Shown: positions 1 through 64,000 of the stretch, piece after piece | How positions within the stretch are numbered: the first letter of the stretch is position 1 | Layout: each line of letters opens with the position of its first letter | From: a virus | Taxonomy: Duplodnaviria > Caudoviricetes | Strand: one strand, 5' to 3' | DNA: 64,000 nt | Virus record (IMG/VR): IMGVR_UViG_3300002054_000008 | Coordinates: 1 to 64,000 of that record | The notes under the pieces: generated by a model | What the model was told of the DNA's origin: nothing | The model's input: the letters and a program-made list of their open reading frames with translations, nothing else | Database searches by the model: none | Position numbers and translations under genes: made by a program

Positions 1-48
1 CAGACTTTCAATCTGGAGAAACGGGTTCGATGCCCGTATGCAGTACCA
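1..48 (+). tRNA. tRNA-Glu(TTC), 5'-truncated by window edge
   Basis: Anticodon arm CAGA-CTTTCAA-TCTG, T-arm ACGGG-TTCGATG-CCCGT, encoded CCA ending at 48. Confidence 0.85.
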
Positions 49-50
49 AG

Positions 51-102
51 TGTTTACATATATGTAAACAAAACAGATAAAATGTTTACATATATGTAAA
101 CA
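51..102. repeat. Two copies of the perfect 20-bp palindrome TGTTTACATATATGTAAACA (51-70, 83-102)
   Basis: Read directly; copies are 32 bp apart start to start. Confidence 0.95.
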
Positions 103-114
103 CAAAATAAACAA

Positions 115-188
115 GCGGCTATGCTAACTGGTTTAGTCCTCTGCCTTCCAAGCAGAATGTATGGGTTCGAGTCCCGTTAGCCGCTCCA
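115..188 (+). tRNA. tRNA-Gly(TCC)
   Basis: Acceptor GCGGCTA/TAGCCGC, loop CTTCCAA, GGTTCGAGTCC, U73 and CCA; weak D-stem. Confidence 0.85.
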
Positions 189-194
189 AGATAT

Positions 195-282
195 GTATTG
201 TTAAAGGTAATCGGATTTACCAAGGGGATTGTAAATCCCCTCCTTTAACTAGGGCGAGGTTCGAGTCCTCAACAATGCACCA
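195..282 (+). tRNA. tRNA-Tyr(GTA)
   Basis: GGGGA-TTGTAAA-TCCCC anticodon arm, long variable arm, T-loop, ACCA end; atypical D-arm. Confidence 0.8.
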
Positions 283-286
283 GATT

Positions 287-361
287 GGCTCATTCGTCTA
301 GGGGTTAGGACGCGGCACTGTCGATGCTGAAACGCGGGTTCGAATCCCGCATGAGCCGCCA
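287..361 (+). tRNA. tRNA-Asp(GTC)
   Basis: Canonical cloverleaf, GGCTCAT/ATGAGCC acceptor, loop CTGTCGA, GCCA end. Confidence 0.92.
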
Positions 362-395
362 TTGATTGTAAACAACAGTTATGGTATGAGAATAT

Positions 396-740
396 ATGAA
401 ATTCTACCACTGCACAGACAGAATTTGGGACTGGCCTCACCAGTTACATCTACCTCGTCCTACGAATGATGTTCCTGTCATACCTGTGTTGTTTGCAAAC
501 TCAACGCCTCTACACCTATATGGTAAGAACGCTTACCAATTTGAGCTAGAGGATGCTAAGATTCTGAATATGTCTCATAAGGTCTACGCAATGATGCGAG
601 ACAATACAGACTACAGAGCAGGATGCTATGACACAGCAAGGCGTGGGGGATATGATGCTCTACAAAGGCATCAATCAGAGGGTGACACAACCCTAGCGGT
701 GTTGAATTTTGATAAAATTGTAAATTGGCGCTTGACTTAA
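396..740 (+). CDS. Small protein with ADP-ribosyltransferase-like (ART-PolyVal-type) motifs
   Basis: N-terminal FYHCT (xYHGT-like), central YG, C-terminal GYDAL...LAVLNFDKI pattern. Confidence 0.45.
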   Translation: MKFYHCTDRIWDWPHQLHLPRPTNDVPVIPVLFANSTPLHLYGKNAYQFELEDAKILNMSHKVYAMMRDNTDYRAGCYDTARRGGYDALQRHQSEGDTTLAVLNFDKIVNWRLT

Positions 741-775
741 TGTCCCACTAACACTTATACCCACACTAAGAATAT

Positions 776-858
776 GCAGACGTAATCGAGTCGGTCTACG
801 AAGCCGTTAATCGTAATTGGAATTGAAAATACAGGTTCGAGTCCTGTCGTCTGCGCCA
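776..858 (+). tRNA. Atypical tRNA-Arg(ACG)-like RNA lacking a D-arm, with a 23-nt variable region
   Basis: Acceptor GCAGACG/CGTCTGC, 8-nt linker, CGGT-CTACGAA-GCCG, T-arm ACAGG-TTCGAGT-CCTGT, GCCA. Confidence 0.8.
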
Positions 859-875
859 GAGAAAAGAGAAGAAAA

Positions 876-2084
876 ATGACTGAACGTAATTATAGATATT
901 CACAAGGCGTTAAAATGTGGGACAAGTATGTGCCATTCGCTGAAAACACAATAGAGCAGCTACATAAGGTAGCACAGATGCCTTTCATTCATAGCCACGT
1001 AGCAGCAATGCCTGATGCCCACCTTGGTATCGGAGCCACTGTTGGTTCTGTGATTGCTACAAAAGGTGCTGTAATCCCTGCGGCTGTGGGTGTTGACCTT
1101 GGCTGCGGAATGATGGCCTTGAGAACCACGTTACGTGCTGACCAACTGCCTGACAATTTAAGAGAGTTACGCTTACGTTTGCAACGCGCAATCCCACTTG
1201 GCTTCCAGTCAGTGCAAGGGCGCTACGCTAAAGGTCGTTGGAAGGTAGCACCACAGTCAACTGTGACACGCTTCCGTCCTCTGCAAGACCGTTTAGACTT
1301 GCTTATTCAGAAGCATCCAATCCTTGAGCGCAACCATGCTCATAATCAGATGGGAACTTTGGGTGGTGGCAATCACTTCATCGAAATCTGTCTGGACGAA
1401 GACGATATGGTGTGGGTAATGCTTCACTCTGGTTCTCGCGGGATTGGTAACATGATTGGCCGCTACTTCATTGAGAAAGCCAAAGAGGATATGCGTCGGC
1501 ACTTCATCAATCTACCAGACAAGGACTTGTCCTATCTGGTTGAGGGAACAGAGAACTTTAACGACTACGTTGAAGCTGTTGAGTGGGCGCAAGAGTATGC
1601 TGCCGAGAACCGAAATGCTATGATGGATATTGTCCTACGCACTATGCGTGAGAAGCTACCTGCTTTTCAGATTAGCAAAGAGGCTGTTAACTGTCACCAT
1701 AACTATATCTCACGCGAGAACCACTTCGGGGCTAACGTAATTGTTACCCGTAAAGGTGCTATTCGTGCGAGGGAAGGTGAGTTAGGTATTATCCCTAGCT
1801 CAATGGCAACAGGGTCAGCTATCGTAAGAGGATTAGGTAATGCTGATAGTTTCTGTTCATGCTCGCATGGCTCTGGTCGTGTTATGTCTCGAACAGAAGC
1901 CAAGAAGATGATTACCTTAGAAGACCACAAGGCTGCTGTTGCGGGAGTCGAGTGCAGAACAGACAAGGACGTGATTGATGAATCACCTGCGGCCTACAAA
2001 GACTTCGACGCTGTGATGAAATCGCAGGAAGACTTAGTGGTAGTGGAACATCGCATCAAGCAGGTTCTAAATATCAAAGGATAA
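876..2084 (+). CDS. rtcB: RtcB family RNA 2',3'-cyclic phosphate/5'-OH ligase
   Basis: MPDAHLG, VGVDLGCG, GTLGGGNHFIE, LHSGSRG, NCHHNY, RKGA, SHGSGR, DESPAAYK motifs. Confidence 0.95.
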   Translation: MTERNYRYSQGVKMWDKYVPFAENTIEQLHKVAQMPFIHSHVAAMPDAHLGIGATVGSVIATKGAVIPAAVGVDLGCGMMALRTTLRADQLPDNLRELRLRLQRAIPLGFQSVQGRYAKGRWKVAPQSTVTRFRPLQDRLDLLIQKHPILERNHAHNQMGTLGGGNHFIEICLDEDDMVWVMLHSGSRGIGNMIGRYFIEKAKEDMRRHFINLPDKDLSYLVEGTENFNDYVEAVEWAQEYAAENRNAMMDIVLRTMREKLPAFQISKEAVNCHHNYISRENHFGANVIVTRKGAIRAREGELGIIPSSMATGSAIVRGLGNADSFCSCSHGSGRVMSRTEAKKMITLEDHKAAVAGVECRTDKDVIDESPAAYKDFDAVMKSQEDLVVVEHRIKQVLNIKG

Positions 2085-2090
2085 TGTCCT

Positions 2091-2127
2091 ATACATAGAG
2101 CATTAAACGGCTTAATGCTCTATGTAT
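2091..2127. terminator. Perfect 16-bp hairpin between rtcB and tRNA-Trp (terminator or processing site)
   Basis: ATACATAGAGCATTAA-acggc-TTAATGCTCTATGTAT; no clear U-tract. Confidence 0.55.
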
Positions 2128-2135
2128 GATACAAT

Positions 2136-2209
2136 GCAGGTCTAGTTCAATGGTAGAACGAGGGTCTCCAAAACCCTAGACGTGGGTTCGATTCCTACGG
2201 CCTGTGCCA
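2136..2209 (+). tRNA. tRNA-Trp(CCA)
   Basis: Canonical cloverleaf, AGGGT-CTCCAAA-ACCCT, GCCA end. Confidence 0.93.
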
Positions 2210-2229
2210 GCTAACAACGGAGAATAAAA

Positions 2230-2523
2230 ATGCAAACATATCAAGACATAGAATACACTGTGGTTGACGATTGGAATTACAAATACGTCCACAGCTTAAA
2301 GCGTAATAGAATTGAGGCCATTGCTTCCTACTGCTACAACAGACAGCACATGCTCCGTAACGAGCATCCAGAGCTTAATGGTTACAACAGCCTCAAGCAA
2401 GACAGACTCATTCCAGAGAGCAAGTTCCGCACACTAACAGGTCTGCGACAAGACTTCTGGAAGTACGCTAAACGTGACAATGGAGCCAAGACAATCGAAG
2501 TTGTCTTGACTTGGCAAGCATGA
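2230..2523 (+). CDS. Hypothetical protein
   Basis: ORF with GGAG RBS. Confidence 0.65.
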   Translation: MQTYQDIEYTVVDDWNYKYVHSLKRNRIEAIASYCYNRQHMLRNEHPELNGYNSLKQDRLIPESKFRTLTGLRQDFWKYAKRDNGAKTIEVVLTWQA

Positions 2524-2534
2524 GGGATTAAAAG

Positions 2535-2660
2535 ATGCAGTGGCTATCTAGGTTCGAAAGGTTCGCTTTCGACATATTAGTAAATCATAAAGAAAGAATA
2601 ATAGAGCTAGAAAGCCGTGTGGCTTTCCTAGAGCGAGAACTCAATAGACTGGAGAAATAA
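2535..2660 (+). CDS. Small hypothetical coiled-coil protein (41 aa)
   Basis: MQWLSRFERFAFDILVNHKERIIELESRVAFLERELNRLEK; GAGG RBS; abuts nrdA start. Confidence 0.55.
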   Translation: MQWLSRFERFAFDILVNHKERIIELESRVAFLERELNRLEK

Positions 2661-4415
2661 ATGACGATTGAGATTAGTCCCAAGCGGGATGAATTACTTA
2701 CTGCCTTTGGCAGAGAAACCCTAATAGACAGATACCTATTAGCAGAGGAAACCCCGCAAGAACTTTTCAAAAGAGTCGCGACAGCCTACCAAGAAGATGA
2801 TGCTCATGGGCAGCGAATGTACGACTACATGTCTAAGCACTGGTTCATGCCAGCTACGCCTGTTCTATCCAATGGTGGAACCACAAGAGGTATGCCTATC
2901 TCTTGTTTCCTCAACGAGGTAGGTGATAGCTTAACTGATATTTCCAGTACACAAACAGAGAACCTCTGGTTGGCATCAGCAGGTGGTGGTATCGGAACCT
3001 ATTGGGGTAACGTGCGCTCTATTGGTGAGACTGTAGGTCGTGTTGGTAAAACATCAGGCATCGTTCCTTTCCTAAAAGTTATGGATAGTCAGACCCTTGC
3101 TATTAGCCAAGGGTCTTTACGCAGAGGGTCTGCTGCTGCCTACATCGACGTGCACCACCCTGAAATTCAGGAGTTTGTAGAGATTAGGAAGCCAACAGGT
3201 GGTGACCCTGACCGCAGGTGTCTTAATCTACATCATGGTATTGTGGTGGATGATAAGTTTATGAGAGCCGTTGAGAACGACTCTGACTACGACTTAATCT
3301 CCCCTCACACTAAGGAAGTAGTCAGTACAATCCACGCGCCTACACTATGGCACAAGATTCTTGAATTAAGAATGGCCACAGGTGAGCCTTATATTCTATG
3401 GATTGATACTGTTAACAAAGCTCTAGCGCCCCATGCACTCAAGCAGAACCTTTTGTGTACAACGTCAAACCTATGTGTTGAGATTACTCTACACACCTCG
3501 ACAGAAAGAACAGCCGTATGCTGCTTATCCTCATTGAACATCGAAACCTTCGACCAATGGGAAGACCATTTCGAAGTGTTAGTGGAAGACGTTCTATTGT
3601 TCCTAGACAATGTGTTGCAGAGTTTTATCGACAATGCTCCAAGCACACATGCTAAAGCAATCTACTCTGCCATGATGGAAAGGTCTGTTGGACTAGGTGT
3701 TATGGGCCTACATGGTTACTTCATGTCCAAGGGTTGGGCCTTTGGTTCTCCAGAGAGCCACGACTTCAATGAGAAGTTCTTCGATAGTTTTGCAGAGTGG
3801 AACAGACGAGCCAACATTAGTATTGGTGCTATGAAAGGGCCATGCCCTGATTGGGAGAATGCTAATATGGATGGGCCACCGCTTAGGTTCACTAACACTT
3901 CCAGTATTGCTCCCACGGCCAGTATCTCAATCATTTGTGGGGGTGCAACAGCAGGGACAGACCTTATCCCTTCTAACATCTATACTCATAAGACCCTATC
4001 AGGCTCTTTCACAGTCAAGAATAAGTACCTTGAAGCTGTGCTACAACGTCACGGTAAGAATGAGCAGGAGATTTGGAGTGAGATTCTACAGGACAATGGT
4101 TCGGTAAGAGGTCTTAGTTTCTTAACACCAGAGGAACGGGATTGTTTTAAAACTGCCTTTGAGATTGACCAGATGCAGGTAATCTTCCTAGCTGCTGCTC
4201 GTGCTCCACATGTTAATCAGAGCCAGAGTCTGAATGTTTTCATCAATCCTGATGCAAATAAAGGCTATGTGAACACTTTACACTTGACAGCTTGGCGTAT
4301 GGGTATAAAGAGTATGTATTACTGTCGGTCTAAAGCTATTAGACGAGCAGAGAATATCGGAGGAAAGATTGAAAGACAAATCATCCAAGAAGAAGACTGC
4401 GAGTCCTGCCAGTAG
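2661..4415 (+). CDS. nrdA: Class I ribonucleotide reductase alpha subunit (short, no ATP cone)
   Basis: FMPATPVL, ISCFL, SNLCVEI, VCCLSS, IAPTAS, QSQSLN, KSMYY, C-terminal CESCQ. Confidence 0.95.
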   Translation: MTIEISPKRDELLTAFGRETLIDRYLLAEETPQELFKRVATAYQEDDAHGQRMYDYMSKHWFMPATPVLSNGGTTRGMPISCFLNEVGDSLTDISSTQTENLWLASAGGGIGTYWGNVRSIGETVGRVGKTSGIVPFLKVMDSQTLAISQGSLRRGSAAAYIDVHHPEIQEFVEIRKPTGGDPDRRCLNLHHGIVVDDKFMRAVENDSDYDLISPHTKEVVSTIHAPTLWHKILELRMATGEPYILWIDTVNKALAPHALKQNLLCTTSNLCVEITLHTSTERTAVCCLSSLNIETFDQWEDHFEVLVEDVLLFLDNVLQSFIDNAPSTHAKAIYSAMMERSVGLGVMGLHGYFMSKGWAFGSPESHDFNEKFFDSFAEWNRRANISIGAMKGPCPDWENANMDGPPLRFTNTSSIAPTASISIICGGATAGTDLIPSNIYTHKTLSGSFTVKNKYLEAVLQRHGKNEQEIWSEILQDNGSVRGLSFLTPEERDCFKTAFEIDQMQVIFLAAARAPHVNQSQSLNVFINPDANKGYVNTLHLTAWRMGIKSMYYCRSKAIRRAENIGGKIERQIIQEEDCESCQ

Positions 4416-4428
4416 GTATAATGACTCT

Positions 4429-4596
4429 ATGAAAACAATTAGAGAAGCCACACCCTGCGAAGAGTGTGGCTCTAAGGTTGTAGCAGATGGTGTGAGATTC
4501 AGTTTTCCACCTAGACACAACTTTCGCTGCACAGGCTGTGGTAAAACCAGCTATTCAGACCCAATGAAAGGAGACAAGAATTATGCAGAACTTTAA
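4429..4596 (+). CDS. Small zinc-ribbon protein
   Basis: CEECG...CTGCG; TATAAT 6 nt upstream of ATG suggests a leaderless start. Confidence 0.55.
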   Translation: MKTIREATPCEECGSKVVADGVRFSFPPRHNFRCTGCGKTSYSDPMKGDKNYAEL

Positions 4597-5461
4597 ACCC
4601 ATGCTGGCCAGAAATGTAGACCTTGAGAAACTTCAAGTTCCATGCGCCGTACAAAAGAAATGGGATGGTGAGAGACTAATCTACAAAGATGGTCAGTTCC
4701 TATCCCGCTCTATGAAACCTATCACCAATTTATGGCTTATAGGTCAGCTACAACAAATCCTAGAAAACTTCCACTTACCCCTAGATGGTGAGATTCAAGT
4801 TGATGGAACCTTTGCCAACACATCGGGCTTCGTAAGAAAGTCTGACCGTCAAGGTGACTTTATCTATCATGTCTTTGATATGCCTATGGAGGGGATGAAT
4901 TATTTGGAGAGACACAATCTGTTGGGTGACCACATCGACATGATTAACGACCCACGTATTCAAATTGTCCCTTACACCTTGGTAGAGACTATGGATGAAC
5001 TAATGGAGATTCACAGCGAGTATGCTGCTGACCCTGCATTGGACGGAACAATCACAAGAGACCTATCAACCTTCTATAAGTGTGGCCGAGCCACAGTCAC
5101 AGAGGGTCAGGTAATGAAGATGAAGGATTTTGAAGATGATGAAGGACTTATCATTGGGTTTACAGAACGTATGCACAACACAAACGAAGCCCAAACAAAT
5201 GAACTTGGTAGAACCTTTAGAAGCTCTGCCCAAGATGGACTTGAACCCACAGGACTACTTGCAACGTACATTGTTGAATGGAAGGGGGTTCAATTTAATG
5301 TTACAGCCACAGGTGACCTCGCTAGTCGTGAGCTAAGGTGGAAAAACAAGGATGAATACCTTGGTAAATTGGTGAAATTTCAGTTCCAAGGCGTAGGAAA
5401 TAATGGAGCACCAAGATTTCCTGTTGAGTTAGGAATAAGAGACAAGGAGGATTTGTCGTGA
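4583..5461 (+). CDS. ATP-dependent DNA ligase (minimal type)
   Basis: KPMLA, motif I KWDGER, LDGE, HVFD, MKMK, PRFP. Confidence 0.92.
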   Translation: MQNFKPMLARNVDLEKLQVPCAVQKKWDGERLIYKDGQFLSRSMKPITNLWLIGQLQQILENFHLPLDGEIQVDGTFANTSGFVRKSDRQGDFIYHVFDMPMEGMNYLERHNLLGDHIDMINDPRIQIVPYTLVETMDELMEIHSEYAADPALDGTITRDLSTFYKCGRATVTEGQVMKMKDFEDDEGLIIGFTERMHNTNEAQTNELGRTFRSSAQDGLEPTGLLATYIVEWKGVQFNVTATGDLASRELRWKNKDEYLGKLVKFQFQGVGNNGAPRFPVELGIRDKEDLS

Positions 5462-6036
5462 ACCACGAAGACCAAGTAAAACAGATGTTGGCACAGTTTG
5501 ATGCTGACCAGAAGAGAGTAGAGCAGGGATTGCCAGATGATACTATAATCAGGAACTCTATGAGAACACCAGACGGTACAGAGATTGTATCAACACACAG
5601 ACACGACTTCGTGTCCCACGAGGACGCCAACGGCAACACATACTCTGTAGATGGTGGGACAGCTTACCTAAGACGGGTTGGCCCTATGGACGCAGAGGAC
5701 ACAAGCGTTTTCTTATGGCACGGCCATGCTGTCGTCAGAGACGTATTCACATGGGGTACTCGTGGCCCTGATGGTGACCAACCCTTGAAGCGTGTGAAGC
5801 TGTCCGAAATGAGTGACGACCATATGCTCAATATTATCAACGATGGTTACAATATCTGGCCACTGATGCAAGCAGAGCTAGACTGGAGAAAGTCGGCAGG
5901 AGCAAGGAAGCTGGTGCGTAAAGCAGACATTGAACGCTTGCAGCGTCTCATTGAGATACGTCCAGAAAGAGAAGAACACTATATGGCCTATGCAGAGCCA
6001 ATCATTACGGAGTTTAACAATAATGAGTTTGACTAA
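5458..6036 (+). CDS. Conserved phage hypothetical protein
   Basis: IIRN...STHRHDFV...VDGGTAYLRR pattern; overlaps ligase stop (GTGA). Confidence 0.65.
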   Translation: MNHEDQVKQMLAQFDADQKRVEQGLPDDTIIRNSMRTPDGTEIVSTHRHDFVSHEDANGNTYSVDGGTAYLRRVGPMDAEDTSVFLWHGHAVVRDVFTWGTRGPDGDQPLKRVKLSEMSDDHMLNIINDGYNIWPLMQAELDWRKSAGARKLVRKADIERLQRLIEIRPEREEHYMAYAEPIITEFNNNEFD

Positions 6037-7210
6037 ACCACGAGTAGCTTTTAAGCCCTTTGAATACCCTTGGGCTTATGACTACTGGAAACAACAACAA
6101 CAGAGCCACTGGTTACCAGATGAAGTACCTATGGCAGAGGACGTGAAGGACTGGCAGAAGAACCTGAATGATGCCGAGAAGAATTTGCTTACGCAGATTT
6201 TCCGCTTCTTCACTCAAGCTGATGTTGAGGTCAACAACTGTTACATGAAGCGTTACGCGCAGATGTTTGGGCCACCAGAGGTGCAGATGATGCTCTCGGC
6301 ATTCTCTAACATCGAAACGGTACACATAGACGCCTACTCTCACCTTATCGACACACTTGGTATGCCAGAGACAGAGTATTCTGCTTTCCTAGACAATCAA
6401 GCAATGCGTGAGAAGTACGATTACCTACATGCTGTTGAGTCAGATAGTCCAAAAGACATTGCTAAAACCCTTGCAGTCTTTTCAGGGTTCACAGAAGGTA
6501 TGAGCCTGTTCGCTTCGTTTGCTATTTTGATGAATTTCCCTCGTCAAAATAAGATGAAGGGTATGGGCCAGATTGTTACGTGGTCTATCCGAGACGAGAG
6601 TTTGCACTGTGAAGGAATGACTAAGGTGTTCCGTACATACATTGAAGAGAATAGACACCTATGGGGTGACGAACTCAAGAATGAAATCTATCAGGCTTGT
6701 CGAGATATGGTTAAGCTAGAGGACAACTTCATTGACACTGTTTATGAAATGGGGCCAGTGGATGGTCTTACCAAAGAGGAAGTTAAGCAGTACATTAGAT
6801 ACATCGCTGACCGTAGGCTACTTGGTCTAGGGTTGAAAGCTAACTTTGAGGTATCTGAAAACCCACTTCCTTGGTTAGAAGAACTTCTTAACGGGGCCGA
6901 GTACGGGAACTTTTTCGAGACTAGAACCACAGAATACGCTAAATCGTCCCTTACGGGGTCATGGGAAGACGCTTATACAAAGCCTGATATGTACGTTGTG
7001 TATGGTCAGCCTGATTGTATCTTCTGTGAGAAGGCTAAGGGACTGCTAACTAATGCAGGGCTAAAGTTTCAGTTCATTGAGCTAAGTGACGACGCAAAAG
7101 CACGTCTCTATACCACCAGTGGTCGTAGCTCCATCCCGATTATACATCGAAATGGAGAGGAAGTTGGAGGTTATTCTGACCTTCGGAAAAGTCTTCTAGG
7201 TGGTCATTGA
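6023..7210 (+). CDS. nrdB: Ribonucleotide reductase beta subunit fused to a C-terminal glutaredoxin
   Basis: FKPFEYPWA, FFTQADVEV, ETVHIDAYS, DESLH, NFFE; C-terminal YGQPDCIFC...SIPII...GGYSDL. Confidence 0.93.
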   Translation: MSLTKPRVAFKPFEYPWAYDYWKQQQQSHWLPDEVPMAEDVKDWQKNLNDAEKNLLTQIFRFFTQADVEVNNCYMKRYAQMFGPPEVQMMLSAFSNIETVHIDAYSHLIDTLGMPETEYSAFLDNQAMREKYDYLHAVESDSPKDIAKTLAVFSGFTEGMSLFASFAILMNFPRQNKMKGMGQIVTWSIRDESLHCEGMTKVFRTYIEENRHLWGDELKNEIYQACRDMVKLEDNFIDTVYEMGPVDGLTKEEVKQYIRYIADRRLLGLGLKANFEVSENPLPWLEELLNGAEYGNFFETRTTEYAKSSLTGSWEDAYTKPDMYVVYGQPDCIFCEKAKGLLTNAGLKFQFIELSDDAKARLYTTSGRSSIPIIHRNGEEVGGYSDLRKSLLGGH

Positions 7211-7703
7211 CCTCTAGTAGTCCATAAACTTTAGAGGGGCTGGATTCTGGTCTTAACTGAACATGAACCCAGTCCCAACCATAAAGCTGACCCATTGATG
7301 TTAAGCCAGAGCGACCCGCTAATTCAGCGTAAATCTTATAACCGTTCTGGTCACCCAAATAATCTGTGTCCCACACAGCACGTCCATCAATCTCCCAATA
7401 ACAGTCAGAAGCCTCTCCCCAATTATGCCATGACAATCCACCATAAGCATTAGTGACATGAGGCCCATGTGCTGGCCCTGCTTTATCTAGGCAGTCTGCT
7501 AAGAAGTAAGCACCTCTATCTCTCAAGAACTTAATCTTCTCACGTACAACCCAACCTGCTCGTGACTGACGCCACAACTTGCCCTGTTCAACAGGGTTTC
7601 TGTATAGAGAGTAAGGTTTCATAATAACGCCTCGTTGCTCACAGGCGTCCACGAGGTGTTCTAACCTCTCGTTAAATTCAGGGTTAAGATTTGTTGAGTT
7701 CAT
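7140..7703 (-). CDS. Endolysin, M15-family L-Ala-D-Glu peptidase
   Basis: YR..EQ, SWHNWGEASD, DWVHVQL; last gene of the lysis cassette. Confidence 0.85.
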   Translation of the reverse strand: MNSTNLNPEFNERLEHLVDACEQRGVIMKPYSLYRNPVEQGKLWRQSRAGWVVREKIKFLRDRGAYFLADCLDKAGPAHGPHVTNAYGGLSWHNWGEASDCYWEIDGRAVWDTDYLGDQNGYKIYAELAGRSGLTSMGQLYGWDWVHVQLRPESSPSKVYGLLEVNDHLEDFSEGQNNLQLPLHFDV

Positions 7704-8082
7704 CAATAGACTCCAAGGTTGATTGTCTTTCTGCTTCCGCAGCTTCTTTCTCTTCCGCACATCTTACCTCAAGTTTGTCAGCTTCACCAGCTAAGTCTTG
7801 ATGGGCAGTATCTAGGGATAGCACATCATCAAGCGCTGTTTTAGCCAAGACCTCAACATCGTCATCAGTTTGCACATCAGGTAATTTTGACGAAGCCAAT
7901 TCGACAGGCTCTTTAAAGCTGTCTTCAATCTTTGCATCACCACAGACCGCTCTAACGAGGTCTACGGGAACGTACTTTGTCTTGTAAGTCACCGAGGGTG
8001 TCGCGCACCCCGCTATCAGGAATAGGCTGAGCAGGAACACTGCTTGAAGCCTGAATCTGCTCAAGTTTTTTCGTTGATTCAT
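7684..8082 (-). CDS. o-spanin (outer-membrane lipoprotein)
   Basis: Signal peptide with lipobox LIAG-C; overlaps i-spanin. Confidence 0.75.
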   Translation of the reverse strand: MNQRKNLSRFRLQAVFLLSLFLIAGCATPSVTYKTKYVPVDLVRAVCGDAKIEDSFKEPVELASSKLPDVQTDDDVEVLAKTALDDVLSLDTAHQDLAGEADKLEVRCAEEKEAAEAERQSTLESIDELNKS

Positions 8083-8416
8083 CGTTCAATCTCCTCTGTT
8101 CAGAAGCCTCTGCTCTCGCTTGTGCGGCACGAGCTTCTGCTTGTTCCTTCTCCAATTTAAGCTTTCTCTCAGCTTCTTTAGCTGCACTATCCTGCGCTGC
8201 TTTTAATTCTGCGGCCTCTCTGGACGCCTTAATTTCTTCTTGCTGTTCCACTTTCACTCTCTCGGCCTCTCGCAGTTCCCATTTGGAATCTGTACGATTC
8301 ACAGCACAAGTATTGAGTGCGAGTGAGTATGTTAGTAGTAGTGCTAGTGCAACAATAGGTTTCCAGTATTTACGCAGGAACTTTGTCGGGATAAATTTAA
8401 GCAACCAAATCGGCAT
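7952..8416 (-). CDS. i-spanin
   Basis: N-terminal TM segment followed by Ala/Glu/Lys coiled coil. Confidence 0.75.
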   Translation of the reverse strand: MPIWLLKFIPTKFLRKYWKPIVALALLLTYSLALNTCAVNRTDSKWELREAERVKVEQQEEIKASREAAELKAAQDSAAKEAERKLKLEKEQAEARAAQARAEASEQRRLNDESTKKLEQIQASSSVPAQPIPDSGVRDTLGDLQDKVRSRRPR

Positions 8417-8990
8417 TAGTGAAAGCCTCCCAAATTTGTGACAGAGCCACAAAGTCGAATGAGTCGTCGCTTACTCCATCACCATCTAAGTCAGCTAGGC
8501 CGTTCTGTGTAACTAGAACACCAAGGGGTGTACCATCACGCGCAGATACAAGGCCACCTGACATGCCGCCGTAGACAGCATCAAATAATGTTGAGTCGGG
8601 AGCGAAAGGCACACGAGGCTGGTCAATCTGTCCAATCCAACCTGTTGTAGCGTATTCATGTCCTCTAGCATCTTCATGCTCTGGACGTTTGAATAGAACC
8701 TTAGCGTAACGATGCTCTAGTGTACCACAGCCAGCAGGATAACCTGAAACTGTACATTCTTCACCTTCAATAGGGTCTCGTGGACGTTGTAGTGGAAGTT
8801 TGCAACCAAACATACAAGCATCAATGAAGCCAGCGATACGTTGCACAGGTGGAGCAGCAAAATGAGGAACACTATGTCTAGCTCCCTTAAATACGTGGTC
8901 TGCGGTGATGTGTCCATCCCACAGTTCCCAAGCTGTTCCTGAATTTCTTGTTTGGTTGTCTCTATACAACCATTTGATAACCTTAGTCAT
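8397..8990 (-). CDS. Trypsin-like serine protease
   Basis: ITADHV (His), D, VSGYP, GGMSGG (Ser), LGVL. Confidence 0.75.
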   Translation of the reverse strand: MTKVIKWLYRDNQTRNSGTAWELWDGHITADHVFKGARHSVPHFAAPPVQRIAGFIDACMFGCKLPLQRPRDPIEGEECTVSGYPAGCGTLEHRYAKVLFKRPEHEDARGHEYATTGWIGQIDQPRVPFAPDSTLFDAVYGGMSGGLVSARDGTPLGVLVTQNGLADLDGDGVSDDSFDFVALSQIWEAFTNADLVA

Positions 8991-9411
8991 AAGGGTCTCC
9001 TTGGGTTGGGAGGCGTCTAGGGTCTGATGTTCTTCTACTTGGGGTACTGGTTGGGTAGCGAGGATAACTTGAATGGTTTCTCCTGTTCATAACGCCTGTT
9101 GCTGTGTCTTTTAAATCCTCTGCCACATCAAGAAGACTCTTCTTTTGGAATGCAGCAACTGTGGCAGGGCCAGTTACAGTCCCTACAATGGTAGCCAGAA
9201 CAGCAAAGGAAGACCATTGCTCTACGTTCATAATACCATAACCTAACAACGTGCCAAACACAACGGCAGCAATAAGGTATGTTAAATTCTTTCTCCAGCT
9301 TTCAACAAGCAGGGTAACGGATAGGCCCAAGAGCAATGAGATAAAGAAATACTCCCCAACACTGGAAAACATCTCTAGCGCCTTATCGGTGTAGTCTTCT
9401 TTACTAGCCAC
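8983..9411 (-). CDS. Putative holin
   Basis: Three hydrophobic segments and a basic C-terminal tail, within lysis cassette. Confidence 0.6.
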   Translation of the reverse strand: MASKEDYTDKALEMFSSVGEYFFISLLLGLSVTLLVESWRKNLTYLIAAVVFGTLLGYGIMNVEQWSSFAVLATIVGTVTGPATVAAFQKKSLLDVAEDLKDTATGVMNRRNHSSYPRYPTSTPSRRTSDPRRLPTQGDPYD

Positions 9412-9778
9412 TATAAACCCTCTTCTGTCTGAAATAAACTATTGCGTGTAAACATGTAAATGTAATACCGTCAATACAGTGGCTAGTCAACCACCAGTGC
9501 TCCCAACCATTAGTGTTTTCTCCCCAACCTACATCACCAAGCCATACAACCCGCAGATATGCAGCAAGGAAAGAACCGAAGGTAGAAGAGATTAAAGCAA
9601 AGTACATTAGGAATCTACCAATGTCGGGATTTCTATATACAGGTAAATCCCTTCGGAATAGGTTTCTGAACCTATAACTGGTCTCAGGGTCTCTAAGAGA
9701 CCTAAGTGCTACGACCCCTGAGAGTCCTGCGAGTAGCAGAAGTCCGATAGTTAGGGCTTCGTAGAACATCAATAACAT
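9404..9778 (-). CDS. Membrane protein (holin/antiholin candidate)
   Basis: Three hydrophobic segments; adjacent to holin. Confidence 0.5.
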   Translation of the reverse strand: MLLMFYEALTIGLLLLAGLSGVVALRSLRDPETSYRFRNLFRRDLPVYRNPDIGRFLMYFALISSTFGSFLAAYLRVVWLGDVGWGENTNGWEHWWLTSHCIDGITFTCLHAIVYFRQKRVYSG

Positions 9779-10086
9779 TACTCTGGAGCTTCGGCCTGAG
9801 AAGGTTCCCCCTCTGGTGCAGTAGCTGCGGCTAGTAGTTCTTGATAAGCTCCAAGGAAAGCAGCGATTTTAGGTTCTACTTGTAGAGTGGCTGATACCTC
9901 AAGCTGCTTAACAGGGTCTAGGATTGAGTATTCTTTAGGAAACCCAGCGGCTTCCATTTCTGCAACAGTTGCCCTTACTTGTCCTAAATTTCCTGCCAGT
10001 TGTTGAACTAGACCAACAAAGTAGCCCATAGAACGAATACGTCCCTCTAGTGCATCTTCTTGGGTTTCAAATGGTGTTGTGTCCAT
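9778..10086 (-). CDS. Hypothetical protein
   Basis: ORF with GAGG RBS in late operon. Confidence 0.65.
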   Translation of the reverse strand: MDTTPFETQEDALEGRIRSMGYFVGLVQQLAGNLGQVRATVAEMEAAGFPKEYSILDPVKQLEVSATLQVEPKIAAFLGAYQELLAAATAPEGEPSQAEAPE

Positions 10087-10098
10087 AATTAAATTCCT

Positions 10099-10425
10099 CT
10101 ATTTTGGAGTCTTAGGGAATACCATACTGTCCCCATCTTTGCAAGTTCTTATCTTATTCCTTACCTTCTTACGCCAGCGTTTCCACTGCCTAAGTTTCTT
10201 CTGGTCAGGTTCCTCGATAGCGTATTTATTCAGCCTGTAGTCAGATTCAGCCAATAATTTCTTACCTTTAGCCTTAATATCTTCTGCTGAACCTTTGTTT
10301 TTATATCTACGAGGTCTCTTAGCATTACGAACATTCTCTACTCGGCACTTATCACAGTCATCTGGCCCTAGAGCATGTTTAGGACGTGGGCGTGAACAGG
10401 CTTTACATTCAATAAGTTTTTTCAT
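10099..10425 (-). CDS. Tail fibre assembly chaperone-like protein with N-terminal Zn finger
   Basis: CxxC...CxxC, then LLAESDY...WKRWRKKVR...FPKTP; directly downstream of J. Confidence 0.55.
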   Translation of the reverse strand: MKKLIECKACSRPRPKHALGPDDCDKCRVENVRNAKRPRRYKNKGSAEDIKAKGKKLLAESDYRLNKYAIEEPDQKKLRQWKRWRKKVRNKIRTCKDGDSMVFPKTPK

Positions 10426-13400
10426 TACGCTGTACTCTGGTTCTCTGGTTTAACAGTGATTTTGCAAAGCTCCCCATTAGGTGTAGCTGAGCGAGTTCCT
10501 GATGAACCTTGTTTAGTGTAAGTCACTTTATTAAGGTTTGTCAAGGCTCCTGAACCTGTCTCAGTTGCCCCAAAGGTTCCTAAAGTAGCACTGGTTCTGA
10601 TGCCACCAGTATAGGTAACTGTGAAGGGTTTGTTACTGAATGTATAGTTTTGGTTACCATCTCCATGATTAGGATTGATACCTAACTGATAATGAGTAAG
10701 AGTCTTAGTTGGCCCTTGAACCCAAGATGTGCCATCGTGGAACCATGTCTCAACTTGGATTTGTCCCCAATACTCGACAGGGCCACCCCCTCCCCCGAAG
10801 CCCTCTTCATCGAAGCCAAATACATCAATATCTCCAGAAATATAGAATGTGTAAACATCATTATAAGCAGCTTCCGTGTCGGCTTTAGCCACCATTTGTT
10901 CTGGCCCACTAGGTGAAGAAGCATTAGTAGAAGCTGTCACAGCCACAGTTGCACCTGTAGTTGTAATTTTAAGTTCTGCGGTAAATCCTGTACCTGTCTT
11001 GTTGATAGCTCTTAATCTATATGCCTCGCCAGAGGCAAGTTCATCCAACCCAATAGGAGAGAAATCCACATCATAATCCCCAATGTCTACGTTAGTACCA
11101 AAGGTGATGACTGTTCCATCAGTTTCGTTATAGACACGCTGCTGGAGAGCCACGGGCCAACGTCCTGAACCTGTGCCAAGGTAGATACCTGCACCAGCTT
11201 CTAAGTTACCAGCGATACGAACATCGCCGCCAGAAACTCTGAGGGCTGTAATCCATGCAGACCCTACTTGATTATAAACTGCAAATAAATCTGCTCCAAT
11301 ACCAACAGTGGAGTAAGCAGCACCACCAACAGTCTGGTCAGCACGGGCAACGATGAAAGCTTCTGCGCCTGTGACAGCAGTTTCTACAGACCAGTGGGCT
11401 TGCAACCTACCAGTGTTTGAAGCAATAGCTGTGGAGTTTGTAGTTACAGAGGCTTCTATATTAACGACCCTACCAGCGTCTATCTCCATAAGCGTAGCAT
11501 GTCTAACACCAACTAGGTTAAACCTAATCACATTATTAGAAGCTAGAGAATCGCCAAATCCTGTCCAATGTGACATAGCAAAGGGTTGAAGCTGGCCAAC
11601 CAAATTGTACGTTGCATCAAATAATTTAGCAAACCTATATCTCTTACCCACTACCCCATTCCCTACTACGTTACCACTAGCATCTGGGTCTGAAGTAAAA
11701 CTCATTCTATGAGCATTATTTATGAAAGTACCATTTGCCTGTCTAAGCTCTGTAACTACACCTGCTCCTTCAAAGGTTCCAGACACTAATACAACATCAG
11801 CTTCCATCACATACCAGCTAGGTGTAATATTGGTTACAGGATTTCTTATACCTCCTGCGAAATTTGCTGTACCCTGTAGCTGGAAAGCATTCTCTGATAC
11901 GTCTCCGTCAACTCTAGTACCATTGCCGCTAGACCAGTTGAACCATGCGGGTGGGATACCCCCTGAGTAATCAGAGAAAGAAGCATTATCATTTAACAAT
12001 CCGTGTGCTATTTTGGCTGTAATATTTTTTATATTAGTAGCACTTACAGCACTAGAGTTAGCAGAGGCTGCACTAGACGAAGCTGATGAAGCATAACCAG
12101 CGGCTGCTGTAGCTTGGTTGGACGCTGTTGTGGCAGAAGAAGCAGCCTGACCAGCGGATACTGATGATTGGGAAGCACTCGTCGAAGCACTAGCTTCAGA
12201 TGCAGCAGCGTTTGTTGCTGAAACTTGTGAAGCAGAAGCAAAGGAACCAGCATTAGTTTCACTAACAGCCGCACTACCAGCACTGGTCGCAGAGGCAGAA
12301 GCAGATAACTGCGACTGATAGCTTTCTTCTATATCATAGACCCACATTCTTGATACGCTAATATCGCTTACAGCCTGTGACCAGTTAACTGCGGAGATAC
12401 TGGCCCATTCCATTCCAGCGGGGACAGTATATTCAAATTCATAATCTTGATAAGAGCTGGTTAAAGTATCATTTTCTCCCCTCATGAAATAATGCACTAA
12501 ATCTCTCTGAACAGTATCAGGGTGGGCAACCGCATTGGCTACACCTAAATATTTACCGTGAGACCCTTTCATAGATAGGACTAAGTAAAAACCATCAACT
12601 CCTGATACGTTTGATTTGGCTCTGACACCTACCTTTATTCTATTCAGAGGAGTTAGCTTAAACGCAGGACTTCCTACACCTCTGTTACCTGTAGTTATAC
12701 TGTCGAAGAGTTGTAAGATACGGCCCTCTCCAACTTCATCAGCGTAGTCAAAGTGGTTTCCAGCAGAATATGTCTCATTGATAACCCATTGAGGGTCACC
12801 CTCAAACATCCCACCTGATACCAAATTATTTAAACCACCCTCAACACCTCTGGCTCTGGCTTCTTCTGTTATGTCTTTTATATCAACATAGTCTACAAGG
12901 AAGGAACCTATCCCTGTAGGGTAATTAACCAAAATCATAGGTCTAACGTATTTAGTCCCTATAGGAAAACCTCTATTAGCTTTAGGCAGTAATCTATTAA
13001 CTTCACCCGTTAATTCTACACTTCTTTCAGTAAAGTTATCAGGCCATACTTCATTGTTGGCTATGACATAGTGGAAAGTACCCCCAAAACCTGCTATATT
13101 TTGATAGTTCTCATCCAGACACTGTAGACCAATATAACATTGTCTACCTCCTCCAGAGGTATTTTGCATACCTCTGAATGTCATTCTATAAGTTCTTGAA
13201 GTATCCACAGGTATAGCAGATTTATGGAAAGCAGTGCGATTATTAACGCCACTATTCTCGCCAACTAGTTCCATTACGGCCCCACCTAAAGAACCAGTTA
13301 CGGTAGGTCTCCTAAGAACAGGGTACTCGTTGGTTGATAGGGAACCATTACTATCCACTGTATTCCAAGAATGAGTTCTAACCCAATTATCCAAACAGTT

Positions 13401-16400
13401 TGTCATGTAAGGGTCAGGGGTTAATTCTATCACCCTAGAGTTTATCTGTGCGGATAAGACCTGAGATGCAGCAGCAGCAGCAGCAGAGCCAGAGGCATTA
13501 GTCTCGGATAGGGCAGCGTTACCTTCAGATACAGAAGCATTAGAAGCAGAAGTACCTGCATTTGTTTCAGCCAACTGAGCAGCTATAGCTGATTGACCAG
13601 CGGCTGTTTCTGAGGCAGAAGCAGAAGCTGCGGCTGTAATAGAAGCTGCGGCTGATATAGCAGCATTTTTACTCTCTGTGATGTCCTCTATAGAGTATTT
13701 ATCAATCTGAACTATTCCAGTCGAGGAAGCTACATTATTATTTATGTAACCTCCTAATCTTATATATTTAGTTCCTGTTGGGAAATTAAGAAGTCCTGAG
13801 CCTTCCCCAGAAATCTCTGCTTCTCTATCCTGCCAAGTTGAAGGTAATGTTTCATTACTCCATAAAGGATAAGCTAAAGTTCCATACACTGACCCTATAT
13901 TAGTGAAGTTCTCATCTAATGCTTGAAAGCCGAGGAATGCTTTTGCAGAACCATCAGTGGTTACTTGTCTAACCCTACCTGATAATTTATAGGTTTTAGA
14001 AGTATCTATTTCTATGGCCCTCAACGCTAAAACTAAAGCTCCCCCATTAGCAGATAACACTGCACCACCTATACTATCTGAAACACCTGTTACTCTTGTT
14101 ACTTCTTGATAATTAGTCAAAGTTTCAAGGTTGAAACTTAAAGGCCCAACACCCCAACGCTCAACAGGGTACTGCATTAGAGGGTCGTCAAACAGAAGGA
14201 TACTTTCTTTACTCGCTACCTCTGCTAGTAGAGCGCTCGACGCCGCAGCAGTAGCAGATGTTGAAGATTCGTTAGCAGAGGTAGCTGCACTTCCCGCTGA
14301 AATAGAAGCAGCAGTAGCACTTAACCCAGCAGCATTTTCACTACCAGCAGCGTTTGTTGCTGAGGTAGCCGCAGAAGAGGCACTTCCAGCAGAATTGGTT
14401 TCTGAAAGTGCAGCAGCCGTTTCACTTGAACTCGAATTACCAGCGGCTGTTTCAGAGGCAAGCCTTGATGTTTCAGAAGCGGCAGCAGCATTTTCTGATA
14501 GAGTTTGCGCTGTTTGTGCATTATTACTAGCAAGCTCAGCAGCACTTTGAGCTATTAAAGCATTTGCAGCACTCTGTGCAGCAGAAGCTGTAGAACCATA
14601 AATGGTGGTTAGGTTACCAACATCTTGAGTATTAGCAGCAACATCAGCTTCTATATTATCTATTAAAGACTGAGGGTCAGTAATACTAGCATCATAAGTC
14701 GTCTCAGTGATAGGTGAAGAGGCTACCCCAAAAACATCAATAACTTGGTATGAAATATGGTTAGTACCATCTGCAAAATCTAGCACAGGATTACCGTTAG
14801 AGTTCCAAGCTAATGTCCCTGTTGTGTGTGCAGAAGCAGTTGTAGAAATCCAAACATTTACACCTACATAATCTGAGTCAGCAGGTTCATCGAATTTCAT
14901 CTTAGCGCGTGTGTCTAAAGGGTGTACTTGTGCAAAAGCTACATTCTGTAATGTTAACGCAGGTTTATTGATATTACGTGTAAATGTAGAACCTTCATTA
15001 CCTTGAGCATCTGATACACTAACTACAACTGAGAAATCTCTCACTGTTGTTAATCCATAAGTAGAAAATTCAGAATAAGGTATTTCTAATTTCTTCTGAC
15101 TCCAATCATTAACCTGATAGGTGTGAACAATAGAGCCATTAGAAGGGTTAACAACATCAACTTCAAACCATGCGAAATCTGGATGGGGCTTATCAGAAGC
15201 CCAACCTTCCCACTTCTCTGTAGTATCAACAGACCACTCTAAAGAAACATTACGCCCAATATAGGTTGTGTCTGAATCTTTTTTATTCTGAATAGTGACT
15301 CCTGTGATTGAGGGTAGGCCGTAGAATGGGGCGACTGTAGTTACTCGTGTTCTAACAATTTGAGGAGATTCAGAACCATCTACATTAAGCGCGTTGACCG
15401 CGAATAAATGTGTACCTGCGTCTACAGCAGCCATGCTGAATTGTTGTGCTGAACCTCTAAAGATTTCACGAGATTGACCATCATTGAAAGTGTATTTAAC
15501 AGAATATTTACCACCAGCAATAGCTGTGCTAGGGGGTTCCCAAGTCAAGTTAATGTCATTAACCTTACCATCAGAAGTGACTCTCTCTAAAACATTGGCT
15601 GTTAATTCAAGAACAGCCGTACTATCTGGACTAGAAATATCTGGTTCATCTGAAACATCAAAAACCGTTCCGTCAAAATTATCTACCAGTGCGTATTTGG
15701 AACGGTTTACTTCCAGAGCGGTAATCTTAATCTTCTCATTAGCATCATCACCTTCTTCAATACCAATAACACGGTAAGGTCTTAAATCACCTTCCGTCGC
15801 AGAAGCTACGGAGAATGAGAAGTTAGGGTCAAGCCCAAGGTCTGTAGGTAGAGCATCTTCTAATCTAACAGTTGTTGGTGTGGTAGCAACGCTACCCCAA
15901 ATAACATTGGTTTCCCAAATACCGTCTTTAGTCTGGATTCTAACTTTATAGTCAGTCACCCCACTTTCTAAAACAAGAGGCTCATTATATGTTAGAGTTC
16001 TTCGGTCTGATGAAATATCCATGCAGCGACGTGAATGACCTTCATCCATAGCTTCATCGGCAATCAGGATAATATCGTGAGGCTCAACGTAAGCACCAAG
16101 TCGTGTCGTGGTGAAAGCCACGTTGCGAGTTTCTGTAAGGGACGTTACCAGCTTATGATAGGCTCTGTTGATAGCTTCATCAGTATCCACACAGCCGACT
16201 GCCACGAATGTAAGAGGCTTACGGCCATGAAGGTCAATATCAGCTTGGTCAAAGACACGTCGTCTATCTTCTTGGTAAGCAGGTAGAAGTTTGTTGCGGT
16301 AGACAACTGTAATGTCGTTGTATCGAGTGTTAATATCAGAGAATGAATACTGGAAACGTCCGTTTTCAATATCCATATTGTTGAAAGTGTGAGTGGCAGT

Positions 16401-17777
16401 AGTATTTCTTTCCACACGCAGACGGAAGTTACCTTCTACATCCTCATAGAAGACAGCGTTACCAGCACCAGCCATGTAGGTTAGTAGTTCCATAGAATTA
16501 CGAGGCGTCGTGATAGAACCATTGAAAGTTACACGAGGACGTGTTCCACCATTAGGACGTGGGACACCAACATACGCACCAGTAACTTCGTCACAGGCGT
16601 TCCAGTATAGAGACGCTTCTAGGGCTTCATAACGAGAGAAGTTGATTGTGTGGTATGCAGCGATACCGTGAACATCGTTGTGCACGAGGTCATAGATAAT
16701 CCAAGCAAGGTCATCTGTGAAAACCTTCTTAAATGTTCCATCCCAAGGGCCACCTGTGAAATCATAGCTGCGAGTTACAGGGTCAAAGATAGTAGGAACG
16801 AGAACTTCTGCTGTGTCATAAATACCATACATTTGAGGGATGTTAGACAACTGGTCAGAGGCTTTGACAATAAGCTGAGCCATTGCTGTGTTAGGGTATG
16901 ACTTCTCTTCGATTGTGATTTGTTCAAAGGTGTCCCAAGTCAATTCGCGAATAGACGTGCTAGTGGATTCAGCAGAGATTTTAGTGACCCGAATGTCGTA
17001 AGTGTCAGTCGCTAATCTCGCAACTGGAATCCTAATCTCCTTCATTACTGGAGACTGTGTACGACCATAAACTCTAACATTGTCAGAGTAAGCTGTTACA
17101 CCTAGTGAAGTATCAATAGGCCCATCAGCATTATCTTGGTACTCTGCCCATGCTTGCGCTTCTGCTTGGAACTGTGTGAAACCTTGTTCAATTCTTAGTT
17201 CTTCGATACGTGAGCGAAGTGTCCCAAAAATACCTGAGCCAGAATCCACAGGGTCAGGATGTGTGTATGACTGTAACCAACCAGTGTTGGAAGGTAATGT
17301 CTGCCATGTGCCAGAAGAGGTGGGTTTAACCTCGATTCTGAATAGTAAGTCCTCATTCAACTGGTCACCATCAGTCGTGTTACGCATAAGCTGGTCGATA
17401 CGAATACGAACATCAATAGCATCAATATCACCAGAAGTGGTTGTACGTGTTACAGGAGCATTCTGTGCGAGGTTAACACCTACAGAATGTCCAGAGGCTG
17501 AGCCACCAAGTAAGAACTTGATAGGGTCTGGCATCTGTGTACCTTTGTGAAAGATAAGCTGCGCGTCAGGGAAGTTTAGGGTTCCATCAGAGGCCATAAG
17601 AGGTGTGTTGGCGATGTAGAAAGACTTCATTCCATCATGTAGTTTAGACCACGGCCCTTCACCTAGACCAAGGAGAACCTCTACAGTATCTTCTGAACGA
17701 AGGTTGTCTGAAACGCGAGTAGGTTCAGGAGGCTGCTTTGGGCCTTTGGCGAATGGTAGAGTAGAAACTGAATACAT
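10425..17777 (-). CDS. Central tail tip / host-specificity protein J fused to a long modular receptor-binding region (~2,450 aa)
   Basis: LLGLGEGP, YPNTA, WDGTFK, AWIIYDL, YSFS..NTRYN lambda-J-like core; FN3-like part; Ala/Ser spacers alternating with repeated beta-rich domains; start codon uncertain (17777 or 17792). Confidence 0.9.
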   Translation of the reverse strand: MYSVSTLPFAKGPKQPPEPTRVSDNLRSEDTVEVLLGLGEGPWSKLHDGMKSFYIANTPLMASDGTLNFPDAQLIFHKGTQMPDPIKFLLGGSASGHSVGVNLAQNAPVTRTTTSGDIDAIDVRIRIDQLMRNTTDGDQLNEDLLFRIEVKPTSSGTWQTLPSNTGWLQSYTHPDPVDSGSGIFGTLRSRIEELRIEQGFTQFQAEAQAWAEYQDNADGPIDTSLGVTAYSDNVRVYGRTQSPVMKEIRIPVARLATDTYDIRVTKISAESTSTSIRELTWDTFEQITIEEKSYPNTAMAQLIVKASDQLSNIPQMYGIYDTAEVLVPTIFDPVTRSYDFTGGPWDGTFKKVFTDDLAWIIYDLVHNDVHGIAAYHTINFSRYEALEASLYWNACDEVTGAYVGVPRPNGGTRPRVTFNGSITTPRNSMELLTYMAGAGNAVFYEDVEGNFRLRVERNTTATHTFNNMDIENGRFQYSFSDINTRYNDITVVYRNKLLPAYQEDRRRVFDQADIDLHGRKPLTFVAVGCVDTDEAINRAYHKLVTSLTETRNVAFTTTRLGAYVEPHDIILIADEAMDEGHSRRCMDISSDRRTLTYNEPLVLESGVTDYKVRIQTKDGIWETNVIWGSVATTPTTVRLEDALPTDLGLDPNFSFSVASATEGDLRPYRVIGIEEGDDANEKIKITALEVNRSKYALVDNFDGTVFDVSDEPDISSPDSTAVLELTANVLERVTSDGKVNDINLTWEPPSTAIAGGKYSVKYTFNDGQSREIFRGSAQQFSMAAVDAGTHLFAVNALNVDGSESPQIVRTRVTTVAPFYGLPSITGVTIQNKKDSDTTYIGRNVSLEWSVDTTEKWEGWASDKPHPDFAWFEVDVVNPSNGSIVHTYQVNDWSQKKLEIPYSEFSTYGLTTVRDFSVVVSVSDAQGNEGSTFTRNINKPALTLQNVAFAQVHPLDTRAKMKFDEPADSDYVGVNVWISTTASAHTTGTLAWNSNGNPVLDFADGTNHISYQVIDVFGVASSPITETTYDASITDPQSLIDNIEADVAANTQDVGNLTTIYGSTASAAQSAANALIAQSAAELASNNAQTAQTLSENAAAASETSRLASETAAGNSSSSETAAALSETNSAGSASSAATSATNAAGSENAAGLSATAASISAGSAATSANESSTSATAAASSALLAEVASKESILLFDDPLMQYPVERWGVGPLSFNLETLTNYQEVTRVTGVSDSIGGAVLSANGGALVLALRAIEIDTSKTYKLSGRVRQVTTDGSAKAFLGFQALDENFTNIGSVYGTLAYPLWSNETLPSTWQDREAEISGEGSGLLNFPTGTKYIRLGGYINNNVASSTGIVQIDKYSIEDITESKNAAISAAASITAAASASASETAAGQSAIAAQLAETNAGTSASNASVSEGNAALSETNASGSAAAAAASQVLSAQINSRVIELTPDPYMTNCLDNWVRTHSWNTVDSNGSLSTNEYPVLRRPTVTGSLGGAVMELVGENSGVNNRTAFHKSAIPVDTSRTYRMTFRGMQNTSGGGRQCYIGLQCLDENYQNIAGFGGTFHYVIANNEVWPDNFTERSVELTGEVNRLLPKANRGFPIGTKYVRPMILVNYPTGIGSFLVDYVDIKDITEEARARGVEGGLNNLVSGGMFEGDPQWVINETYSAGNHFDYADEVGEGRILQLFDSITTGNRGVGSPAFKLTPLNRIKVGVRAKSNVSGVDGFYLVLSMKGSHGKYLGVANAVAHPDTVQRDLVHYFMRGENDTLTSSYQDYEFEYTVPAGMEWASISAVNWSQAVSDISVSRMWVYDIEESYQSQLSASASATSAGSAAVSETNAGSFASASQVSATNAAASEASASTSASQSSVSAGQAASSATTASNQATAAAGYASSASSSAASANSSAVSATNIKNITAKIAHGLLNDNASFSDYSGGIPPAWFNWSSGNGTRVDGDVSENAFQLQGTANFAGGIRNPVTNITPSWYVMEADVVLVSGTFEGAGVVTELRQANGTFINNAHRMSFTSDPDASGNVVGNGVVGKRYRFAKLFDATYNLVGQLQPFAMSHWTGFGDSLASNNVIRFNLVGVRHATLMEIDAGRVVNIEASVTTNSTAIASNTGRLQAHWSVETAVTGAEAFIVARADQTVGGAAYSTVGIGADLFAVYNQVGSAWITALRVSGGDVRIAGNLEAGAGIYLGTGSGRWPVALQQRVYNETDGTVITFGTNVDIGDYDVDFSPIGLDELASGEAYRLRAINKTGTGFTAELKITTTGATVAVTASTNASSPSGPEQMVAKADTEAAYNDVYTFYISGDIDVFGFDEEGFGGGGGPVEYWGQIQVETWFHDGTSWVQGPTKTLTHYQLGINPNHGDGNQNYTFSNKPFTVTYTGGIRTSATLGTFGATETGSGALTNLNKVTYTKQGSSGTRSATPNGELCKITVKPENQSTA

Positions 17778-17781
17778 GTAT

Positions 17782-18447
17782 TTAGAAAGCATTGATTGAG
17801 TTCCCCGCTGCGTAACCATAACGATAGTTAGGGCTATAAGTCGGAACGCTAGTTCCAGAGTATGGGCCAGATGCAATATCACGAGATTGGATATTGATAG
17901 AAAGGAAGTGACCGTAGACAGGGAAAGTACCCCACGTCAATGGAATACGTGTACCAATCTTGGTTGTGTTACCTGTGCCAGAAATATATTTAGAGGCTTC
18001 TGGATTGGTTTGTTCAGGGGTTGTGTCTAACTTAGGAACAGGCGTTAGTAGTTGAATGATACCTCCAGCAATCATACCAATACCTGCGGAGATAAGAGCC
18101 ATAGAAAGCTGTGGAGGAATACCAAGGAACATACCTCCAACAACGAGAACAGCACCAACAATAATTTGGAAGATACCCACCTTCTTACCCGCTGTGAACG
18201 CTGGCATGAAGTGTAGCTCGTCAACCTCAAGAGGCATGTCGAGAGCATCTGGATTATCAAACCCAGCGATTTGGAAGAATAAAGTTTCTTTGAATAGGTC
18301 AGAATGTGTGCGACGCAAGTGGGACATAATTGCAGTCGTAGCTTCTCTTGCTGTTGAAACTGACAATTCCACAGGTTTACCTAGAACATCAAGGATGCCA
18401 TGTAGGTGAACTTTAACCACGTTTAACAACTCCGTCTTCTGTGACAT
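17782..18447 (-). CDS. Tail assembly protein I-like
   Basis: VHLHG ubiquitin-like N-terminus, Gly-rich hydrophobic stretch, NTTKIGTRIPLTWG. Confidence 0.8.
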   Translation of the reverse strand: MSQKTELLNVVKVHLHGILDVLGKPVELSVSTAREATTAIMSHLRRTHSDLFKETLFFQIAGFDNPDALDMPLEVDELHFMPAFTAGKKVGIFQIIVGAVLVVGGMFLGIPPQLSMALISAGIGMIAGGIIQLLTPVPKLDTTPEQTNPEASKYISGTGNTTKIGTRIPLTWGTFPVYGHFLSINIQSRDIASGPYSGTSVPTYSPNYRYGYAAGNSINAF

Positions 18448-18751
18448 AGTATTGGGCTACGCCATTATTTCCTACGATGTAGTGTTTAAGATGTGGGTGG
18501 TTAGTAAACGCCACATAATCATCACCACTAAGGTTATTCGTTGCAGAGGGATGTGTGTGCCATGTGGCTACAGCATTGACCAAACGGTCAGGGTCGTAAG
18601 CATATGCAAATAAGTCAGCAGAACGATACATGGCTCCAAACTCAGGGTCGTCATGGTTGTTGAAAGTTTCAACGACAGTTCCATCTTCGAGTACAAATCC
18701 AAGACGTTCATTACCTTCATCGGCATAGTTATTCAATAGCTCTTTGAGCAT
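18413..18751 (-). CDS. JAB/MPN domain protein (N-terminal half of tail protein K)
   Basis: E..G, WHTHP, S..D motif. Confidence 0.8.
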   Translation of the reverse strand: MLKELLNNYADEGNERLGFVLEDGTVVETFNNHDDPEFGAMYRSADLFAYAYDPDRLVNAVATWHTHPSATNNLSGDDYVAFTNHPHLKHYIVGNNGVAQYYVTEDGVVKRG

Positions 18752-19256
18752 TCTCTAGCAACTCCCTCTTACGAGGTGATAATATATCGAAAAAGTCTAC
18801 TTTATCAACTTCTTTCTTACGTGAGGGAATATCCTTATGGCGCAAAATATGGGTGGTAGAGTTCTTAAATCTGAATGGGATAATTTCAGACTTCCTACCA
18901 TACATTCTATGAAGCATCATACGTGGCTCTAGCCATACAGCACAATGGTTGGCTACACCCGTGGCTGGTCTGTCACCGAAGCCGTGGATTGACATTAGTA
19001 GAACGTCAGACGTTTGCATGTGGTTACCCCAAGGGTCGCCTCGTGGGAAGTCTAGGATTTCAAATCCTTCCTTACGGAAGTTCTCTGCGAATAGGTTAAG
19101 TCCATCCCTTTCCCAACCTTCGTAACGAGCATAATCAGCTTTGACTTCAATATCTTCCATCGTATCAAAATATTTGCTAAGAGTTGTGAGACAGTCCTCA
19201 CCCTTTTCATAGGAGAAGTCCTCACCAAGAAGGTGATTGTACTTACCTTCAAACAT
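18729..19256 (-). CDS. NlpC/P60 domain protein (C-terminal half of tail protein K)
   Basis: DC catalytic Cys, DVLLM, NHCAVW, MLH. Confidence 0.75.
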   Translation of the reverse strand: MFEGKYNHLLGEDFSYEKGEDCLTTLSKYFDTMEDIEVKADYARYEGWERDGLNLFAENFRKEGFEILDFPRGDPWGNHMQTSDVLLMSIHGFGDRPATGVANHCAVWLEPRMMLHRMYGRKSEIIPFRFKNSTTHILRHKDIPSRKKEVDKVDFFDILSPRKRELLENAQRAIE

Positions 19257-19753
19257 TAGATTGACGCCGAAGAGAACTCAGGCTTCAAGAATTGCCTAGA
19301 AGGGATAACACCCTCCTGCCTGTCAGAACGGCTACGAAGTTGTGCCGTGATAAGTTCACCAAGTCCTGTGATTTGAGCAATGTACCATACATTCTTTTCA
19401 TAAGCGGGAGGGTCTGCTGCTAAGTTATCAGGCTTAATCTTATACCTAACTACTGTTGCTCCTTCTAAGTGACCTTCTGCAACAGGAACGTGGAATACAT
19501 CAAGGGGGTTACCAATCGTTAGGGTAGGTCTAATTCTCTGCTCACCAGAATTACGTTTGAAACCTGACACCTTGATAAAAGCGTCATCAAATGTCCAAGG
19601 AGTATTAACATTTGTTGGATGCCATTGATACTCTCTACCTGAATGAGCACGAATTTTACTACCATTCACCAATGTAATATCAAAGAGTTCAATAAACTCT
19701 TGGGGATTAAGCTTTAAACTATCTTCCTTATGACTAGCTGGAATGTCTGCCAT
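19256..19753 (-). CDS. Minor tail protein L-like
   Basis: IELFDI, RPTLTIGN, GATVVR, IPSR; no Cys-rich C-terminal domain. Confidence 0.7.
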   Translation of the reverse strand: MADIPASHKEDSLKLNPQEFIELFDITLVNGSKIRAHSGREYQWHPTNVNTPWTFDDAFIKVSGFKRNSGEQRIRPTLTIGNPLDVFHVPVAEGHLEGATVVRYKIKPDNLAADPPAYEKNVWYIAQITGLGELITAQLRSRSDRQEGVIPSRQFLKPEFSSASI

Positions 19754-20145
19754 TATGATGGATGCTCCCTGAATTTAACTTCTACGTTAGATACCAGACC
19801 GCGATTACCTGTTACTTGTGGAATTGTAAAGGGTGTATCGAATCTAACAATCACGTTGCCAAACACAGGGTGAGGGTAGATAAAGCTTTTCCATGTTCCA
19901 TGTGTCTTGTAAAATTCCCAAAGGGCCATGATGTTATTGTTTGCGTCAATAGTGCCTAGAGCATCAGGGTCACCATTAGGTAAGCTCTTGTAAACCATAG
20001 CAGGAAACGTCAGGCTGAATAGTCTGAGAATAGGTTCAGAAGGTTCATTAGAGAAGCGGAAGCCTCCCTTCAATTCAATACTAGAACTGTTATCCTCTGT
20101 TGTCATTGACGGGTTCCCGTGGAAGGGAAAGTTAAAAGTTTCCAT
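19753..20145 (-). CDS. Distal tail protein (M-like)
   Basis: Immediately after TMP; FYKTHGTWKSFIYPHP motif. Confidence 0.65.
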   Translation of the reverse strand: METFNFPFHGNPSMTTEDNSSSIELKGGFRFSNEPSEPILRLFSLTFPAMVYKSLPNGDPDALGTIDANNNIMALWEFYKTHGTWKSFIYPHPVFGNVIVRFDTPFTIPQVTGNRGLVSNVEVKFREHPS

Positions 20146-23100
20146 TAGTTCATCGCGTGTTTAATTAGCTTCTTAGTTTGTCCACCAGTAGCAATATCCT
20201 GTCCGATAACATGTAGAATATCATCAGGGCCAAGCTGTGGTTTTTCCTCTGGAGCCATAACGTAAACATTTACCTCTTGGCTCTTACCGTCTGGTAAGAC
20301 CATACTCTGTACCGTATCGGGTTTCAGAGCGGCACTACCTAGTGCATTCATTGCGTATAACTTATCCTTACCAATGCTGTCCACTGCTGATTTACGCATC
20401 ATAAATTCACCAGCCTCTGCCATAATAGGAACATGGTCTCTGCCAGTCACTCCAAGGTTAGGGATTCGTCCCCCACCAGAGAAACCTTTAATAGCTCCAC
20501 CACCAGAGAATGTTTGAGGGCTGAAACCAAAGGCTGCGAACAGTTGTTTGATGGCGAAGATAGCAACCTGCTCTGCAAGGATTTTCAAGATAGCTTTCAG
20601 GATAGACTCTGCCATATCTCCAAAAGCCTCACCTACAGATTTAGCTCCAGTCGCAATATCAAAGAACGCATCCCCTAGAGAGTCAGTAGCAACATCTCCT
20701 ACCTCTACAACCTTATCGGCAAAGTTGTCTGATGATAGAGAGGCTTCCTCTAACTTATCAATGTAGGCTTGAAGCCCTTCGTTCAGTGCTTCTGTCCAGT
20801 TATACATATCAGGAGCAGCTTCTCCAGTAACAGCACCAATCTCTCTCTGCAAATCTCTGATGCGCTTTTGAGATTCAATAATTTCATCTGCTTTAGCAGT
20901 AATTTCACCATCAATTTCAAGACCTTGGGCTTTCAACTGATTGATTTCTCTACTAGCTTGCTTCATTTCATCAGGGCTATAGTTTCCACCAGTGTTAGCA
21001 AGGATTTCTTCTGCTCTGCGTAGCTTAGCATCAATGTCAGCTTTAGAAGCCTCAAGAGCCGCTTGGTCAGCAGTTAGTCTAGCGAGGTTCTCTGTCTTCA
21101 ATAAGTCCAGTTCAGTACGCATAGCTTTTACTTGTGCATTCTGAATTTCCCTATCAAGATTATCTTTATGAACCTGACTGAACTTACCTTTATTACTGGC
21201 GGCATCTGTTGCATCACGAGCGGCTTGTAGGTCAGCCACGGGGTTCTGTAGAGCTTCAATCTTATCATCAAAAGCCTTGGTTGCCACATCGAATGAGTCC
21301 GTTAACTCTTTCAGAGCGTTACGAATCTGAGGAACTTGTTTCTCTCTAATCTCTGTGTGCATACCATCGAATGATAGGGCAACCTCTTCTCGTTCAGCTT
21401 TGAGAGTGGCATTAAGCTTCGTCATTTCTAGGTCTAGTAATTCGGTATCACCTGCCAAACGGAAACGTAAGTCCTCACGAGCCGCTAGTTCTTTATCAGA
21501 CTGTAGCTGTAGAGCACGTTGTTTAGCTGCCTCGATTTCATTTAGTGAGCTTCTCTTAGTAACTCTCTTACGCTCAAGAGCAATTTCTTTCTCAAGTTGA
21601 ATCTCAAGAGACTCATAGGAAATCTTGCGAGTTCTGATTTCCTTCTCAAGGCTCAACTTATCCAGAGCAGCAATAACCTTTTCTCTTTCTAGGCGTAGGG
21701 AAGTAGCGAAGGTTGCTTCTGCAATCTCTCTTTCTTTGCCGTGCTTTCCTTCCCTATCTAAACGAGCAGTCTCTTGGGCAAGTGCAGCTTCTTGTTTCTC
21801 TGCAAGCCTTTCTAGGATAGCTGCTCTACCTTGAGCAATTACATTTTCTGAATCTTTAACATCAAGAGACCTGCGGATTAAATCAATCTCACGCTGGCGG
21901 TTAGCTTGCTGTAGCTTGAATCCAGCATCAAATTCCCTTAACTGTTGGTCAGTCATTTTAACCGCAGCTTCTGCGCGAGATAATAAAGCTGCACCTGTTT
22001 GGGATAGGCCAGATGCTGCAAACTCACGCTCTTGGCCAGTTGCTTTGAACTTAGCGGTATCAGCATCCACAGCTTTCCTAATGGCCTCTACGACTTGCTC
22101 TACTGTTTGTGAACCTTCTGGAAGTGGAAGGTCTTTGTTAGTGAAGTTACTTCTATCACTCTTGGCCTTAGCAAGTTGTTGGTCTAATGAAATCAAAATA
22201 GACCGAGAAGCAGAAGCTTCATCACTACTGTTAAAGGTATTTTGGGTTACCTCACGTTTTTGCCCTGCAATAGATTGTGTGGTTTGAACAACAGGTAGGA
22301 ACTTACTGGTGAACTCTTGCAAGTATCTATTTTGAGCATTGATAACAGCTTGAGCATCAGCAATATCTTCTTCACGAGTTGTGTTATCTTGGAAACGGAA
22401 ACCGAAGTTAGAGTTTCTACCCTCTTCAATTCGTTCATTTAGCAGAGCTTCATCCTTTGGAGACAACACCCCATTTTGCATAGCTAGGGTTAGTCTGTTG
22501 TTATCAGCCTGAATTTTAGTCACTGCTCTGTATAGTTCTAGGATTCCAGTATCATTGAGCTTACCATTATCAAATTGTCTTGCTTGTCCAACAATATCGC
22601 TGTCGAAACCAAATGGTGATAAGGTAGAAGACCTGCGAAAACCTCCATAAGCATCCTTCGGAAGGACACCAGCTAGTTTCTTACGAGCCTGTTTGGATTG
22701 TCCTTCAAGTAGTCTTGTAGATTCATCAATGCTGGTGTTAAGTTCTACGTTACGCACGTCTAACATAACATCACGAAGACGCTCTAACTCTGGAACTAGG
22801 TCTTGAATTTTACCATTAGTGAAATCAAATGAACCCCCAAGGTCTCCAAACTTTAATTGTAACTCAAGGGCGATGTTATTCACCTCTTGCATACTCTCCC
22901 CAGCTTCAAAGTGACGTTGGGTAAGAATTTCAATCTCTTTGTCGATTGACCTGATGTTAGCGGTGTAAGTTTCAAGCTTACCTGAGCTTTCATCAACAGA
23001 TGCTTTTAGTTCATCGACGCTCTCTGAGAAGAAATCAATACCTATTTTAGCCAAGCCAATAACCGCTGTGATAGCTGCGATACCCCCACCGACTGGCCCC

Positions 23101-25178
23101 ATAGCTACGAGTAAGCCTTTGTAACCTAGTCCTGCTGCACGAGTCGCCGCAGCCTCTCCTAGTAATCCAGCGATAGATGCTTTACCTACGAGATTACGTG
23201 CCAACAGAGCAGCACGGTTAGCGATTACAGCGGCTGTGTAAGCAACTAAGGCAGTGGTAACGATAGGAACTACTGGCCCAAGGTTATTCAAGCCTCGTAA
23301 GAAGAGTCCTAGAATATCAGCACCAAATTTAAGAGCGTCTACAAGTGGGCCTAGAGCCTTGGCAGCGAAAGTACCGAAGATAGATTGTAGCTGTAGACCT
23401 TTGTTAGCTAGGGCTTCCATCTGCACAGCGTTAGCTTCTGCGGCGGCAGAGGATAGTAAGAACTTCTGACGAAGTTCTTCAATAGTGGAGGCATTGTTTG
23501 TAAGGGCGGCGTAAGCAGCACCTGCTCGGACTTCGAGAACTTGTAGAGCATCAGATGTTGTGAAACCTGCATCCTGTAGATTTTTAAGAACTCCAGTTAG
23601 ACCATATAATTTTACGTTTACATCATCAGTAGATAGACCTAATTCTGTCAGGCGAGAGTTTAACTTTTCTGATGGTGCAGCAAGAGCAGTAAGAATCTGG
23701 CGAAGACCTGTACCAAGTGTTGACCCTGAACGAATACCAGAGTTGGCCATAGCGCCCAACGTGGCTGTTAATTCAGAGAATGTGATGTTCTGCTCATTAG
23801 CGATGTTACCAGCATACTGTAGTCCTAGTGTTAGTTTCTCTAGGTTAAGCTTAGAGTTGTTAACCGCAGTTGTGAATACGTTAGCGATGTTGCCAGCTTC
23901 TTCTGCTCGAAGGTTGAAGACAGAGATTGTTGAAGTAACAAGGTCAACAGCAGTCTTTAGGTCTGTACCAACAGCAGTAGCCAATAGAGTAATGTTCTGA
24001 ATAGACCCTGTGATTTGTTCAACAGAGAAACCTGCCTGACCCATAATAGTGGCAGCTTCCGCAACTTCAAGCGCGGTAAACTTAACACCTTCTGAAACCT
24101 CAACGATGGTTTTTTCAAGCTTACCCATAGATTCATCTGTAGTAGCGGTAATGGCTTGTAGTTGTGCAAATTCTCTATCTAGGTCAACAACGAATTTACC
24201 TGCGAATGAAAGTGCACGGAAAGCAAGACCCATAGCCGCATAGTTAGCAAGCAACTGCGCCTGAATTTTCAAAAGTCCAGCACCACCATCCTTTAGACGA
24301 TTGTTTAATGAGGCCAGTGGGTCAACAGAGCTTGCTGCACGAGCCTTGGCACGAGCGATACTTTCATTAAGTCTAACTTGTTCTTTCAGTTGAGCATTGG
24401 TTAGTCTCTCTTGGTTAATCTGGAACTGCTTAGACTTAGCGATACGAGCATTCTGAATTTCACGTTTGGCCCCAACAATGTTTCCATCTTTGCGGAGAAT
24501 ATTAGCTCGGTCTAGGGCGCTGTTAATTTTTACCTGTTGTGCGGCTACACGCTTAGAAGCAGACTCAACCTGCTTCATAGCAGCTACTTGCTTTTCAGCA
24601 GCAGCTACATCAAGCTGACTATTTGCAAGGTTTGTGGATAGGCGATTAGAACTTCTACCATCAGTGTTACCAGCGAACTGTCTAGCAGCTTCACCAGCAC
24701 GTAACTTAGCAGCTTCTAATTTAACTTGGGCTTGCTTTAAGGTCAGAACTTCTCTGTTAGCAAACTCCTGACGTGTTAGAGTTGTTAGAGCAATAGCCTG
24801 TTGCTTTTCTAATTCTGTATGGTGGCTTGCTAAGCGAAGACGAGCATCCTTACTTAACTTGAGAATACGTTCAGCTTCTTGAACATTTCTCTTGGCGATA
24901 ATACCACGGTTAATCGCTGCTTTACGTTCAGCTTCGGCCCCGCCGCCAGCAATGAGAGAGTTACCTGCTCGGTCTAATTTAACATTGGAAGAGAAGCCCT
25001 GCTTGTCAGCAAGGGCTTGCAGGTTCATCAGCTTAACGACTTCACCATTAGCATCTTTCGCTCTTTGCTCAAATCTGGCAACAGCTTTTTCAGCATTAGC
25101 GAGTTGGGTCTTCAATTTCTTGAGAGACCCTCCGTCGAAGAACTTTACTAAATACTCAATCTGTGTGTCGTCAATCAT
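20145..25178 (-). CDS. Tape measure protein
   Basis: 1677 aa, helical Ala-rich, TP901-type core (AGFS, GSTLGTGLR), C-terminal FSGGG...AGEFMMR. Confidence 0.92.
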   Translation of the reverse strand: MIDDTQIEYLVKFFDGGSLKKLKTQLANAEKAVARFEQRAKDANGEVVKLMNLQALADKQGFSSNVKLDRAGNSLIAGGGAEAERKAAINRGIIAKRNVQEAERILKLSKDARLRLASHHTELEKQQAIALTTLTRQEFANREVLTLKQAQVKLEAAKLRAGEAARQFAGNTDGRSSNRLSTNLANSQLDVAAAEKQVAAMKQVESASKRVAAQQVKINSALDRANILRKDGNIVGAKREIQNARIAKSKQFQINQERLTNAQLKEQVRLNESIARAKARAASSVDPLASLNNRLKDGGAGLLKIQAQLLANYAAMGLAFRALSFAGKFVVDLDREFAQLQAITATTDESMGKLEKTIVEVSEGVKFTALEVAEAATIMGQAGFSVEQITGSIQNITLLATAVGTDLKTAVDLVTSTISVFNLRAEEAGNIANVFTTAVNNSKLNLEKLTLGLQYAGNIANEQNITFSELTATLGAMANSGIRSGSTLGTGLRQILTALAAPSEKLNSRLTELGLSTDDVNVKLYGLTGVLKNLQDAGFTTSDALQVLEVRAGAAYAALTNNASTIEELRQKFLLSSAAAEANAVQMEALANKGLQLQSIFGTFAAKALGPLVDALKFGADILGLFLRGLNNLGPVVPIVTTALVAYTAAVIANRAALLARNLVGKASIAGLLGEAAATRAAGLGYKGLLVAMGPVGGGIAAITAVIGLAKIGIDFFSESVDELKASVDESSGKLETYTANIRSIDKEIEILTQRHFEAGESMQEVNNIALELQLKFGDLGGSFDFTNGKIQDLVPELERLRDVMLDVRNVELNTSIDESTRLLEGQSKQARKKLAGVLPKDAYGGFRRSSTLSPFGFDSDIVGQARQFDNGKLNDTGILELYRAVTKIQADNNRLTLAMQNGVLSPKDEALLNERIEEGRNSNFGFRFQDNTTREEDIADAQAVINAQNRYLQEFTSKFLPVVQTTQSIAGQKREVTQNTFNSSDEASASRSILISLDQQLAKAKSDRSNFTNKDLPLPEGSQTVEQVVEAIRKAVDADTAKFKATGQEREFAASGLSQTGAALLSRAEAAVKMTDQQLREFDAGFKLQQANRQREIDLIRRSLDVKDSENVIAQGRAAILERLAEKQEAALAQETARLDREGKHGKEREIAEATFATSLRLEREKVIAALDKLSLEKEIRTRKISYESLEIQLEKEIALERKRVTKRSSLNEIEAAKQRALQLQSDKELAAREDLRFRLAGDTELLDLEMTKLNATLKAEREEVALSFDGMHTEIREKQVPQIRNALKELTDSFDVATKAFDDKIEALQNPVADLQAARDATDAASNKGKFSQVHKDNLDREIQNAQVKAMRTELDLLKTENLARLTADQAALEASKADIDAKLRRAEEILANTGGNYSPDEMKQASREINQLKAQGLEIDGEITAKADEIIESQKRIRDLQREIGAVTGEAAPDMYNWTEALNEGLQAYIDKLEEASLSSDNFADKVVEVGDVATDSLGDAFFDIATGAKSVGEAFGDMAESILKAILKILAEQVAIFAIKQLFAAFGFSPQTFSGGGAIKGFSGGGRIPNLGVTGRDHVPIMAEAGEFMMRKSAVDSIGKDKLYAMNALGSAALKPDTVQSMVLPDGKSQEVNVYVMAPEEKPQLGPDDILHVIGQDIATGGQTKKLIKHAMN

Positions 25179-25591
25179 TACATGCCCATTTCGTCAAAGG
25201 CTCTACGGAAGTCTGCGGCAGTATGAACAGTTTCGGTATCTCCAGAAGTGCTAGAAGCCTTCCCTTTCTTACCAAACAACGCCGATAGCGTGTTATCCAC
25301 AATACCAATGAGAGACTTCTTAACCTCTCCTGTCGTAGCACAAGCCTCTCCTAGTTTGAGGTCTGTGCTAATCTTTACATCTTCCCATGTAATCTCCCAA
25401 ATAAAGCCATTTATTTGGGAGGGCCGTTTGTCAAATACCCAACAGAGTTGTTTCTGATGGTTTAAGGTGCTGTACCATTCGAGGATAACATTGAGTTCGT
25501 CAGTTCCTCCGTCTCCGTTGTTGTTTTTTGAATGATTTCGCCCGTTGCTTTTGCCGCTTTTAGTGTCGATTCCACTTTCCTCGCGAAAAAA
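25178..25591 (-). CDS. Tail assembly chaperone GT extension (-1 frameshift frame)
   Basis: Open -1 frame overlapping chaperone G and ending at the TMP start; slippery T TTT TTC at 25591-25585. Confidence 0.65.
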   Translation of the reverse strand, partial: FFREESGIDTKSGKSNGRNHSKNNNGDGGTDELNVILEWYSTLNHQKQLCWVFDKRPSQINGFIWEITWEDVKISTDLKLGEACATTGEVKKSLIGIVDNTLSALFGKKGKASSTSGDTETVHTAADFRRAFDEMGM

Positions 25592-25869
25592 CCAAAGGCA
25601 TGTGCTAAACCCCACTCTCCAATAGCTTCACCTTCTGCCATTGAAAGCTCGAAAGATTCAACATCAGGATAATCCTCTGGCTCAACGCCTTTGTCGGATA
25701 ATAGAATTTGTGTGATAGTCGCTAGAATAGCTGGGTCTGCGTGGGACGTTGTTAGTCCAGTCAGTCCCTCTGGAAAAATAGAGATGATTCTTAGAAGCCT
25801 TGCATAGCTCATAAAGATTTCTCTTTCTCCTACTTTGAGCGTATCGCTCGGTGCTTTAAAGTCAGTCAT
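25462..25869 (-). CDS. Tail assembly chaperone G
   Basis: Between tail tube and TMP; GAGGGA RBS. Confidence 0.75.
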   Translation of the reverse strand: MTDFKAPSDTLKVGEREIFMSYARLLRIISIFPEGLTGLTTSHADPAILATITQILLSDKGVEPEDYPDVESFELSMAEGEAIGEWGLAHAFGFFARKVESTLKAAKATGEIIQKTTTETEELTNSMLSSNGTAP

Positions 25870-25892
25870 ATTTGTTCTTCCCTCATAAAAGA

Positions 25893-25924
25893 TTGATGCC
25901 TTGGAAATTACTCCAAGGCATCAA
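25893..25924 (-). terminator. Rho-independent terminator after tail tube gene
   Basis: 13-bp stem TTGATGCCTTGGA/TCCAAGGCATCAA followed by TCTTTT on the minus strand. Confidence 0.7.
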
Positions 25925-25964
25925 GTTAATCAAGCCATATTTTGAGGGAGGGCTTTGACTATTC

Positions 25965-26732
25965 TTAGACGATAAGGCGTCCTTGAGCGCATCCGAACTC
26001 CGCGAAGTCTGCGTCTGCGTCAACCAATGAGTAAGGTTGAATCTCGAAAGGCATGTTACCATAATCTGATGTTCCGAACTGAACATTGAAACCACGAACG
26101 ATTTTTACTTTAGGGAAGTAGAAGACAACGTCTCCACCATCTGCAAGCTTACCGATAACGGCGCAAGAGTAGTAAATGTCGGCAGGGTCACCAAGGTCAA
26201 GAGCGGTAGCGCGTACTACAGAAGCACCAGAAGCAAGTACAACACCAGTTGGGACTGCGTGTGTAACTGTAAGTTCAGCGGCGGCTGTAGAAGCAACACG
26301 GTTTGCCATAATACCTTTGTTAGTTGCTACGAGGATGTAGTCATCAGCAGCAAAACCTGTTTCGGATGTTACTGGGATTACTACAACGGAACCATCACCT
26401 GTTACGGCTGCTGTTGTCTCTGTTTCGACATTAGCAGTTAGTGCACCAGCGGATAGTCCTAGACCGTAGGCCAAGTTCTTAGCTGTGTACTCATAAACTT
26501 CTGTAGCGACGTTTAGTGTAGCGGACGTGATAACTGAGAACACAGAGCGATTCTGGATTCCTTGTCCAAGGTCAGTTGTTTCCATTTCGCCTGTGATAGC
26601 GACGTTCTTAACGAGACCGATGCTGTCGTCACTTGTCAGATTGAAAAGTTCGCCAACTGCACCGATTCGCACTTCTGCTGTTGATAGCATGAAATTGGTA
26701 GTTTTTGCAGTACCTAAATCTTTTGCGGCCAT
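25965..26732 (-). CDS. Major tail (tube) protein
   Basis: Position, 255 aa, FPKVKI..GF..FGTSDYGNMPFE. Confidence 0.8.
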   Translation of the reverse strand: MAAKDLGTAKTTNFMLSTAEVRIGAVGELFNLTSDDSIGLVKNVAITGEMETTDLGQGIQNRSVFSVITSATLNVATEVYEYTAKNLAYGLGLSAGALTANVETETTAAVTGDGSVVVIPVTSETGFAADDYILVATNKGIMANRVASTAAAELTVTHAVPTGVVLASGASVVRATALDLGDPADIYYSCAVIGKLADGGDVVFYFPKVKIVRGFNVQFGTSDYGNMPFEIQPYSLVDADADFAEFGCAQGRLIV

Positions 26733-26761
26733 AAGGGGGTCTCCATAATTATGTTGATTGT

Positions 26762-26800
26762 AGTATTACTTGATATTGGGTATTAGATAAAGTATTACTT
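26762..26800 (+). promoter_or_regulatory. Promoter TTGATA-N17-TATTAC overlapped by two AGTATTACTT repeats (putative operator)
   Basis: Repeats at 26762-26771 and 26791-26800; AGTA-T-TACT is near-palindromic. Confidence 0.6.
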
Positions 26801-26821
26801 TTACATACTTTTGAGGGAATT

Positions 26822-27010
26822 ATGAAAACACGAGTAAGTTTAACACTTGATGCTGATGTTGAAGAAACATTACGTCTCCAAGCAACAGTCCTAGATGTGC
26901 CATTCAGCCGTTATGTTAATAAACTATTGAGAGAGAAGCTTAATGTACAGAGTGACCAAATTGAGGCCGCTCTAATTAGATTAGAACGTAAGCGTCAGGT
27001 TGAAGATTAG
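26822..27010 (+). CDS. Ribbon-helix-helix (CopG/Arc-like) DNA-binding protein
   Basis: MKTRVSLTLD beta strand, two helices, FSRYVNKLL; GAGGGA RBS. Confidence 0.75.
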   Translation: MKTRVSLTLDADVEETLRLQATVLDVPFSRYVNKLLREKLNVQSDQIEAALIRLERKRQVED

Positions 27011-27421
27011 GCTGACTGTCTGAAACGGTCTAGTCTTATTAAGCCTTACAACTGGGGAAGCCATAAAACCTCCATCCGAAGCCATAAAGCCAAGAGGGTG
27101 ACCAGACTGGTGATGTAGGATTGGAATGGTTACAGTTTTACCAGCGCAGTTCTCTACCACCTGATTGACCAAATCATTAAGCCTCTGAATCTGTGGGTCA
27201 CTATGTGTACAAGCAGCAACTTTAAAACCTACCTCTCCCATAGTATCTCGTGCAGACACATAAAACTCAAGTGGGCCAAGGAAGTCTTCCTGCTCGATGT
27301 TCTCTTCGTCGGCAGTCGAGTCGAAGTCAAAGATTTCAACAGGCGCTGGAAGCTGCTGAGCAATATCATAAATCCAATTAGAAATTGAAGCTTTTAGGCT
27401 TAGGTATAGGTCGTCTGTCAT
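26981..27421 (-). CDS. Putative tail terminator/completion protein
   Basis: Position upstream of tail tube, size, acidic. Confidence 0.55.
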   Translation of the reverse strand: MTDDLYLSLKASISNWIYDIAQQLPAPVEIFDFDSTADEENIEQEDFLGPLEFYVSARDTMGEVGFKVAACTHSDPQIQRLNDLVNQVVENCAGKTVTIPILHHQSGHPLGFMASDGGFMASPVVRLNKTRPFQTVSLIFNLTLTF

Positions 27422-28086
27422 TTAATAACCTCTGGTAAATGTTTGTTTAACCACCAGCGCATAAACGAATAGAACGCAGGTCTGTAAGGATTTCTTTTAC
27501 CCTTGCTCTGCTGGTTTGTCAACTTGGCATAAATATCTTGGTGAGCACCATTGAAAATATCCCTCTCAAGCTTCTTAGGTTTGAAGTTAGCATCAACCTT
27601 AGAGAAGGGTTCATGTACGACCTTAACCTGAAAGTTCTTTAAACCTGTTGCCCCTGATGCGAACTTACCCGTCTTAATGTTTCGTGCTGCTGTGCCAACC
27701 TGTGTGAAGCCCTTCTTGGCTCCCCTAGAGCTTTGCTCAATATAGAAGCTAGATTTACCCAATAGGTTGGTTGTTTGGCTGGATAGGTTCCTTACATCAT
27801 CCTGCAAAGCCCCTGTGTTCTTAAAGAATCCAGCACCGCTAGGCTTCTTGGAAGCATAGCTGGCTGAAAGAGCAGCATACTTAGGTGTGTAGATTCCTAG
27901 AGGTGGAGCCGCAGCAGTATCTAAAGCCATAGCTGCAAACAAGTCGAAGAACTGTGATACTGAATTTTGAACTCTGTAGTGGTCTTGCTTAGCGTTCTTA
28001 CGCACCTGCTTCATAGACCCTGCCATACCTCCACTGATAATCTGGTCAATGGTAGCAGATAGTTTATTCGTATTCGATTTGGCCAA
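27418..28086 (-). CDS. Putative neck/tail-completion protein
   Basis: Basic; TGAL and RP.F motifs; position. Confidence 0.5.
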   Translation of the reverse strand: MAKSNTNKLSATIDQIISGGMAGSMKQVRKNAKQDHYRVQNSVSQFFDLFAAMALDTAAAPPLGIYTPKYAALSASYASKKPSGAGFFKNTGALQDDVRNLSSQTTNLLGKSSFYIEQSSRGAKKGFTQVGTAARNIKTGKFASGATGLKNFQVKVVHEPFSKVDANFKPKKLERDIFNGAHQDIYAKLTNQQSKGKRNPYRPAFYSFMRWWLNKHLPEVIK

Positions 28087-28627
28087 TGTAGACTCCTAGC
28101 TGCTGGTCTACTCTCTCTACCACAGCCTTTTTAGGGTTATTCATAACCTGAATTAAATCGCCCTCGACAATAGGATAGCCTGTGATGATTTGCTGTCTCT
28201 TGACGGTTTGTCCTAGATTGTCACTGCCAGACGAGCGAATCTCGAATGCAATCCAGATACCTTGTGTCCACACAGGTTGACCCTCAACCAGTTGTTTAGA
28301 AACAGGGTCGCGAGTCTTAACACCTTCTCTGCCGATTGCAGCTATGTCGGTCATACCAAATAGCTTGTAGTGCGTGTATAAGTGTTTCCCTTTGAGGAAC
28401 TGGTCACCGTGGTCTGCAACCAAGAAGATACGCCCATTAGGGTCTTCGAAGGTATCTCCTACCTGTAAGATGCTGTCAGGTAGAACACGGAACAATCGTC
28501 TAGGTGAATTGAAATTAGACACACGAGTAGTTACGGGAATATCAGTCAACTGCCCGTAGAAAGACGAACCAAGGGTTGTCTTCAATTTATACATATTCTC
28601 TTTAACAATCCTATGTAGGCTACTCAT
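28064..28627 (-). CDS. Putative head-closure protein
   Basis: Position in head-tail joining block. Confidence 0.5.
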   Translation of the reverse strand: MSSLHRIVKENMYKLKTTLGSSFYGQLTDIPVTTRVSNFNSPRRLFRVLPDSILQVGDTFEDPNGRIFLVADHGDQFLKGKHLYTHYKLFGMTDIAAIGREGVKTRDPVSKQLVEGQPVWTQGIWIAFEIRSSGSDNLGQTVKRQQIITGYPIVEGDLIQVMNNPKKAVVERVDQQLGVYIGQIEYE

Positions 28628-29358
28628 TACGTTGCGCTCTCTCCAGTGAATACATCAGGGTCAGGGTTGACTACTAGGAATAGCGCTGTAACGCTTCTTA
28701 ATTCAGCATCAAGAGCGGGGTTTAATGCCCCAACAGCTTCATAGTATTTTCCCCTCATTTTATCTTTCAAAGCATTCATATCAGCCTCGAAGTGGGTCAC
28801 AGAAATATTATCCTCTGTGTGAGTTTTGATAAGGGTCAGAGACATAATCTCTAACGCAGAACAGGCAGCAGCATATCTAATAGCTTGGTTAGCTAACTGT
28901 GCAGTGTAACCCCCGCCAACGAGGGCAGCATCTAAATCTGTAGTACCAAGGTCTGTACTGTTCTTAACAGTCAAGTATGTCTGGTGAAGGTCAATCATTT
29001 CATCAGGTAATACTAGGTCGGTAGCACCGACAGAATTTCTAACATCATTTTCAGTGATGATGTATTTAGGCGCAGCTACTACCATAATAGTAATTCGGTT
29101 AGTATATGTGGTAGAATTAACATCATACTGGTACTTGAGTACGAATGTTCCCTCTGCGCCTGTGGTTGGTGTTGCTAGGGTGATAACCGTTTCGGTATCA
29201 GCAGCACCTAGTGTTGGAGTTTGCGTGGCCAGTGTAACTGTACCATCCAGTTGAGTTACTCCATAAGTGAAAGTACCAGTATCTGGCACAACAAGTTGCC
29301 CTTGTGAGCCTTTAAACTCTACTGGAATATTTGCTGTGTCAGATACTGTAATGTACAT
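28627..29358 (-). CDS. Putative head-tail adaptor
   Basis: Ig-like N-terminus then YIITENDVR helical adaptor-like domain. Confidence 0.55.
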   Translation of the reverse strand: MYITVSDTANIPVEFKGSQGQLVVPDTGTFTYGVTQLDGTVTLATQTPTLGAADTETVITLATPTTGAEGTFVLKYQYDVNSTTYTNRITIMVVAAPKYIITENDVRNSVGATDLVLPDEMIDLHQTYLTVKNSTDLGTTDLDAALVGGGYTAQLANQAIRYAAACSALEIMSLTLIKTHTEDNISVTHFEADMNALKDKMRGKYYEAVGALNPALDAELRSVTALFLVVNPDPDVFTGESAT

Positions 29359-29798
29359 TAGTCGTTACCCTCTTGGGCTTTAGCAGCTTCTGCCTGTGCC
29401 TTAGCATGGGCTTCGTCAGCTTCTTTTTGTTTTGCAGCTTCTGCTTTGATTCTTTCAGCTTCGGCTTTCTTTGTTTCAGCAGCTTTCTTCTTAGATGCTG
29501 ATGCAGACTTAGCAGCGGCTTGTGCAGCAGCAGGGTCAGCTTTTTCATTATCAAGGACAGCGGCAGCGATTGCGGCCTTTGCATCCTTCTTATAAGCTTC
29601 TAGGAACTCTTCATCAGTCATCTTAGTTTCGCCCAAGATAATTAGTGAGTTACGGCTAGAGGCAATCTGCACTTGGCTATCGTTCTGAACGACATGTGGT
29701 CGTCCTGATACATAGATTTGTGGTACTTGACGATTTAGGTGGTAACCAAAACCATCGGGTGCTTTAACAAGCATTGTTTTAGGTGTTTTCTTAGTCAT
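29358..29798 (-). CDS. Hypothetical virion-associated protein with Ala/Lys/Glu-rich tail
   Basis: GGGAG RBS before MTKKTPK. Confidence 0.6.
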   Translation of the reverse strand: MTKKTPKTMLVKAPDGFGYHLNRQVPQIYVSGRPHVVQNDSQVQIASSRNSLIILGETKMTDEEFLEAYKKDAKAAIAAAVLDNEKADPAAAQAAAKSASASKKKAAETKKAEAERIKAEAAKQKEADEAHAKAQAEAAKAQEGND

Positions 29799-29824
29799 AG
29801 GATTCTCCCTGTTTAGACTGTTTC

Positions 29825-29864
29825 TTAATAATAACCCCACCCACTGTTGTCAATGGGTGGGGTT
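29825..29864 (-). terminator. Post-capsid hairpin terminator with embedded promoter TTGACA-N17-TATTAA
   Basis: 11-bp stem 29833-29843/29854-29864; -35 at 29853-29848, -10 at 29830-29825. Confidence 0.6.
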
Positions 29865-29887
29865 CAATTTTAACGATGTAGGCTAAC

Positions 29888-31063
29888 TTAGTTAGCGTAG
29901 TCGTACACGCTGCGAGTGTCAGAGAATACTAGGCGGTAACCTGTGTTCTCAGTCTTCGTCATAGTGATAGTTTGGTTAAGGATATTACGCTCCTCTTCCT
30001 CAATATTACTATTTGCGCGTTTTAGTTCTTCAAGAGTCTCTGCACGAGAGAAACCAACTAGCTTACCTGCTGGTGCGAAACCAGAAAGTACAGGTGTGAT
30101 TGGCTGGTCGAAAATCGGGTTACGGTTAACTTGGATGCCAGCGCGACCTAGTTGCTCTGCTGCTGATGTAGTCTTGTCGTCGTTATTACCGAACAACATA
30201 GTCCACTGGAAGAAAGCGTCGTAGTTCATAACTACTGTGTCAACAGGAATACCTGCTGCTGCTCTATCCATCAGCCAACGGAAGAAACGATGCCATTGGA
30301 TTTGACCCGCAGTGTTAGCAGGTGCTCCAGTTACTCCAGAAATTGTAGACTGTGTTACAACAGGAGCGGCGTTGTTATTTCCATCACCATTTACAAGAAC
30401 GTCAACAGCTTGTTCAGCTTTTGAGATTTCTAGCTCACGGGCAATACGCGCTAGGAAAGGCGTCAGTACGTCAAGGCGAACATTACGCTCGAACTCATAA
30501 GTTGTGCGGATAGCAGAACCATGCTTGAAGATTTGAACCTTGCTTTCACCAGCTTTGATTGAGCGTACAGGGATTTTAGAACCTTCTGGCACATAGCGTG
30601 TACCACGATTCTCTGCATCACCGTCGTCCAATTCAACCCGAACTGTCATCTCGTCCGCATCAATAGTGCGAGAGTTGGCAATCAGATTAGAAGCTGATTC
30701 GATGTTGTCAAGACGCACTTTCCATTGGATAATGTCGTCAATAACTTCCTTAAATAGGATTTTAGTCCCAGGCCGTGTTTGGAATGTTTCCGCAGCGGCT
30801 TGGAGAACCATGCCGTTTGAGAAATCATCACGCACAGGCATGTTGAGTTCCATCAACGCAACTTCGTAACCGCTGTGGTCGCCCACTGGCTCGATAGTTA
30901 GGTCGAGGTAATCACGAACAGAAACCCCGTATTTCTGGCATTGGTGAAGGATTGCACGACCAGCACTGGCAGAGGCATCTGGTGATTCACCGTCGCCTAG
31001 TTTACCAAGGATAGTTTTTGCATCGCTACGCTTTGCCAATAGGTCTAAAATTGAATATCTCAT
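29888..31063 (-). CDS. Major capsid protein
   Basis: 391 aa after decoration gene; VPEG..IP, KHG.AI..TYE, LVNGDGN; followed by terminator. Confidence 0.88.
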   Translation of the reverse strand: MRYSILDLLAKRSDAKTILGKLGDGESPDASASAGRAILHQCQKYGVSVRDYLDLTIEPVGDHSGYEVALMELNMPVRDDFSNGMVLQAAAETFQTRPGTKILFKEVIDDIIQWKVRLDNIESASNLIANSRTIDADEMTVRVELDDGDAENRGTRYVPEGSKIPVRSIKAGESKVQIFKHGSAIRTTYEFERNVRLDVLTPFLARIARELEISKAEQAVDVLVNGDGNNNAAPVVTQSTISGVTGAPANTAGQIQWHRFFRWLMDRAAAGIPVDTVVMNYDAFFQWTMLFGNNDDKTTSAAEQLGRAGIQVNRNPIFDQPITPVLSGFAPAGKLVGFSRAETLEELKRANSNIEEEERNILNQTITMTKTENTGYRLVFSDTRSVYDYAN

Positions 31064-31075
31064 TCTATTATCTCC

Positions 31076-31462
31076 TTAACCTAATACAACTTCAACTGTG
31101 TCGGTTAGTACCTTAAACACAATCGGTTGTCCTGCTGCGGCTGCTGCTCCAGAGGATTTAGTAACCCCTGCTGTAGCACTACCCACAAGTCCCTCACCTA
31201 ACGCAGGTGCTGTACCTGTGAATGGGAATGAGAAACCTCCTTTAAGAGTAACAGTACCGATTTTAAAATCGCCTCTGTCCTCAAACGTATCAAGACGACC
31301 CATGATAACCTCGTTATCACCTGTCAACTTCATAGTCATTGCTGCGGAAGTATCAATAGTTACTGCCTTTCCAAGGTCGGCTTCTGTTACAGAAGACTCA
31401 AGGAAAAAAGCGTAAGTAAATTCTTCAGCGTATAGAGCGTTTAAACTTAGATTCAAAGCCAT
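31076..31462 (-). CDS. Head decoration protein
   Basis: 128 aa Gly/Ala-rich beta protein between scaffold and MCP. Confidence 0.65.
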   Translation of the reverse strand: MALNLSLNALYAEEFTYAFFLESSVTEADLGKAVTIDTSAAMTMKLTGDNEVIMGRLDTFEDRGDFKIGTVTLKGGFSFPFTGTAPALGEGLVGSATAGVTKSSGAAAAAGQPIVFKVLTDTVEVVLG

Positions 31463-32721
31463 TATTTGTCTCCACGATTAGCTTTCAAGAAAGCCATCTT
31501 TTTTGCTTGCTCTGATTCAGAGGCTGCTGGTGTAGTACCTGCTGCACCGCTTTCAGAAGCGTGTAACTGGTGTAGGGCTACGCCAGTCTCCTTAATGAAA
31601 TCAACCTTTTGGGTTGCAGTCATGTTTGCTGTATCAACATCTTTCTTACCAGATGCTGTCACTGCGGCAGCGAGTTGAGTGTCCATGAAGTCAGTAACAA
31701 TCTTTAGCTCAGCTTTGGAATCCGCAGGAGCGTCTTCAAGTTTGGCTTTAAGGTCAGTTACCTCAGTTTCAAGGGTAGTCTTATCGGCTGTCAGTGTTGC
31801 CACTGATGCAGTTAATTCGGTGTTGGAAGCAGTTAGTTCAGTAACCTTAGCATCGGATGCGTCGAGTTTCGCTGTAAGTTGTCCTACTTCTGCACCTTTG
31901 TCGGCTAGTTGTGATAGAATCAATTTAGCGTCCATATCAAAGTCTCCTTTGGGTGTAGTTTCCTTCGACGCTTTTTCCGTCGAAGAGAAAGTTACTAGGT
32001 CAGCAATGTCAAATTCAGCATTTGCTGCTAGTTTCCTGAACATACCACTATCCTCGTAAGTCTTAGATAGCTTCTGCTTGCTAGAGCTACTAATTGTAGC
32101 TCCGTTTGAAGCCCCGCGAACAACGAGGCTCAATTCTGTCCATGAACGTAAACCTTTAGCGATACCGTGGGTCTCTCCAGCATCAATGCTGTTCCCTTCG
32201 TCATCTGTACGCTCATAAAAATTCATAATATCTGCATCTTCTCCGAACCAGTCGAACTGTGGATTTGCAGATGAAAGTAGTTGTTTGAAAGCTGCACCAA
32301 TGCTGACTTCTGAAATCAGTCCATTGTCAATATCTCTTGTGTGCTGCGCTCGGACTGTATTACCATCAGTCTCAGGATTGGGCATGGCGAATAGAACTCT
32401 AAGCTCGTGATTAAGACCATCTTCCGTAGGATATACGGCTCCCTCAAAGACTTTACCAGATGGTGTTACTTGGTCTCCACCAATATCGTGTTGTAGAATA
32501 AGAGGTACGAAGCCTCCTTCTGCGTTAAGTTGTGTGGCCATTTCCTGTAGAACTGATTCTAGGATAGTGGCACGGTCAAAAATAGTTCCTCTTTTATTCA
32601 AAGGTCTAGTGGTTACAGCAACAGTTTCAAAGACATAGAAATTCTCTGCCTTGAGTTCAGGGTCATCAAATCCACGCTGCATGGATTGTAGCATTCTGTC
32701 TGTAATGTTAATTCGTTTCAC
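31462..32721 (-). CDS. Prohead protease/scaffold fusion
   Basis: LQHD, EVSIG, ELSLVVRGA protease motifs; C-terminal coiled coil. Confidence 0.8.
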   Translation of the reverse strand: MKRINITDRMLQSMQRGFDDPELKAENFYVFETVAVTTRPLNKRGTIFDRATILESVLQEMATQLNAEGGFVPLILQHDIGGDQVTPSGKVFEGAVYPTEDGLNHELRVLFAMPNPETDGNTVRAQHTRDIDNGLISEVSIGAAFKQLLSSANPQFDWFGEDADIMNFYERTDDEGNSIDAGETHGIAKGLRSWTELSLVVRGASNGATISSSSKQKLSKTYEDSGMFRKLAANAEFDIADLVTFSSTEKASKETTPKGDFDMDAKLILSQLADKGAEVGQLTAKLDASDAKVTELTASNTELTASVATLTADKTTLETEVTDLKAKLEDAPADSKAELKIVTDFMDTQLAAAVTASGKKDVDTANMTATQKVDFIKETGVALHQLHASESGAAGTTPAASESEQAKKMAFLKANRGDK

Positions 32722-32745
32722 TAGAGTTACCTACTTATGTTGTTT

Positions 32746-32774
32746 TTAATACTTCAAGCCTTATTTCATTGCAA
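32746..32774 (-). promoter_or_regulatory. Putative late promoter TTGCAA-N17-TATTAA
   Basis: Upstream of protease; same -10 as the promoter at 29825-29853. Confidence 0.55.
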
Positions 32775-32786
32775 GAATTATCTTCG

Positions 32787-33122
32787 TCATAGGGACGCTT
32801 TCACTGCGTCCTTGATTCCTTGAATATTACCAGCGAGGATTAGAGCGTCAAATGCACCAGAGTTTAATTGGTGTTCAATATTGTTATGAATACTATTAAA
32901 TTCAGTCGCTACTTGTTTTCGTCCTTCCAACAAAACATACTCGCTCATAAAGGCCGCAGCTACTCCTGATGCGTGTTGTTGAAACGTGATAGGGTTAGGA
33001 ATAATTGGGTAACTGTCTCCTACCATTTCTTGGGTAGTGTCCTCAATAGTAGGTGTCCATCCCCGTGCCATAGCTAAAGCCATTGCTACACTATCCTGAA
33101 TTTCGAATGCAATTTGCGCCAT
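32787..33122 (-). CDS. Hypothetical protein
   Basis: Start coupled to the upstream stop (TAATG), GGGAG RBS. Confidence 0.6.
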   Translation of the reverse strand: MAQIAFEIQDSVAMALAMARGWTPTIEDTTQEMVGDSYPIIPNPITFQQHASGVAAAFMSEYVLLEGRKQVATEFNSIHNNIEHQLNSGAFDALILAGNIQGIKDAVKASL

Positions 33123-34657
33123 TATGCAAGCTCCCATGTTTCAATACCCGTAGGGGCAATTTTTCTCTTATATAGTAAACCATCAGTACCAGTTGTGATT
33201 TCTGCTTTCAAGTGAGCAGGTGTCCAACCGAGGGTTAGAGTTTCATCATCTTGTGTAACGATGGCTGTCGTGGTTGTACCATTCTGTGAACGAATAGTCG
33301 GAATGTAAGTAGGTGTACCATTTTGTACAACTACAGTAATAGGAACATCTGCTGTAACGATACCCGCTAATAATGCTCCATTTAAAGTAATAGAACCACT
33401 AGATGTTTCGTTAGCAACCAAACCAGCAGTTGGGTGGTATTGGTCTTCTGGAGTGGTAACAGTTACACCACTTCTCTGTAGGGGAACGGTGTAAGCTAAA
33501 TCTAGTAAACCCGTTGTGGTATTGTATTCCCAAATCTTGGCTTCACCAACATAGGGGGAAGCAATAGCCACACCTGAATCACCCCCATCTCCAGTGTCAG
33601 CAATAAATAGTGGTTGAGCTACTACCTGAGACATTGCAGAAACAGGCATAGCTGGAGAAGCTTCAAGACCAGCAGAGTCAGCACCTGAATACCAGCAGCC
33701 TAATCCTGTCGTCAAAGTCCTCGTTGCACCATTAGGTTCATAATCTGTATCAGTTGCTCCTGTGCTATTCATATCTGTAGGAGAACCAGCCGACGTGGTG
33801 AATGTCCCTTCTGCTCCATCCCTAACATAATAATTAGTGACAACATTGTTGTAAGGTGTAGAGAAATCCCCGTTTCTAGGCCAAGAGATTAAGTCATTGG
33901 ATAAAGGCATAACGAGACGGCTATCATAGAATCTTCCGATTGGGTTATAATCCATTTGGGCTGAGTGACAGGCCATCACTGGATTTGTTGCACTGATAAT
34001 GTATTCTTGGTTACCGCTGGTATGTAATCTATGATACGCCCAAGGTTCTAATTCAATATTCTCTTGACCTTGGATAGTTACTCCTGCCCCATTTGTGAGT
34101 TTTAAAGTTGATGCGATTGGCCCATTAACAACATGAATCCAACCTTGGTTAGTAGCTGAGTTGTTAGGGTTATAAGTCTGTCCATTTCGGAAGCAGTACA
34201 TGAAAGTTTCTTTGAATGATAATCCATAAGATAATAGAGGCATAGGACTTTCATCTGCGGCATCAACCTGTTCGGCAAAACCATAGAACCCTTGCGTTGA
34301 GGTGATAATAGCTCCCACTGGAACACCAGTGAAGCAAATAGGTTCACCTCTATTCATAAATTCTGGCCCGTATAAAGGAGTATCAGATAAGAAATCAGCA
34401 CCACTAGCATAAACAAATACTGTGTTACCTGCCCCTAATGATACTCCTTGTACCTTTCCAGAAGTAGTGTACCCCACGGCCAAGACCGTGAGGGCTGGTT
34501 GACCCGCTGCTGCGAGTAAACCTTGTTGTAAACCTAGAGTGCTACCTGCTGCAATTCCTGCAACAGAGTCAGGCGTCAAGGAGCCTCCAGCCAACAGACC
34601 ACGTACATCTGTTCCGATTGTTTCGAATGCTGACTGGAGGTTATCTTTTTGTGCCAT
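33122..34657 (-). CDS. Putative head-fibre/adhesin virion protein
   Basis: 511 aa Gly/Thr/Ser-rich beta protein; N-terminal AFETIGTDVR motif shared with neighbour. Confidence 0.55.
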   Translation of the reverse strand: MAQKDNLQSAFETIGTDVRGLLAGGSLTPDSVAGIAAGSTLGLQQGLLAAAGQPALTVLAVGYTTSGKVQGVSLGAGNTVFVYASGADFLSDTPLYGPEFMNRGEPICFTGVPVGAIITSTQGFYGFAEQVDAADESPMPLLSYGLSFKETFMYCFRNGQTYNPNNSATNQGWIHVVNGPIASTLKLTNGAGVTIQGQENIELEPWAYHRLHTSGNQEYIISATNPVMACHSAQMDYNPIGRFYDSRLVMPLSNDLISWPRNGDFSTPYNNVVTNYYVRDGAEGTFTTSAGSPTDMNSTGATDTDYEPNGATRTLTTGLGCWYSGADSAGLEASPAMPVSAMSQVVAQPLFIADTGDGGDSGVAIASPYVGEAKIWEYNTTTGLLDLAYTVPLQRSGVTVTTPEDQYHPTAGLVANETSSGSITLNGALLAGIVTADVPITVVVQNGTPTYIPTIRSQNGTTTTAIVTQDDETLTLGWTPAHLKAEITTGTDGLLYKRKIAPTGIETWELA

Positions 34658-34660
34658 GAT

Positions 34661-35218
34661 TTAAGCAGCATCCCTCGCAGTTGTATATGCCGCAGCATAA
34701 TCAAATGTAGGGTCACCAATACCAAGGTTGGTACAAGCTGTTAGTTGCTGTGGGGCTGTTAGAGATTGTGCAGAATCGTAACGAAGACGATTATCCATAG
34801 CAGTCAATAGTCCTGCAATAACTGTATCATCAGCTTGCAATTCGTTTTGAATTTCAATCAATGAGTCATAAGCAGCACCAGCACCATTAGTAATCTGGTT
34901 AACAGCGGCAGTTGTCGCGGCAGAAATAGCTGCTGCTTCACGAGCGGCAACATGGTCTGATACGTCTTGCGTACTTGCCCATGCGCTGATTGAAGGAGCG
35001 GCGATAGTTCCTTTAGCAGCTTGTACACGAGCGTCAGTTTCCGTCTGCCCCCAAGCTACACCCGCTGCATCTACAGCAGCTTTTAGTTCATTCATAGCAA
35101 GAACAATGCTAGTTTTTTCAGTCGTCGTCAGGGCAGAAAGGTCAGCGGCTTTACCATTTAGTAAAGTCCAGATGACTTTAACGTCTGCTCCGACTGCGGA
35201 AGCGAATGGTGATTTCAA
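34661..35218 (-). CDS. Putative head-fibre scaffold protein (5' end possibly frameshifted)
   Basis: VGADVK, LTTTEKTSIVLAMNELK, RYDSAQSLT..QQ..AC.NLGIG motifs. Confidence 0.6.
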   Translation of the reverse strand: MKSPFASAVGADVKVIWTLLNGKAADLSALTTTEKTSIVLAMNELKAAVDAAGVAWGQTETDARVQAAKGTIAAPSISAWASTQDVSDHVAAREAAAISAATTAAVNQITNGAGAAYDSLIEIQNELQADDTVIAGLLTAMDNRLRYDSAQSLTAPQQLTACTNLGIGDPTFDYAAAYTTARDAA

Positions 35219-35224
35219 TATCCA

Positions 35225-35554
35225 TTACAACCTCGTGATTCCTCGTCGTAAGAAGATTTTACCCTCCGCGACGAATGCTTGGTCATCATCATCAAGCAAC
35301 TCTACAATATCGAAGTAATATTCCCCTTGAGTGAGCGTCCTTACAATGCTGTAAGGAACACTCATTCGCAGCACCCCGTTTGCCTCTGCTAGTAAAGTAC
35401 CTGCTGTGGTACTTAGAATTAGTTCAGGACTGGTATTACGCAAATCAGACATGATACCCATTGCGAAATTCTTACCTGTAATATTTAGTGGTGTTCCAGC
35501 GGCGTCTTTTAGAACCAGACCCACATCCCATCTGCCGTTAGTTGGAAATGCCAT
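35225..35554 (-). CDS. Small Ig/BppU-like virion protein
   Basis: LKD..GTPLNITG...G.YYFDI...EGKI....GIT pattern. Confidence 0.55.
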   Translation of the reverse strand: MAFPTNGRWDVGLVLKDAAGTPLNITGKNFAMGIMSDLRNTSPELILSTTAGTLLAEANGVLRMSVPYSIVRTLTQGEYYFDIVELLDDDDQAFVAEGKIFLRRGITRL

Positions 35555-37005
35555 TACTTACCTGCCTGATTACTTTTTGCAGCCCCATCCCCTTTAGATA
35601 CAGACCTGCCTAGTGGGTCTGCGTTAGGGCTAATATCACTGTCTGCCCCATCCCCTGCTTCCACAGGATTTAGGAAGTTGGTTCCTGAGAAATCTTGAAT
35701 ACCATCTGGTTTAGGTCTACCGAACATCTCTCTATGAAATTGTGTATCTGAAATTAGGCCGTAGCTAAGTAAGGTTAAGAACCTTGCTTGCTTAGTGGCC
35801 AACTGTGGTTCAAGCTCGTCTGGTGGACGCATTTCTGCCTTTTTAAATTCTACTCTTACAATACTTTCGGAACCCCCAAGTCTCATAGCGTAAGTGAACA
35901 TTTGGCTAAGGATATTGGCAACTGGAATATTTAACTGGTCAGAAGACATAGCGAAGATACGCGCTTCTGTTGTTGATGTGTTGATACCAGAATCGCCTCT
36001 ACCAATAACTGTGGCCATTGTTTTAAGGGCTGATTGGTTGGCACTATTAAGCACTTCGATGATAGCCTTAACATCCATACTCTTTGAAGGGCCACCTTCG
36101 TTTAGTAGACCAGCTTTAAAGGCATCTGTGTGAACAAGGGCAGAATCTGCTCTTAGACCATTAACCTGTGCTGTGATTGCGTTAATCTGGTCGGCCATCC
36201 ATTTCTTTGATAGAATAGGGTCGTCCTTGATATTTTCTGGCATAGACTTGCGTAGAACTTCCTCTGCTACCTCAATATCAATACGGGGGTAACCTGTTCT
36301 CTGCATAATCCTGTATAAATCATTGATAACCTGTTGTCTGGCTGCGATTGTGTTGACTGCTGCTGTGAAAGGTGAGCGGCTATAAATTTCAGTAGGATTC
36401 TGTCTGTAATCGTCATAGAAGAAATTTGAAATGTCCAAATTGATGGGGTCACCGTTCTGCTGCTCTTGAGAAGGTTTAAAGACATTAGGCTTGGTTTCAG
36501 TCCATCGTAATGAGGCTGTGTCCACATGTTTAATTTCAGAGGGCTGTAAGAATTTATCAAAAACCAGTTCGTTACTGATTGAACCTCTCATAAGAAGCAT
36601 GAACTTCATATCAGTCGCAATCTGCTTGAGATTCTTTTTTCGCTGGAATTTCAAGGTATAGTCGCTAACAGTGGTCAAGGCTGTTACCAGTTTCTGTACG
36701 TCTCTTAAACCCTCTGAATCTTCTTCCCCTTCTAAATCTGTAACGTGAATCTGATAATCCGTATCAGCTAGTGTCAAGTAAGCGTTTGCGGCTGCTGATA
36801 CATCAGGGTCTGAATACATCAGGGTCTTTACAAGCTCTTGGGTGTTATTTGCTGTCCTAGAAGTGAAAATATCTTCCAGATGCTCACGATAGGATGGAAG
36901 CGAGAGAGCGTTCCCCGTTCCGTCAAAGGTAGGCGTTGTAGAGACTGCCGCTTTCTTAGGATTTCCCTTTGGCGGCAGAATTTTAAAGGCGTCAAGAATG
37001 CTCAT
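35554..37005 (-). CDS. Portal protein
   Basis: 483 aa immediately after terminase; DPDVSAA, GYPR. Confidence 0.8.
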   Translation of the reverse strand: MSILDAFKILPPKGNPKKAAVSTTPTFDGTGNALSLPSYREHLEDIFTSRTANNTQELVKTLMYSDPDVSAAANAYLTLADTDYQIHVTDLEGEEDSEGLRDVQKLVTALTTVSDYTLKFQRKKNLKQIATDMKFMLLMRGSISNELVFDKFLQPSEIKHVDTASLRWTETKPNVFKPSQEQQNGDPINLDISNFFYDDYRQNPTEIYSRSPFTAAVNTIAARQQVINDLYRIMQRTGYPRIDIEVAEEVLRKSMPENIKDDPILSKKWMADQINAITAQVNGLRADSALVHTDAFKAGLLNEGGPSKSMDVKAIIEVLNSANQSALKTMATVIGRGDSGINTSTTEARIFAMSSDQLNIPVANILSQMFTYAMRLGGSESIVRVEFKKAEMRPPDELEPQLATKQARFLTLLSYGLISDTQFHREMFGRPKPDGIQDFSGTNFLNPVEAGDGADSDISPNADPLGRSVSKGDGAAKSNQAGK

Positions 37006-37027
37006 TTATAAATTCCGCGAAAAGTAG

Positions 37028-38794
37028 TTAGTTCAATACACGACTTGACACTATTCTGTCAACTGTTTTTCCTCCCCCAAAACCAATCAAGTGGTCGTGT
37101 GGGTCTTTATCACCAAGTTGAGCACCTGCGATAATAATGGACTCTCGTTTGTCCTCTTTCAATTTAATCTCTACAAGCTCTTTAGCTTCTGGAGCCGCAA
37201 GTAGGTAACCAAGTGAATGGAAGAAATGGTCTCGGTTAGTCAATTTCTTCCAGACAGCAGCTTTTTCATCAACATCTTCACGAACCATGTCGCGCAAATG
37301 CACCTCAAGGGTAGACTTATAAGTGCTATAACCCTCGAATTTCATATCCATTCTTTTCATACGAGTATGAACGAAATCTAGGGAGCCTGTTCGGTCTAAC
37401 TGATAATATTCGAGTTCTTTAAAGTCGTTGAGCTTAGCGCTGTTTCTGTTTGAGTATTGGGCAGGAACAATCTTACCGTTTGAGATTGCCATAATTTCTT
37501 CCGACTTTGGAGTGTAGGGTTGTCTATCAATTAAACCCCCAACCAGATTATAGTCCTTCATAATCTGTTTAACTTCTTTGACCAAATCTCTGACAGGTAC
37601 TGTTCTGAACGAGAATGGCTGCATATTGTTCTTGTTTGTACCTGTACCCAAGATGATGTTACAAATCTGACCCATATCAATACCAATCCATACAGGTCTG
37701 TCGCTACCGATGCTTGGTAGTAGGGGTGATACGTCTTTAAAAGCATGAGCGATAAGCTCGTGAGAAATCTGCATAGTACCATCAGAATAAGGCTCACCGA
37801 GGGTTGTGTTGTAGAAACCTCTAACAAATTCCTTACCCTTATACTGGATAAGTTGTTTGATGATGTATTCTGGAGGCAAGCGGTCTGTAGAGAACGGCGA
37901 GACTTTGTAGCCTCTGTATTCAGTAATGCTAGGGTGTGTAGCTACCCACTCTGTCAAGCTGTAGTCCTTCATATCTAAAGGGGAGTGACACTTCTCACAT
38001 TTCACGTAACAATCTTTGAAGTCGATGTGAGGAATGTGAACAGCCTCAATATCTGTTAGTAAGTCAACATCGTGAGGAAGTCCTCCAACGTGGACGAAGT
38101 TTCTGTTAAAGGCTGGTTCGTTGTGGTGACCACAGGCTCCGCACTTTCTCAGGAATACGTGCTTGTCTGATAATTCATATGTCTGGTGAACACCATAAGC
38201 TGGGAATGTGGGTGTAGAGAACTGCTGCTTCATCTTCCAGTCAGAGTTTTGCATACGAGAGTTTAGAAGAGCAATCATCTTCTGGTCTGATAAGTCAATT
38301 TCGTCAACGAACACTGCATCAGCGTCAATAGAGGTCGCGGCAGATTCGATAGCCGCAGCAATGTAAAGTTTAGAACGTCCAATCTCCATCAAATCTTTAC
38401 GCCTGATGGGTTTCATAACTGTTGGGCCGTTAAACACCTTATCTGTCTGCACGATAGGTCTAATACGAGCATCCGAGATACGTGTGTACATGGCTTCATT
38501 AGGTAAGGTGTAAATCAGGCTTGTACCTTGGTTACGCATGAGGAATGCCAGTGCTTTACGAATCTGCCCCTCGGTTAGTCCAACCTGTGAGGGTTTGATG
38601 CAGCAGAGGTTCAAGTGCATGTCATTTAGGATTTGCGTCTGGAAAGGGTATCTGTTAGTGCTAAATGGCTTTCTATCGAGAGTCGTGTTGGCGGTCATCC
38701 ACTCCACACCTGTCATATCTTTACTGTCTAACGAGAACCTATCGTTGATGCCTGACATTAAATTTTGAAATAATTGATTTTTCTGTTGACTCAT
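37028..38794 (-). CDS. Terminase large subunit, lambda gpA-like
   Basis: KPSQVGLTE Walker A, FVDEID Walker B, FSTPT, CxxC pairs, FYNTTLGEPY, GIDMG, DHFFH. Confidence 0.9.
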   Translation of the reverse strand: MSQQKNQLFQNLMSGINDRFSLDSKDMTGVEWMTANTTLDRKPFSTNRYPFQTQILNDMHLNLCCIKPSQVGLTEGQIRKALAFLMRNQGTSLIYTLPNEAMYTRISDARIRPIVQTDKVFNGPTVMKPIRRKDLMEIGRSKLYIAAAIESAATSIDADAVFVDEIDLSDQKMIALLNSRMQNSDWKMKQQFSTPTFPAYGVHQTYELSDKHVFLRKCGACGHHNEPAFNRNFVHVGGLPHDVDLLTDIEAVHIPHIDFKDCYVKCEKCHSPLDMKDYSLTEWVATHPSITEYRGYKVSPFSTDRLPPEYIIKQLIQYKGKEFVRGFYNTTLGEPYSDGTMQISHELIAHAFKDVSPLLPSIGSDRPVWIGIDMGQICNIILGTGTNKNNMQPFSFRTVPVRDLVKEVKQIMKDYNLVGGLIDRQPYTPKSEEIMAISNGKIVPAQYSNRNSAKLNDFKELEYYQLDRTGSLDFVHTRMKRMDMKFEGYSTYKSTLEVHLRDMVREDVDEKAAVWKKLTNRDHFFHSLGYLLAAPEAKELVEIKLKEDKRESIIIAGAQLGDKDPHDHLIGFGGGKTVDRIVSSRVLN

Positions 38795-38836
38795 GTATAT
38801 GCCGTGGGTATAAAACCTCAAATCAAGGAGATGACT

Positions 38837-39295
38837 ATGTCAGAAACACACACATATCCAGCTTTAGACGAAGGAAATATTAAAATCGTCCTCAAGCATC
38901 TGTCGGATAACCCACAGTACCTAAACGACGCTAATTGTCCTTACACCGAGGACACTAAGTCCCTATTCCTAAAGCCCACTTCTACAGATACTGGGAAGAT
39001 TGTCAACAACATCCAGCGTCAGATAGATGTTCTGGATAAACTCAACGCTCAGCTTGAGCGCCAGAGTGAGCGTTTTGACAATGGGGAACTGGAACCATCA
39101 GAGGCTAATGCCTATTTCCGTCAAAGAATCAATGTAGCGCGAGAAATTCTCGAACTACAGGAGAAACTGGCCCACGTCCAGAATGTCCAAGCCTTTTATG
39201 CTCAAGTCATGGAAGTCATGGAAGATAACATGGATGTTGACCAAAGAGGAGCGGCCATTGGTCAGCTTCAAGCTATTATCGAAAAGGAAGGTTAA
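38837..39295 (+). CDS. Helical hypothetical protein (small-terminase candidate)
   Basis: AAGGAG RBS; divergent from TerL; coiled coil. Confidence 0.5.
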   Translation: MSETHTYPALDEGNIKIVLKHLSDNPQYLNDANCPYTEDTKSLFLKPTSTDTGKIVNNIQRQIDVLDKLNAQLERQSERFDNGELEPSEANAYFRQRINVAREILELQEKLAHVQNVQAFYAQVMEVMEDNMDVDQRGAAIGQLQAIIEKEG

Positions 39296-39296
39296 A

Positions 39297-41771
39297 TTGG
39301 CTAACACAATCTTTAAAGACACAGCACCTGCGTATTATGCGAAGGGTGTATCGGTTATTCCGCTGCGCGTTCACGAGAAACGACCATTCACGAATGGTTG
39401 GCAGCATTACCATAATCAGGAAGTATCTCAGACCCAGCAGACAGCTTGGTTGAACTCTTACCCAACAGGTAACATCGGCCTTGTGCTTGGTGAACAATCT
39501 GGTGTGTGCGTAATTGATATTGATACTGATGATGTAGAAATTATCAAAATCATCGAAGACATTATCCCTGCTTCCCCTTGGAAGCGTGTTGGTAAGAAAG
39601 GTTATGTTGCTGCCTATAAGTTCAATGGTACACCGACATTTCGTGTTGATGATAAGAATGGTGTTCGCTTCGTTGAACACTTATCCACCAGAACACAGGT
39701 TGTTCTACCACCATCAATTCACCCTGATACAGGTAAGCCATATGTGGCAAACTGCGAGTTACTGTCAGTTATTGACAGTTTACCTACTTTACCACAGGAT
39801 ATTGAGAGTATTCTAAGGTCTGCTTTCGAACTGGAAGGTCGTAAACTTTCAACCAATGGTTGGACGAAAATGACCTCTTATGTTTCATCTGGTTCCAGAG
39901 ATACACAAATGATTCGTGTGGCTGGCCTTGGAGCGCGTGGTGTTGTGCGTGGCGAAACCACGTTTAAACGTGCTCTCGAAGACATGGTGGGATGGTATGA
40001 GTCCCGTGTCGAGAAAGTAGCGGGTGATGATATTGATATTGAGAAAGGTCTTCGCCGCCTAGCTGAATATGTCCGCTCTGACGTTGAGAAGGGTAGACAG
40101 TTACCTGTGGGTTGGGATGAAGATATGACCAAAGAGCAACTTGCTGAATATGGTCTTTCCTTTACAGAAGACGACCAGCAGTGGGAGTTTGAGAAGCTAC
40201 GTGATTATATTCACGAGCAGTTCTCTATTCACCCTGAAAAGTCCACTGGTAGGATTCAGGCTGTTGATAAAGTTATGAAGAAAATGAGTTCCAACAAAAT
40301 GGCTCCTAAACATGCACAGCTTAGTGCCTTAGAAGAGAATATCCTTCTTGATACTATCAAATCTGGTTTTGGTAAGGGTTTGAGTTATGCAGCGATGCGT
40401 AAGCAGATTGCAGAGTTCTCTGCTGGCCCTGTTGAAGGTACTGACCATTCGCAGATTGCACGAGCAGTCCTGCGGGATATTCAAAGAGACACAAATCTTA
40501 GACACCATAATGGTAGCTTTTGGTCTTGGGAGGGTTCTCACTGGGAACCCTATGAGAAGCAGAACATTCGGGTGATGATTTCACAAAATTATGGTGACTT
40601 ACCTTATGCCCGTAAATCGTCTGACCACAAAGGTATCTTGGATATTATTGAACAGCTATGTCCACAAGACTTGAAAGACATTGATATTCAAGGTGTCAAC
40701 TTTGCCAATGGTGTATTTACGGAGGATGGTAAGCTGGTTGACCACAAGCCAGAGTACGGTTTTACCTATACGCTGCCTTATAGGTATCTTCCAGACGACT
40801 CACATCGTTGTGAGCAGTTTATGAGGTTCTTGGAGACCTGCTGGGGTCGTGACAAAGACTTTGAGGATAAGAAGCTTGCCTTACAGGAAGCTATTTGTGC
40901 CACAGTGTTTGGATGGTCGCCTAGATACCAGAAAGTGTTCTGCCTATATGGTGTTGCCCGTTCTGGTAAGTCACAGCTTCTGGAAATCGTAGAGGGTCTG
41001 GTTCCTAGTAACTCGGTTTCCTCTGTCAGTTTTGATAAGTGGGCAGATGGGCCAAGTCTGGTTGCCTTAGATGGTAAGTTGGTCAACATTGTTGGTGAGC
41101 TTGCGATTGACGCTAATATCCGCTCTGATATTTTCAACAAGGTTGTTGTTGGTGAACCTATCTCACTGCGTCAGCTATATGGTCAAACATATCTTACGAG
41201 GCTTCGTGCTGGTCACTGGATTGGTTCTAACCATCCACCTAGCTCTAAAGACCCTTCCGAGGGTTTCAACAGACGCTGGTTGTACTTCAAGTTCAACTAT
41301 CAGGTTCGACCAGAGGATATTATTCCAAATATCGGACGTAAGATTATTGCCGAGGAACGTGAAGCTATTCTAGCTTGGGCTATGGAAGCTCGTGCACGTC
41401 TAACGAAACAACATGGGTACACTCTGTCTGAAAGCCACAAGGAGTTCACAGCTACCGTAGCGGGGTATAATGATAGTATCCGTTTTTTCGTTACGGACAG
41501 CGGCAAAGTCCAGACGCTGGGGAAGGACGAGGATGGCAAGTGGATTGGGAACCCCATTTCAGACGTCCAATTTCACGACGCATATTCGAGCTATTGTATC
41601 ACGGCGGCGGGTGTAAAGCCTGTTTCTATAAGGAGCTTCAAGCTGCGTCTCCATCAACTCGCGCAAAGTATGGGATGGGAGAGAGTAGTGGGCGAGAGCC
41701 AAATCACAGGAGAAAAAGTGGCACTGTATTATGGAGTCACACTTGCGACAAGCAAGGCGAAGAAATTGTAG
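39297..41771 (+). CDS. Bifunctional primase/polymerase (Prim-Pol) fused to D5-like SF3 helicase
   Basis: VIPL...KRP, NIGL, VIDID, VLPPSIHPDTG; GVARSGKS Walker A; RRW; TTG start. Confidence 0.9.
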   Translation: MANTIFKDTAPAYYAKGVSVIPLRVHEKRPFTNGWQHYHNQEVSQTQQTAWLNSYPTGNIGLVLGEQSGVCVIDIDTDDVEIIKIIEDIIPASPWKRVGKKGYVAAYKFNGTPTFRVDDKNGVRFVEHLSTRTQVVLPPSIHPDTGKPYVANCELLSVIDSLPTLPQDIESILRSAFELEGRKLSTNGWTKMTSYVSSGSRDTQMIRVAGLGARGVVRGETTFKRALEDMVGWYESRVEKVAGDDIDIEKGLRRLAEYVRSDVEKGRQLPVGWDEDMTKEQLAEYGLSFTEDDQQWEFEKLRDYIHEQFSIHPEKSTGRIQAVDKVMKKMSSNKMAPKHAQLSALEENILLDTIKSGFGKGLSYAAMRKQIAEFSAGPVEGTDHSQIARAVLRDIQRDTNLRHHNGSFWSWEGSHWEPYEKQNIRVMISQNYGDLPYARKSSDHKGILDIIEQLCPQDLKDIDIQGVNFANGVFTEDGKLVDHKPEYGFTYTLPYRYLPDDSHRCEQFMRFLETCWGRDKDFEDKKLALQEAICATVFGWSPRYQKVFCLYGVARSGKSQLLEIVEGLVPSNSVSSVSFDKWADGPSLVALDGKLVNIVGELAIDANIRSDIFNKVVVGEPISLRQLYGQTYLTRLRAGHWIGSNHPPSSKDPSEGFNRRWLYFKFNYQVRPEDIIPNIGRKIIAEEREAILAWAMEARARLTKQHGYTLSESHKEFTATVAGYNDSIRFFVTDSGKVQTLGKDEDGKWIGNPISDVQFHDAYSSYCITAAGVKPVSIRSFKLRLHQLAQSMGWERVVGESQITGEKVALYYGVTLATSKAKKL

Positions 41772-41845
41772 ACCGAGCTTGGGTAAAACCTATGTTTGAT
41801 AATATTCAAACATTTTCGGAACAACAGCTAGAAATGGAGTAACCA

Positions 41846-42064
41846 ATGGCTAAACGATTTACAGAAGAAGGCTTAGTAATCCCGCGAGGTGTCTGCATGG
41901 ACAAAGACCGCGAGGGTCACTATAGGGCCACGTATAAGGGGCATAGTATTCGCTGTGCCTCTTTAGACGAGGCTATTGCCAAGAGGAAAGAACTGGTGAA
42001 AGCAGGAGTGCCTCACCCAAAATATAAGGAGTGGTTTGGTGCTGGTAAAAATCGGAATAAATAA
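41846..42064 (+). CDS. Small hypothetical DNA-binding protein (AP2-like)
   Basis: GGAG RBS; GV...YRA...LDEAIAKR. Confidence 0.45.
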   Translation: MAKRFTEEGLVIPRGVCMDKDREGHYRATYKGHSIRCASLDEAIAKRKELVKAGVPHPKYKEWFGAGKNRNK

Positions 42065-42339
42065 GTTCCTCTCCCGCCATAGTAGGTGGCGAGAGGAATG
42101 CTTCGACCATATTGGTTGGAAGGGAGGTAGGAAACTCCTACGTCTCAAGGGTATTTATAAGCGCTCACTTTGGGATTGGTTCACACGTTCACGTCGTGTT
42201 CCACAAAGTGTTGCAGAAGAAATGCTAAAAGACGGGGCTATTGAACAATATATCCCTGTTCAGGGACTAGATATGGTATTAGTCAAGTGTAATGCTACTA
42301 TATATGGTGTCTATATGGATTATACTCCCTCATAAATAA

Positions 42340-42375
42340 GACCTGTGGCCCCGATTTTACTCAGGGTCACAGGTC
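42340..42375. terminator. Hairpin/terminator
   Basis: GACCTGTGGCCC...GGGTCACAGGTC. Confidence 0.5.
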
Positions 42376-42449
42376 ACTTCGGCTAACAAGGAAAATTGAC
42401 AGGCGAACCTGTCTATTGCTCTATAGACATTTCTGTGTATTATGTCCAC

Positions 42450-42875
42450 ATGTTTATGAACCAAGGTGTGGATTACACGTTCACAGGACGACAGGTTAGG
42501 GGCCGACGCCAAATTATACTACTTCGAGACATTGATTTCGGGGTTTTCGTAGTTCCCAAGGGCTTTTTATGTGATGGAGCCTCAATTCCAGCATTTGCAG
42601 ACAATTTATTCGGCCTAGACCCTCTAAGACGTGAATATCTTGGTGCAGCTATTGCACATGACTATGCGTATTCGTCTAAGTGGGGGTCGAGGTGGGAGTG
42701 TGACAAATTATTCTCACTTCTTATCTGGTATGGGTCAAAAAGGGTGTTAAGGTTCGCTTTTGCCCCGATTATGCTGTTTTCGGTCAGAATTGGTGGTTTT
42801 GAAGGCTATTATGCCGAAAACCGCTCATTATTGAGCTATTATTGGTCAAAAGTGCGTGAAATCGCTCACATTTGA
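42450..42875 (+). CDS. DUF1353-like protein
   Basis: VPKGF.CDGASIP, AAIAHDYAY, CD.LF, VRIGG. Confidence 0.75.
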   Translation: MFMNQGVDYTFTGRQVRGRRQIILLRDIDFGVFVVPKGFLCDGASIPAFADNLFGLDPLRREYLGAAIAHDYAYSSKWGSRWECDKLFSLLIWYGSKRVLRFAFAPIMLFSVRIGGFEGYYAENRSLLSYYWSKVREIAHI

Positions 42876-43186
42876 GCATTTAATCGCCAAGAAGACCTCC
42901 ACGCCCACTGATGCGCCCTCAATAACATACGTTCATCCTCTAACATGTTGGTTAAACCCTCTGTGCCATTGGTTCTAAGACCATAAATGTCATACACCTT
43001 ATCCCCAATCTTAGTCCACACATGGTCAATGTTTGTCCAAGGCTCGGCATCAGGCCAGATTGTCTTTAGGATTCTGTAAAGTTCGAAGCAACTACCTTGG
43101 GTATAGACGTGGGTTGAGTCTGCGAAGCTGGTTCTGATAGCTCCGATTACTTCTAAGGGGTCGATGTGGTGGAAGTCTTTTGTCAT
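42866..43186 (-). CDS. Hypothetical protein
   Basis: YTQGSC...DHV...YDIYG; TTGACA upstream, probably leaderless. Confidence 0.6.
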   Translation of the reverse strand: MTKDFHHIDPLEVIGAIRTSFADSTHVYTQGSCFELYRILKTIWPDAEPWTNIDHVWTKIGDKVYDIYGLRTNGTEGLTNMLEDERMLLRAHQWAWRSSWRLNAQM

Positions 43187-43279
43187 AGGTTGGCACTAAA
43201 AACCATAGGGGTGAGATTGTCAACACCCAAAGTGAATTATTTGCGCGAAATGTATAGTAGGATGTGCGCGAAATGTGTA

Positions 43280-43333
43280 TTAGAACATTCTATTCAGTCT
43301 GCGTTGCCTACGTCTATATCTTCGTTTCAACAT
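43280..43333 (-). CDS. 17-aa Arg-rich micropeptide MLKRRYRRRQRRLNRMF
   Basis: GGAGG 5 nt before ATG; TATAAC upstream. Confidence 0.4.
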   Translation of the reverse strand: MLKRRYRRRQRRLNRMF

Positions 43334-43664
43334 AATAACCTCCATTTGCTCGTGTTATACTTCGTGGGGGTGGGAGTTGGAACAGACGTTTACGCAGGGC
43401 TGCTATGACAGGTGTTAGTGGCTGTTTTCTGCAAAACAGGCGTGAAAGGCTGTTGGGTATAAATCAGCTTTTCGAAAAATTATAAACTACCGAGTGGCAA
43501 CAGGTGTGGCGCTACACTACCACATACACTAATAAAGTGTGCTACCCTTCTACGCAATCCAAGTGCGAGTGGAAGTGTTAGTGGAACATAAGCAGAACAT
43601 AACATTACGCATTTGTAATAAATATATGCTTCTATTTATACCCATAATCATGCTAAGAATAGGT

Positions 43665-43780
43665 ATAGCCAAGGGGTTAGCCCTTGCTATCAAGCCTCAC
43701 ATATAGGGCTTGTGCTACACACTGTAGCAAGCGGATAAGTGTGTCTTATCCACTAATCACAATAGTCCTAGCTAGGACTA
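43665..43780 (+). ncRNA. Structured leader: five consecutive hairpins ahead of the first early gene
   Basis: Stems 43665-43690, 43691-43712, 43713-43729, 43733-43751, 43763-43780. Confidence 0.5.
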
Positions 43781-43804
43781 AGACAAAAGAAAAGAGTTTT
43801 CACA

Positions 43805-44536
43805 ATGTCAAAAACAATTAAAGCAATCACAAGCCAAGCCGCTACTACATACGCAACGGATAACATTATCCCCGTATTAGAAGCCCTTGCAACCTTAGAC
43901 GCTAGCACACAAACACAAAACAAGTTGCTAGCATACCACGTCTTTGAAACGTCCCTGCTAGCAGGTGATGAAAAGATTAACCATGCAATGATTGAAAAGT
44001 CTATTAACCGCACGTTTGACAAGCGCGTCACTAATAAGGGCTTGAAAGTTGCAACCTATGTTAAAGACGCTAAGCCAGCGGCCAATGGTGTTATATACAC
44101 CGCTGAACAATTCCAAGGTGACACACCAGAATTGCACGTTATGACAGTTTATGGCCATATCGCCGCATATGAACGCGACCAAAAAGCAAATAAGGCAGAT
44201 ACTAAATCAGTAGTAGAACAAGCCCTTGCCGCTAGTGGTTTACCTATCGAATTAGCTGATAAGCAAATCAAGTTGGCACAAGATGGCAATGACGCCGCTA
44301 TGTCTTTTGTTAAAAATGCGTCTGAAAAGTTTACCCCTGCACAAAAGGTTAGTGCTAGTGGTAGTGAAACACAAGCAACGCCGCAAGATACGCTAACAGC
44401 CGCGCTTGATGTGCTTATTGATATGACTACTAATGGCAATGAGCAAGCCGCGTATGACTGGCTAGGGCAAGCAATCGAATTGCTAGGCTTTGGTAATGAG
44501 ACAGAGCAAGAAACACCTATTGCACAAGCCGCATAG
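43805..44536 (+). CDS. First early gene, Ala-rich hypothetical protein
   Basis: 243-aa ORF bracketed by two perfect palindromes. Confidence 0.75.
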   Translation: MSKTIKAITSQAATTYATDNIIPVLEALATLDASTQTQNKLLAYHVFETSLLAGDEKINHAMIEKSINRTFDKRVTNKGLKVATYVKDAKPAANGVIYTAEQFQGDTPELHVMTVYGHIAAYERDQKANKADTKSVVEQALAASGLPIELADKQIKLAQDGNDAAMSFVKNASEKFTPAQKVSASGSETQATPQDTLTAALDVLIDMTTNGNEQAAYDWLGQAIELLGFGNETEQETPIAQAA

Positions 44537-44680
44537 TCCTAGCTAGGACTTTACGAAATACTATCACGGCTTAGGCCGTGGTAGTGGAAGTCGCACTCTT
44601 CTACAGAGCGCCCACCCCTAAACTCGCCCTTAAAGAGCGCGACTTCCATAAATCCGCGACTTTTTCAGAAAGCTAGTATC

Positions 44681-44974
44681 ATGTTACCTTTTTCGACCCA
44701 AATCACACAGCCACAAGGCACGAATTACGTTGTTGAATTTCTGAACAAAAATCGCACTCCAATTTTTCGATTTGAGACTGCGGATTGGTCTCTTGCAAAA
44801 AATCTTGAAGAAAACGCAATTACGCTTTTTTACAAGTGGCAAGAAGTTCGCACTTTGCAAACGTCCAATTCTGGCTGGCCTACTTTCGCAATACTCTGTG
44901 ACGCGATGTATTTCCCAACTCGCACAGGTGCTCATGCTGTTATCTATACGGAGATTGAAAATGCTTATCTCTGA
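44681..44974 (+). CDS. Hypothetical protein
   Basis: ORF overlapping next start. Confidence 0.5.
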   Translation: MLPFSTQITQPQGTNYVVEFLNKNRTPIFRFETADWSLAKNLEENAITLFYKWQEVRTLQTSNSGWPTFAILCDAMYFPTRTGAHAVIYTEIENAYL

Positions 44975-45314
44975 CGCATTAGTCCTAGCTAGGACTCCTC
45001 AAGAATATAAGGCTGTGTTAGCGCACTCTGCAATTCACAAAACGCTCGACCCAAAAGCTAGGCTTGCATATCTGCGAGTGTTCCACTTCCACCCCCACCA
45101 ACACCCTGACCTCGCGCAAGTCATATACAACGAGCATCCACTTGACCCCCAACATCCTTTTGCTCTAACACTTAGTAGGCGTCGTCGTGTTAGTCGTAGT
45201 GGAACACCAGTCGAAATTCCCTCACTTGGGCCAATTCAAGATGTGCCGACAAGTGGCGAATGGGAAGGATTTGGCGATATTCGTATCATTGTGAGCAGAT
45301 GCGTGAGGCGTTAG
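44961..45314 (+). CDS. Hypothetical protein
   Basis: GGAG RBS before MLISDAL. Confidence 0.5.
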   Translation: MLISDALVLARTPQEYKAVLAHSAIHKTLDPKARLAYLRVFHFHPHQHPDLAQVIYNEHPLDPQHPFALTLSRRRRVSRSGTPVEIPSLGPIQDVPTSGEWEGFGDIRIIVSRCVRR

Positions 45315-45439
45315 TGGTCGTGGTAGTGTGAGTGAGGGCACAGTTTTGGTTAAAAGTGCGACATTCTGCCATACCATATGTTGTGTCTAAATGGAAAATA
45401 GACACAAGAGACCACTTTCACAACCTTTGAGTGTAAATA

Positions 45440-45700
45440 AAAGTGTTTGACAACCTGACCACTGAAAACCGTTGTAAACCAGTGGGTTAACTTGCAAAGA
45501 CTCGTCAAAATTGCTCATTTTACCCTAAATAAGTGTTGGATATATGTTTGTATATTTTTCTCTATTTCTAAGTAATGGAAAAAATAGTAATATATAGATT
45601 ACAGTATTTTATATAATATAGAAATCACTAGGGTCATACCAACACTTTTAAATCGGCTAAGCCCTTGATTTCATTGGCCCGAACCCAAATAACAAACACT
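45440..45700. promoter_or_regulatory. AT-rich non-coding region with IHF-consensus site (putative replication origin or packaging control)
   Basis: AT-rich 45520-45625; TAAGCCCTTGATT at 45658-45670 matches WATCAANNNNTTR on the minus strand. Confidence 0.45.
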
Positions 45701-45723
45701 TTTGAAAATGGAGTTTTATACCC

Positions 45724-45912
45724 ATGTCCGAAGCCCAAATTAAAATACTGTTAGAAAACAATGAGTTAGACTTCCTGCTCCACTTACTCAAGAATGCACA
45801 CGGCAGAGCAGTCCTCAATCCTAAACGTGCACAACGTATTTCACGTTTACTAACACGGCTGTACCAAGCCAAGCAAGGTGCAGAGTTCGACAAACTCACA
45901 AGTCCTAACTAG
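45724..45912 (+). CDS. Hypothetical protein
   Basis: GGAG RBS; stop codon inside a palindrome. Confidence 0.6.
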   Translation: MSEAQIKILLENNELDFLLHLLKNAHGRAVLNPKRAQRISRLLTRLYQAKQGAEFDKLTSPN

Positions 45913-45966
45913 GACTTCCACTAACACTACTACCACCACCCCTACCCTCACTCACAGGAGCACGTT

Positions 45967-46344
45967 ATGTCAAATTACGGACGAGCAATGGGCCTAGTCT
46001 TTGGCTTCCCCTCCTGCTGCATCACAGCCTTCTGTAATAACAGGAGCAACCTCGCTGAAAACTCACAGGCGCATGGCACAGGTTATATGCCCTGTAAAAC
46101 TTGCAATGATGTGATAGAGGATGTAGGACTGCCAGAGTTTGTTAAGACTGTGATAGCTCCACGCCGCAAACTATCCACACCTTTCCCTAAAAACCGAAAC
46201 GAAGAAGAGTTTGAGCGTTTATTTAAAGAAACACTCATCTTTCTCGAAGACGAAAACCCTATCTGCATTGATTGTGGACAACAAATAGGCCGCGATAATT
46301 GTGGCTGTCCCACCCCTACTAACACGGAGACTTCCAATGAATAA
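45967..46344 (+). CDS. Cys-rich hypothetical protein
   Basis: G..FGFPSCCI..F, GTGY.PC..C; AGGAG RBS. Confidence 0.65.
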   Translation: MSNYGRAMGLVFGFPSCCITAFCNNRSNLAENSQAHGTGYMPCKTCNDVIEDVGLPEFVKTVIAPRRKLSTPFPKNRNEEEFERLFKETLIFLEDENPICIDCGQQIGRDNCGCPTPTNTETSNE

Positions 46345-46690
46345 GCAAGCCCTACGCTCACTAGCAGATTATTGCGAAAACGATGATGGTTTCAACTTCC
46401 AAAGCATAGCTTACTGTTGCGTCCCCGCCGCCTATGATTGCTTTGAACTTATGAGACCTGTAGAAGGCATCACTTGGACAAACTGGCCACAATGTATAGC
46501 TGAAATAGCCCAACACCTACAAATTACACCAGAGCAAGCTGAAAACTTGTTCAATCCATTCGACAAGTTCCCTATGGATACAGGCTTCGAAGACCACCTG
46601 ACAGACGAAAATGCAATAGAAGCCCTTCGTCACTTCGCAGACTACGACGGAGAGAACATGTGGAAAATCATTTATGACGAGGAATGTTAG
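46337..46690 (+). CDS. Acidic hypothetical protein
   Basis: GGAG RBS. Confidence 0.6.
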   Translation: MNKQALRSLADYCENDDGFNFQSIAYCCVPAAYDCFELMRPVEGITWTNWPQCIAEIAQHLQITPEQAENLFNPFDKFPMDTGFEDHLTDENAIEALRHFADYDGENMWKIIYDEEC

Positions 46691-46691
46691 C

Positions 46692-46928
46692 ATGAGCCTC
46701 TACGGAATATCCCTTGATGATACACCCATGACCGCACCCTCTCGGATTAAGCCTAAAATCTACAGAGTAGCAATAGAGGAAGTACAAACTGCCTATATCG
46801 ACATAGCTGCACCAAATGTGCAGGAAGCTATTGCCAGAGTGCAGAAGGGTAAAGGTTTACTCGTCAAAACCTCTCACAAAGACAGATTACTGGACACTGC
46901 CAGAATAGTGCCTAGACCCTCAAATTAG
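46692..46928 (+). CDS. Hypothetical protein
   Basis: GAGG RBS. Confidence 0.55.
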   Translation: MSLYGISLDDTPMTAPSRIKPKIYRVAIEEVQTAYIDIAAPNVQEAIARVQKGKGLLVKTSHKDRLLDTARIVPRPSN

Positions 46929-46937
46929 GAGACACCT

Positions 46938-47234
46938 ATGTCCTATGACGTATTCTTCAACAACCGCACGTTCAACATCACGTCGAACATAACTCCCATG
47001 ACCAAAGCTGCTGGCTTATACCTACCTGACCTACACGGACTAACAGGAGCACAAGCACAGCCACGTCTAGCCTCTTGCCTGATGTATCTGACCAACTACA
47101 ACAACTCGCGCTCACTGCGTAAGCTGGAGCCTATCAATGGCTGGGGAACACTCGAACATACAATCACATTCTTAACCCGTCTATACTTCACCTTAAACGA
47201 AGACTTAGACCAAGTAATAGGAGTTCACTCGTGA
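46938..47234 (+). CDS. Conserved phage hypothetical protein
   Basis: MSYDV...NITSN...P.NGWG pattern; AGGAG RBS. Confidence 0.65.
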   Translation: MSYDVFFNNRTFNITSNITPMTKAAGLYLPDLHGLTGAQAQPRLASCLMYLTNYNNSRSLRKLEPINGWGTLEHTITFLTRLYFTLNEDLDQVIGVHS

Positions 47235-47525
47235 AAACCCGCCCTATCCAAAATATACCACCTAGAGGCATCCTAGCCTTCAATGGTAGCTTAATGGTTA
47301 GGTTTGGAGAACACGGAGACTTCTACGTCCTCAACGGGGGCATGGGAAGGAACATACGATGGAACCCACGTTCTCGTACATAGGACAGGACGTACACACA
47401 TTACAGAACCTTTCGAAGAAGTCCTAGAACTGACTGATGAAGATAGAGCACAGTGGTACGTCGGGAAGCGTAAGATTGTGCTAGACCCACCTGAACCCGA
47501 AGACCCTAACCCAATTCCATTCTAG
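47231..47525 (+). pseudogene. Hypothetical gene apparently split by +1 G in a G5 run (47336-47340)
   Basis: GTG start with AGGAG RBS reads ...GDFYVLNG; removing one G continues AWEGTYDG... to 47525. Confidence 0.55.
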
Positions 47526-47560
47526 TCCTAACTAGGACTCACACCAACACGGAGGTTATT

Positions 47561-47899
47561 ATGTCCACTACAGTCTTTAGATACGAAGATGAACGTGGAA
47601 TTGGCCCTTATCAATCCTCAACTTATGTGGGCCTACATCACGAAGACTCAAATCATCCAAGTCCTAGAATGGAAGGTTTTAGGTCTCTTGAAACACAAGA
47701 ATTTTGTGCTCTAACTTTGGAACAGTTCAGAAACTGGTTCACTCGTGATGAATGTGAGTTACTTGAAAGTAAGGGCTTCAAGATAATAGAATATGAGGTT
47801 CCAGACGATGCAAGACCCTTCAAGGGTGAAAAACAAATTGTGATAATCAAGTCCATGTGCACGGAGAAAGCTATATGGACATACAGGAGACTACCATGA
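47561..47899 (+). CDS. Conserved phage hypothetical protein
   Basis: VFRYE...GIGPY...HPSP...QFRNWF...GF...G.KQ; GGAGG RBS. Confidence 0.65.
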   Translation: MSTTVFRYEDERGIGPYQSSTYVGLHHEDSNHPSPRMEGFRSLETQEFCALTLEQFRNWFTRDECELLESKGFKIIEYEVPDDARPFKGEKQIVIIKSMCTEKAIWTYRRLP

Positions 47900-48144
47900 A
47901 ACACTTAACAGCAATAGTCCTACTAGGACTTTCACTATCAGCTTGTGGCCCACAACCACTTTACCAACCACAATTTGAGACCTGTTACAACTTCAAGACA
48001 GAAGAAACTATGACTTATGATGTAAAGCAAGCCAAGACTAATGGTCTGTTTCATCCAACACTAGAGTTCACTGACACAGAAGGTTACCAACGTGTTGTAA
48101 CTTACGAAACTATTGGCGACTGGAAATGTCGTCCCACCAAATAG
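47896..48144 (+). CDS. Lipoprotein
   Basis: MKHLTAIVLLGLSLSA-C lipobox. Confidence 0.7.
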   Translation: MKHLTAIVLLGLSLSACGPQPLYQPQFETCYNFKTEETMTYDVKQAKTNGLFHPTLEFTDTEGYQRVVTYETIGDWKCRPTK

Positions 48145-48153
48145 GAGAATATC

Positions 48154-48432
48154 ATGAAAATCGGAAACACAGATTTCACAATCATTGGAGCAGACCCTGA
48201 CCAACTAGCCAAAGTTCTAAACGAAGAGTTCCCAAATCGTGAAGCACTTATTGGCTCATACATTACAGCCGTTGGCCCTACAGAGTTCATGATGTTGGAA
48301 GAGAATCTCGGTATGCACTGGGTATCGTTCTTCCTTAAACTACTAGACTTCGACACAACAGGCATCCGTGCACGTCTCGACAGCCAAGGTGTTGACCTAA
48401 ACATTGGCTGGTTATTTTTGGAGACAGAGTAA
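48154..48432 (+). CDS. Hypothetical protein
   Basis: AGGAG RBS. Confidence 0.6.
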   Translation: MKIGNTDFTIIGADPDQLAKVLNEEFPNREALIGSYITAVGPTEFMMLEENLGMHWVSFFLKLLDFDTTGIRARLDSQGVDLNIGWLFLETE

Positions 48433-48581
48433 TGGTATATGTAATCCCATTTATAATAGGAACTGTAATGTGGATGATTTTCCACGGAGACGAGCGCCCT
48501 TGGAGACTAGATATGCTAGGCTGGCATTTAGCTGGAGCTAATCTAGGCTGGTATCTCGTTGATATTATCAAGGCCATTTAA
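48432..48581 (+). CDS. Small membrane protein (49 aa)
   Basis: TAATG coupling, two hydrophobic segments. Confidence 0.5.
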   Translation: MVYVIPFIIGTVMWMIFHGDERPWRLDMLGWHLAGANLGWYLVDIIKAI

Positions 48582-48583
48582 TC

Positions 48584-48847
48584 ATGGCTTATTATGTTAT
48601 ACGAACTTCCAAGGGCTACATTCAAAAAGGTTTGAGAAAAACCAAGGGAGAACTCGACAATAACGTGAGAACATGGAAGTGTCCTATAAAGGCTCAAAGA
48701 GACTTCAACAAGGTTATGCCTAGATTTCATAACAGAAAGATGTATGACCACTTTCAAATAGTTGAACTTGAATTTAAAGTTTCGAGTAACCCTCAACTAC
48801 ACATAACAGCCCTAAACCCTGACAAATCATTAAGAGTTTTCCCATGA
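48584..48847 (+). CDS. Hypothetical protein
   Basis: ORF in operon. Confidence 0.55.
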   Translation: MAYYVIRTSKGYIQKGLRKTKGELDNNVRTWKCPIKAQRDFNKVMPRFHNRKMYDHFQIVELEFKVSSNPQLHITALNPDKSLRVFP

Positions 48848-49293
48848 CCAAACAAGATATATTCGCCCTAGCCTGTGACCTCGCGGCAGAGTACCACGAA
48901 GGTCAAACATACTTCGATGAAGGGTCATACTACCTCGACCACTTACTGCCAGTAGCTACGTCAGCTACTCGTTTCGCACAACCTTGGCTCCACCCACTCG
49001 ATGTTCAAACTGTGGGAGTTCTACACGACATTCTCGAAGACACAGAGTGTACAGCCGATGTTCTACTCGATAAAGGTATTCCAGCCTATTTGGTGGAAGC
49101 TGTCATTCTACTTACCAAACCCGAAGGTAGATACATTCGTAAAGAGTATATCACCAACCTGATGCTCAACCCCTTAGCCCACTGCGTGAAAATCGCAGAC
49201 TCTCACTTCAACCTTACCCAGTCACTAATTGAACGTAACTATCGCCGCGTCAAGAAGTACACTGAAAACCTCACATGGATGATGATACAATGA
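48844..49293 (+). CDS. Stand-alone HD-domain (RelA/SpoT/Mesh1-type) hydrolase
   Basis: H.GQ, Y..HL..V, LHDILEDT, LLTK, VKIAD..FN. Confidence 0.8.
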   Translation: MTKQDIFALACDLAAEYHEGQTYFDEGSYYLDHLLPVATSATRFAQPWLHPLDVQTVGVLHDILEDTECTADVLLDKGIPAYLVEAVILLTKPEGRYIRKEYITNLMLNPLAHCVKIADSHFNLTQSLIERNYRRVKKYTENLTWMMIQ

Positions 49294-49574
49294 AACTCGC
49301 ACTAGCACTAGCACTCACACTCGCAGCCACTCTCGCACTAGGTGGGTGTGGCGAGACAACTGAACTCAAGTTCCCTCGTGAGCACAGAGCTAGTTACACT
49401 TGCTCAATCGACCAGTGGGAAATGGTAAAGAAACGTATTAACGTCTGTGAGCAGTCTGGATTGAGGAGAAGTTGCCCAAATTATGCTATACGTGCAGAGT
49501 GCACCTATAAAGGAGACCTGATTGATGATAACAGTAACTCTAACCAAGAAGAAACCACGACCACACCCAATTAG
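49290..49574 (+). CDS. Lipoprotein
   Basis: MKLALALALTLAATLALGG-C. Confidence 0.65.
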   Translation: MKLALALALTLAATLALGGCGETTELKFPREHRASYTCSIDQWEMVKKRINVCEQSGLRRSCPNYAIRAECTYKGDLIDDNSNSNQEETTTTPN

Positions 49575-49698
49575 CTTCGCATTATTTCAACTAGAGGATG
49601 ATGCAAGACCTGATATGGTCGTTGTAGTTGTAGAGATAGGTTACCCTATCATTCCAAATCCAGCCGCAAACAATCACAAACGCCAGTTTGCAGCTTGA
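49525..49698 (+). CDS. Small hypothetical protein (57 aa)
   Basis: AAGGAG RBS; ends at the TTGACA/palindrome element. Confidence 0.45.
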   Translation: MITVTLTKKKPRPHPISFALFQLEDDARPDMVVVVVEIGYPIIPNPAANNHKRQFAA

Positions 49699-49747
49699 CA
49701 AGTCCTAACTAGGACTTTAATACCCAAACTCTAACAAGGAGAACAAT

Positions 49748-50179
49748 ATGAGTTATGAAGAAAACAGATTACGTGAGGCTCGACGTCGCACACGTCAAGT
49801 AACCATCTTTGGCACACTTGCTGCCCTACTAATTGTAGGTGGCATCCCAAGCTGTATGTACGCAATGCCAAAGTACGGAGTGTATCAGCAAACTCTTAAA
49901 GGTACGGCTGAACTTGCCCGTGCTGAACAAAACCGTACAATCCGTATTGAAGTTGCTAAAGCTGAACTAGAAGCGTCTAAACTTGACGCCGCAGCAGAAA
50001 TTGAACGTGCTAAGGGTGTTGCAGAGGCAAATGCTATTATCGCAGACAATCTTGGTGGCCCCGAAGGTTACCTACGCTATTTATGGATTAACAAGCTTGG
50101 TGAAAATCAACAAGATGTTATCTATATTCCGACAGAAGCAGGAATGCCAATCTTAGAAGCAGGAAAACGCAATGACTAA
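49748..50179 (+). CDS. Membrane-anchored SPFH/band-7-like coiled-coil protein
   Basis: TM segment, AEIERAKGVAEANAII, YLRYLWI, IYIPTEAG.PILEAG. Confidence 0.7.
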   Translation: MSYEENRLREARRRTRQVTIFGTLAALLIVGGIPSCMYAMPKYGVYQQTLKGTAELARAEQNRTIRIEVAKAELEASKLDAAAEIERAKGVAEANAIIADNLGGPEGYLRYLWINKLGENQQDVIYIPTEAGMPILEAGKRND

Positions 50180-50762
50180 GCCATCTGTATGTTACACTGT
50201 GGGTGAAATCCCAAAGAACAGACCCTTCCGAGTTAAAGGCTCTGATATTGAACTTATCAAAACTCCTGATGGAGTTATGGCGAACACAACAGAGGGACTA
50301 TCAATCATTGACATTGCTATCCTAATGCGCGTCAACGACGAGACCGAAACTGACTCAATTCGCCCGATTTACACTATCGACCCTACCACAATCGTCGCCT
50401 CATTCCAGAATAACTTCCTGATGGACACTGGAGACGGTTATACGCTCGAAACATTCACCCCTGACGGTGAAGTTCATTTCGCACGATACTTTAGACCTCA
50501 AAACCTACATCGTGCTGTAGCGGCCTTACAGGAGTTTATGCCAGAGCAAATTCCACATTGGGCTAACACCCATATCACTCGACCCAATGGGTCACAGCAA
50601 TACACAGCGTCTGATGTGTATAATGCTATTCGCGACACGTTCTTTATTGGTTATGACGGAGCCTTAAACTCCGTTGAATACATGGAACGTGTTTTAGCAG
50701 ACGACGGATGGGTCTTCAATGACCTCACACAAGAACAAACACTAACATCAAACGGAGACTAA
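50172..50762 (+). CDS. Hypothetical protein
   Basis: ORF in operon. Confidence 0.6.
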   Translation: MTKPSVCYTVGEIPKNRPFRVKGSDIELIKTPDGVMANTTEGLSIIDIAILMRVNDETETDSIRPIYTIDPTTIVASFQNNFLMDTGDGYTLETFTPDGEVHFARYFRPQNLHRAVAALQEFMPEQIPHWANTHITRPNGSQQYTASDVYNAIRDTFFIGYDGALNSVEYMERVLADDGWVFNDLTQEQTLTSNGD

Positions 50763-50763
50763 T

Positions 50764-50973
50764 ATGTCACAAACTACAACACAAACAAGTTCTGGAGGCA
50801 TTGGCGTTCTAGGACTATTAGGAGTTCTATTCGTAGGACTTAAACTCGGCGGCGTAATCGACTGGTCTTGGTGGTATGTTACCATGCCATTCTGGATTGG
50901 CTTCGCTATCCTCGCAGCAATTCTAGGCGTCATTGGCGTAATCTGGTTGTTCGCAACAATCTTTAGTCGTTAG
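50764..50973 (+). CDS. Small membrane protein
   Basis: SSGGIG..GLL...FVGLKL.GVIDWSWW.V..P.W. Confidence 0.7.
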   Translation: MSQTTTQTSSGGIGVLGLLGVLFVGLKLGGVIDWSWWYVTMPFWIGFAILAAILGVIGVIWLFATIFSR

Positions 50974-50976
50974 ACT

Positions 50977-51279
50977 GTGAGACGCGAGGAGATTATACTT
51001 CGCGTCTTCAACAACGTCGAAGTAACGGAAGACCACTGTTTCCTCTGGTTAGGAGGAAACAGTGGTAGCGGGAGAGGTGGAGGTTATCCACGTATGTCTC
51101 TCGATGGACAAACTGTAGCAGTACACAGAATTATCTGGCAATGCTTCTACGGCCCATTGATTGGCAAATGGCAATTAGACCACCTCTGTCGTAATCGTAT
51201 GTGTTGCAATCCTCTGCACTTGGAGAAAGTAACACACAAAGAAAATTGTCGAAGAAGGGACAAAGCCAATGGCACATAA
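50977..51279 (+). CDS. HNH endonuclease
   Basis: C.LW.G...GY...VHR...LDHLCRNRMCCNPLHL..VT..EN. Confidence 0.85.
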   Translation: MRREEIILRVFNNVEVTEDHCFLWLGGNSGSGRGGGYPRMSLDGQTVAVHRIIWQCFYGPLIGKWQLDHLCRNRMCCNPLHLEKVTHKENCRRRDKANGT

Positions 51280-51412
51280 TAAAGCACGAGCCGAGCGTTT
51301 CAAGAAGCGTTCACTACATGACCTAGAACGTATTCGCGACAGTGGGTCACTTTCAGCGGCGGCTGTTCAATACGAAATTGACAGACGCAACCGTACCAAC
51401 AACAAAAAGTAG
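51269..51412 (+). CDS. Small basic hypothetical protein (47 aa)
   Basis: AAGGGA RBS; fills the gap between neighbours. Confidence 0.45.
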   Translation: MAHNKARAERFKKRSLHDLERIRDSGSLSAAAVQYEIDRRNRTNNKK

Positions 51413-51421
51413 GAGGTAATC

Positions 51422-51715
51422 ATGTCTAAACTAAACTGCGCCAACTGTGGAGAAGTTTTTGTTTATATGCTCGATTGCCCTACAGAAATACTTCACTACG
51501 AAGACCATCAAGAAGGTTTTTGTAGTGAAGACTGTATGCACCAATACTTCGACATGGAAGAATGTGCATATTGTGAAGAAACTCACGTCTGCGAACATTA
51601 TGATGAACGTGAAACTTATGAAGGCAGAACTTGTAGTCAAGACTGCCATGAGGAAGCCATGTACCTATGGGGCCAAAACCACGGCGACCCTAACTACGAA
51701 CACAGGACGTACTAA
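51422..51715 (+). CDS. Acidic Cys-rich metal-binding repeat protein
   Basis: Two CxxC...(F)CSxxC units; AGGAGG RBS. Confidence 0.6.
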   Translation: MSKLNCANCGEVFVYMLDCPTEILHYEDHQEGFCSEDCMHQYFDMEECAYCEETHVCEHYDERETYEGRTCSQDCHEEAMYLWGQNHGDPNYEHRTY

Positions 51716-51716
51716 G

Positions 51717-52262
51717 ATGAAAATTCAGATTATAAAAGGCGACATAACACAGGTTAAAGCTGATGTAGTTGTAAACGCTGCTAACAACCTTCTGCGTAAT
51801 GGTGCAGGAGTATGTGGTGCAGTTCACAAAGCGGCTGGCCCTGAACTTGAAGAATGGTGCAACCACTTCATGCGTAATCGCAATGAGATAGAGATTGGAA
51901 CAGTTCCAATTTCACCGTCCTTCAACATGGAAAACTGCTCACACATAGCTCATACAGTCGGCCCCATCTATCAAAACTGGCACGACCTAAATGAAGCTCT
52001 ACTCGAAGCTGCCTACCACTCAACATTTATCGCAGCCTCCAAAATGGGCGCAACTTCCATAGCGTTCCCTTGTATCTCAACTGGTATCTATGGTTACCCA
52101 CCTGAAAAAGCCGTAAAGGTAGTTAGACAAGCTCTACTAGATACAGGCTTCAAAGGGTCAGTAAAACTGGTATGTTTTTCTGACAGTGACTACGCCCTAT
52201 ATAAGAAGGTAATTAAACCTTTTTCCTTAAAGATTTCAAAGACTTACAGAAAGTTCTTATGA
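51717..52262 (+). CDS. Macrodomain (ADP-ribose binding/hydrolase)
   Basis: GDIT, VVNAAN, GAGVCGAVH.AAG, HTVGP, SIAFPCISTGIYGYP. Confidence 0.93.
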   Translation: MKIQIIKGDITQVKADVVVNAANNLLRNGAGVCGAVHKAAGPELEEWCNHFMRNRNEIEIGTVPISPSFNMENCSHIAHTVGPIYQNWHDLNEALLEAAYHSTFIAASKMGATSIAFPCISTGIYGYPPEKAVKVVRQALLDTGFKGSVKLVCFSDSDYALYKKVIKPFSLKISKTYRKFL

Positions 52263-52846
52263 TTATTTCAGAGCAAAAATTCATCCAATACCTAGCACTC
52301 ATGGGCGCAATGTTTATGGTGATAGGTTTTGCAAGTGGACGTTGGACAGCAACGCCAGAAATTAAAACAGAGTATGTTACAAAAACTCGGACAGAAGTTA
52401 AAATTGTCCGACAATTCGTAACAAGCAATGTTGAACGAGAATGCCTAGCACAAGCGATATATTCCGAATCTCGGTCAGAGTCCCAGCTAGGACAATTAGC
52501 CGTTGGCTCGGTTATTATGAACAGAGTTAGCGATAACCGATACCCTGACACAATCTGCGGTGTGGTAGAATATAAGAATAAGGGAGTTTATCACTTTTCT
52601 TACCAATACAGAAAAGACCCTAACTTTTATCACACAGCCAGAGTATTTGCAAACATGCAGGTCTCTGCTATTGAGTTAGAAGCTAGGGAGAAAGCATATG
52701 AAGTGGCTGATAAGATTTTGGATGGTGAGCGTAATTTGCCAGAAACTTCTCTCAATTACCATAGCACTGCTGTTTCACCTGATTGGGCGAAAGACCTCAC
52801 TTTTTATAAACAGATAGGGTTGCACAAATATTACACAGGATTTTGA
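52259..52846 (+). CDS. SleB/Hydrolase_2 cell-wall hydrolase with N-terminal anchor
   Basis: CLAQAIYSESRSE, VIMNRV, YPDTICGVV, HFS, PDWA, IG.H.YY. Confidence 0.88.
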   Translation: MIISEQKFIQYLALMGAMFMVIGFASGRWTATPEIKTEYVTKTRTEVKIVRQFVTSNVERECLAQAIYSESRSESQLGQLAVGSVIMNRVSDNRYPDTICGVVEYKNKGVYHFSYQYRKDPNFYHTARVFANMQVSAIELEAREKAYEVADKILDGERNLPETSLNYHSTAVSPDWAKDLTFYKQIGLHKYYTGF

Positions 52847-52847
52847 T

Positions 52848-53105
52848 ATGAAATCAATTATACATGTAAACCGACAACACATTGCAATGAACGCGAAGGA
52901 CAACGGTAATCGTCCTGTCTACACAATTAAGCGAGGCGGTAAAACTATCTATGCTCGTGAAGTAGAAATACTCGGCCCTTCAAAGCTAATTTACAATGGT
53001 TCACAGTTAAATTGTGGCGCACGAGCTTGGATTGAAACCAACGCAGAACTCAACCTAATAGATGAAATGACTTTTAAGGAGGCTAGAAATGTCGAACCCC
53101 AATAA
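52848..53105 (+). CDS. Conserved phage hypothetical protein
   Basis: IHVN...N.K...PV..K...V.I.GPS...L.CGAR.WIET. Confidence 0.7.
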   Translation: MKSIIHVNRQHIAMNAKDNGNRPVYTIKRGGKTIYAREVEILGPSKLIYNGSQLNCGARAWIETNAELNLIDEMTFKEARNVEPQ

Positions 53106-53460
53106 TGTACCAACAACTGAACACGTTAATCTCGTACTGGACGAGTCTTTCAGAACATTAGAAATGCCTCTCGCAGAACTAATTAAACATCTTCAAGGGC
53201 TACTTGATAAAATTCCAGAGTATGACCGTCACACAGCAAAGTTTGAGCATGAGGATGGATATTATGACGACCCTGATAGCTACAATATATGTTATACTCG
53301 TACTCTGACCCAAGGGGAAATAGACGAGGCCAACGACAGAGTTGAAGCTCGTAAAAAACAAGCAGCAATAAAAACTAAGAACGATGAAAAGAAAACTCGC
53401 GCTCGTGAAAGACGAGAACTCCTTAGATTAGCGAAGAAATACGGAAAGATTGTATCATGA
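53089..53460 (+). CDS. Hypothetical protein
   Basis: AAGGAGG RBS. Confidence 0.6.
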   Translation: MSNPNNVPTTEHVNLVLDESFRTLEMPLAELIKHLQGLLDKIPEYDRHTAKFEHEDGYYDDPDSYNICYTRTLTQGEIDEANDRVEARKKQAAIKTKNDEKKTRARERRELLRLAKKYGKIVS

Positions 53461-53771
53461 GGGATTTTCTAGGACAGGAAGTAAATGTAGGAGACCACGT
53501 ATTCTATAGCACCACTGGTAGATATTCAGAATCTCGTTACTGTAGGGTCATTAGGCTAACTCCCAAATCAATCGTGGTTGATGTTTTAAAGAAGAATAGA
53601 AGCGGGTCACTGGAACAAAACGTGATAGTAAGAAATAGCTTCATCAAGGTTGGTAAACCAATACCTGCCAGAGCTTCTGCTGACTTTACATATATTGTGG
53701 ACTACTTATCAGAAGGTGACTTGGAACACCTACAGGAAGAAGTAGCCTCAATCTCACAAATATTAAATTAG
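53457..53771 (+). CDS. Hypothetical protein (SH3-like N-terminus)
   Basis: D.LGQE..VGD.V.Y; ATGA coupling. Confidence 0.6.
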   Translation: MRDFLGQEVNVGDHVFYSTTGRYSESRYCRVIRLTPKSIVVDVLKKNRSGSLEQNVIVRNSFIKVGKPIPARASADFTYIVDYLSEGDLEHLQEEVASISQILN

Positions 53772-53816
53772 TTGTTGACAGCCACATATAATCCAGAGTA
53801 AGACGTGCAAATCAAT

Positions 53817-53893
53817 TCCCTACGGCCCCGACTGGCATGGGGGAAGCACTGTTAATGCTTTCGTTCTTGGTTCGAGTCCAAGGTAGGGAGCCA
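53817..53893 (+). tRNA. tRNA-Asn(GTT)
   Basis: TCCCTAC/GTAGGGA acceptor, AAGCA-CTGTTAA-TGCTT, GCCA; TTGACA promoter at 53775. Confidence 0.88.
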
Positions 53894-54026
53894 AACAAAA
53901 TGGAGAATATATTGTGAGCAACGCAATGACAAATCGAAATACAAAAGCTCACTTCCATAAGGGAGTGTTCTCCCGTGCCTGTATCAACCACCTATCACTA
54001 AACCCCCAACCGACTCTGTAAATATA

Positions 54027-54101
54027 CAGGGACGAAGAGGCTGGGTCATCGCTATGCTTTGGAAGCACTGAAGTCGGGTTCGATTCCCGAGTTCCTGACC
54101 A
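54027..54101 (+). tRNA. tRNA-Pro(TGG), atypical D-arm
   Basis: CAGGGAC/GTTCCTG acceptor, loop TTTGGAA, T-arm, ACCA. Confidence 0.75.
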
Positions 54102-54108
54102 AATCTTA

Positions 54109-54183
54109 TGCGGCGTAGTTTAGTGGTAAAACGTCGGAATTTGACTCCGAAGAGCGCTGGTTCGAATCCAGCCGCCGCATCCA
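54109..54183 (+). tRNA. tRNA-Gln(TTG)
   Basis: U1-A72, TCGGA-ATTTGAC-TCCGA, CCA. Confidence 0.88.
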
Positions 54184-54201
54184 ACACAGAAAGATTATAT
54201 T

Positions 54202-54624
54202 ATGAATATTGAAACAGAATTTTTAAAACGCTGGTCATATGACACAGTAGATGATGATAAGGCACTTGAGGCTTTAATTGGTCAATCATTCTCTCTAATT
54301 GAGAAGGATAACGATGAAATTCGTTTTCAACTGACAGATGGACGCGCCATGTTAATGTGGCATCAGCAGGATTGTTGCGAAAGTGTGTATGTTGAAGATG
54401 TGTCGGGTAATTTGGAAGATTTATTAAACACTCCGATTCTAGTAGCAGAAAGTCGTTCTAGGTGTGAACCTGATGGTGAATGGGGAGATTCCCAAACTTG
54501 GACGTTCTACACATTCAGAACAATTAAAGGAACAGTTGATATTCGTTGGCATGGTTCAAGCAACGGTTATTATGGAGAAGGTGTTGATGTACGTCTTGGA
54601 AAAGAACCAGAAAATTCAATCTAG
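54202..54624 (+). CDS. Conserved phage hypothetical protein
   Basis: HQQDCCESV...WTFY...TIKG.V.IRW.GSSNGYY. Confidence 0.75.
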   Translation: MNIETEFLKRWSYDTVDDDKALEALIGQSFSLIEKDNDEIRFQLTDGRAMLMWHQQDCCESVYVEDVSGNLEDLLNTPILVAESRSRCEPDGEWGDSQTWTFYTFRTIKGTVDIRWHGSSNGYYGEGVDVRLGKEPENSI

Positions 54625-54695
54625 GTAAAGTAGAATGGTTGACACGCTTGCTTGTGACGCAAGAGCATGAGGTTCGAATCCTCTACCTAGTACCA
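54620..54695 (+). tRNA. tRNA-His(GTG) without G-1, with U72/A73
   Basis: CTTGC-TTGTGAC-GCAAG arm; 3' ...CCTAGT-A-CCA. Confidence 0.8.
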
Positions 54696-54696
54696 A

Positions 54697-54771
54697 GGAC
54701 GCTTAGCTGAGCTGGTTTAGCAAGGGACTTTTAATCCCTGTACGTGGGTTCGAATCCCACAGCGTCCTCCA
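54697..54771 (+). tRNA. tRNA-Lys(TTT)
   Basis: GGACGCT/AGCGTCC, AGGGA-CTTTTAA-TCCCT, U73-CCA. Confidence 0.9.
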
Positions 54772-54846
54772 AATTCAAGGCGGCTGTCCCACGCAGTAGG
54801 TAAGTCTTAGGGGTGACACTAAGATGGAATATAGGGACACACTTAT

Positions 54847-54922
54847 AGTACGGTGACCGAGGTAGATTAGGTGCTGGATTGCAAATCCAGTTACGTGGGT
54901 GCAACTCCCACTCGTACTTCCA
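54847..54922 (+). tRNA. tRNA-Cys(GCA)
   Basis: CTGGA-TTGCAAA-TCCAG, U73-CCA; T-loop TGCAACT. Confidence 0.82.
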
Positions 54923-54951
54923 CTAACACTAACACAAAGAAAGGACTAACA

Positions 54952-55206
54952 ATGACAGAAATAACAGGACGCCTTGAGCGCTGGACAGTAGGAGCTACAT
55001 TCACCGCCACTAATGAATATATAATTTGGGGAGACTGCTATGAAGACTCCCGCAATCGTTTCCCTGATAGTACGCCTATCCATACATCAGGAATACTCCT
55101 ATCAGATTACCCTATTGACGAACTCAAAGAAGGTATGATAGTGAAAACACGCAACTCAACTTATCTGTTGGGTAAACCATTCGGTAACACAGGAGAAGAA
55201 GAATGA
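54952..55206 (+). CDS. Conserved phage hypothetical protein
   Basis: WG..Y.D...RF.D...IHTS...TRNS.Y.LG; AAGGA RBS. Confidence 0.7.
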   Translation: MTEITGRLERWTVGATFTATNEYIIWGDCYEDSRNRFPDSTPIHTSGILLSDYPIDELKEGMIVKTRNSTYLLGKPFGNTGEEE

Positions 55207-55593
55207 AAACTATCACAAAAATTAAAATGCGTCGGTTCATCAACCGCCGTTCAAATGGAGTAGTTGAGCAGCTAGAAAAGCTAGTAGCCAAACTACAAAC
55301 TTGGATTGCCAAGCTAGACGCAGAGCAAGACGCCGCTAACCAAGCTATGAAGCAAGAAATTGCAGCTATCAAGAAATTGCAGCTATCAAGAAATTGCAGC
55401 TATCAAGAATGGTGCAGAAACAGAAGTTGAACGCCTAGAATATTTGATTGCAGAAGCTAAGGCAAATGCTATCGACGCAGAAGCTGCGGTTACTGATGAA
55501 TACACAGCAATCATCAATGAAGCCAAAGGTGAAGCTGAACGTGCTCGTCAAGTTGAGCATAACATGAAAACACTCGTTGGAAGTCCTACTTAG
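55203..55593 (+). pseudogene. Coiled-coil gene frameshifted by a 17-bp tandem repeat expansion
   Basis: ORFs 55203-55430 and 55360-55593 join in frame with 1 (or 4) repeat units. Confidence 0.75.
55353..55409. repeat. Tandem repeat (CAAGAAATTGCAGCTAT) x3.3
   Basis: Three exact 17-bp copies plus CAAGAA. Confidence 0.95.
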
Positions 55594-55606
55594 GACTTCT
55601 GACTAT

Positions 55607-55689
55607 GCGGGTCTAGTCGTGGATGCCTTCTAAGCAGCTAAGCGTAATCGGAACTGAAAATGGGGGTTCGAGTCCCTTGGCCCGTGCCA
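55607..55689 (+). tRNA. Atypical tRNA-Arg(TCT)-like RNA lacking a D-arm, with a 23-nt variable region
   Basis: GCGGGTC/GGCCCGT acceptor, 8-nt linker, GATGC-CTTCTAA-GCAGC, GGGGG-TTCGAGT-CCCTT, GCCA; same architecture as 776-858. Confidence 0.78.
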
Positions 55690-55716
55690 CTTTGGAAAAT
55701 CAATAAGGAAATAAAC

Positions 55717-56046
55717 ATGGAATACTCTGATACTGAAAAAGCTCAAATTGAAGCTTTAGGTGCTAGTGCATCTAACAAACAGAAAACTGCTCCTCGACGT
55801 AAACCTCGTGCAGTGTATATTGTACAAGAAGGCGAGGGTGGCCCAATCTATCGGATTGAAACGCCAGAGTCCTATGCTGGACGAAAGCAAATTTCTTCGA
55901 GCAACGTAACGTCTCTTAAAAAACTCGCACGAATTAAACGTGTGCGTGATAGAGGTTATGTGAAACGTCTAGCAACTAATGCAGATGTTCGTCGCTATGG
56001 CCCTGCAATCGTAATGCCAGCAGGTGACGAGAAAGCCGCAGCATGA
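55717..56046 (+). CDS. Basic hypothetical protein
   Basis: TAAGGA RBS before MEYSDTE. Confidence 0.6.
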   Translation: MEYSDTEKAQIEALGASASNKQKTAPRRKPRAVYIVQEGEGGPIYRIETPESYAGRKQISSSNVTSLKKLARIKRVRDRGYVKRLATNADVRRYGPAIVMPAGDEKAAA

Positions 56047-56231
56047 TTAAGTTAGAAACTTACTCTGAACAAGTAGGGCCGAGACGAGATAAGTCTTGGC
56101 GCTATAAAATCACACTTGGAACTCGCTCTCCAATCAGATTGACTAATGTATGGCCGAAAGGTTATGCAACAGAGCAAGCTGCCAAGAAAGCTGGGAGACG
56201 AGCCATTGATAGGTTTAAAAGAGAACTCTGA
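56043..56231 (+). CDS. Small basic protein (AP2/Arm-like DNA-binding pattern)
   Basis: WRYKI...KGYATEQAAKKA; ATGA coupling. Confidence 0.5.
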   Translation: MIKLETYSEQVGPRRDKSWRYKITLGTRSPIRLTNVWPKGYATEQAAKKAGRRAIDRFKREL

Positions 56232-56434
56232 AAATGCCATAGCTTTAAAGGAATGTCTAACTCGCAATAAAGACACTATGGTTCCCCGAAAGCCATACTT
56301 CGAGTTCCTACGGGACTGGAATGAGGTTGCATTTAAGGATAAAATGAACCATGATGCTTGGACAGAGTTTCATTCTCGTAGGGGTGACCCTATAAAAGTG
56401 AGGACTTTGTATTTGCGTAAACTACTGGAGGCTT

Positions 56435-56956
56435 ATGATGGGCGTAGCTAAAGAATTAGAGAGAATGTTTAATCGTCTGCAAGTAAGCGACGAATATACT
56501 TTCCCTGAATTTATTCTTGGTGAACTCAATCACCTTAATTGGGAATTGAAAGTCCCCGTTAGGGAAACCATGCGTAGACGTGGGGTAACCTATCAGAGAG
56601 TTAGGCATCGGCCTAGATTAAAGTACAAAGGCAAAACTGATTACTTGAACAGACAGTTATTCAGACACTTTATGTCAGATGATATTGAAGGGAAAAAACT
56701 AATCCCTAACGGTTCAAGGCAGGACTATAACCCACACCACTGGCGAGTAGGTGTGGAGGAAGCGAAGAAACCAGTGTCCGTGCAAACAACTCCGACTGTA
56801 ATTGACCCCGAAGTTTATCAACTCGTTGAAGAACTGAAAAGACGGGAAAATGCTGGAGAAGATGTTTGGCAAGGTGTAGACGAAATGTTTACAGAATTGG
56901 AAATCGCTCAAGCCAAAGAGATTATGAATGACGAAATCAGAGAGAACGAAGCTTAA
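56435..56956 (+). CDS. Hypothetical protein
   Basis: GGAGG RBS. Confidence 0.6.
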   Translation: MMGVAKELERMFNRLQVSDEYTFPEFILGELNHLNWELKVPVRETMRRRGVTYQRVRHRPRLKYKGKTDYLNRQLFRHFMSDDIEGKKLIPNGSRQDYNPHHWRVGVEEAKKPVSVQTTPTVIDPEVYQLVEELKRRENAGEDVWQGVDEMFTELEIAQAKEIMNDEIRENEA

Positions 56957-57257
56957 AAGAGCTTGGGTAACCAAACTCAAACAAACTTTAGGCTGTGCTG
57001 TATGTGGTATTGGGGTTCCCGAAGCACTACAGTTCCACCATCTTGAAGACCACGTTAAAGAAAAATCAATCTCTAGGCTGTTATCCAATAGTGCTGGACT
57101 ACCAAAAATAATGGTTGAAATTGAAAAATGTAGTTGCTTGTGTAGCAATCATCATTTAATGCTGCATAGTGAGAAATACAAGATGCCAAAATTGAAACCA
57201 ATTATTGTACCCAAGTTCATGAAGGACTTAGCCAAAAAGCAGGGAATTTTAAAATGA
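56928..57257 (+). CDS. HNH-like endonuclease
   Basis: CAVCG...LQFHH...K...EIEKC..LCSNHH..LH. Confidence 0.75.
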   Translation: MTKSERTKLKRAWVTKLKQTLGCAVCGIGVPEALQFHHLEDHVKEKSISRLLSNSAGLPKIMVEIEKCSCLCSNHHLMLHSEKYKMPKLKPIIVPKFMKDLAKKQGILK

Positions 57258-57511
57258 GAAAACCCTTCCCATTCACTCTTCTTGTTAGTGCACGAGACGA
57301 GGATATAACTCCCGTAATCCAAACTGCCATTGGTAAATATATCCAAGAGGTAGCAACACAAATATACCCCACTGCCCCCGCTGCGGACATTGAGCGTATT
57401 TATCGACAGCAGCATCAACCACACTACGAGGCACTTGCCCTCTTAATTACAAAGGAACTAAAAGACTATGCCAAAACTTCTACCTCTAATCCTAGTAGGG
57501 GGACTACCTAA
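57254..57511 (+). CDS. Hypothetical protein
   Basis: ATGA coupling. Confidence 0.55.
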   Translation: MRKPFPFTLLVSARDEDITPVIQTAIGKYIQEVATQIYPTAPAADIERIYRQQHQPHYEALALLITKELKDYAKTSTSNPSRGTT

Positions 57512-57977
57512 ATCAGGAAAGTCCTCTTTCATCAACCGAATTGCCCCTTCAATAAAAGGAGTAAAGGTTTTCAATGATGAAAGCTATGTATCACAGGTCA
57601 ACCCACGAGGCCGAGACTACGCCCTAGACTACGCAGAGAATGCTGAAAATCTTGTCAGGCAAGCAATGGTTAAGGATGTTGCACTAGCGGCCTACAACAG
57701 AAAACCTGTTATTGCTGAAAGCAGCTTTTTTGTCGATGCAGCCATTAGAGCAGAGTATCGTCAAAAGACTTTAACTCGTGACCATATGCCTATCTATGTG
57801 TCAGTTTTTATCCCTGAAAAAATCAGGAACAAAAACAAGGTACTTGACAAGTACACAGAAGCTGATAACCAAATGCTGATGCAACGCAACAAACGGCCTC
57901 GAAAGGGCGAAGGATTTGTTGTTATGTCAGTGAGAGAGGTAATTGAATACCTCAAAGAGTATAATGGAACTATCTAA
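57468..57977 (+). CDS. P-loop kinase (polynucleotide-kinase/AAA_33-like)
   Basis: LILVGGLPKSGKS, R..Y, P...EGF. Confidence 0.7.
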   Translation: MPKLLPLILVGGLPKSGKSSFINRIAPSIKGVKVFNDESYVSQVNPRGRDYALDYAENAENLVRQAMVKDVALAAYNRKPVIAESSFFVDAAIRAEYRQKTLTRDHMPIYVSVFIPEKIRNKNKVLDKYTEADNQMLMQRNKRPRKGEGFVVMSVREVIEYLKEYNGTI

Positions 57978-58188
57978 ACTTTTGAGAGCCGTGAGGAAAC
58001 AAGCTATCAACGAATGTCAGGCTCTGGTTCGTAAGAACCCTGACGACGATAGATATGTACTCGCGGCTCGAATGTCAGACTTGAAATTACTCAAGCCTCT
58101 GACACCAGAAATTAACACATTAAAACAGGAATACGAAAATGCAACTGAAAAAAGAGAAAATCAAGCACCAGTCGGGAGGACTGTCTAA
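57964..58188 (+). CDS. Hypothetical protein
   Basis: ORF in operon. Confidence 0.5.
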   Translation: MELSKLLRAVRKQAINECQALVRKNPDDDRYVLAARMSDLKLLKPLTPEINTLKQEYENATEKRENQAPVGRTV

Positions 58189-60433
58189 CGTAACAGCTTT
58201 TGGCCTAGATGCTTCAAGCGCCTCCACTATTATCGGAATGTTAACTCGCCAATACAGTGACCCTGAAATGGCTTTCATTCGCGAAACTTCTTCTAATGCC
58301 TACGACGCCCATATAGCCGCAGGTACAACTGACAAAGCTTTTGACATTCATATCCCAACTAACTTTGCCCCACACGTAGAAATTCGTGATTACGGCACAG
58401 GTTTGTCAAAAGACTTCATGCTGAACAAGTACACACAGGTTGGTCACTCAACAAAACGTAAGAGTAACAACCAAATTGGCGGCTTTGGTATTGGTCGATT
58501 GAGCTTCCTAATTGTGACAGAGCAAGCAGCTATTACTTCATATCATAATGGTATGAAAGCCAGCTACACTGTTAATTATGATGCTGATGGTCAGTTGCTT
58601 ATCTCTCTTACAGATGAACGCGAGACTACTGAACCTAATGGTTTACGCCTTAAATTCCCTGTACAAACAAACCGTATCAAGGCTTTCCAAGTCGCTGCTG
58701 AAAAATACTTTAGCCGCGTATCTGCAACTCTACCAAACTTCAAAGGTGAACCTTTACAAATCACACCACCTGCCTACTCTCATAAGACACACCGTTGGGG
58801 TGTTCGAACAAATGGTTCAACAGGAGTTATTTATGCTGTTATGGGTAATATTGCGTACCCTGTTAAAACAGACACTCTAAAGTATGATAGCAAGTTTAAT
58901 GATGTTCGTTCACTATTAGACTCTCGCCTAGACTTATTCTTCAATATTGGTGAGGTTATCCCTGTGCCAACTCGTGAGAATTTGGATATGTGTGACCAAA
59001 CTATGGATGGTCTACTAAAAGCTCTGACAGATGCTAAAACAGAACTTGTGACCACTCTTGAAGCACAGATTGCGAGTTCAGCTAACCGCTGGCAAGCTTA
59101 CAAAGCTTGGAATCAGATGTATTCCGCAGCGTCTTACGAGTTTGGTGCTGTATTACGTGACCTTGACCTAAAATATAAAGGTGAAGAAGTTTATCGCATG
59201 AAGTTCGACTTCGGTAATATCGTGAAAATGATTGACGACCCATCCGCTTCTACAGACCCAAAAGACCCTAGCTTCGGAAAGCAGCTTTCTTCCCGTCAGC
59301 TTACTTTCCACTCACGTCGTGAGTCAAGCTGGAACTCAAATAGTAAGTTCTCATGGTCTAAAGGTAACACGGAAGTTAGCTCTAATCACAGAGACTTCCT
59401 GACACACGTATTTATTTACAATGATGTTAAGAAGGGTATTCGCCCAACTATCGACTATAACTTACAGAATGCCTCTACTCGTATCGAACTGGTAACTGGC
59501 CCACGCGAAGCATGGGATAAGTTTATGGCTCGTGAGATTGACCGTGGTGTCAATAAGAAAGCTTTCCGTTACGCTAGTAAGCTTCTGCCTAAGCCTAAAT
59601 CTGCTAAGGTTAAGCCAACTAATGTTCAGATAGATTATATCAGTAGCACCAGAAGTCTACACTCCAATCTTTGGGGAAGCTTCTGTAACTACAAAGATAT
59701 TAGTGGTTTTGATGGTAAGCAGTATTATGTTCGGGCTAGTAACTTCTGTGTTGAAGATGATGTACTTGAACTTTATCAGAAGTTAAAGAACTACACAAAA
59801 TTAGGTTTATTAGAACCTATTAACATTATCGTGGTCAACAAGAAAAATGTTCCCTATATCCAAGATGATTGGGAACCTCTTGAAAACTACGTGAAAGTTG
59901 ACCCAAAGAAGGTCAAGAAAAAGAAGAGACTGGTACGTCAAGCCCTATACTTGGGCATGAAGAAAGCTTATCTCGCAGACATGTTGTCTGATAACTTCGA
60001 AGACCACAAACTGGTCTCTAGCTCCAGACGATGGAGTGAAATTGCACAGAAGAGGGTCACAACAAAACGTGATAAACCTCTTGGCGCTTTGCTTAAAGAT
60101 AATCGTGATGTATTCCTAGCTGTGGAAGACATGCGCTATCTGGTTAACAAACTTAACTCTCAAATTGCAGAGTTAGGAGCCACCCAACCACTACAGGAAT
60201 TTTCCCGTCAAGTGATTGGCCGCGAAGGTTGGCTTGAGGACAATGCTTATCAAGCATTGGCTGACTCATATGAGCTTGATTATCAGGCTTTAAGAGACGC
60301 AGCAACAGCACAGAGTCGAGGTATGGATATTACTGTTGACTATGTAAATTCTCAAGTCTACTACGTCGTGGAACACATGGGAGGTCGAGGAAGATTTGAC
60401 CTCAATCAACTTAAAAAGGAACTATCAAAATGA
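58139..60433 (+). CDS. rIIA: rIIA-like protein with N-terminal GHKL ATPase
   Basis: YSD...IRE..SNA.DAH, IRDYGTGL, STK..SN..IGGFGIG, MGNIAYP, RE.L; paired with rIIB. Confidence 0.85.
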   Translation: MQLKKEKIKHQSGGLSNVTAFGLDASSASTIIGMLTRQYSDPEMAFIRETSSNAYDAHIAAGTTDKAFDIHIPTNFAPHVEIRDYGTGLSKDFMLNKYTQVGHSTKRKSNNQIGGFGIGRLSFLIVTEQAAITSYHNGMKASYTVNYDADGQLLISLTDERETTEPNGLRLKFPVQTNRIKAFQVAAEKYFSRVSATLPNFKGEPLQITPPAYSHKTHRWGVRTNGSTGVIYAVMGNIAYPVKTDTLKYDSKFNDVRSLLDSRLDLFFNIGEVIPVPTRENLDMCDQTMDGLLKALTDAKTELVTTLEAQIASSANRWQAYKAWNQMYSAASYEFGAVLRDLDLKYKGEEVYRMKFDFGNIVKMIDDPSASTDPKDPSFGKQLSSRQLTFHSRRESSWNSNSKFSWSKGNTEVSSNHRDFLTHVFIYNDVKKGIRPTIDYNLQNASTRIELVTGPREAWDKFMAREIDRGVNKKAFRYASKLLPKPKSAKVKPTNVQIDYISSTRSLHSNLWGSFCNYKDISGFDGKQYYVRASNFCVEDDVLELYQKLKNYTKLGLLEPINIIVVNKKNVPYIQDDWEPLENYVKVDPKKVKKKKRLVRQALYLGMKKAYLADMLSDNFEDHKLVSSSRRWSEIAQKRVTTKRDKPLGALLKDNRDVFLAVEDMRYLVNKLNSQIAELGATQPLQEFSRQVIGREGWLEDNAYQALADSYELDYQALRDAATAQSRGMDITVDYVNSQVYYVVEHMGGRGRFDLNQLKKELSK

Positions 60434-61281
60434 CAAAAACAATTACAACTATCCCACATACATGGACAGGAAATACACTAAGCTTCACCGACCTACGGGA
60501 CGGTGAACAACATGTAGTACCAAACACTCATGTCAGCTACACTCGGATTAAACAAGCAATCCAAGCAGACGACATTGATACTGCGGTTCGCCTGTTCAAC
60601 TTCGAAGAAAGTGTTGCAATCCAATCCAACGGGTCTGTAACTATCGAGGACGGTGTTGTCTCTTATAAGGGATTACCCGTAACTAACTCAATCTCGGAAA
60701 TGATTGTTCGCATGATGCGTGAAGGTTTAGACTTCCAGCCCCTTGCAAACTTCCTAGCCAAGATTTTGGAAAATCCTTCATACAGTTCTCGTGAGCAACT
60801 ACATGGATTTATCGAGAAGTATCTATTCTCGATTACTCCAGAAGGAAACTTCCTAGCTTATCGTGTCGTTACCCACGATTGGAAAGATAAGCACACACGG
60901 TCTATTGACAACTCTGTCGGTACAACTGTTACCATGCCTCGTGATGAAGTAGACGAAAATCCTAATCGGACTTGTTCTGCTGGATTGCATGTGTGTGGTA
61001 GAAGCTACGTTAAGAGTTTCAAACACGGCAATGACAGGCTAACGCTTGTTTCAGTCAATCCTCGCGATGTGGTCGCTATCCCTACTGACTACAACGATGC
61101 TAAGATGCGTGTATGCGAATACACGGTTATTGGCGAGATTGGCGAAAACTTCCAAGAGAGTGAAGTCTCTCCTGTTGCGCGAACTAAGAAAGTTCAGATG
61201 CGCGACAAAAATGGACGTTTCACGTCGCAAATGGCATTCGAGCCTATCCCGAAAGCCGAACTCGACACAAATTGGGACTAG
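60430..61281 (+). CDS. rIIB: rIIB-like protein
   Basis: F......NPS, ITPEG.FLAY, DNSVG..V.MPR..VD, CSAGLH, VNPRDVV.IP.DYN..KMRVCEY. Confidence 0.88.
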   Translation: MTKTITTIPHTWTGNTLSFTDLRDGEQHVVPNTHVSYTRIKQAIQADDIDTAVRLFNFEESVAIQSNGSVTIEDGVVSYKGLPVTNSISEMIVRMMREGLDFQPLANFLAKILENPSYSSREQLHGFIEKYLFSITPEGNFLAYRVVTHDWKDKHTRSIDNSVGTTVTMPRDEVDENPNRTCSAGLHVCGRSYVKSFKHGNDRLTLVSVNPRDVVAIPTDYNDAKMRVCEYTVIGEIGENFQESEVSPVARTKKVQMRDKNGRFTSQMAFEPIPKAELDTNWD

Positions 61282-61302
61282 CGGGAAGGTCTTCCGCACA
61301 TA

Positions 61303-61331
61303 GGGTGAGGCAGCGTCTTACTGCCTCACCC
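61303..61331 (+). terminator. 11-bp hairpin after rIIB
   Basis: GGGTGAGGCAG/CTGCCTCACCC; weak U-tract. Confidence 0.5.
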
Positions 61332-61364
61332 ACTTAACATAACACAGAAACAGAAAGATATACT

Positions 61365-62102
61365 ATGTACGATATACGTGAAAAAGCCCTACGGCGCTTC
61401 GAAGCAGGTGAGCGTAAGCCCCTGTTAACTCGTGGTAACCCTAAGACTGAAAAGTCTGTCAAGAAAGGTTACTTAACTGCAATTCTACACTTATCCCCTG
61501 CCGACATGGTTGCAAAGAAAACTTTGTGTCCATTCGCCTCTGCTGGCTGTAAAGCCGCGTGTTTAAACACGGCTGGACGTGGTGCTCTACATATGATGAA
61601 GGGTGATGCTCACCCTGTTCAAGATGCTCGCGCACTACGCACAATTTGGTGGGAAAAATCTCGTCAGAGTTTCCTAGTACAGTTAAAACGTGAGATTACT
61701 AACTTCATCAAGTATTCTAAGTCAAAGGGTTTAACTCCCTGTATTCGACTTAATGGTACATCTGATATTCTTTGGGAACGTCACGATATTATTCAGAAGT
61801 TCCCTGATGTTCAATTTTACGATTATACTAAAATTCCTAATCGTAAAAACCTACCAGACAACTATCACCTGACGTTTTCAGCAGTTGAGGACAATGACAA
61901 CTCTTCTGCACTAACACTTGCACAAGGTACAAACGTAGCTGCGGTATTCCATAAGCTACCAAAGACTTGGCTTGGTTACCCTGTGGTAGATGGAGACGAC
62001 ACAGACCTACGTTTCCTAGACCCTAAAGGTGTCGTCATAGGTCTTAAAGCGAAAGGACAAGCTAAAAATGACACGTCAGGCTTTGTTAAAAAAGCGGCAT
62101 AA
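61365..62102 (+). CDS. GP88-like (radical-SAM-related) protein
   Basis: CPFASAGCKAACL, RLNGTSDI.WE, FYDYTK, NYHLTFS, DGD..DLRFLD, GLKAKG. Confidence 0.75.
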   Translation: MYDIREKALRRFEAGERKPLLTRGNPKTEKSVKKGYLTAILHLSPADMVAKKTLCPFASAGCKAACLNTAGRGALHMMKGDAHPVQDARALRTIWWEKSRQSFLVQLKREITNFIKYSKSKGLTPCIRLNGTSDILWERHDIIQKFPDVQFYDYTKIPNRKNLPDNYHLTFSAVEDNDNSSALTLAQGTNVAAVFHKLPKTWLGYPVVDGDDTDLRFLDPKGVVIGLKAKGQAKNDTSGFVKKAA

Positions 62103-62230
62103 GTTTAGACCGCAACCCGTTGTACTACTACCTATAGCTTACTCTCGACCATCTAGGGAGCTTGAAATGGTATTCAACACAGAAACAGGAGAACTAGAAC
62201 GTGGCTAAAGTAATAGACCAAACTCAAACA

Positions 62231-62677
62231 TCATCTTCCTGTATTGAGGATTCTAATGGGTTTATTTTCACGGAGAATATAGTTTCTAGGATTACCATGT
62301 AAAATTTTCTTACAGGCCGAGAAACACAAACCCAGTTCGACTGATGCTTGATGGATACTATTAAAATTTCTACCGAGTATATTAACTGGTTGGGCCTTAC
62401 TACCTGAATCAAATCCTTGACCACCATTGGCACAATTATAGGACATGGAATCAGACTTATTAACTATCTGTGATTCGTACTCGAAAGCCAGTTCGCGGGT
62501 AGAAAATTGCTTTAAAGTCTTACGTTTAAACTTGTGTCTACCATACTTACGAATAGCAGCTTTCAAAGCTGTTCCACTACCTAAATATCTGCAATTTTTG
62601 CAGTTACAAGAATGGACTCCAATGTAGTATTTGCCATTGACTAGATTAGTGGTTTTATATACTAGGTGTTTTGTCAT
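62231..62677 (-). mobile_element. Free-standing GIY-YIG (Seg-like) homing endonuclease, antisense to neighbours
   Basis: VYKTTNLVNGKYYIG, YLGSG..LK.AI.KYG...F, A..YE, YN..GG. Confidence 0.85.
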
Positions 62678-62860
62678 TGAATTACCTCTTTAGTGACAGC
62701 CAGTGGATGCTCCAACATCACGACTGGCAACAACTTAAAATAAACAAGGAGAAAAGTCAATGAAGTAGATTGGGTATAAACTAACACTGGAAAAAATTTT
62801 TCAGAAAAGGGGAGCGACTTTTCAACGCTCACAAACAGAAACATAAATGGAGAAAATAAC

Positions 62861-63097
62861 ATGAAACCTGTACAAGTAGACTCAAGCATGATTAAGACAA
62901 TCGCATACATCACACGTCAAAATGCCGATGGAACTATCGACTATAAATTGCGCGTTATGTTCAATAGCGGAGATGTCTATGACTACGCAGAAGTTCCACT
63001 CGATATTTACAACCGAGTTATCTCTGCCAAATCAGTAGGCAAAACTTTCAACGTACTCGTCAAAGACGGTGGTTATGATTTCACAAAGTTCAACTAG
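62861..63097 (+). CDS. KTSC-domain protein
   Basis: VDSSMI..IAY...L.V.F.SG.VY.Y..VP...Y......S.GK.FN. Confidence 0.85.
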   Translation: MKPVQVDSSMIKTIAYITRQNADGTIDYKLRVMFNSGDVYDYAEVPLDIYNRVISAKSVGKTFNVLVKDGGYDFTKFN

Positions 63098-63449
63098 ACA
63101 ACAAGTCATAGAACTGTGGGAAACCACTGGATTTAATGCGAAGTACATTGCATATAAATTCGGCCTGACAGAGCAATCTGTCAGGTCAATCGTTCAGGGC
63201 ATTAAAGGCCCAAAGAAAGAAAAACACGCACTATCCGGCTATCATAGAGCAATCGGCATGAAGCTGATTGACAAGAGGTTAGAGAGTAAGTTAAGTAGAA
63301 AAGAATTTGCAGCCGCTTGTGGAATGTCCCACTTTAGGCTAAGTGACTTAGAGAAAGGTTATGATGAAATCACAATTTCCGAACTCATATTCGCAGAACT
63401 CCTCACGGACGTTGCGTTATTGGACACAGCGCTACTGGAGAATGAGTAA
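63075..63449 (+). CDS. HTH DNA-binding protein (XRE-like C-terminus)
   Basis: IA.KFGL...SVR; LSRKEFAAACGMS...LSDLEKG. Confidence 0.7.
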   Translation: MISQSSTRQQVIELWETTGFNAKYIAYKFGLTEQSVRSIVQGIKGPKKEKHALSGYHRAIGMKLIDKRLESKLSRKEFAAACGMSHFRLSDLEKGYDEITISELIFAELLTDVALLDTALLENE

Positions 63450-63560
63450 ACAACTCCGAGCTAGGAAGCAGGAGATTGGTCTCACTAGAATGACCAAGAA
63501 TTATCTGAAAGAATGTCCCCTTGAGCACACCCGCTTGAGACAATTAGTAGAGGCTTATCA

Positions 63561-64000
63561 ATGTCAACTGTCAACTGTTATGGTGTCCACTCCGATGAAG
63601 TCGGCCTAAGATACCTCGTCCAAGACACAATAACCAACGCTTATGGTTTCTCTAAACAGGAACCATTTGAAGTAGAGACGACGTTTGGTCACGGAAAATG
63701 TCCTCACAGACATAAAATTACAAAGGACAAAAAAGGTTCAAAGCATAGAGCAGCTTGGGTTGCCAGTCCTGTTCCACTACCACTAAGTGGTTCAGTCGCA
63801 CATCGTGATGAAGATATAGGAATACTTGCAGCCTTTAGCGGGGCGCATATTATACCTGCTTGGATGTTAAATCAGCATACACTTAGGGCAAGGTTATTTG
63901 TATCTAATATCACAACATTAATTATTCCTAACTGTACAATGCAACAGGCAGAGATTTTAAATGAAGTCCAATCTGGCCTAGACACATTCACGGGCAAGGT
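63561..64000 (+). CDS. Hypothetical protein, runs off the window end
   Basis: AGAGG RBS, ATG at 63561 (MSTVNCYGVHSDEVG...), open to 64000. Confidence 0.6.
   Translation, partial: MSTVNCYGVHSDEVGLRYLVQDTITNAYGFSKQEPFEVETTFGHGKCPHRHKITKDKKGSKHRAAWVASPVPLPLSGSVAHRDEDIGILAAFSGAHIIPAWMLNQHTLRARLFVSNITTLIIPNCTMQQAEILNEVQSGLDTFTGK

What the first reader, a model, noticed from the sequence alone, without database searches (positions are those of the whole stretch)
776..858. Arg tRNA-like gene with the D-loop apparently moved to the 3' side of the anticodon arm (copy 1, ACG)
Seen: both this gene and 55607-55689 are exactly 83 nt, with a normal acceptor stem, anticodon arm, T-arm, G73 and CCA. Only an 8-nt linker (TAATCGAG / TAGTCGTG) sits where the D-arm belongs, and a near-identical 23-nt insert (TAATCGTAATTGGAATTGAAAAT / TAAGCGTAATCGGAACTGAAAAT) follows the anticodon arm, while the stems diverge freely. 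The differences look compensatory: linker TAAT pairs with ATTG versus TAGT with ACTG, and CGA pairs with TCG versus CGT with GCG. That leaves an 8-nt bulge TAATYGGA. Established: tRNA-Arg D-loops carry G18-G19 (T-loop contact) and A20 (the major bacterial ArgRS identity element), and the bulge reproduces GGA. Inference: a topologically rearranged tRNA fold that rebuilds the elbow from the other strand. It could be a functional Arg tRNA resistant to host tRNA-targeting defence, or an ArgRS/nuclease decoy. It lies 17 nt upstream of rtcB. I cannot check whether this class has been described.
Basis: partly seen in the sequence, partly recalled or inferred. Interest (0 to 1): 0.9.

Follow-up and report, generated by a model that had tools for sequence, protein, structure and literature searches.

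The report
Rewired non-cloverleaf phage arginine tRNA
This phage carries two arginine tRNA genes whose D-arm is not a hairpin but is rebuilt from two strands that lie on either side of the anticodon arm, a conserved non-cloverleaf design shared by many phages and missed by gene finders.

Summary
Window 776-858 (anticodon ACG) and 55607-55689 (UCU) are 83-nt genes with normal acceptor, anticodon and T arms, G73 and CCA. They have an 8-nt linker where the D-arm belongs and a 23-nt insert after the anticodon arm. ARAGORN misses both. Rfam's tRNA model passes copy 1 only by misaligning it.

I found well over 100 distinct relatives in viral contigs and about 300 phage records. The linker pairs with both flanks of an 8-nt bulge, and these pairs co-vary strongly. 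The bulge reads like the D-loop of ordinary phage tRNA-Arg. Its second G changes together with T-loop C56 in the only two variants found.

Of 134 distinct parsed members, 132 carry arginine anticodons. In this phage the two genes are the only tRNA-Arg candidates beside 17 ordinary tRNAs, and they match its commonest Arg codons.

Best reading: working tRNA-Arg isoacceptors with a rewired D-domain (confidence 0.75). Expression, charging and any anti-defence role are untested. RtcB adjacency is not a family trait (2 of 136 loci).

The scan reported this family before on other DNA (at least 8 windows). Nine literature searches found no description.

The parts
776..858 (+). Copy 1: rewired tRNA-Arg gene, anticodon ACG at 798-800, G73 at 855, CCA at 856-858
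   Evidence: R1 89.3 bits
776..782 (+). Copy 1 acceptor stem 5' strand; pairs with 848-854
   Evidence: family acceptor helix 99.1% paired, all 7 pairs co-vary
783..790 (+). Copy 1 8-nt linker TAATCGAG. 783-786 pair with 822-825 (helix 1), 787-789 pair with 811-813 (helix 2), and G790 faces U808.
791..807 (+). Copy 1 anticodon arm: stem 791-795/803-807 (4 of 5 pairs), loop CUACGAA at 796-802
814..821 (+). Copy 1 D-loop-like bulge TAATTGGA (G18, G19 and A20 equivalents at 819-821)
   Evidence: elbow co-variation
826..830 (+). Copy 1 AAAAT connector, 5 nt like a class I variable loop, leading into the T stem
   Evidence: It was fixed by my search patterns, so its conservation is not shown.
831..847 (+). 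Copy 1 T arm, loop TTCGAGT
55607..55689 (+). Copy 2: rewired tRNA-Arg gene, anticodon TCT at 55629-55631. Linker 55614-55621, helix 2 partner 55642-55644, bulge TAATCGGA at 55645-55652, helix 1 partner 55653-55656, T arm 55662-55678, G73 at 55686, CCA at 55687-55689.
   Evidence: R1 82.3 bits
876..2084 (+). rtcB (RNA 3'-phosphate/5'-OH ligase) 17 nt downstream of copy 1. It is a neighbour in this phage, not part of the family design.
   Evidence: linkage seen in 2 of 136 loci

Best explanation
Both loci are genes for working arginine tRNAs, tRNA-Arg(ACG) and tRNA-Arg(UCU), that do not fold as a cloverleaf. The acceptor, anticodon and T arms are standard. The D-arm hairpin is absent. Instead, one 7-8-nt strand after position 7 pairs with two segments that lie 3' of the anticodon arm. 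Its first four bases (U8 A9 N N) pair with the four bases just after an 8-nt bulge (helix 1). Its next three bases (C G N) pair with the three bases just before the bulge (helix 2). The result is a long, nearly continuous arm that ends in the anticodon loop and joins a three-way junction. The bulge (UAAYUGGA) has the sequence of a tRNA-Arg D-loop. I infer that it supplies G18 and G19 to the T loop to form the elbow, and A20 to arginyl-tRNA synthetase. The host enzymes would then process, charge and use the RNA, letting the phage read CGU/CGC/CGA (after A34 to inosine editing) and AGA/AGG. Shown here: the pairs, their co-variation, the D-loop likeness, the co-variation of the elbow pair, the Arg-only anticodons, and the fit to this phage's tRNA set and codon usage. 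Inferred: the three-dimensional shape, processing, charging and use on the ribosome.
For: 1. Family size. One 22-base pattern finds 81 viral contig stretches. A looser pattern finds more than 118 stretches, some of them ordinary tRNAs. BLAST finds 313 and 298 phage records.
2. Helix 1. In 62 distinct sequences, pair 10:48 is GC 33, AU 26, CG 1, GU 1, UA 1, with none unpaired. Pair 11:47 is CG 39, UA 9, AU 8, UG 2, with 4 unpaired.
3. Independent contrasts. In 31 disjoint nearest-neighbour pairs there were 26 changes at these two pairs. In 20 of them both sides changed and pairing was kept.
4. Helix 2. In 54 variants with a 7-nt linker, 147 of 162 cells pair, against a shuffle mean of 94.2 (sd 5.1), and 0 of 2000 shuffles reach the observed value. 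Types seen include CGG/CCG, CUC/GAG, CCC/GGG, CGC/GCG, CGU/ACG and CAC/GUG.
5. Bulge. With the bulge left free in the search, all 28 distinct hits had an 8-nt bulge, 26 of 28 read TAANNGGA, and all 28 had Arg anticodons.
6. D-loop likeness. Ordinary tRNA-Arg genes on the same contigs have D-loops AATGGATA, AACTGGATA, AATTGGATA and the like; 96 of 116 contain GGA.
7. Elbow pair. The only member with C at the second G has G at T-loop position 56 (one sequence on 2 contigs). The only true G-to-A member has U56. Single changes were not found.
8. Anticodons. 132 of 134 distinct parsed members carry Arg anticodons (TCT 84, ACG 29, TCG 9, CCT 8, CCG 1, GCG 1). C35 is invariant in 62 of 62.
9. This genome. 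ARAGORN finds 17 tRNAs for 16 amino acids and none for Arg. Arg codons in 77 long ORFs are CGT 354, AGA 360, CGC 139, AGG 138, CGA 109 and CGG 35. Both copies encode CCA, as do the ARAGORN calls of 15 of the 17 ordinary tRNAs; the other two calls (His, Val) do not end in CCA.
10. Published background. A20, C35, position 36 and A/G73 define Arg identity (PMC9976931, passages read). E. coli HisRS, EF-Tu and the ribosome accept a D-arm-less tRNA (PMC11551756, abstract read).
Against: 1. Energy-based folding does not find helices 1 and 2. The four minimum-free-energy folds differ from the model, with z-scores of -1.64, 0.08, -0.81 and -0.61. RNAalifold on the 62 sequences predicts only the acceptor, anticodon and T stems.
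2. The third pair of helix 2 (14:36) is unpaired in 30 of 62 main-family sequences, always with A14.
3. The stacked arm, counted by hand, is about one layer longer than the D-stem plus tertiary layers of a normal tRNA. The bulge leaves the helix four pairs below the junction. How it reaches the T loop is not modelled.
4. The elbow co-variation rests on two events only.
5. No RNA data could be obtained.
6. My samples come from pattern scans that fixed many bases, so conservation of those bases is not shown except where a scan left them free.
7. The discriminator is T in 33 of 126 members, outside the A/G73 rule.
8. In 7 of 136 loci an ordinary tRNA-Arg with the same anticodon sits beside the rewired one, so the rewired gene is not always needed simply to supply that anticodon.
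Confidence: 0.75

Rival explanations
1. The rewiring is chiefly a counter-defence device. The RNA would be an arginine tRNA, or a mimic of one, that a tRNA-targeting nuclease can no longer recognise or cut. That nuclease could come from the host, from a competing element or from the phage itself. Alternatively the RNA is a decoy that soaks up such a nuclease or ArgRS. This can be true together with the best explanation.
For: Phage tRNAs that escape anticodon nucleases are documented (titles and abstracts listed: PMC10264068, PMC11464382, PMC11555353). Rewired and ordinary tRNA-Arg with the same anticodon coexist in 7 of 136 loci, and 40 of 136 loci hold some ordinary tRNA-Arg. This hints that the rewired form offers something an ordinary one does not. 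In this phage copy 1 abuts the RNA repair ligase gene rtcB.
Against: The anticodon loops are the plain tRNA-Arg loops CUACGAA and CUUCUAA, the usual site of cleavage, and they are not altered. My searches turned up no defence nuclease known to read the D-arm of tRNA-Arg. RtcB lies within the fetched flanks in only 2 of 136 loci. No partner gene recurs: the commonest neighbour family is in 22 of 153 loci, and the top families are homing endonucleases and replication genes. A pure decoy would not need Arg-only anticodons that match codon usage.
Confidence: 0.25
2. It is a tRNA-like RNA with a job outside translation, for example a regulator, a primer or a processing signal. It would keep tRNA arms only to be handled by RNase P, CCA enzymes or ArgRS.
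For: No expression or charging data exist. The core is non-canonical and energy models do not predict it.
Against: Anticodon loops, C35, the D-loop-like A and the anticodon choice are all kept as in decoding tRNAs. The isoacceptor spectrum (TCT, ACG, TCG, CCT, CCG, GCG) and the match to this phage's Arg codons, with no other tRNA-Arg found, are what a decoder needs and a signal does not. The genes sit on the same strand inside tRNA clusters.
Confidence: 0.1
3. It is a decayed or mis-read ordinary tRNA. Either it is a pseudogene that lost its D-arm, or it is a normal cloverleaf as in Rfam's alignment of copy 1, with the D-arm at 785-802 and the anticodon arm inside the insert. A third form of this rival is a gene whose insert is removed or re-ordered by processing.
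For: Rfam RF00005 passes copy 1 at 35.3 bits with that alignment. The insert's AAUCGUA and AAGCGUA could be read as loops with the Arg anticodons UCG and GCG.
Against: On 62 sequences the Rfam-style D-stem is paired in 41.9% of cells and the alternative anticodon stem in 67.1%. Those alternative loops lack U33. Over 100 distinct sequences keep the same layout with compensated stems, which a pseudogene would not. Removing the 23-nt insert would still leave no D-arm. Moving it in front of the anticodon arm would not create a self-complementary D-stem (direct reading).
Confidence: 0.03

Closest known systems
Ordinary class I bacterial and phage tRNA-Arg (Rfam RF00005; for example the ARAGORN-called tRNA-Arg genes on the same viral contigs)
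   Same: 7-bp acceptor stem, 5-bp anticodon stem with loops CUACGAA and CUUCUAA, T arm with loop TTCGANT, C35, G or A at 73 in most, encoded CCA, a D-loop sequence AAYUGGA, and a place inside phage tRNA clusters.
   Different: There is no D-arm hairpin between positions 10 and 25. The D-loop sequence lies after the anticodon arm as a bulge, and its two flanks pair with a single 5' linker strand. This gives a three-way instead of a four-way junction. ARAGORN overlaps only 14 of 144 instances and labels 7 of them Arg.
[quoted passage not shown]
   Same: No D-arm hairpin, and a short connector between the acceptor and anticodon stems. That pairs between the connector and the variable region lengthen the anticodon arm in those tRNAs is recalled, not checked here.
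   Different: The mitochondrial forms lose the D-loop and are described as flexible. The phage family keeps a full D-loop sequence, a canonical T loop and, by co-variation, the 19:56 elbow pair. It would have to work with bacterial cytoplasmic enzymes, and it is specific to arginine.
Engineered D-arm-less 'mini HisT' accepted by E. coli translation (PMC11551756, abstract read)
   Same: A tRNA without a D-arm hairpin that is charged and used by bacterial HisRS, EF-Tu and the ribosome. This shows such folds can work in bacteria.
   Different: It is man-made, a histidine tRNA, and has no relocated D-loop. That abstract states that all known bacterial tRNAs are cloverleaves, so a natural phage family would be an exception to that statement.
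Phage tRNAs that escape anticodon nucleases through loop changes (PMC10264068, PMC11464382, PMC11555353; listings and abstracts seen)
   Same: Phage-encoded tRNAs that differ from the host's in a way that could matter for immunity.
   Different: Those changes are point changes in the anticodon loop or stem. Here the loop is unchanged and the core topology differs. No link to immunity has been tested.
Permuted or split tRNA genes (Cyanidioschyzon merolae, PMC3728597, abstract seen) and allo-tRNAs with 8/4 or 9/3 acceptor branches (PMC5389517, abstract seen)
   Same: Natural departures from the standard tRNA gene layout.
   Different: Permuted genes are processed back to a normal cloverleaf, and here no re-ordering gives one. 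Allo-tRNAs change stem lengths but keep a D-arm hairpin.

Membership tests
tRNA (Rfam RF00005 / cloverleaf) | 7-bp acceptor stem, 5-bp T stem with 7-nt T loop, and 5-bp anticodon stem with 7-nt loop and U33 | tested here: met
   Family-wide pairing is acceptor 99.1%, T stem 99.0%, anticodon stem 95.5%. Each window copy has one mismatch in its anticodon stem.
tRNA (Rfam RF00005 / cloverleaf) | D-arm hairpin (stem 10-13/22-25 closing the D-loop) between acceptor and anticodon arms | tested here: not met
   Only 8 nt lie there. The Rfam-style D-stem is paired in 41.9% of cells on 62 sequences.
tRNA (Rfam RF00005 / cloverleaf) | Score at or above Rfam's gathering score of 29 bits; call by a tRNA finder | tested here: inconclusive
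   Copy 1 scores 35.3 bits through a wrong alignment and copy 2 scores 21.8 bits. ARAGORN calls neither. tRNAscan-SE was not available.
tRNA-Arg identity (bacterial ArgRS) | C35 with U36 or G36 | tested here: met
   Anticodons ACG and UCU. C35 is invariant in 62 of 62. Arg anticodons occur in 132 of 134 distinct members.
tRNA-Arg identity (bacterial ArgRS) | A20 in the D-loop variable pocket (main determinant; PMC9976931) | tested here: inconclusive
   An A follows GG in the bulge of both copies and in 28 of 28 hits of the scan that left the bulge free. Whether it sits where ArgRS reads A20 cannot be told from sequence.
tRNA-Arg identity (bacterial ArgRS) | Discriminator A73 or G73 | tested here: met
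   G73 in both window copies. Family-wide the counts are G 63, A 30, T 33 of 126.
tRNA-Arg identity (bacterial ArgRS) | Aminoacylation with arginine | not testable with these tools
   Needs an in vitro charging assay or acid-gel or tRNA sequencing.
Rewired phage tRNA-Arg family (model R1 built here) | Linker strand paired to both flanks of an 8-nt D-loop-like bulge 3' of the anticodon arm | tested here: met
   R1 scores 89.3 and 82.3 bits, and the next best hit in the genome scores 26.7. Both copies were in the seed alignment, so the scores are partly by construction. The pairs themselves are read directly.
Rewired phage tRNA-Arg family (model R1 built here) | Tertiary 19:56-like pair between the bulge and the T loop | tested here: inconclusive
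   Both copies have G and C. Co-variation is seen in two other members only: C:G in L206/L217 and A:U in L363.
Mitochondrial-type D-arm-less tRNA | D-arm replaced by a short connector, with loss of the D-loop/T-loop elbow contacts | tested here: not met
   The connector is present, but a D-loop sequence and a canonical T loop are kept.

The most novel reading that the evidence does not exclude
A whole lineage of phage arginine tRNAs has abandoned the cloverleaf. It works in bacterial translation with a three-way-junction core in which the D-loop is presented from the 3' side of the anticodon arm. This rewiring would be kept because it makes the phage's own tRNA-Arg invisible to a tRNA-targeting nuclease or other factor that reads the normal D-arm or core, while ArgRS still finds A20. 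If true, it would be the first natural non-cloverleaf tRNA used by a bacterial ribosome, and a new route of immune escape through tRNA topology rather than anticodon-loop point changes.
Probability: 0.25. Interest if true: 0.92.

Novelty: new variant of a known kind. Interest (0 to 1): 0.85.

Why it matters
A 2024 paper opens with the statement that all known bacterial tRNAs are cloverleaves (PMC11551756, abstract). A natural, widespread and apparently functional exception would change that view. It would show how far the L-shape can be rebuilt from a different strand order while keeping the elbow and the ArgRS identity base.

There is also a practical point. Phage genome annotations miss these genes. 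They are unannotated in the two Vibrio phage records and the Escherichia phage BF17 record that I opened, and ARAGORN misses or mislabels most of them. Counts of phage tRNAs, and codon-usage arguments built on them, therefore under-report arginine.

In this phage the two rewired genes are the only candidates to decode arginine within an otherwise broad tRNA set. That makes it a clean case for testing whether the design works.

Tried and rejected
Model B, a small hairpin inside the insert (columns 36-38 with 43-45). It cannot be excluded on the main family, where those bases were fixed by my pattern (no pair with changes on both sides). In the 54 short-linker variants only 89 of 162 cells pair, against 147 of 162 for the linker pairing. 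Rejected.

Model C, the Rfam-style cloverleaf. Rejected.

Energy folding. Four single-sequence folds and RNAalifold did not recover helices 1 and 2. I rely on co-variation instead and count this against the model.

Helix 1 in the short-linker variants. The register is unclear. Three registers give 70, 100 and 148 of 162 paired cells, and the best one involves nearly invariant bases. I make no claim for those variants.

RtcB linkage. tblastn of the window's RtcB against the fetched loci found it in 2 of 136 loci with a rewired gene, one of them the window itself. Not a family trait.

Partner genes. All-against-all clustering of 2514 ORFs from 153 loci gave no common neighbour. The top clusters occur in 22, 19, 17, 12 and 12 loci. 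They are HNH, NUMOD3 and GIY-YIG homing endonucleases, a DnaB-like helicase and another HNH.

Expression. No RNA holder was listed among the 8 runs found for window 1-2400.

A tRNA across the record ends. None was found.

Cellular genomes. The main pattern hits only 10 stretches in 185,579 species' genomes. Eight are MAG contigs, 7 of which carry 3 to 16 ARAGORN-called tRNAs in the stretch held (L223 has 4). Two are Brucella/Ochrobactrum isolates. PHROG searches of 5 ORFs beside the Brucella copy gave one weak hit, so a prophage context is not shown.

ORF 396-740. No Pfam hit, even at E up to 10, and no PHROG hit.

Elbow scans of the short variants. The G19 with U56 single change was not scanned for.

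Literature. Searches, and passages of PMC7609411, PMC13056530 and PMC6409571, gave no description of this fold. Subscription journals and supplementary files were not searchable.

Full report
**What is there.**
- Each has a 7-bp acceptor stem and an 8-nt linker (TAATCGAG / TAGTCGTG).
- Each has a 17-nt anticodon arm with loop CUACGAA (anticodon ACG) or CUUCUAA (UCU).
- Each has a 23-nt insert (TAATCGTAATTGGAATTGAAAAT / TAAGCGTAATCGGAACTGAAAAT), a T arm with loop TTCGAGT, G73 and CCA.
- The copies agree at 57 of 83 positions. Identity is concentrated in the insert (20 of 23), the linker (6 of 8) and the loops, while the stems differ.
- rtcB follows copy 1 after 17 nt (Pfam RtcB, E 2.1e-122).

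**How the standard tools see it.** ARAGORN finds 9 tRNAs in the window and neither of these two. Rfam's tRNA model reaches 35.3 bits on copy 1 only by treating the anticodon loop as part of a D-arm. It gives copy 2 a score of 21.8 bits, below the gathering score of 29. No other Rfam family matches.

**It is a family.**
- BLAST of the two copies against 50,697 phage records finds 313 and 298 records. They are mostly one heavily sampled group of about 114-kb Vibrio phages, plus Escherichia and Salmonella jumbo phages and a few others.
- In Vibrio phage D419 the match lies unannotated between annotated tRNA genes.
- A 22-base pattern taken from the insert and T arm finds 81 stretches in IMG/VR viral contigs. 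Together with the phage records and the window, these give 62 distinct 80-nt sequences without a single indel.
- A looser pattern returned 118 or more stretches. Many are shorter variants of 73-79 nt without the CCA, with a 7-nt linker; the rest are ordinary tRNAs.
- In one representative genome for each of 185,579 bacterial and archaeal species, the main pattern occurs only 10 times. Eight hits are MAG contigs, 7 of them carrying 3 to 16 called tRNAs in the stretch held, and two are Brucella/Ochrobactrum isolates. The family is therefore essentially phage-borne.
- ARAGORN overlaps only 14 of 144 instances and labels 7 of them tRNA-Arg. In L220 it calls a member 'tRNA-Thr(ggt)'.

**The fold.** I tested three structures on the 62-sequence alignment A1.

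- Pair 10:48 is GC 33, AU 26, CG 1, GU 1, UA 1, with none unpaired.
- Pair 11:47 is CG 39, UA 9, AU 8, UG 2, with 4 unpaired.
- Eight fully compensated helix-1 versions occur (TAGC/GCTG, TAAC/GTTG, TAAT/ATTG, TAGT/ACTG, TAGA/TCTG, TAAA/TTTG, TATC/GATG, TACA/TGTG), and five of the eight occur with both TCT and ACG anticodons.
- To discount shared ancestry I took 31 disjoint nearest-neighbour pairs. Of 26 changes at these two pairs, 20 changed both sides and stayed paired, 2 changed one side to a wobble, and 4 involved a mismatch.

Helix 2 (12-14 with 36-38) has two pairs fixed by my pattern in the main family. Its third pair is paired in 32 of 62. G14 always faces C (11 of 11), U14 faces A or G (5 of 5), C14 faces G (1 of 1), but A14 faces U, C or A (15, 21, 9). 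The short-linker variants settle the matter. In 54 of them the three linker bases and the three bases before the bulge pair in 147 of 162 cells, against a shuffle mean of 94.2 (sd 5.1), with 0 of 2000 shuffles as high. The types seen are CGG/CCG, CUC/GAG, CCC/GGG, CGC/GCG, CGU/ACG and CAC/GUG.

The two rival folds fail. A hairpin inside the insert pairs in only 89 of 162 cells in these variants. Rfam's cloverleaf has a D-stem paired in 41.9% of cells.

Against the model, energy-based folding does not predict helices 1 and 2, neither for four single sequences (z-scores -1.64 to 0.08) nor by RNAalifold on A1.

**The bulge is a D-loop.**
- A scan that fixed helix 1 and left the bulge free in sequence and length (6-10 nt) gave 28 distinct sequences. 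All have 8 nt, 26 read TAANNGGA, and all have Arg anticodons.
- Ordinary tRNA-Arg genes called by ARAGORN on the same contigs have D-loops AATGGATA, AACTGGATA, AATTGGATA and so on. GGA occurs in 96 of 116. The bulge therefore equals positions 14-20 of a tRNA-Arg D-loop.
- One of the two exceptions, TAATTGCA, also has the T loop TTGGAAT. The base equivalent to G19 became C, and C56 became G.
- Targeted scans found this double change on 2 contigs (one sequence) and neither single change. Among 134 distinct parsed members the table is G/C 133, C/G 1, others 0.
- Two compensated events are few. They are nevertheless what a 19:56 elbow pair predicts.

**Arginine, and this phage.**
- Anticodons among the 134 distinct members are TCT 84, ACG 29, TCG 9, CCT 8, CCG 1, GCG 1, GAT 1 and TGA 1. 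C35 is invariant in A1.
- The review PMC9976931 (passages read) gives A20, C35, position 36 and A/G73 as the arginine identity set, with A20 the main determinant for E. coli ArgRS. The family keeps an A after GG (28 of 28 where it was free). Both window copies have G73.
- The window's genome (80,567 bases; completeness estimated at 99%) has 17 ARAGORN tRNAs for 16 amino acids and none for Arg, Ser, Tyr or Glu.
- Model R1 finds exactly two strong hits in it, at 89.3 and 82.3 bits, and the next best is 26.7.
- In 77 long ORFs the Arg codons are AGA 360, CGT 354, CGC 139, AGG 138, CGA 109 and CGG 35. UCU and ACG (as ICG; this decoding rule is recalled) would cover 1100 of 1135.
- Both copies encode CCA, as do the ARAGORN calls of 15 of the 17 ordinary tRNAs here.

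**What it most likely is.** These are working tRNA-Arg isoacceptors with a rewired D-domain (confidence 0.75). That bacterial translation tolerates a D-arm-less tRNA is shown by the engineered mini HisT (PMC11551756, abstract).

**What is not shown.** Expression is untested, since no RNA run was listed. Charging and three-dimensional shape are also untested. By my hand count the stacked arm has 8 layers between the anticodon stem and the junction, against about 7 in a normal tRNA. The bulge leaves the helix four pairs below the junction, so its route to the T loop is an open problem.

**Why rewired?** This is unknown.
- RtcB lies within the fetched flanks in 2 of 136 loci.
- No neighbour gene recurs beyond homing endonucleases and replication genes.
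- Rewired genes sit beside ordinary tRNA-Arg genes in 40 of 136 loci, and with the same anticodon in 7. This leaves room for a special advantage such as escape from a tRNA-targeting factor.
- I rate that bold reading at 0.25.

**Novelty.** Nine full-text searches and three papers searched for passages gave no description. A 2024 abstract states that all known bacterial tRNAs are cloverleaves. The scan itself has reported the same family on at least 8 other windows, and its agents likewise found no paper. My tests were run independently. They agree with those reports and add the elbow co-variation, the D-loop comparison, and the tRNA-set and codon argument for this phage.

Noticed in passing
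window 396-740 (+): A 114-aa ORF lies between tRNA-Asp and copy 1. It has no Pfam hit even at E up to 10 and no PHROG hit. Another first-reader note calls it ART-like, and I could not support that.
   Followed up: partly
window 1-45 (+): Rfam tRNA match of 29.5 bits, cut at its 5' end by the start of the record. Joining the record's ends does not restore a tRNA, so the record seems to begin inside a tRNA gene.
   Followed up: partly
whole genome G000: ARAGORN finds no tRNA for Ser, Tyr or Glu either. Model R1 finds no further rewired gene. Whether other unusual tRNAs hide here was not examined.
   Followed up: no
L126 (IMG/VR contig), the parsed element listed: One member with the same layout has the anticodon loop CTGATAT (GAU, isoleucine) and A73, so the design is not strictly limited to arginine.
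   Followed up: no
L016, L025, L031, L057, L061, L108, L218: Single viral contigs carry two different versions of the rewired gene, for example an 8-nt-linker form and a 7-nt-linker form, or two anticodons.
   Followed up: no
L220 1223-1305: ARAGORN labels a rewired tRNA-Arg (R1 91.4 bits) as 'tRNA-Thr (ggt)'. This is an example of how annotation can be misled.
   Followed up: partly
L221 6519-6598 and L228 7152-7231: Family members occur in contigs of two cultured Brucella/Ochrobactrum isolates, outside any tRNA cluster. PHROG searches of 5 neighbouring ORFs in L221 gave one weak hit, so a prophage context is not shown.
   Followed up: partly
L222 1867-1947: ARAGORN calls a 'tRNA-Stop' with anticodon tta (a possible ochre suppressor) in a tRNA-rich MAG contig that also holds a rewired tRNA-Arg.
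   Followed up: no

What the first reader, a model, noticed from the sequence alone, without database searches (positions are those of the whole stretch)
55607..55689. Second rearranged Arg tRNA-like gene (TCT) 55 kb away: an isoacceptor pair
Seen: same architecture as 776-858 but with anticodon TCT and different stems, so the fold is conserved across two Arg isoacceptors rather than being one decayed copy. The other complete tRNAs in the window keep a D-arm-length segment, and no canonical tRNA-Arg is visible here. It starts 9 nt after an AGTCCTACTTAGGACT palindrome. Inference: ACG (as ICG) and UCU together would read most Arg codons, which points to selection specific to Arg decoding.
Basis: partly seen in the sequence, partly recalled or inferred. 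Interest (0 to 1): 0.8.

Follow-up and report, generated by a model that had tools for sequence, protein, structure and literature searches.

The report
Rearranged-core arginine tRNAs of phages
The flagged 83-base gene is one of two arginine tRNA genes in this phage that replace the textbook cloverleaf core with a rearranged one, a design shared by more than a hundred other phage sequences and missed by standard gene finders.

Summary
Window 55607-55689 (anticodon TCT) and 776-858 (ACG) are 83-nt genes with a normal acceptor stem, anticodon arm, T arm and encoded CCA, but no D hairpin. ARAGORN misses both. The Rfam tRNA model scores 21.8 and 35.3 bits against a cut-off of 29.

They belong to a large family. 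A motif without the anticodon, plus a covariance model, gave 131 distinct members. In all of them a 4-5 bp helix joins the 5 nt after U8-A9 to two segments 3' of the anticodon arm. An 8-nt bulge, UAANNGGA, splits those two segments. The helix covaries strongly. The canonical D-arm reading fails, with 39.9% of cells paired. The bulge behaves like a D loop: it has a 15:48-like covarying pair, and the base after GG tracks the anticodon.

Anticodons are Arg in 111 of 131, Ile in 17 and other in 3, so the fold is not Arg-only. This 99%-complete phage has no other Arg tRNA. I read both genes as working tRNA-Arg. No RNA or charging data exist. My searches found no prior description.

The parts
55607..55613 (+). 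Acceptor stem, 5' strand (GCGGGTC); pairs with 55679-55685
   Evidence: All 7 pairs are standard, 2 of them G.U. In the family this helix is 98.4% paired, and all 7 pairs show changes on both sides.
55614..55615 (+). U8-A9-like dinucleotide TA
   Evidence: Invariant in all 98 aligned members, and not part of the search motif.
55616..55620 (+). Helix H, 5' strand (GTCGT). 55616-55617 pair with 55654-55653. 55618-55620 pair with 55644-55642.
   Evidence: Counts per pair, by A1 column:
- 10:50: GC 60, AU 30, UA 2, CG 1, GU 1, other 3, gap 1.
- 11:49: CG 56, UA 18, AU 9, UG 4, GC 1, other 10.
- 12:40: CG 98.
- 13:39: GC 74, AU 17, CG 3, UA 3, GU 1, other 0.
- 14:38: paired in 62 of 98.
RNAalifold predicts 10:50, 11:49, 12:40 and 13:39 on its own.
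55622..55638 (+). Anticodon arm GATGC / CTTCTAA / GCAGC; anticodon TCT at 55629-55631 (Arg, AGA/AGG)
   Evidence: The sequence shows 4 of 5 stem pairs, with A.G at the second pair. In the family, position 33 is U in 130 of 131 and position 37 is a purine in 131 of 131. The stem is 91.0% paired with all 5 pairs covarying.
55639..55641 (+). 3-nt joiner TAA between the anticodon stem and helix H. With G55621 it forms a 1 x 3 internal loop.
   Evidence: Alignment A1 columns 34-37. RNAalifold pairs columns 15:34 in part of the family.
55642..55644 (+). Helix H, 3' strand, first part (GCG)
   Evidence: See helix H, 5' strand.
55645..55652 (+). D-loop-like 8-nt bulge TAATCGGA, with GG at 55650-55651 and an A20-like base at 55652
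   Evidence: TAA and GG were fixed by the search motif. The base after GG was left free, and it is A in 109 of 111 Arg-type members; Ile types mostly have T. The third bulge base covaries with the base 5' of the T stem: AU 124, GC 6, other 1.
55653..55654 (+). Helix H, 3' strand, second part (AC)
   Evidence: Pairs with 55617-55616.
55655..55661 (+). A-rich joiner TGAAAAT taking the place of the variable loop; T55661 is the 48-like base
   Evidence: TGAAA was fixed by the motif. The last base covaries with the third bulge base.
55662..55678 (+). T arm GGGGG / TTCGAGT / CCCTT
   Evidence: Canonical GGTTCGAGTCC. In the family it is 98.8% paired.
55679..55689 (+). Acceptor stem 3' strand GGCCCGT, discriminator G (55686), encoded CCA (55687-55689)
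   Evidence: Sequence. CCA is encoded in 70 of 131 members.
776..858 (+). Second member, anticodon ACG at 798-800. Segments: acceptor 776-782 / 848-854; TA 783-784; helix H 785-789 with 823-822 and 813-811; anticodon arm 791-807; bulge TAATTGGA 814-821; joiner 824-830; T arm 831-847; G855; CCA 856-858.
   Evidence: Sequence. The covariance model scores it at 90.0 bits and Rfam tRNA at 35.3 bits.
55580..55599 (+). Perfect 9+9 palindrome GAAGTCCTA..TAGGACTTC, ending 7 nt upstream of the gene. It overlaps the stop codon of the upstream ORF. Its link to the tRNA is not shown.
   Evidence: The scan did not call it a terminator-like site.

Best explanation
Both genes encode working elongator tRNA-Arg molecules: UCU at 55607-55689 and ACG, presumably read as ICG, at 776-858. 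They are built on a non-cloverleaf core.

Shown:
- The acceptor stem, T arm and anticodon arm are canonical.
- The D hairpin is absent.
- The five bases after U8-A9 pair with two segments that lie 3' of the anticodon arm, giving 3 + 2 base pairs (helix H). The anticodon arm therefore sits at the end of helix H in one long arm.
- The two 3' segments are separated by an 8-nt bulge, UAANNGGA.
- A 7-nt joiner, UGAAAAU, leads from helix H to the T stem.

Inferred:
- Acceptor and T arm stack as usual, and helix H stacks on the anticodon stem, giving an L shape around a three-way junction.
- The bulge plays the part of the D loop. Its third base pairs with the base before the T stem, like the 15:48 Levitt pair. 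Its GG docks on the T loop.
- The A after GG serves as the A20 determinant for host ArgRS, together with C35 and G36/U36.
- The tRNAs supply AGA/AGG and CGU/CGC/CGA decoding for a phage that carries tRNAs for most amino acids but no other Arg tRNA.

Why the core is rearranged is not known. My leading guess, held weakly, is escape from host factors that recognise the canonical tRNA core.
For: Structure:
- On a MAFFT alignment of 98 distinct members, 94.9% of cells pair, against 61.0% in shuffles and 38.5-45.9% with slid partners.
- The helix H pairs show 1-5 standard pair types each. Pair 13:39 has no unpaired cell in 98 sequences.
- RNAalifold predicts four of the five helix H pairs (10:50, 11:49, 12:40, 13:39) independently.
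- The 19 highest mutual-information column pairs of the 131-sequence alignment are all proposed base pairs.

D-loop role of the bulge:
- The 15:48-like pair reads AU 124, GC 6, other 1. No shuffle of 500 reached 6 double changes.

Identity:
- Anticodon position 35 against the base after GG reads C/A 109, A/T 10, A/A 3, G/A 1, G/T 1.
- Passages of PMC9976931 state that A20 and C35 are the main Arg determinants in E. coli, and that D-loop positions G16, D20 and D21 matter for Ile.
- All 17 Ile-type members have discriminator A.

Decoding features:
- U33 is present in 130 of 131, a purine at 37 in 131 of 131, and an encoded CCA in 70 of 131.
- Anticodons fall in Arg boxes in 111 of 131 although the anticodon was not part of the search motif.

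Need:
- This contig is rated 99% complete. It holds 17 ARAGORN tRNAs for 16 amino acids (Leu twice) plus a partial tRNA at the contig start. It has no canonical Arg tRNA and exactly two family members.
- The pair would read 85-96% of Arg codons.
- In Pseudomonas phage vB_PaeM_Ty (50,051 bp) the family member is the only RF00005 match in the record.

Plausibility:
- Passages of PMC11551756 report that E. coli EF-Tu and ribosome accept a D-armless tRNA without adaptation.
Against: - There are no expression, processing, charging or decoding data. No RNA run holds the locus.
- Single-sequence folding does not recover the fold. The z-scores are 0.08 for 55607 and -1.64 for 776.
- The 55607 copy has an A.G mismatch in its anticodon stem and falls below the Rfam tRNA cut-off.
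- 37 of 98 other loci carry a separate canonical tRNA-Arg nearby, 11 with the same anticodon. Plain decoding supply therefore does not explain why the fold is kept.
- 31 of 111 Arg-type members have discriminator U and 1 has C, outside the A/G73 rule quoted.
- The 14:38 pair forms in only 62 of 98 members.
- The 15:48-like covariation rests on 6 sequences.
- The three-dimensional arrangement is reasoning, not a model.
- The family was collected with a motif taken from Arg-type members, so the Arg share is biased upward.
Confidence: 0.72

Rival explanations
1. The RNAs are tRNA mimics that are made but not used in translation. They could act as decoys or sponges for host tRNA-directed nucleases or other tRNA-binding factors, or as substrates or regulators tied to the RNA-repair enzymes encoded beside some copies.
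For: - Many phages with a family member also hold a canonical tRNA-Arg: 37 of 98 loci, 11 with the same anticodon.
- RtcB starts 18 nt after the 776 copy.
- An Rnl-type RNA ligase lies about 300 nt upstream of the copy in Pseudomonas phage Boevelstad, which sits 50 kb from that phage's tRNA cluster.
- Phage tRNAs that counter tRNA-cleaving defences are documented. I saw only the search listings and abstract starts of PMC10264068, PMC11464382 and PMC11555353.
Against: - A decoy for an anticodon nuclease would not need the acceptor stem, the encoded CCA, the discriminator or the base after GG to track the anticodon's amino acid. All of these are conserved.
- In this phage, and in vB_PaeM_Ty, no other Arg tRNA exists.
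- RtcB lies within the fetched flank of only 3 of 115 loci.
Confidence: 0.15
2. The genes encode precursors that are cut and re-ligated, for example by the adjacent RtcB, into an ordinary cloverleaf tRNA.
For: RtcB (Pfam E 2.1e-122) lies immediately downstream of the 776 copy. From general knowledge, RtcB-type ligases join tRNA halves in archaeal and eukaryal splicing.
Against: - By inspection of the segment order, no single deletion or excision restores the order D stem, D loop, D stem, anticodon arm, variable loop.
- The helix that would be destroyed covaries as a selected structure.
- RtcB is absent from the fetched flanks of 112 of 115 loci.
- vB_PaeM_Ty has an HNH endonuclease gene upstream of its copy rather than a ligase.
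Confidence: 0.03
3. They are ordinary tRNAs that were misparsed. The stretch read as the anticodon arm is really the D arm, as in Infernal's alignment of 776-855, and the true anticodon lies further 3'.
For: The Rfam alignment of 776-855 places ATCG/CGAA as a D stem with AGTCGGTCTA as the D loop, and scores 35.3 bits.
Against: - Across 98 members that D stem is paired in only 39.9% of cells, which is background level.
- For 55607 Infernal itself takes the anticodon-arm reading.
- The alternative leaves no conserved 7-nt anticodon loop.
Confidence: 0.02
4. They are decaying tRNA pseudogenes or chance tRNA-like sequence.
For: ARAGORN does not call them, and the 55607 copy is below the Rfam cut-off. 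Of the 60 matching phage records listed, out of 291 found, 59 carry no feature under the match and 1 has no annotation at all.
Against: There are 131 distinct sequences from IMG/VR contigs, MAGs and cultured phages of Vibrio, Pseudomonas and Maribacter. They share constant segment lengths (96 of 131 are exactly 80 nt) and show compensatory changes in every helix.
Confidence: 0.01

Closest known systems
Canonical bacterial and phage tRNA-Arg (class I cloverleaf; Rfam RF00005)
   Same: It has a 7-bp acceptor stem, a 5-bp T stem with a GTTCGA-type loop, and a 5-bp anticodon stem with a 7-nt loop. The loops CUACGAA and CUUCUAA have U33 and A37. It also has a discriminator plus CCA, U8-A9, a GG motif, an A after GG and an R:Y 15:48-like pair.
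   Different: There is no D hairpin. The 3' strand of the D-stem-like helix lies after the anticodon arm and is split by the D-loop-like bulge. The anticodon arm is nested inside that helix, so the junction is three-way rather than four-way. A 7-nt A-rich joiner takes the place of position 26 plus the variable loop.
D-armless mitochondrial tRNAs such as mt tRNA-Ser(AGY/UCU) (review PMC7609411, passages seen)
   Same: They lack a D hairpin, have an extended anticodon-side arm and meet at a three-way junction.
   Different: Going by the passages seen, the mitochondrial forms replace the D arm with a short connector. From my own knowledge, they also lack the GG-to-T-loop contact. The phage family keeps a D-loop-like bulge with GG, a canonical T loop and normal length (80 nt), and occurs in phages of bacteria rather than organelles.
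Non-canonical cloverleaves of bacteria and phages: tRNA-Sec, allo-tRNA, and the (8/4) tRNA-Ser and tRNA-His types (PMC5389517, passages seen)
   Same: These are naturally occurring structural variants found by metagenome mining, some of them in phage tRNA clusters.
   Different: Those variants change stem lengths (8/4 or 9/3 acceptor/T, long D stem) but keep the four-arm order. Here the order of the elements itself differs.
Engineered D-armless 'mini HisT' used by evolved E. coli (PMC11551756, passages seen)
   Same: It shows that bacterial EF-Tu, ribosome and a synthetase can use a tRNA without a D arm.
   Different: It is artificial and lacks D-loop elements. That paper states that no natural tRNA with a fold diverging from the cloverleaf was known to be used in bacterial translation.

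Membership tests
tRNA (Rfam RF00005 / cloverleaf) | Score at or above the Rfam gathering cut-off of 29 bits | tested here: inconclusive
   776-855 scores 35.3 bits and passes. 55607-55686 scores 21.8 bits and fails.
tRNA (Rfam RF00005 / cloverleaf) | 7-bp acceptor stem, 5-bp T stem with T-loop consensus, and 5-bp anticodon stem with a 7-nt loop, U33 and R37 | tested here: met
   The 55607 copy has one A.G mismatch in its anticodon stem.
tRNA (Rfam RF00005 / cloverleaf) | D hairpin (positions 10-13 paired with 22-25, enclosing the D loop) between the acceptor stem and the anticodon arm | tested here: not met
   Only 8 nt separate the acceptor stem from the anticodon arm. The one canonical-style D stem on offer pairs in 39.9% of cells. 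ARAGORN misses both genes.
Bacterial tRNA-Arg identity set (A20, C35, G/U36, A/G73; PMC9976931) | C35 with G36 or U36 | tested here: met
   The anticodons are TCT and ACG.
Bacterial tRNA-Arg identity set (A20, C35, G/U36, A/G73; PMC9976931) | A20 in the D-loop variable pocket | tested here: inconclusive
   An A follows GG in both copies and in 109 of 111 Arg-type members, and it tracks the anticodon. That it occupies the A20 position in space is inferred.
Bacterial tRNA-Arg identity set (A20, C35, G/U36, A/G73; PMC9976931) | Discriminator A or G | tested here: met
   G in both window copies. Across the family the Arg types have G 44, A 35, U 31 and C 1.
Bacterial tRNA-Arg identity set (A20, C35, G/U36, A/G73; PMC9976931) | Arginylation by ArgRS | not testable with these tools
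   This needs an in vitro or in vivo charging assay.
Class II tRNA (long variable arm) | A self-contained hairpin between the anticodon arm and the T arm, plus a normal D arm | tested here: not met
   The 23-nt segment pairs with the 5' linker, not with itself. There is no D arm.
D-armless mitochondrial-type tRNA | D arm replaced by a short connector that lacks D-loop elements | tested here: not met
   An 8-nt bulge with conserved GG and a 15:48-like pair is present.
Intron-containing, split or permuted tRNA gene | Removing or rejoining a segment yields a cloverleaf | tested here: not met
   By inspection of the segment order, no single excision restores the canonical order. No bulge-helix-bulge search was run.

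The most novel reading that the evidence does not exclude
This is a third structural class of translationally active tRNA, neither class I nor class II. It has a three-way-junction core, is used on bacterial ribosomes, and was fixed in phages because it keeps synthetase identity (position 20 for Arg and Ile) while hiding the canonical D-arm and core from host tRNA-directed defence nucleases or decay.
Probability: 0.25. Interest if true: 0.92.

Novelty: new variant of a known kind. Interest (0 to 1): 0.85.

Why it matters
[quoted passage not shown] If these RNAs are charged and decode, that statement no longer holds for the phage-bacteria world. They would form a natural, widespread and sequence-diverse alternative tRNA core.

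This would bear on several questions:
- how ArgRS, IleRS, EF-Tu, RNase P, the CCA-adding enzyme and the ribosome tolerate a changed core;
- phage annotation, because the gene went unannotated in the listed records of 291 matching GenBank phage genomes and ARAGORN called only 15 of 132 family hits;
- estimates of phage tRNA repertoires and codon compensation, because phages scored as 'lacking tRNA-Arg' may not lack it;
- the design of orthogonal tRNA scaffolds.

Cultured hosts exist (Vibrio crassostreae, Pseudomonas, Maribacter), so the idea can be tested directly.

Tried and rejected
Single-sequence folding did not recover the fold and gave unremarkable z-scores. I do not use it either way.

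Canonical D-arm reading from Infernal's alignment of 776: rejected at 39.9% paired.

Expression: the look-up of sequencing runs listed no RNA holder, only 6 DNA-type rows from two studies.

RtcB linkage: tblastn of the window's RtcB against 115 loci hit only L102, L061 and L023. I kept this as a side note, not as part of the mechanism.

Cellular use: the genome scan gave 11 hits in 185,579 species genomes. For the Brucella (Ochrobactrum) haematophila copy, only 1 of 8 flank ORFs had a PHROG match, to an unknown-function family (phrog_5982, E 1.1e-06). Pfam found catalase and a PAS-HWE kinase. I can therefore call it neither prophage nor core gene. That genome has canonical Arg ACG, CCG, CCT and TCT tRNAs among the 55 RF00005 matches, so its rearranged copy is an extra. 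RF00005 did not list that copy among the 55.

Possible pairs U8:G52 and A9:U51 suggested by RNAalifold are invariant and cannot be tested by covariation.

Literature: six searches and passages of PMC7609411, PMC5389517, PMC6409571, PMC11551756 and the tRNAscan-SE 2.0 preprint gave no description of this fold. The library lacks most subscription journals, and supplements were not opened, so a prior report cannot be excluded.

No structure prediction or complex job was attempted, because the tools take proteins only.

Full report
WHAT IS AT THE SITE. Window 55607-55689 (+) is an 83-nt intergenic sequence between two same-strand ORFs. The upstream ORF stops at 55591-55593, and a downstream ATG lies at 55717. 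It reads as follows:
- acceptor 5' strand GCGGGTC
- TA
- GTCGT, then G
- anticodon arm GATGC/CTTCTAA/GCAGC
- TAA, then GCG
- TAATCGGA
- AC
- TGAAAAT
- T arm GGGGG/TTCGAGT/CCCTT
- acceptor 3' strand GGCCCGT
- G, then CCA

Window 776-858 has the same segment lengths with the loop CTACGAA. ARAGORN finds nine tRNAs in the window but neither of these. Rfam's tRNA model scores 776-855 at 35.3 bits and 55607-55686 at 21.8 bits, against a cut-off of 29. It overlaps the upstream stop codon and was not called a terminator-like site.

A FAMILY, NOT A ONE-OFF. A blastn search found the 83-nt element, at about 75% identity, in 283 Vibrio phage records. In phage D419 the element is unannotated and ARAGORN does not call it.

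I then scanned collections with a motif that covers only the 3' segment and the T arm, with the anticodon left out:
- IMG/VR gave 103 stretches.
- One genome from each of 185,579 prokaryote species gave 11 stretches.
- Together these gave 116 hits and 98 distinct genes.

A covariance model built from them separates the family from ordinary tRNAs. Family members score 41.5-94.8 bits, and the window copies score 90.0 and 83.5. Ordinary tRNAs in the same loci scored at most about 38 bits. The model also found 36 further members in the flanks. That gives 134 hits, 131 of them distinct, at E <= 1e-6 in 99 sources.

Members also occur in cultured phages: Pseudomonas phage vB_PaeM_Ty (94.5 bits), Pseudomonas phage Boevelstad (81.1 bits) and Maribacter phage Panino (82.3 bits). 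None is annotated as a tRNA there.

Of 291 phage records that match the 776 copy, 60 were listed. Of those, 59 have no feature under the match and 1 has no annotation at all. ARAGORN calls overlap only 15 of 132 family hits.

THE FOLD. On the MAFFT alignment (98 sequences, 82 columns) I tested a structure in which columns 10-14 pair with columns 50, 49, 40, 39 and 38.
- Overall, 94.9% of cells pair. Shuffles give 61.0% and slid partners give 38.5-45.9%.
- Pair 10:50 reads GC 60, AU 30, UA 2, CG 1, GU 1, other 3, gap 1.
- Pair 11:49 reads CG 56, UA 18, AU 9, UG 4, GC 1, other 10.
- Pair 12:40 is CG in all 98. G40 was fixed by the motif; C12 was not.
- Pair 13:39 reads GC 74, AU 17, CG 3, UA 3, GU 1, with none unpaired.
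- Pair 14:38 forms in 62 of 98.

RNAalifold predicts the first four pairs without being told. In the model-based alignment, the 19 column pairs with the highest mutual information are all proposed base pairs. The rival reading, in which the apparent anticodon arm is really a D arm (Infernal's alignment of 776), pairs in only 39.9% of cells.

The core is therefore a helix whose 5' strand sits where the D stem starts. Its 3' strand lies after the anticodon arm and is interrupted by an 8-nt bulge, UAANNGGA. The anticodon arm is nested inside this helix. Topologically this is a three-way junction.

THE BULGE BEHAVES AS A D LOOP. The third bulge base and the base just 5' of the T stem read A:U in 124 sequences, G:C in 6 and other in 1. 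None of 500 shuffles reached six double changes. This is the pattern of the R15:Y48 Levitt pair. It rests on six sequences, which come from Ile(TAT)-type members and one Arg(TCG) member.

The base after GG was free in the search motif. It is A in 109 of 111 Arg-type members, and in the other 2 the alignment has a gap there. It is mostly U in Ile-type members. Set against anticodon position 35, the counts are C/A 109, A/U 10, A/A 3, G/A 1 and G/U 1.

Passages of the identity review PMC9976931 say that A20 in the D loop is the main determinant for E. coli ArgRS, together with C35. They also say that D-loop positions G16, D20 and D21 matter for isoleucylation. All 17 Ile-type members have discriminator A. 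I infer that the bulge presents position 20 to the synthetase. This is not shown.

ANTICODONS. The 131 distinct members divide as follows:
- Arg, 111 in total: TCT 68, TCG 19, ACG 18, CCT 5, GCG 1.
- Ile, 17 in total: GAT 9, TAT 8.
- Other, 3 in total: TGT 2, CTT 1.

One of the TGT members has C at position 33. U33 is present in 130 of 131 and a purine at 37 in 131 of 131. The Arg share is inflated because the seed motif came from Arg-type genes. Twenty-three of 99 sources carry two to four members with different anticodons, as this window does.

ROLE IN THIS PHAGE. The contig is 80,567 bp and rated 99% complete. ARAGORN finds 17 tRNAs: Gly, Asp, Trp, Asn, Pro, Gln, His, Lys, Cys, Ala, Met, Ile, Thr, two Leu, Val and Phe. 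There is also a partial tRNA at the contig start. There is no Arg tRNA. RF00005 adds only the two family members.

In 81 ORFs the Arg codons are CGT 31%, CGC 12%, CGA 10%, CGG 4%, AGA 32% and AGG 12%. ICG plus UCU would therefore read 85-96% of them.

In vB_PaeM_Ty the family member is the only RF00005 match in 50,051 bp.

Against a simple 'missing tRNA' story, 37 of 98 other loci have a canonical tRNA-Arg nearby, and 11 have one with the same anticodon.

WHAT I CONCLUDE. The structure claim is strong. Function as a charged, decoding tRNA-Arg is the best reading (about 0.7), but it is inferred from comparative data only. No RNA run holds the locus.

Why the core is rearranged remains open. Escape from tRNA-directed host defences is attractive. 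RtcB starts 18 nt after the 776 copy, and an Rnl-type ligase sits beside the Boevelstad copy. However, RtcB is in the fetched flank of only 3 of 115 loci, so I hold this idea at about 0.25.

NOVELTY. Six full-text searches and passages of five papers gave no description of this fold. PMC11551756 (2024) states that all known bacterial tRNAs are canonical. The library omits most subscription journals, and supplements were closed, so earlier mention elsewhere is possible. I class the finding as a new structural variant of a known kind of molecule.

Noticed in passing
window 876-2084 (+): An RtcB RNA ligase gene (Pfam PF01139, E 2.1e-122) starts 18 nt after the CCA of the 776-858 tRNA. It is followed by ribonucleotide reductase large and small subunits and an ATP-dependent DNA ligase. 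RtcB lies within the fetched flank of only 3 of 115 related loci.
   Followed up: partly
L117:1058-2188 and L117:2497-2576 (Pseudomonas phage Boevelstad, PQ464592.1): The family member lies about 300 nt downstream of an Rnl-type RNA ligase (PF09414, PF21189) and 50 kb from that phage's main tRNA cluster. This is a second, unrelated RNA ligase next to a member of the family.
   Followed up: partly
L116:2483-2562 (Pseudomonas phage vB_PaeM_Ty, OQ555403.1 4932-5011): This copy has a high family score (94.5 bits, just below the 94.8-bit maximum) and anticodon TCT. It is the only RF00005 match in the whole 50,051-bp genome. It is unannotated and overlaps the end of an HNH endonuclease CDS. This makes it a simple system for experiments.
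   Followed up: partly
L030, L031, L057, L091, L088, L048, L037, L020, L033, L039, L060, L067, L041 (coordinates): An Ile-type subfamily of the same fold has anticodons GAT and TAT, mostly GGU instead of GGA in the bulge, discriminator A in 17 of 17, and often a 1-nt rather than a 2-nt link to the acceptor stem.
   Followed up: partly
window 1-45 and contig 79615-80343: The contig begins inside a tRNA (Rfam 29.5 bits, 5'-truncated) and ends just after a cluster of eight tRNAs. One tRNA cluster appears to be split by the ends of the record.
   Followed up: no
many loci, e.g. L001:3832-3909, L029, L035, L075, L100, L108: In the same phage tRNA clusters ARAGORN reports tRNAs with 2- or 4-base anticodons ('???'), and also Stop(tta), Pyl(cta) and SeC(tca) calls. 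These may be other unusual or suppressor tRNAs.
   Followed up: no
L107:6519-6598 (Brucella/Ochrobactrum haematophila contig); G001:C55:158976-159055: A family member (TCT) sits in a bacterial chromosome near catalase and a PAS-HWE kinase. The flank has only one weak PHROG match, to an unknown-function family. The genome also has a full canonical Arg tRNA set. Separately, an 80-nt tRNA-like sequence on another contig is called '???(cc)' by ARAGORN.
   Followed up: partly
L118:2659-5069 (Maribacter phage Panino): A very large ORF annotated as tRNA methyltransferase lies directly beside the tRNA cluster that holds the family member.
   Followed up: no
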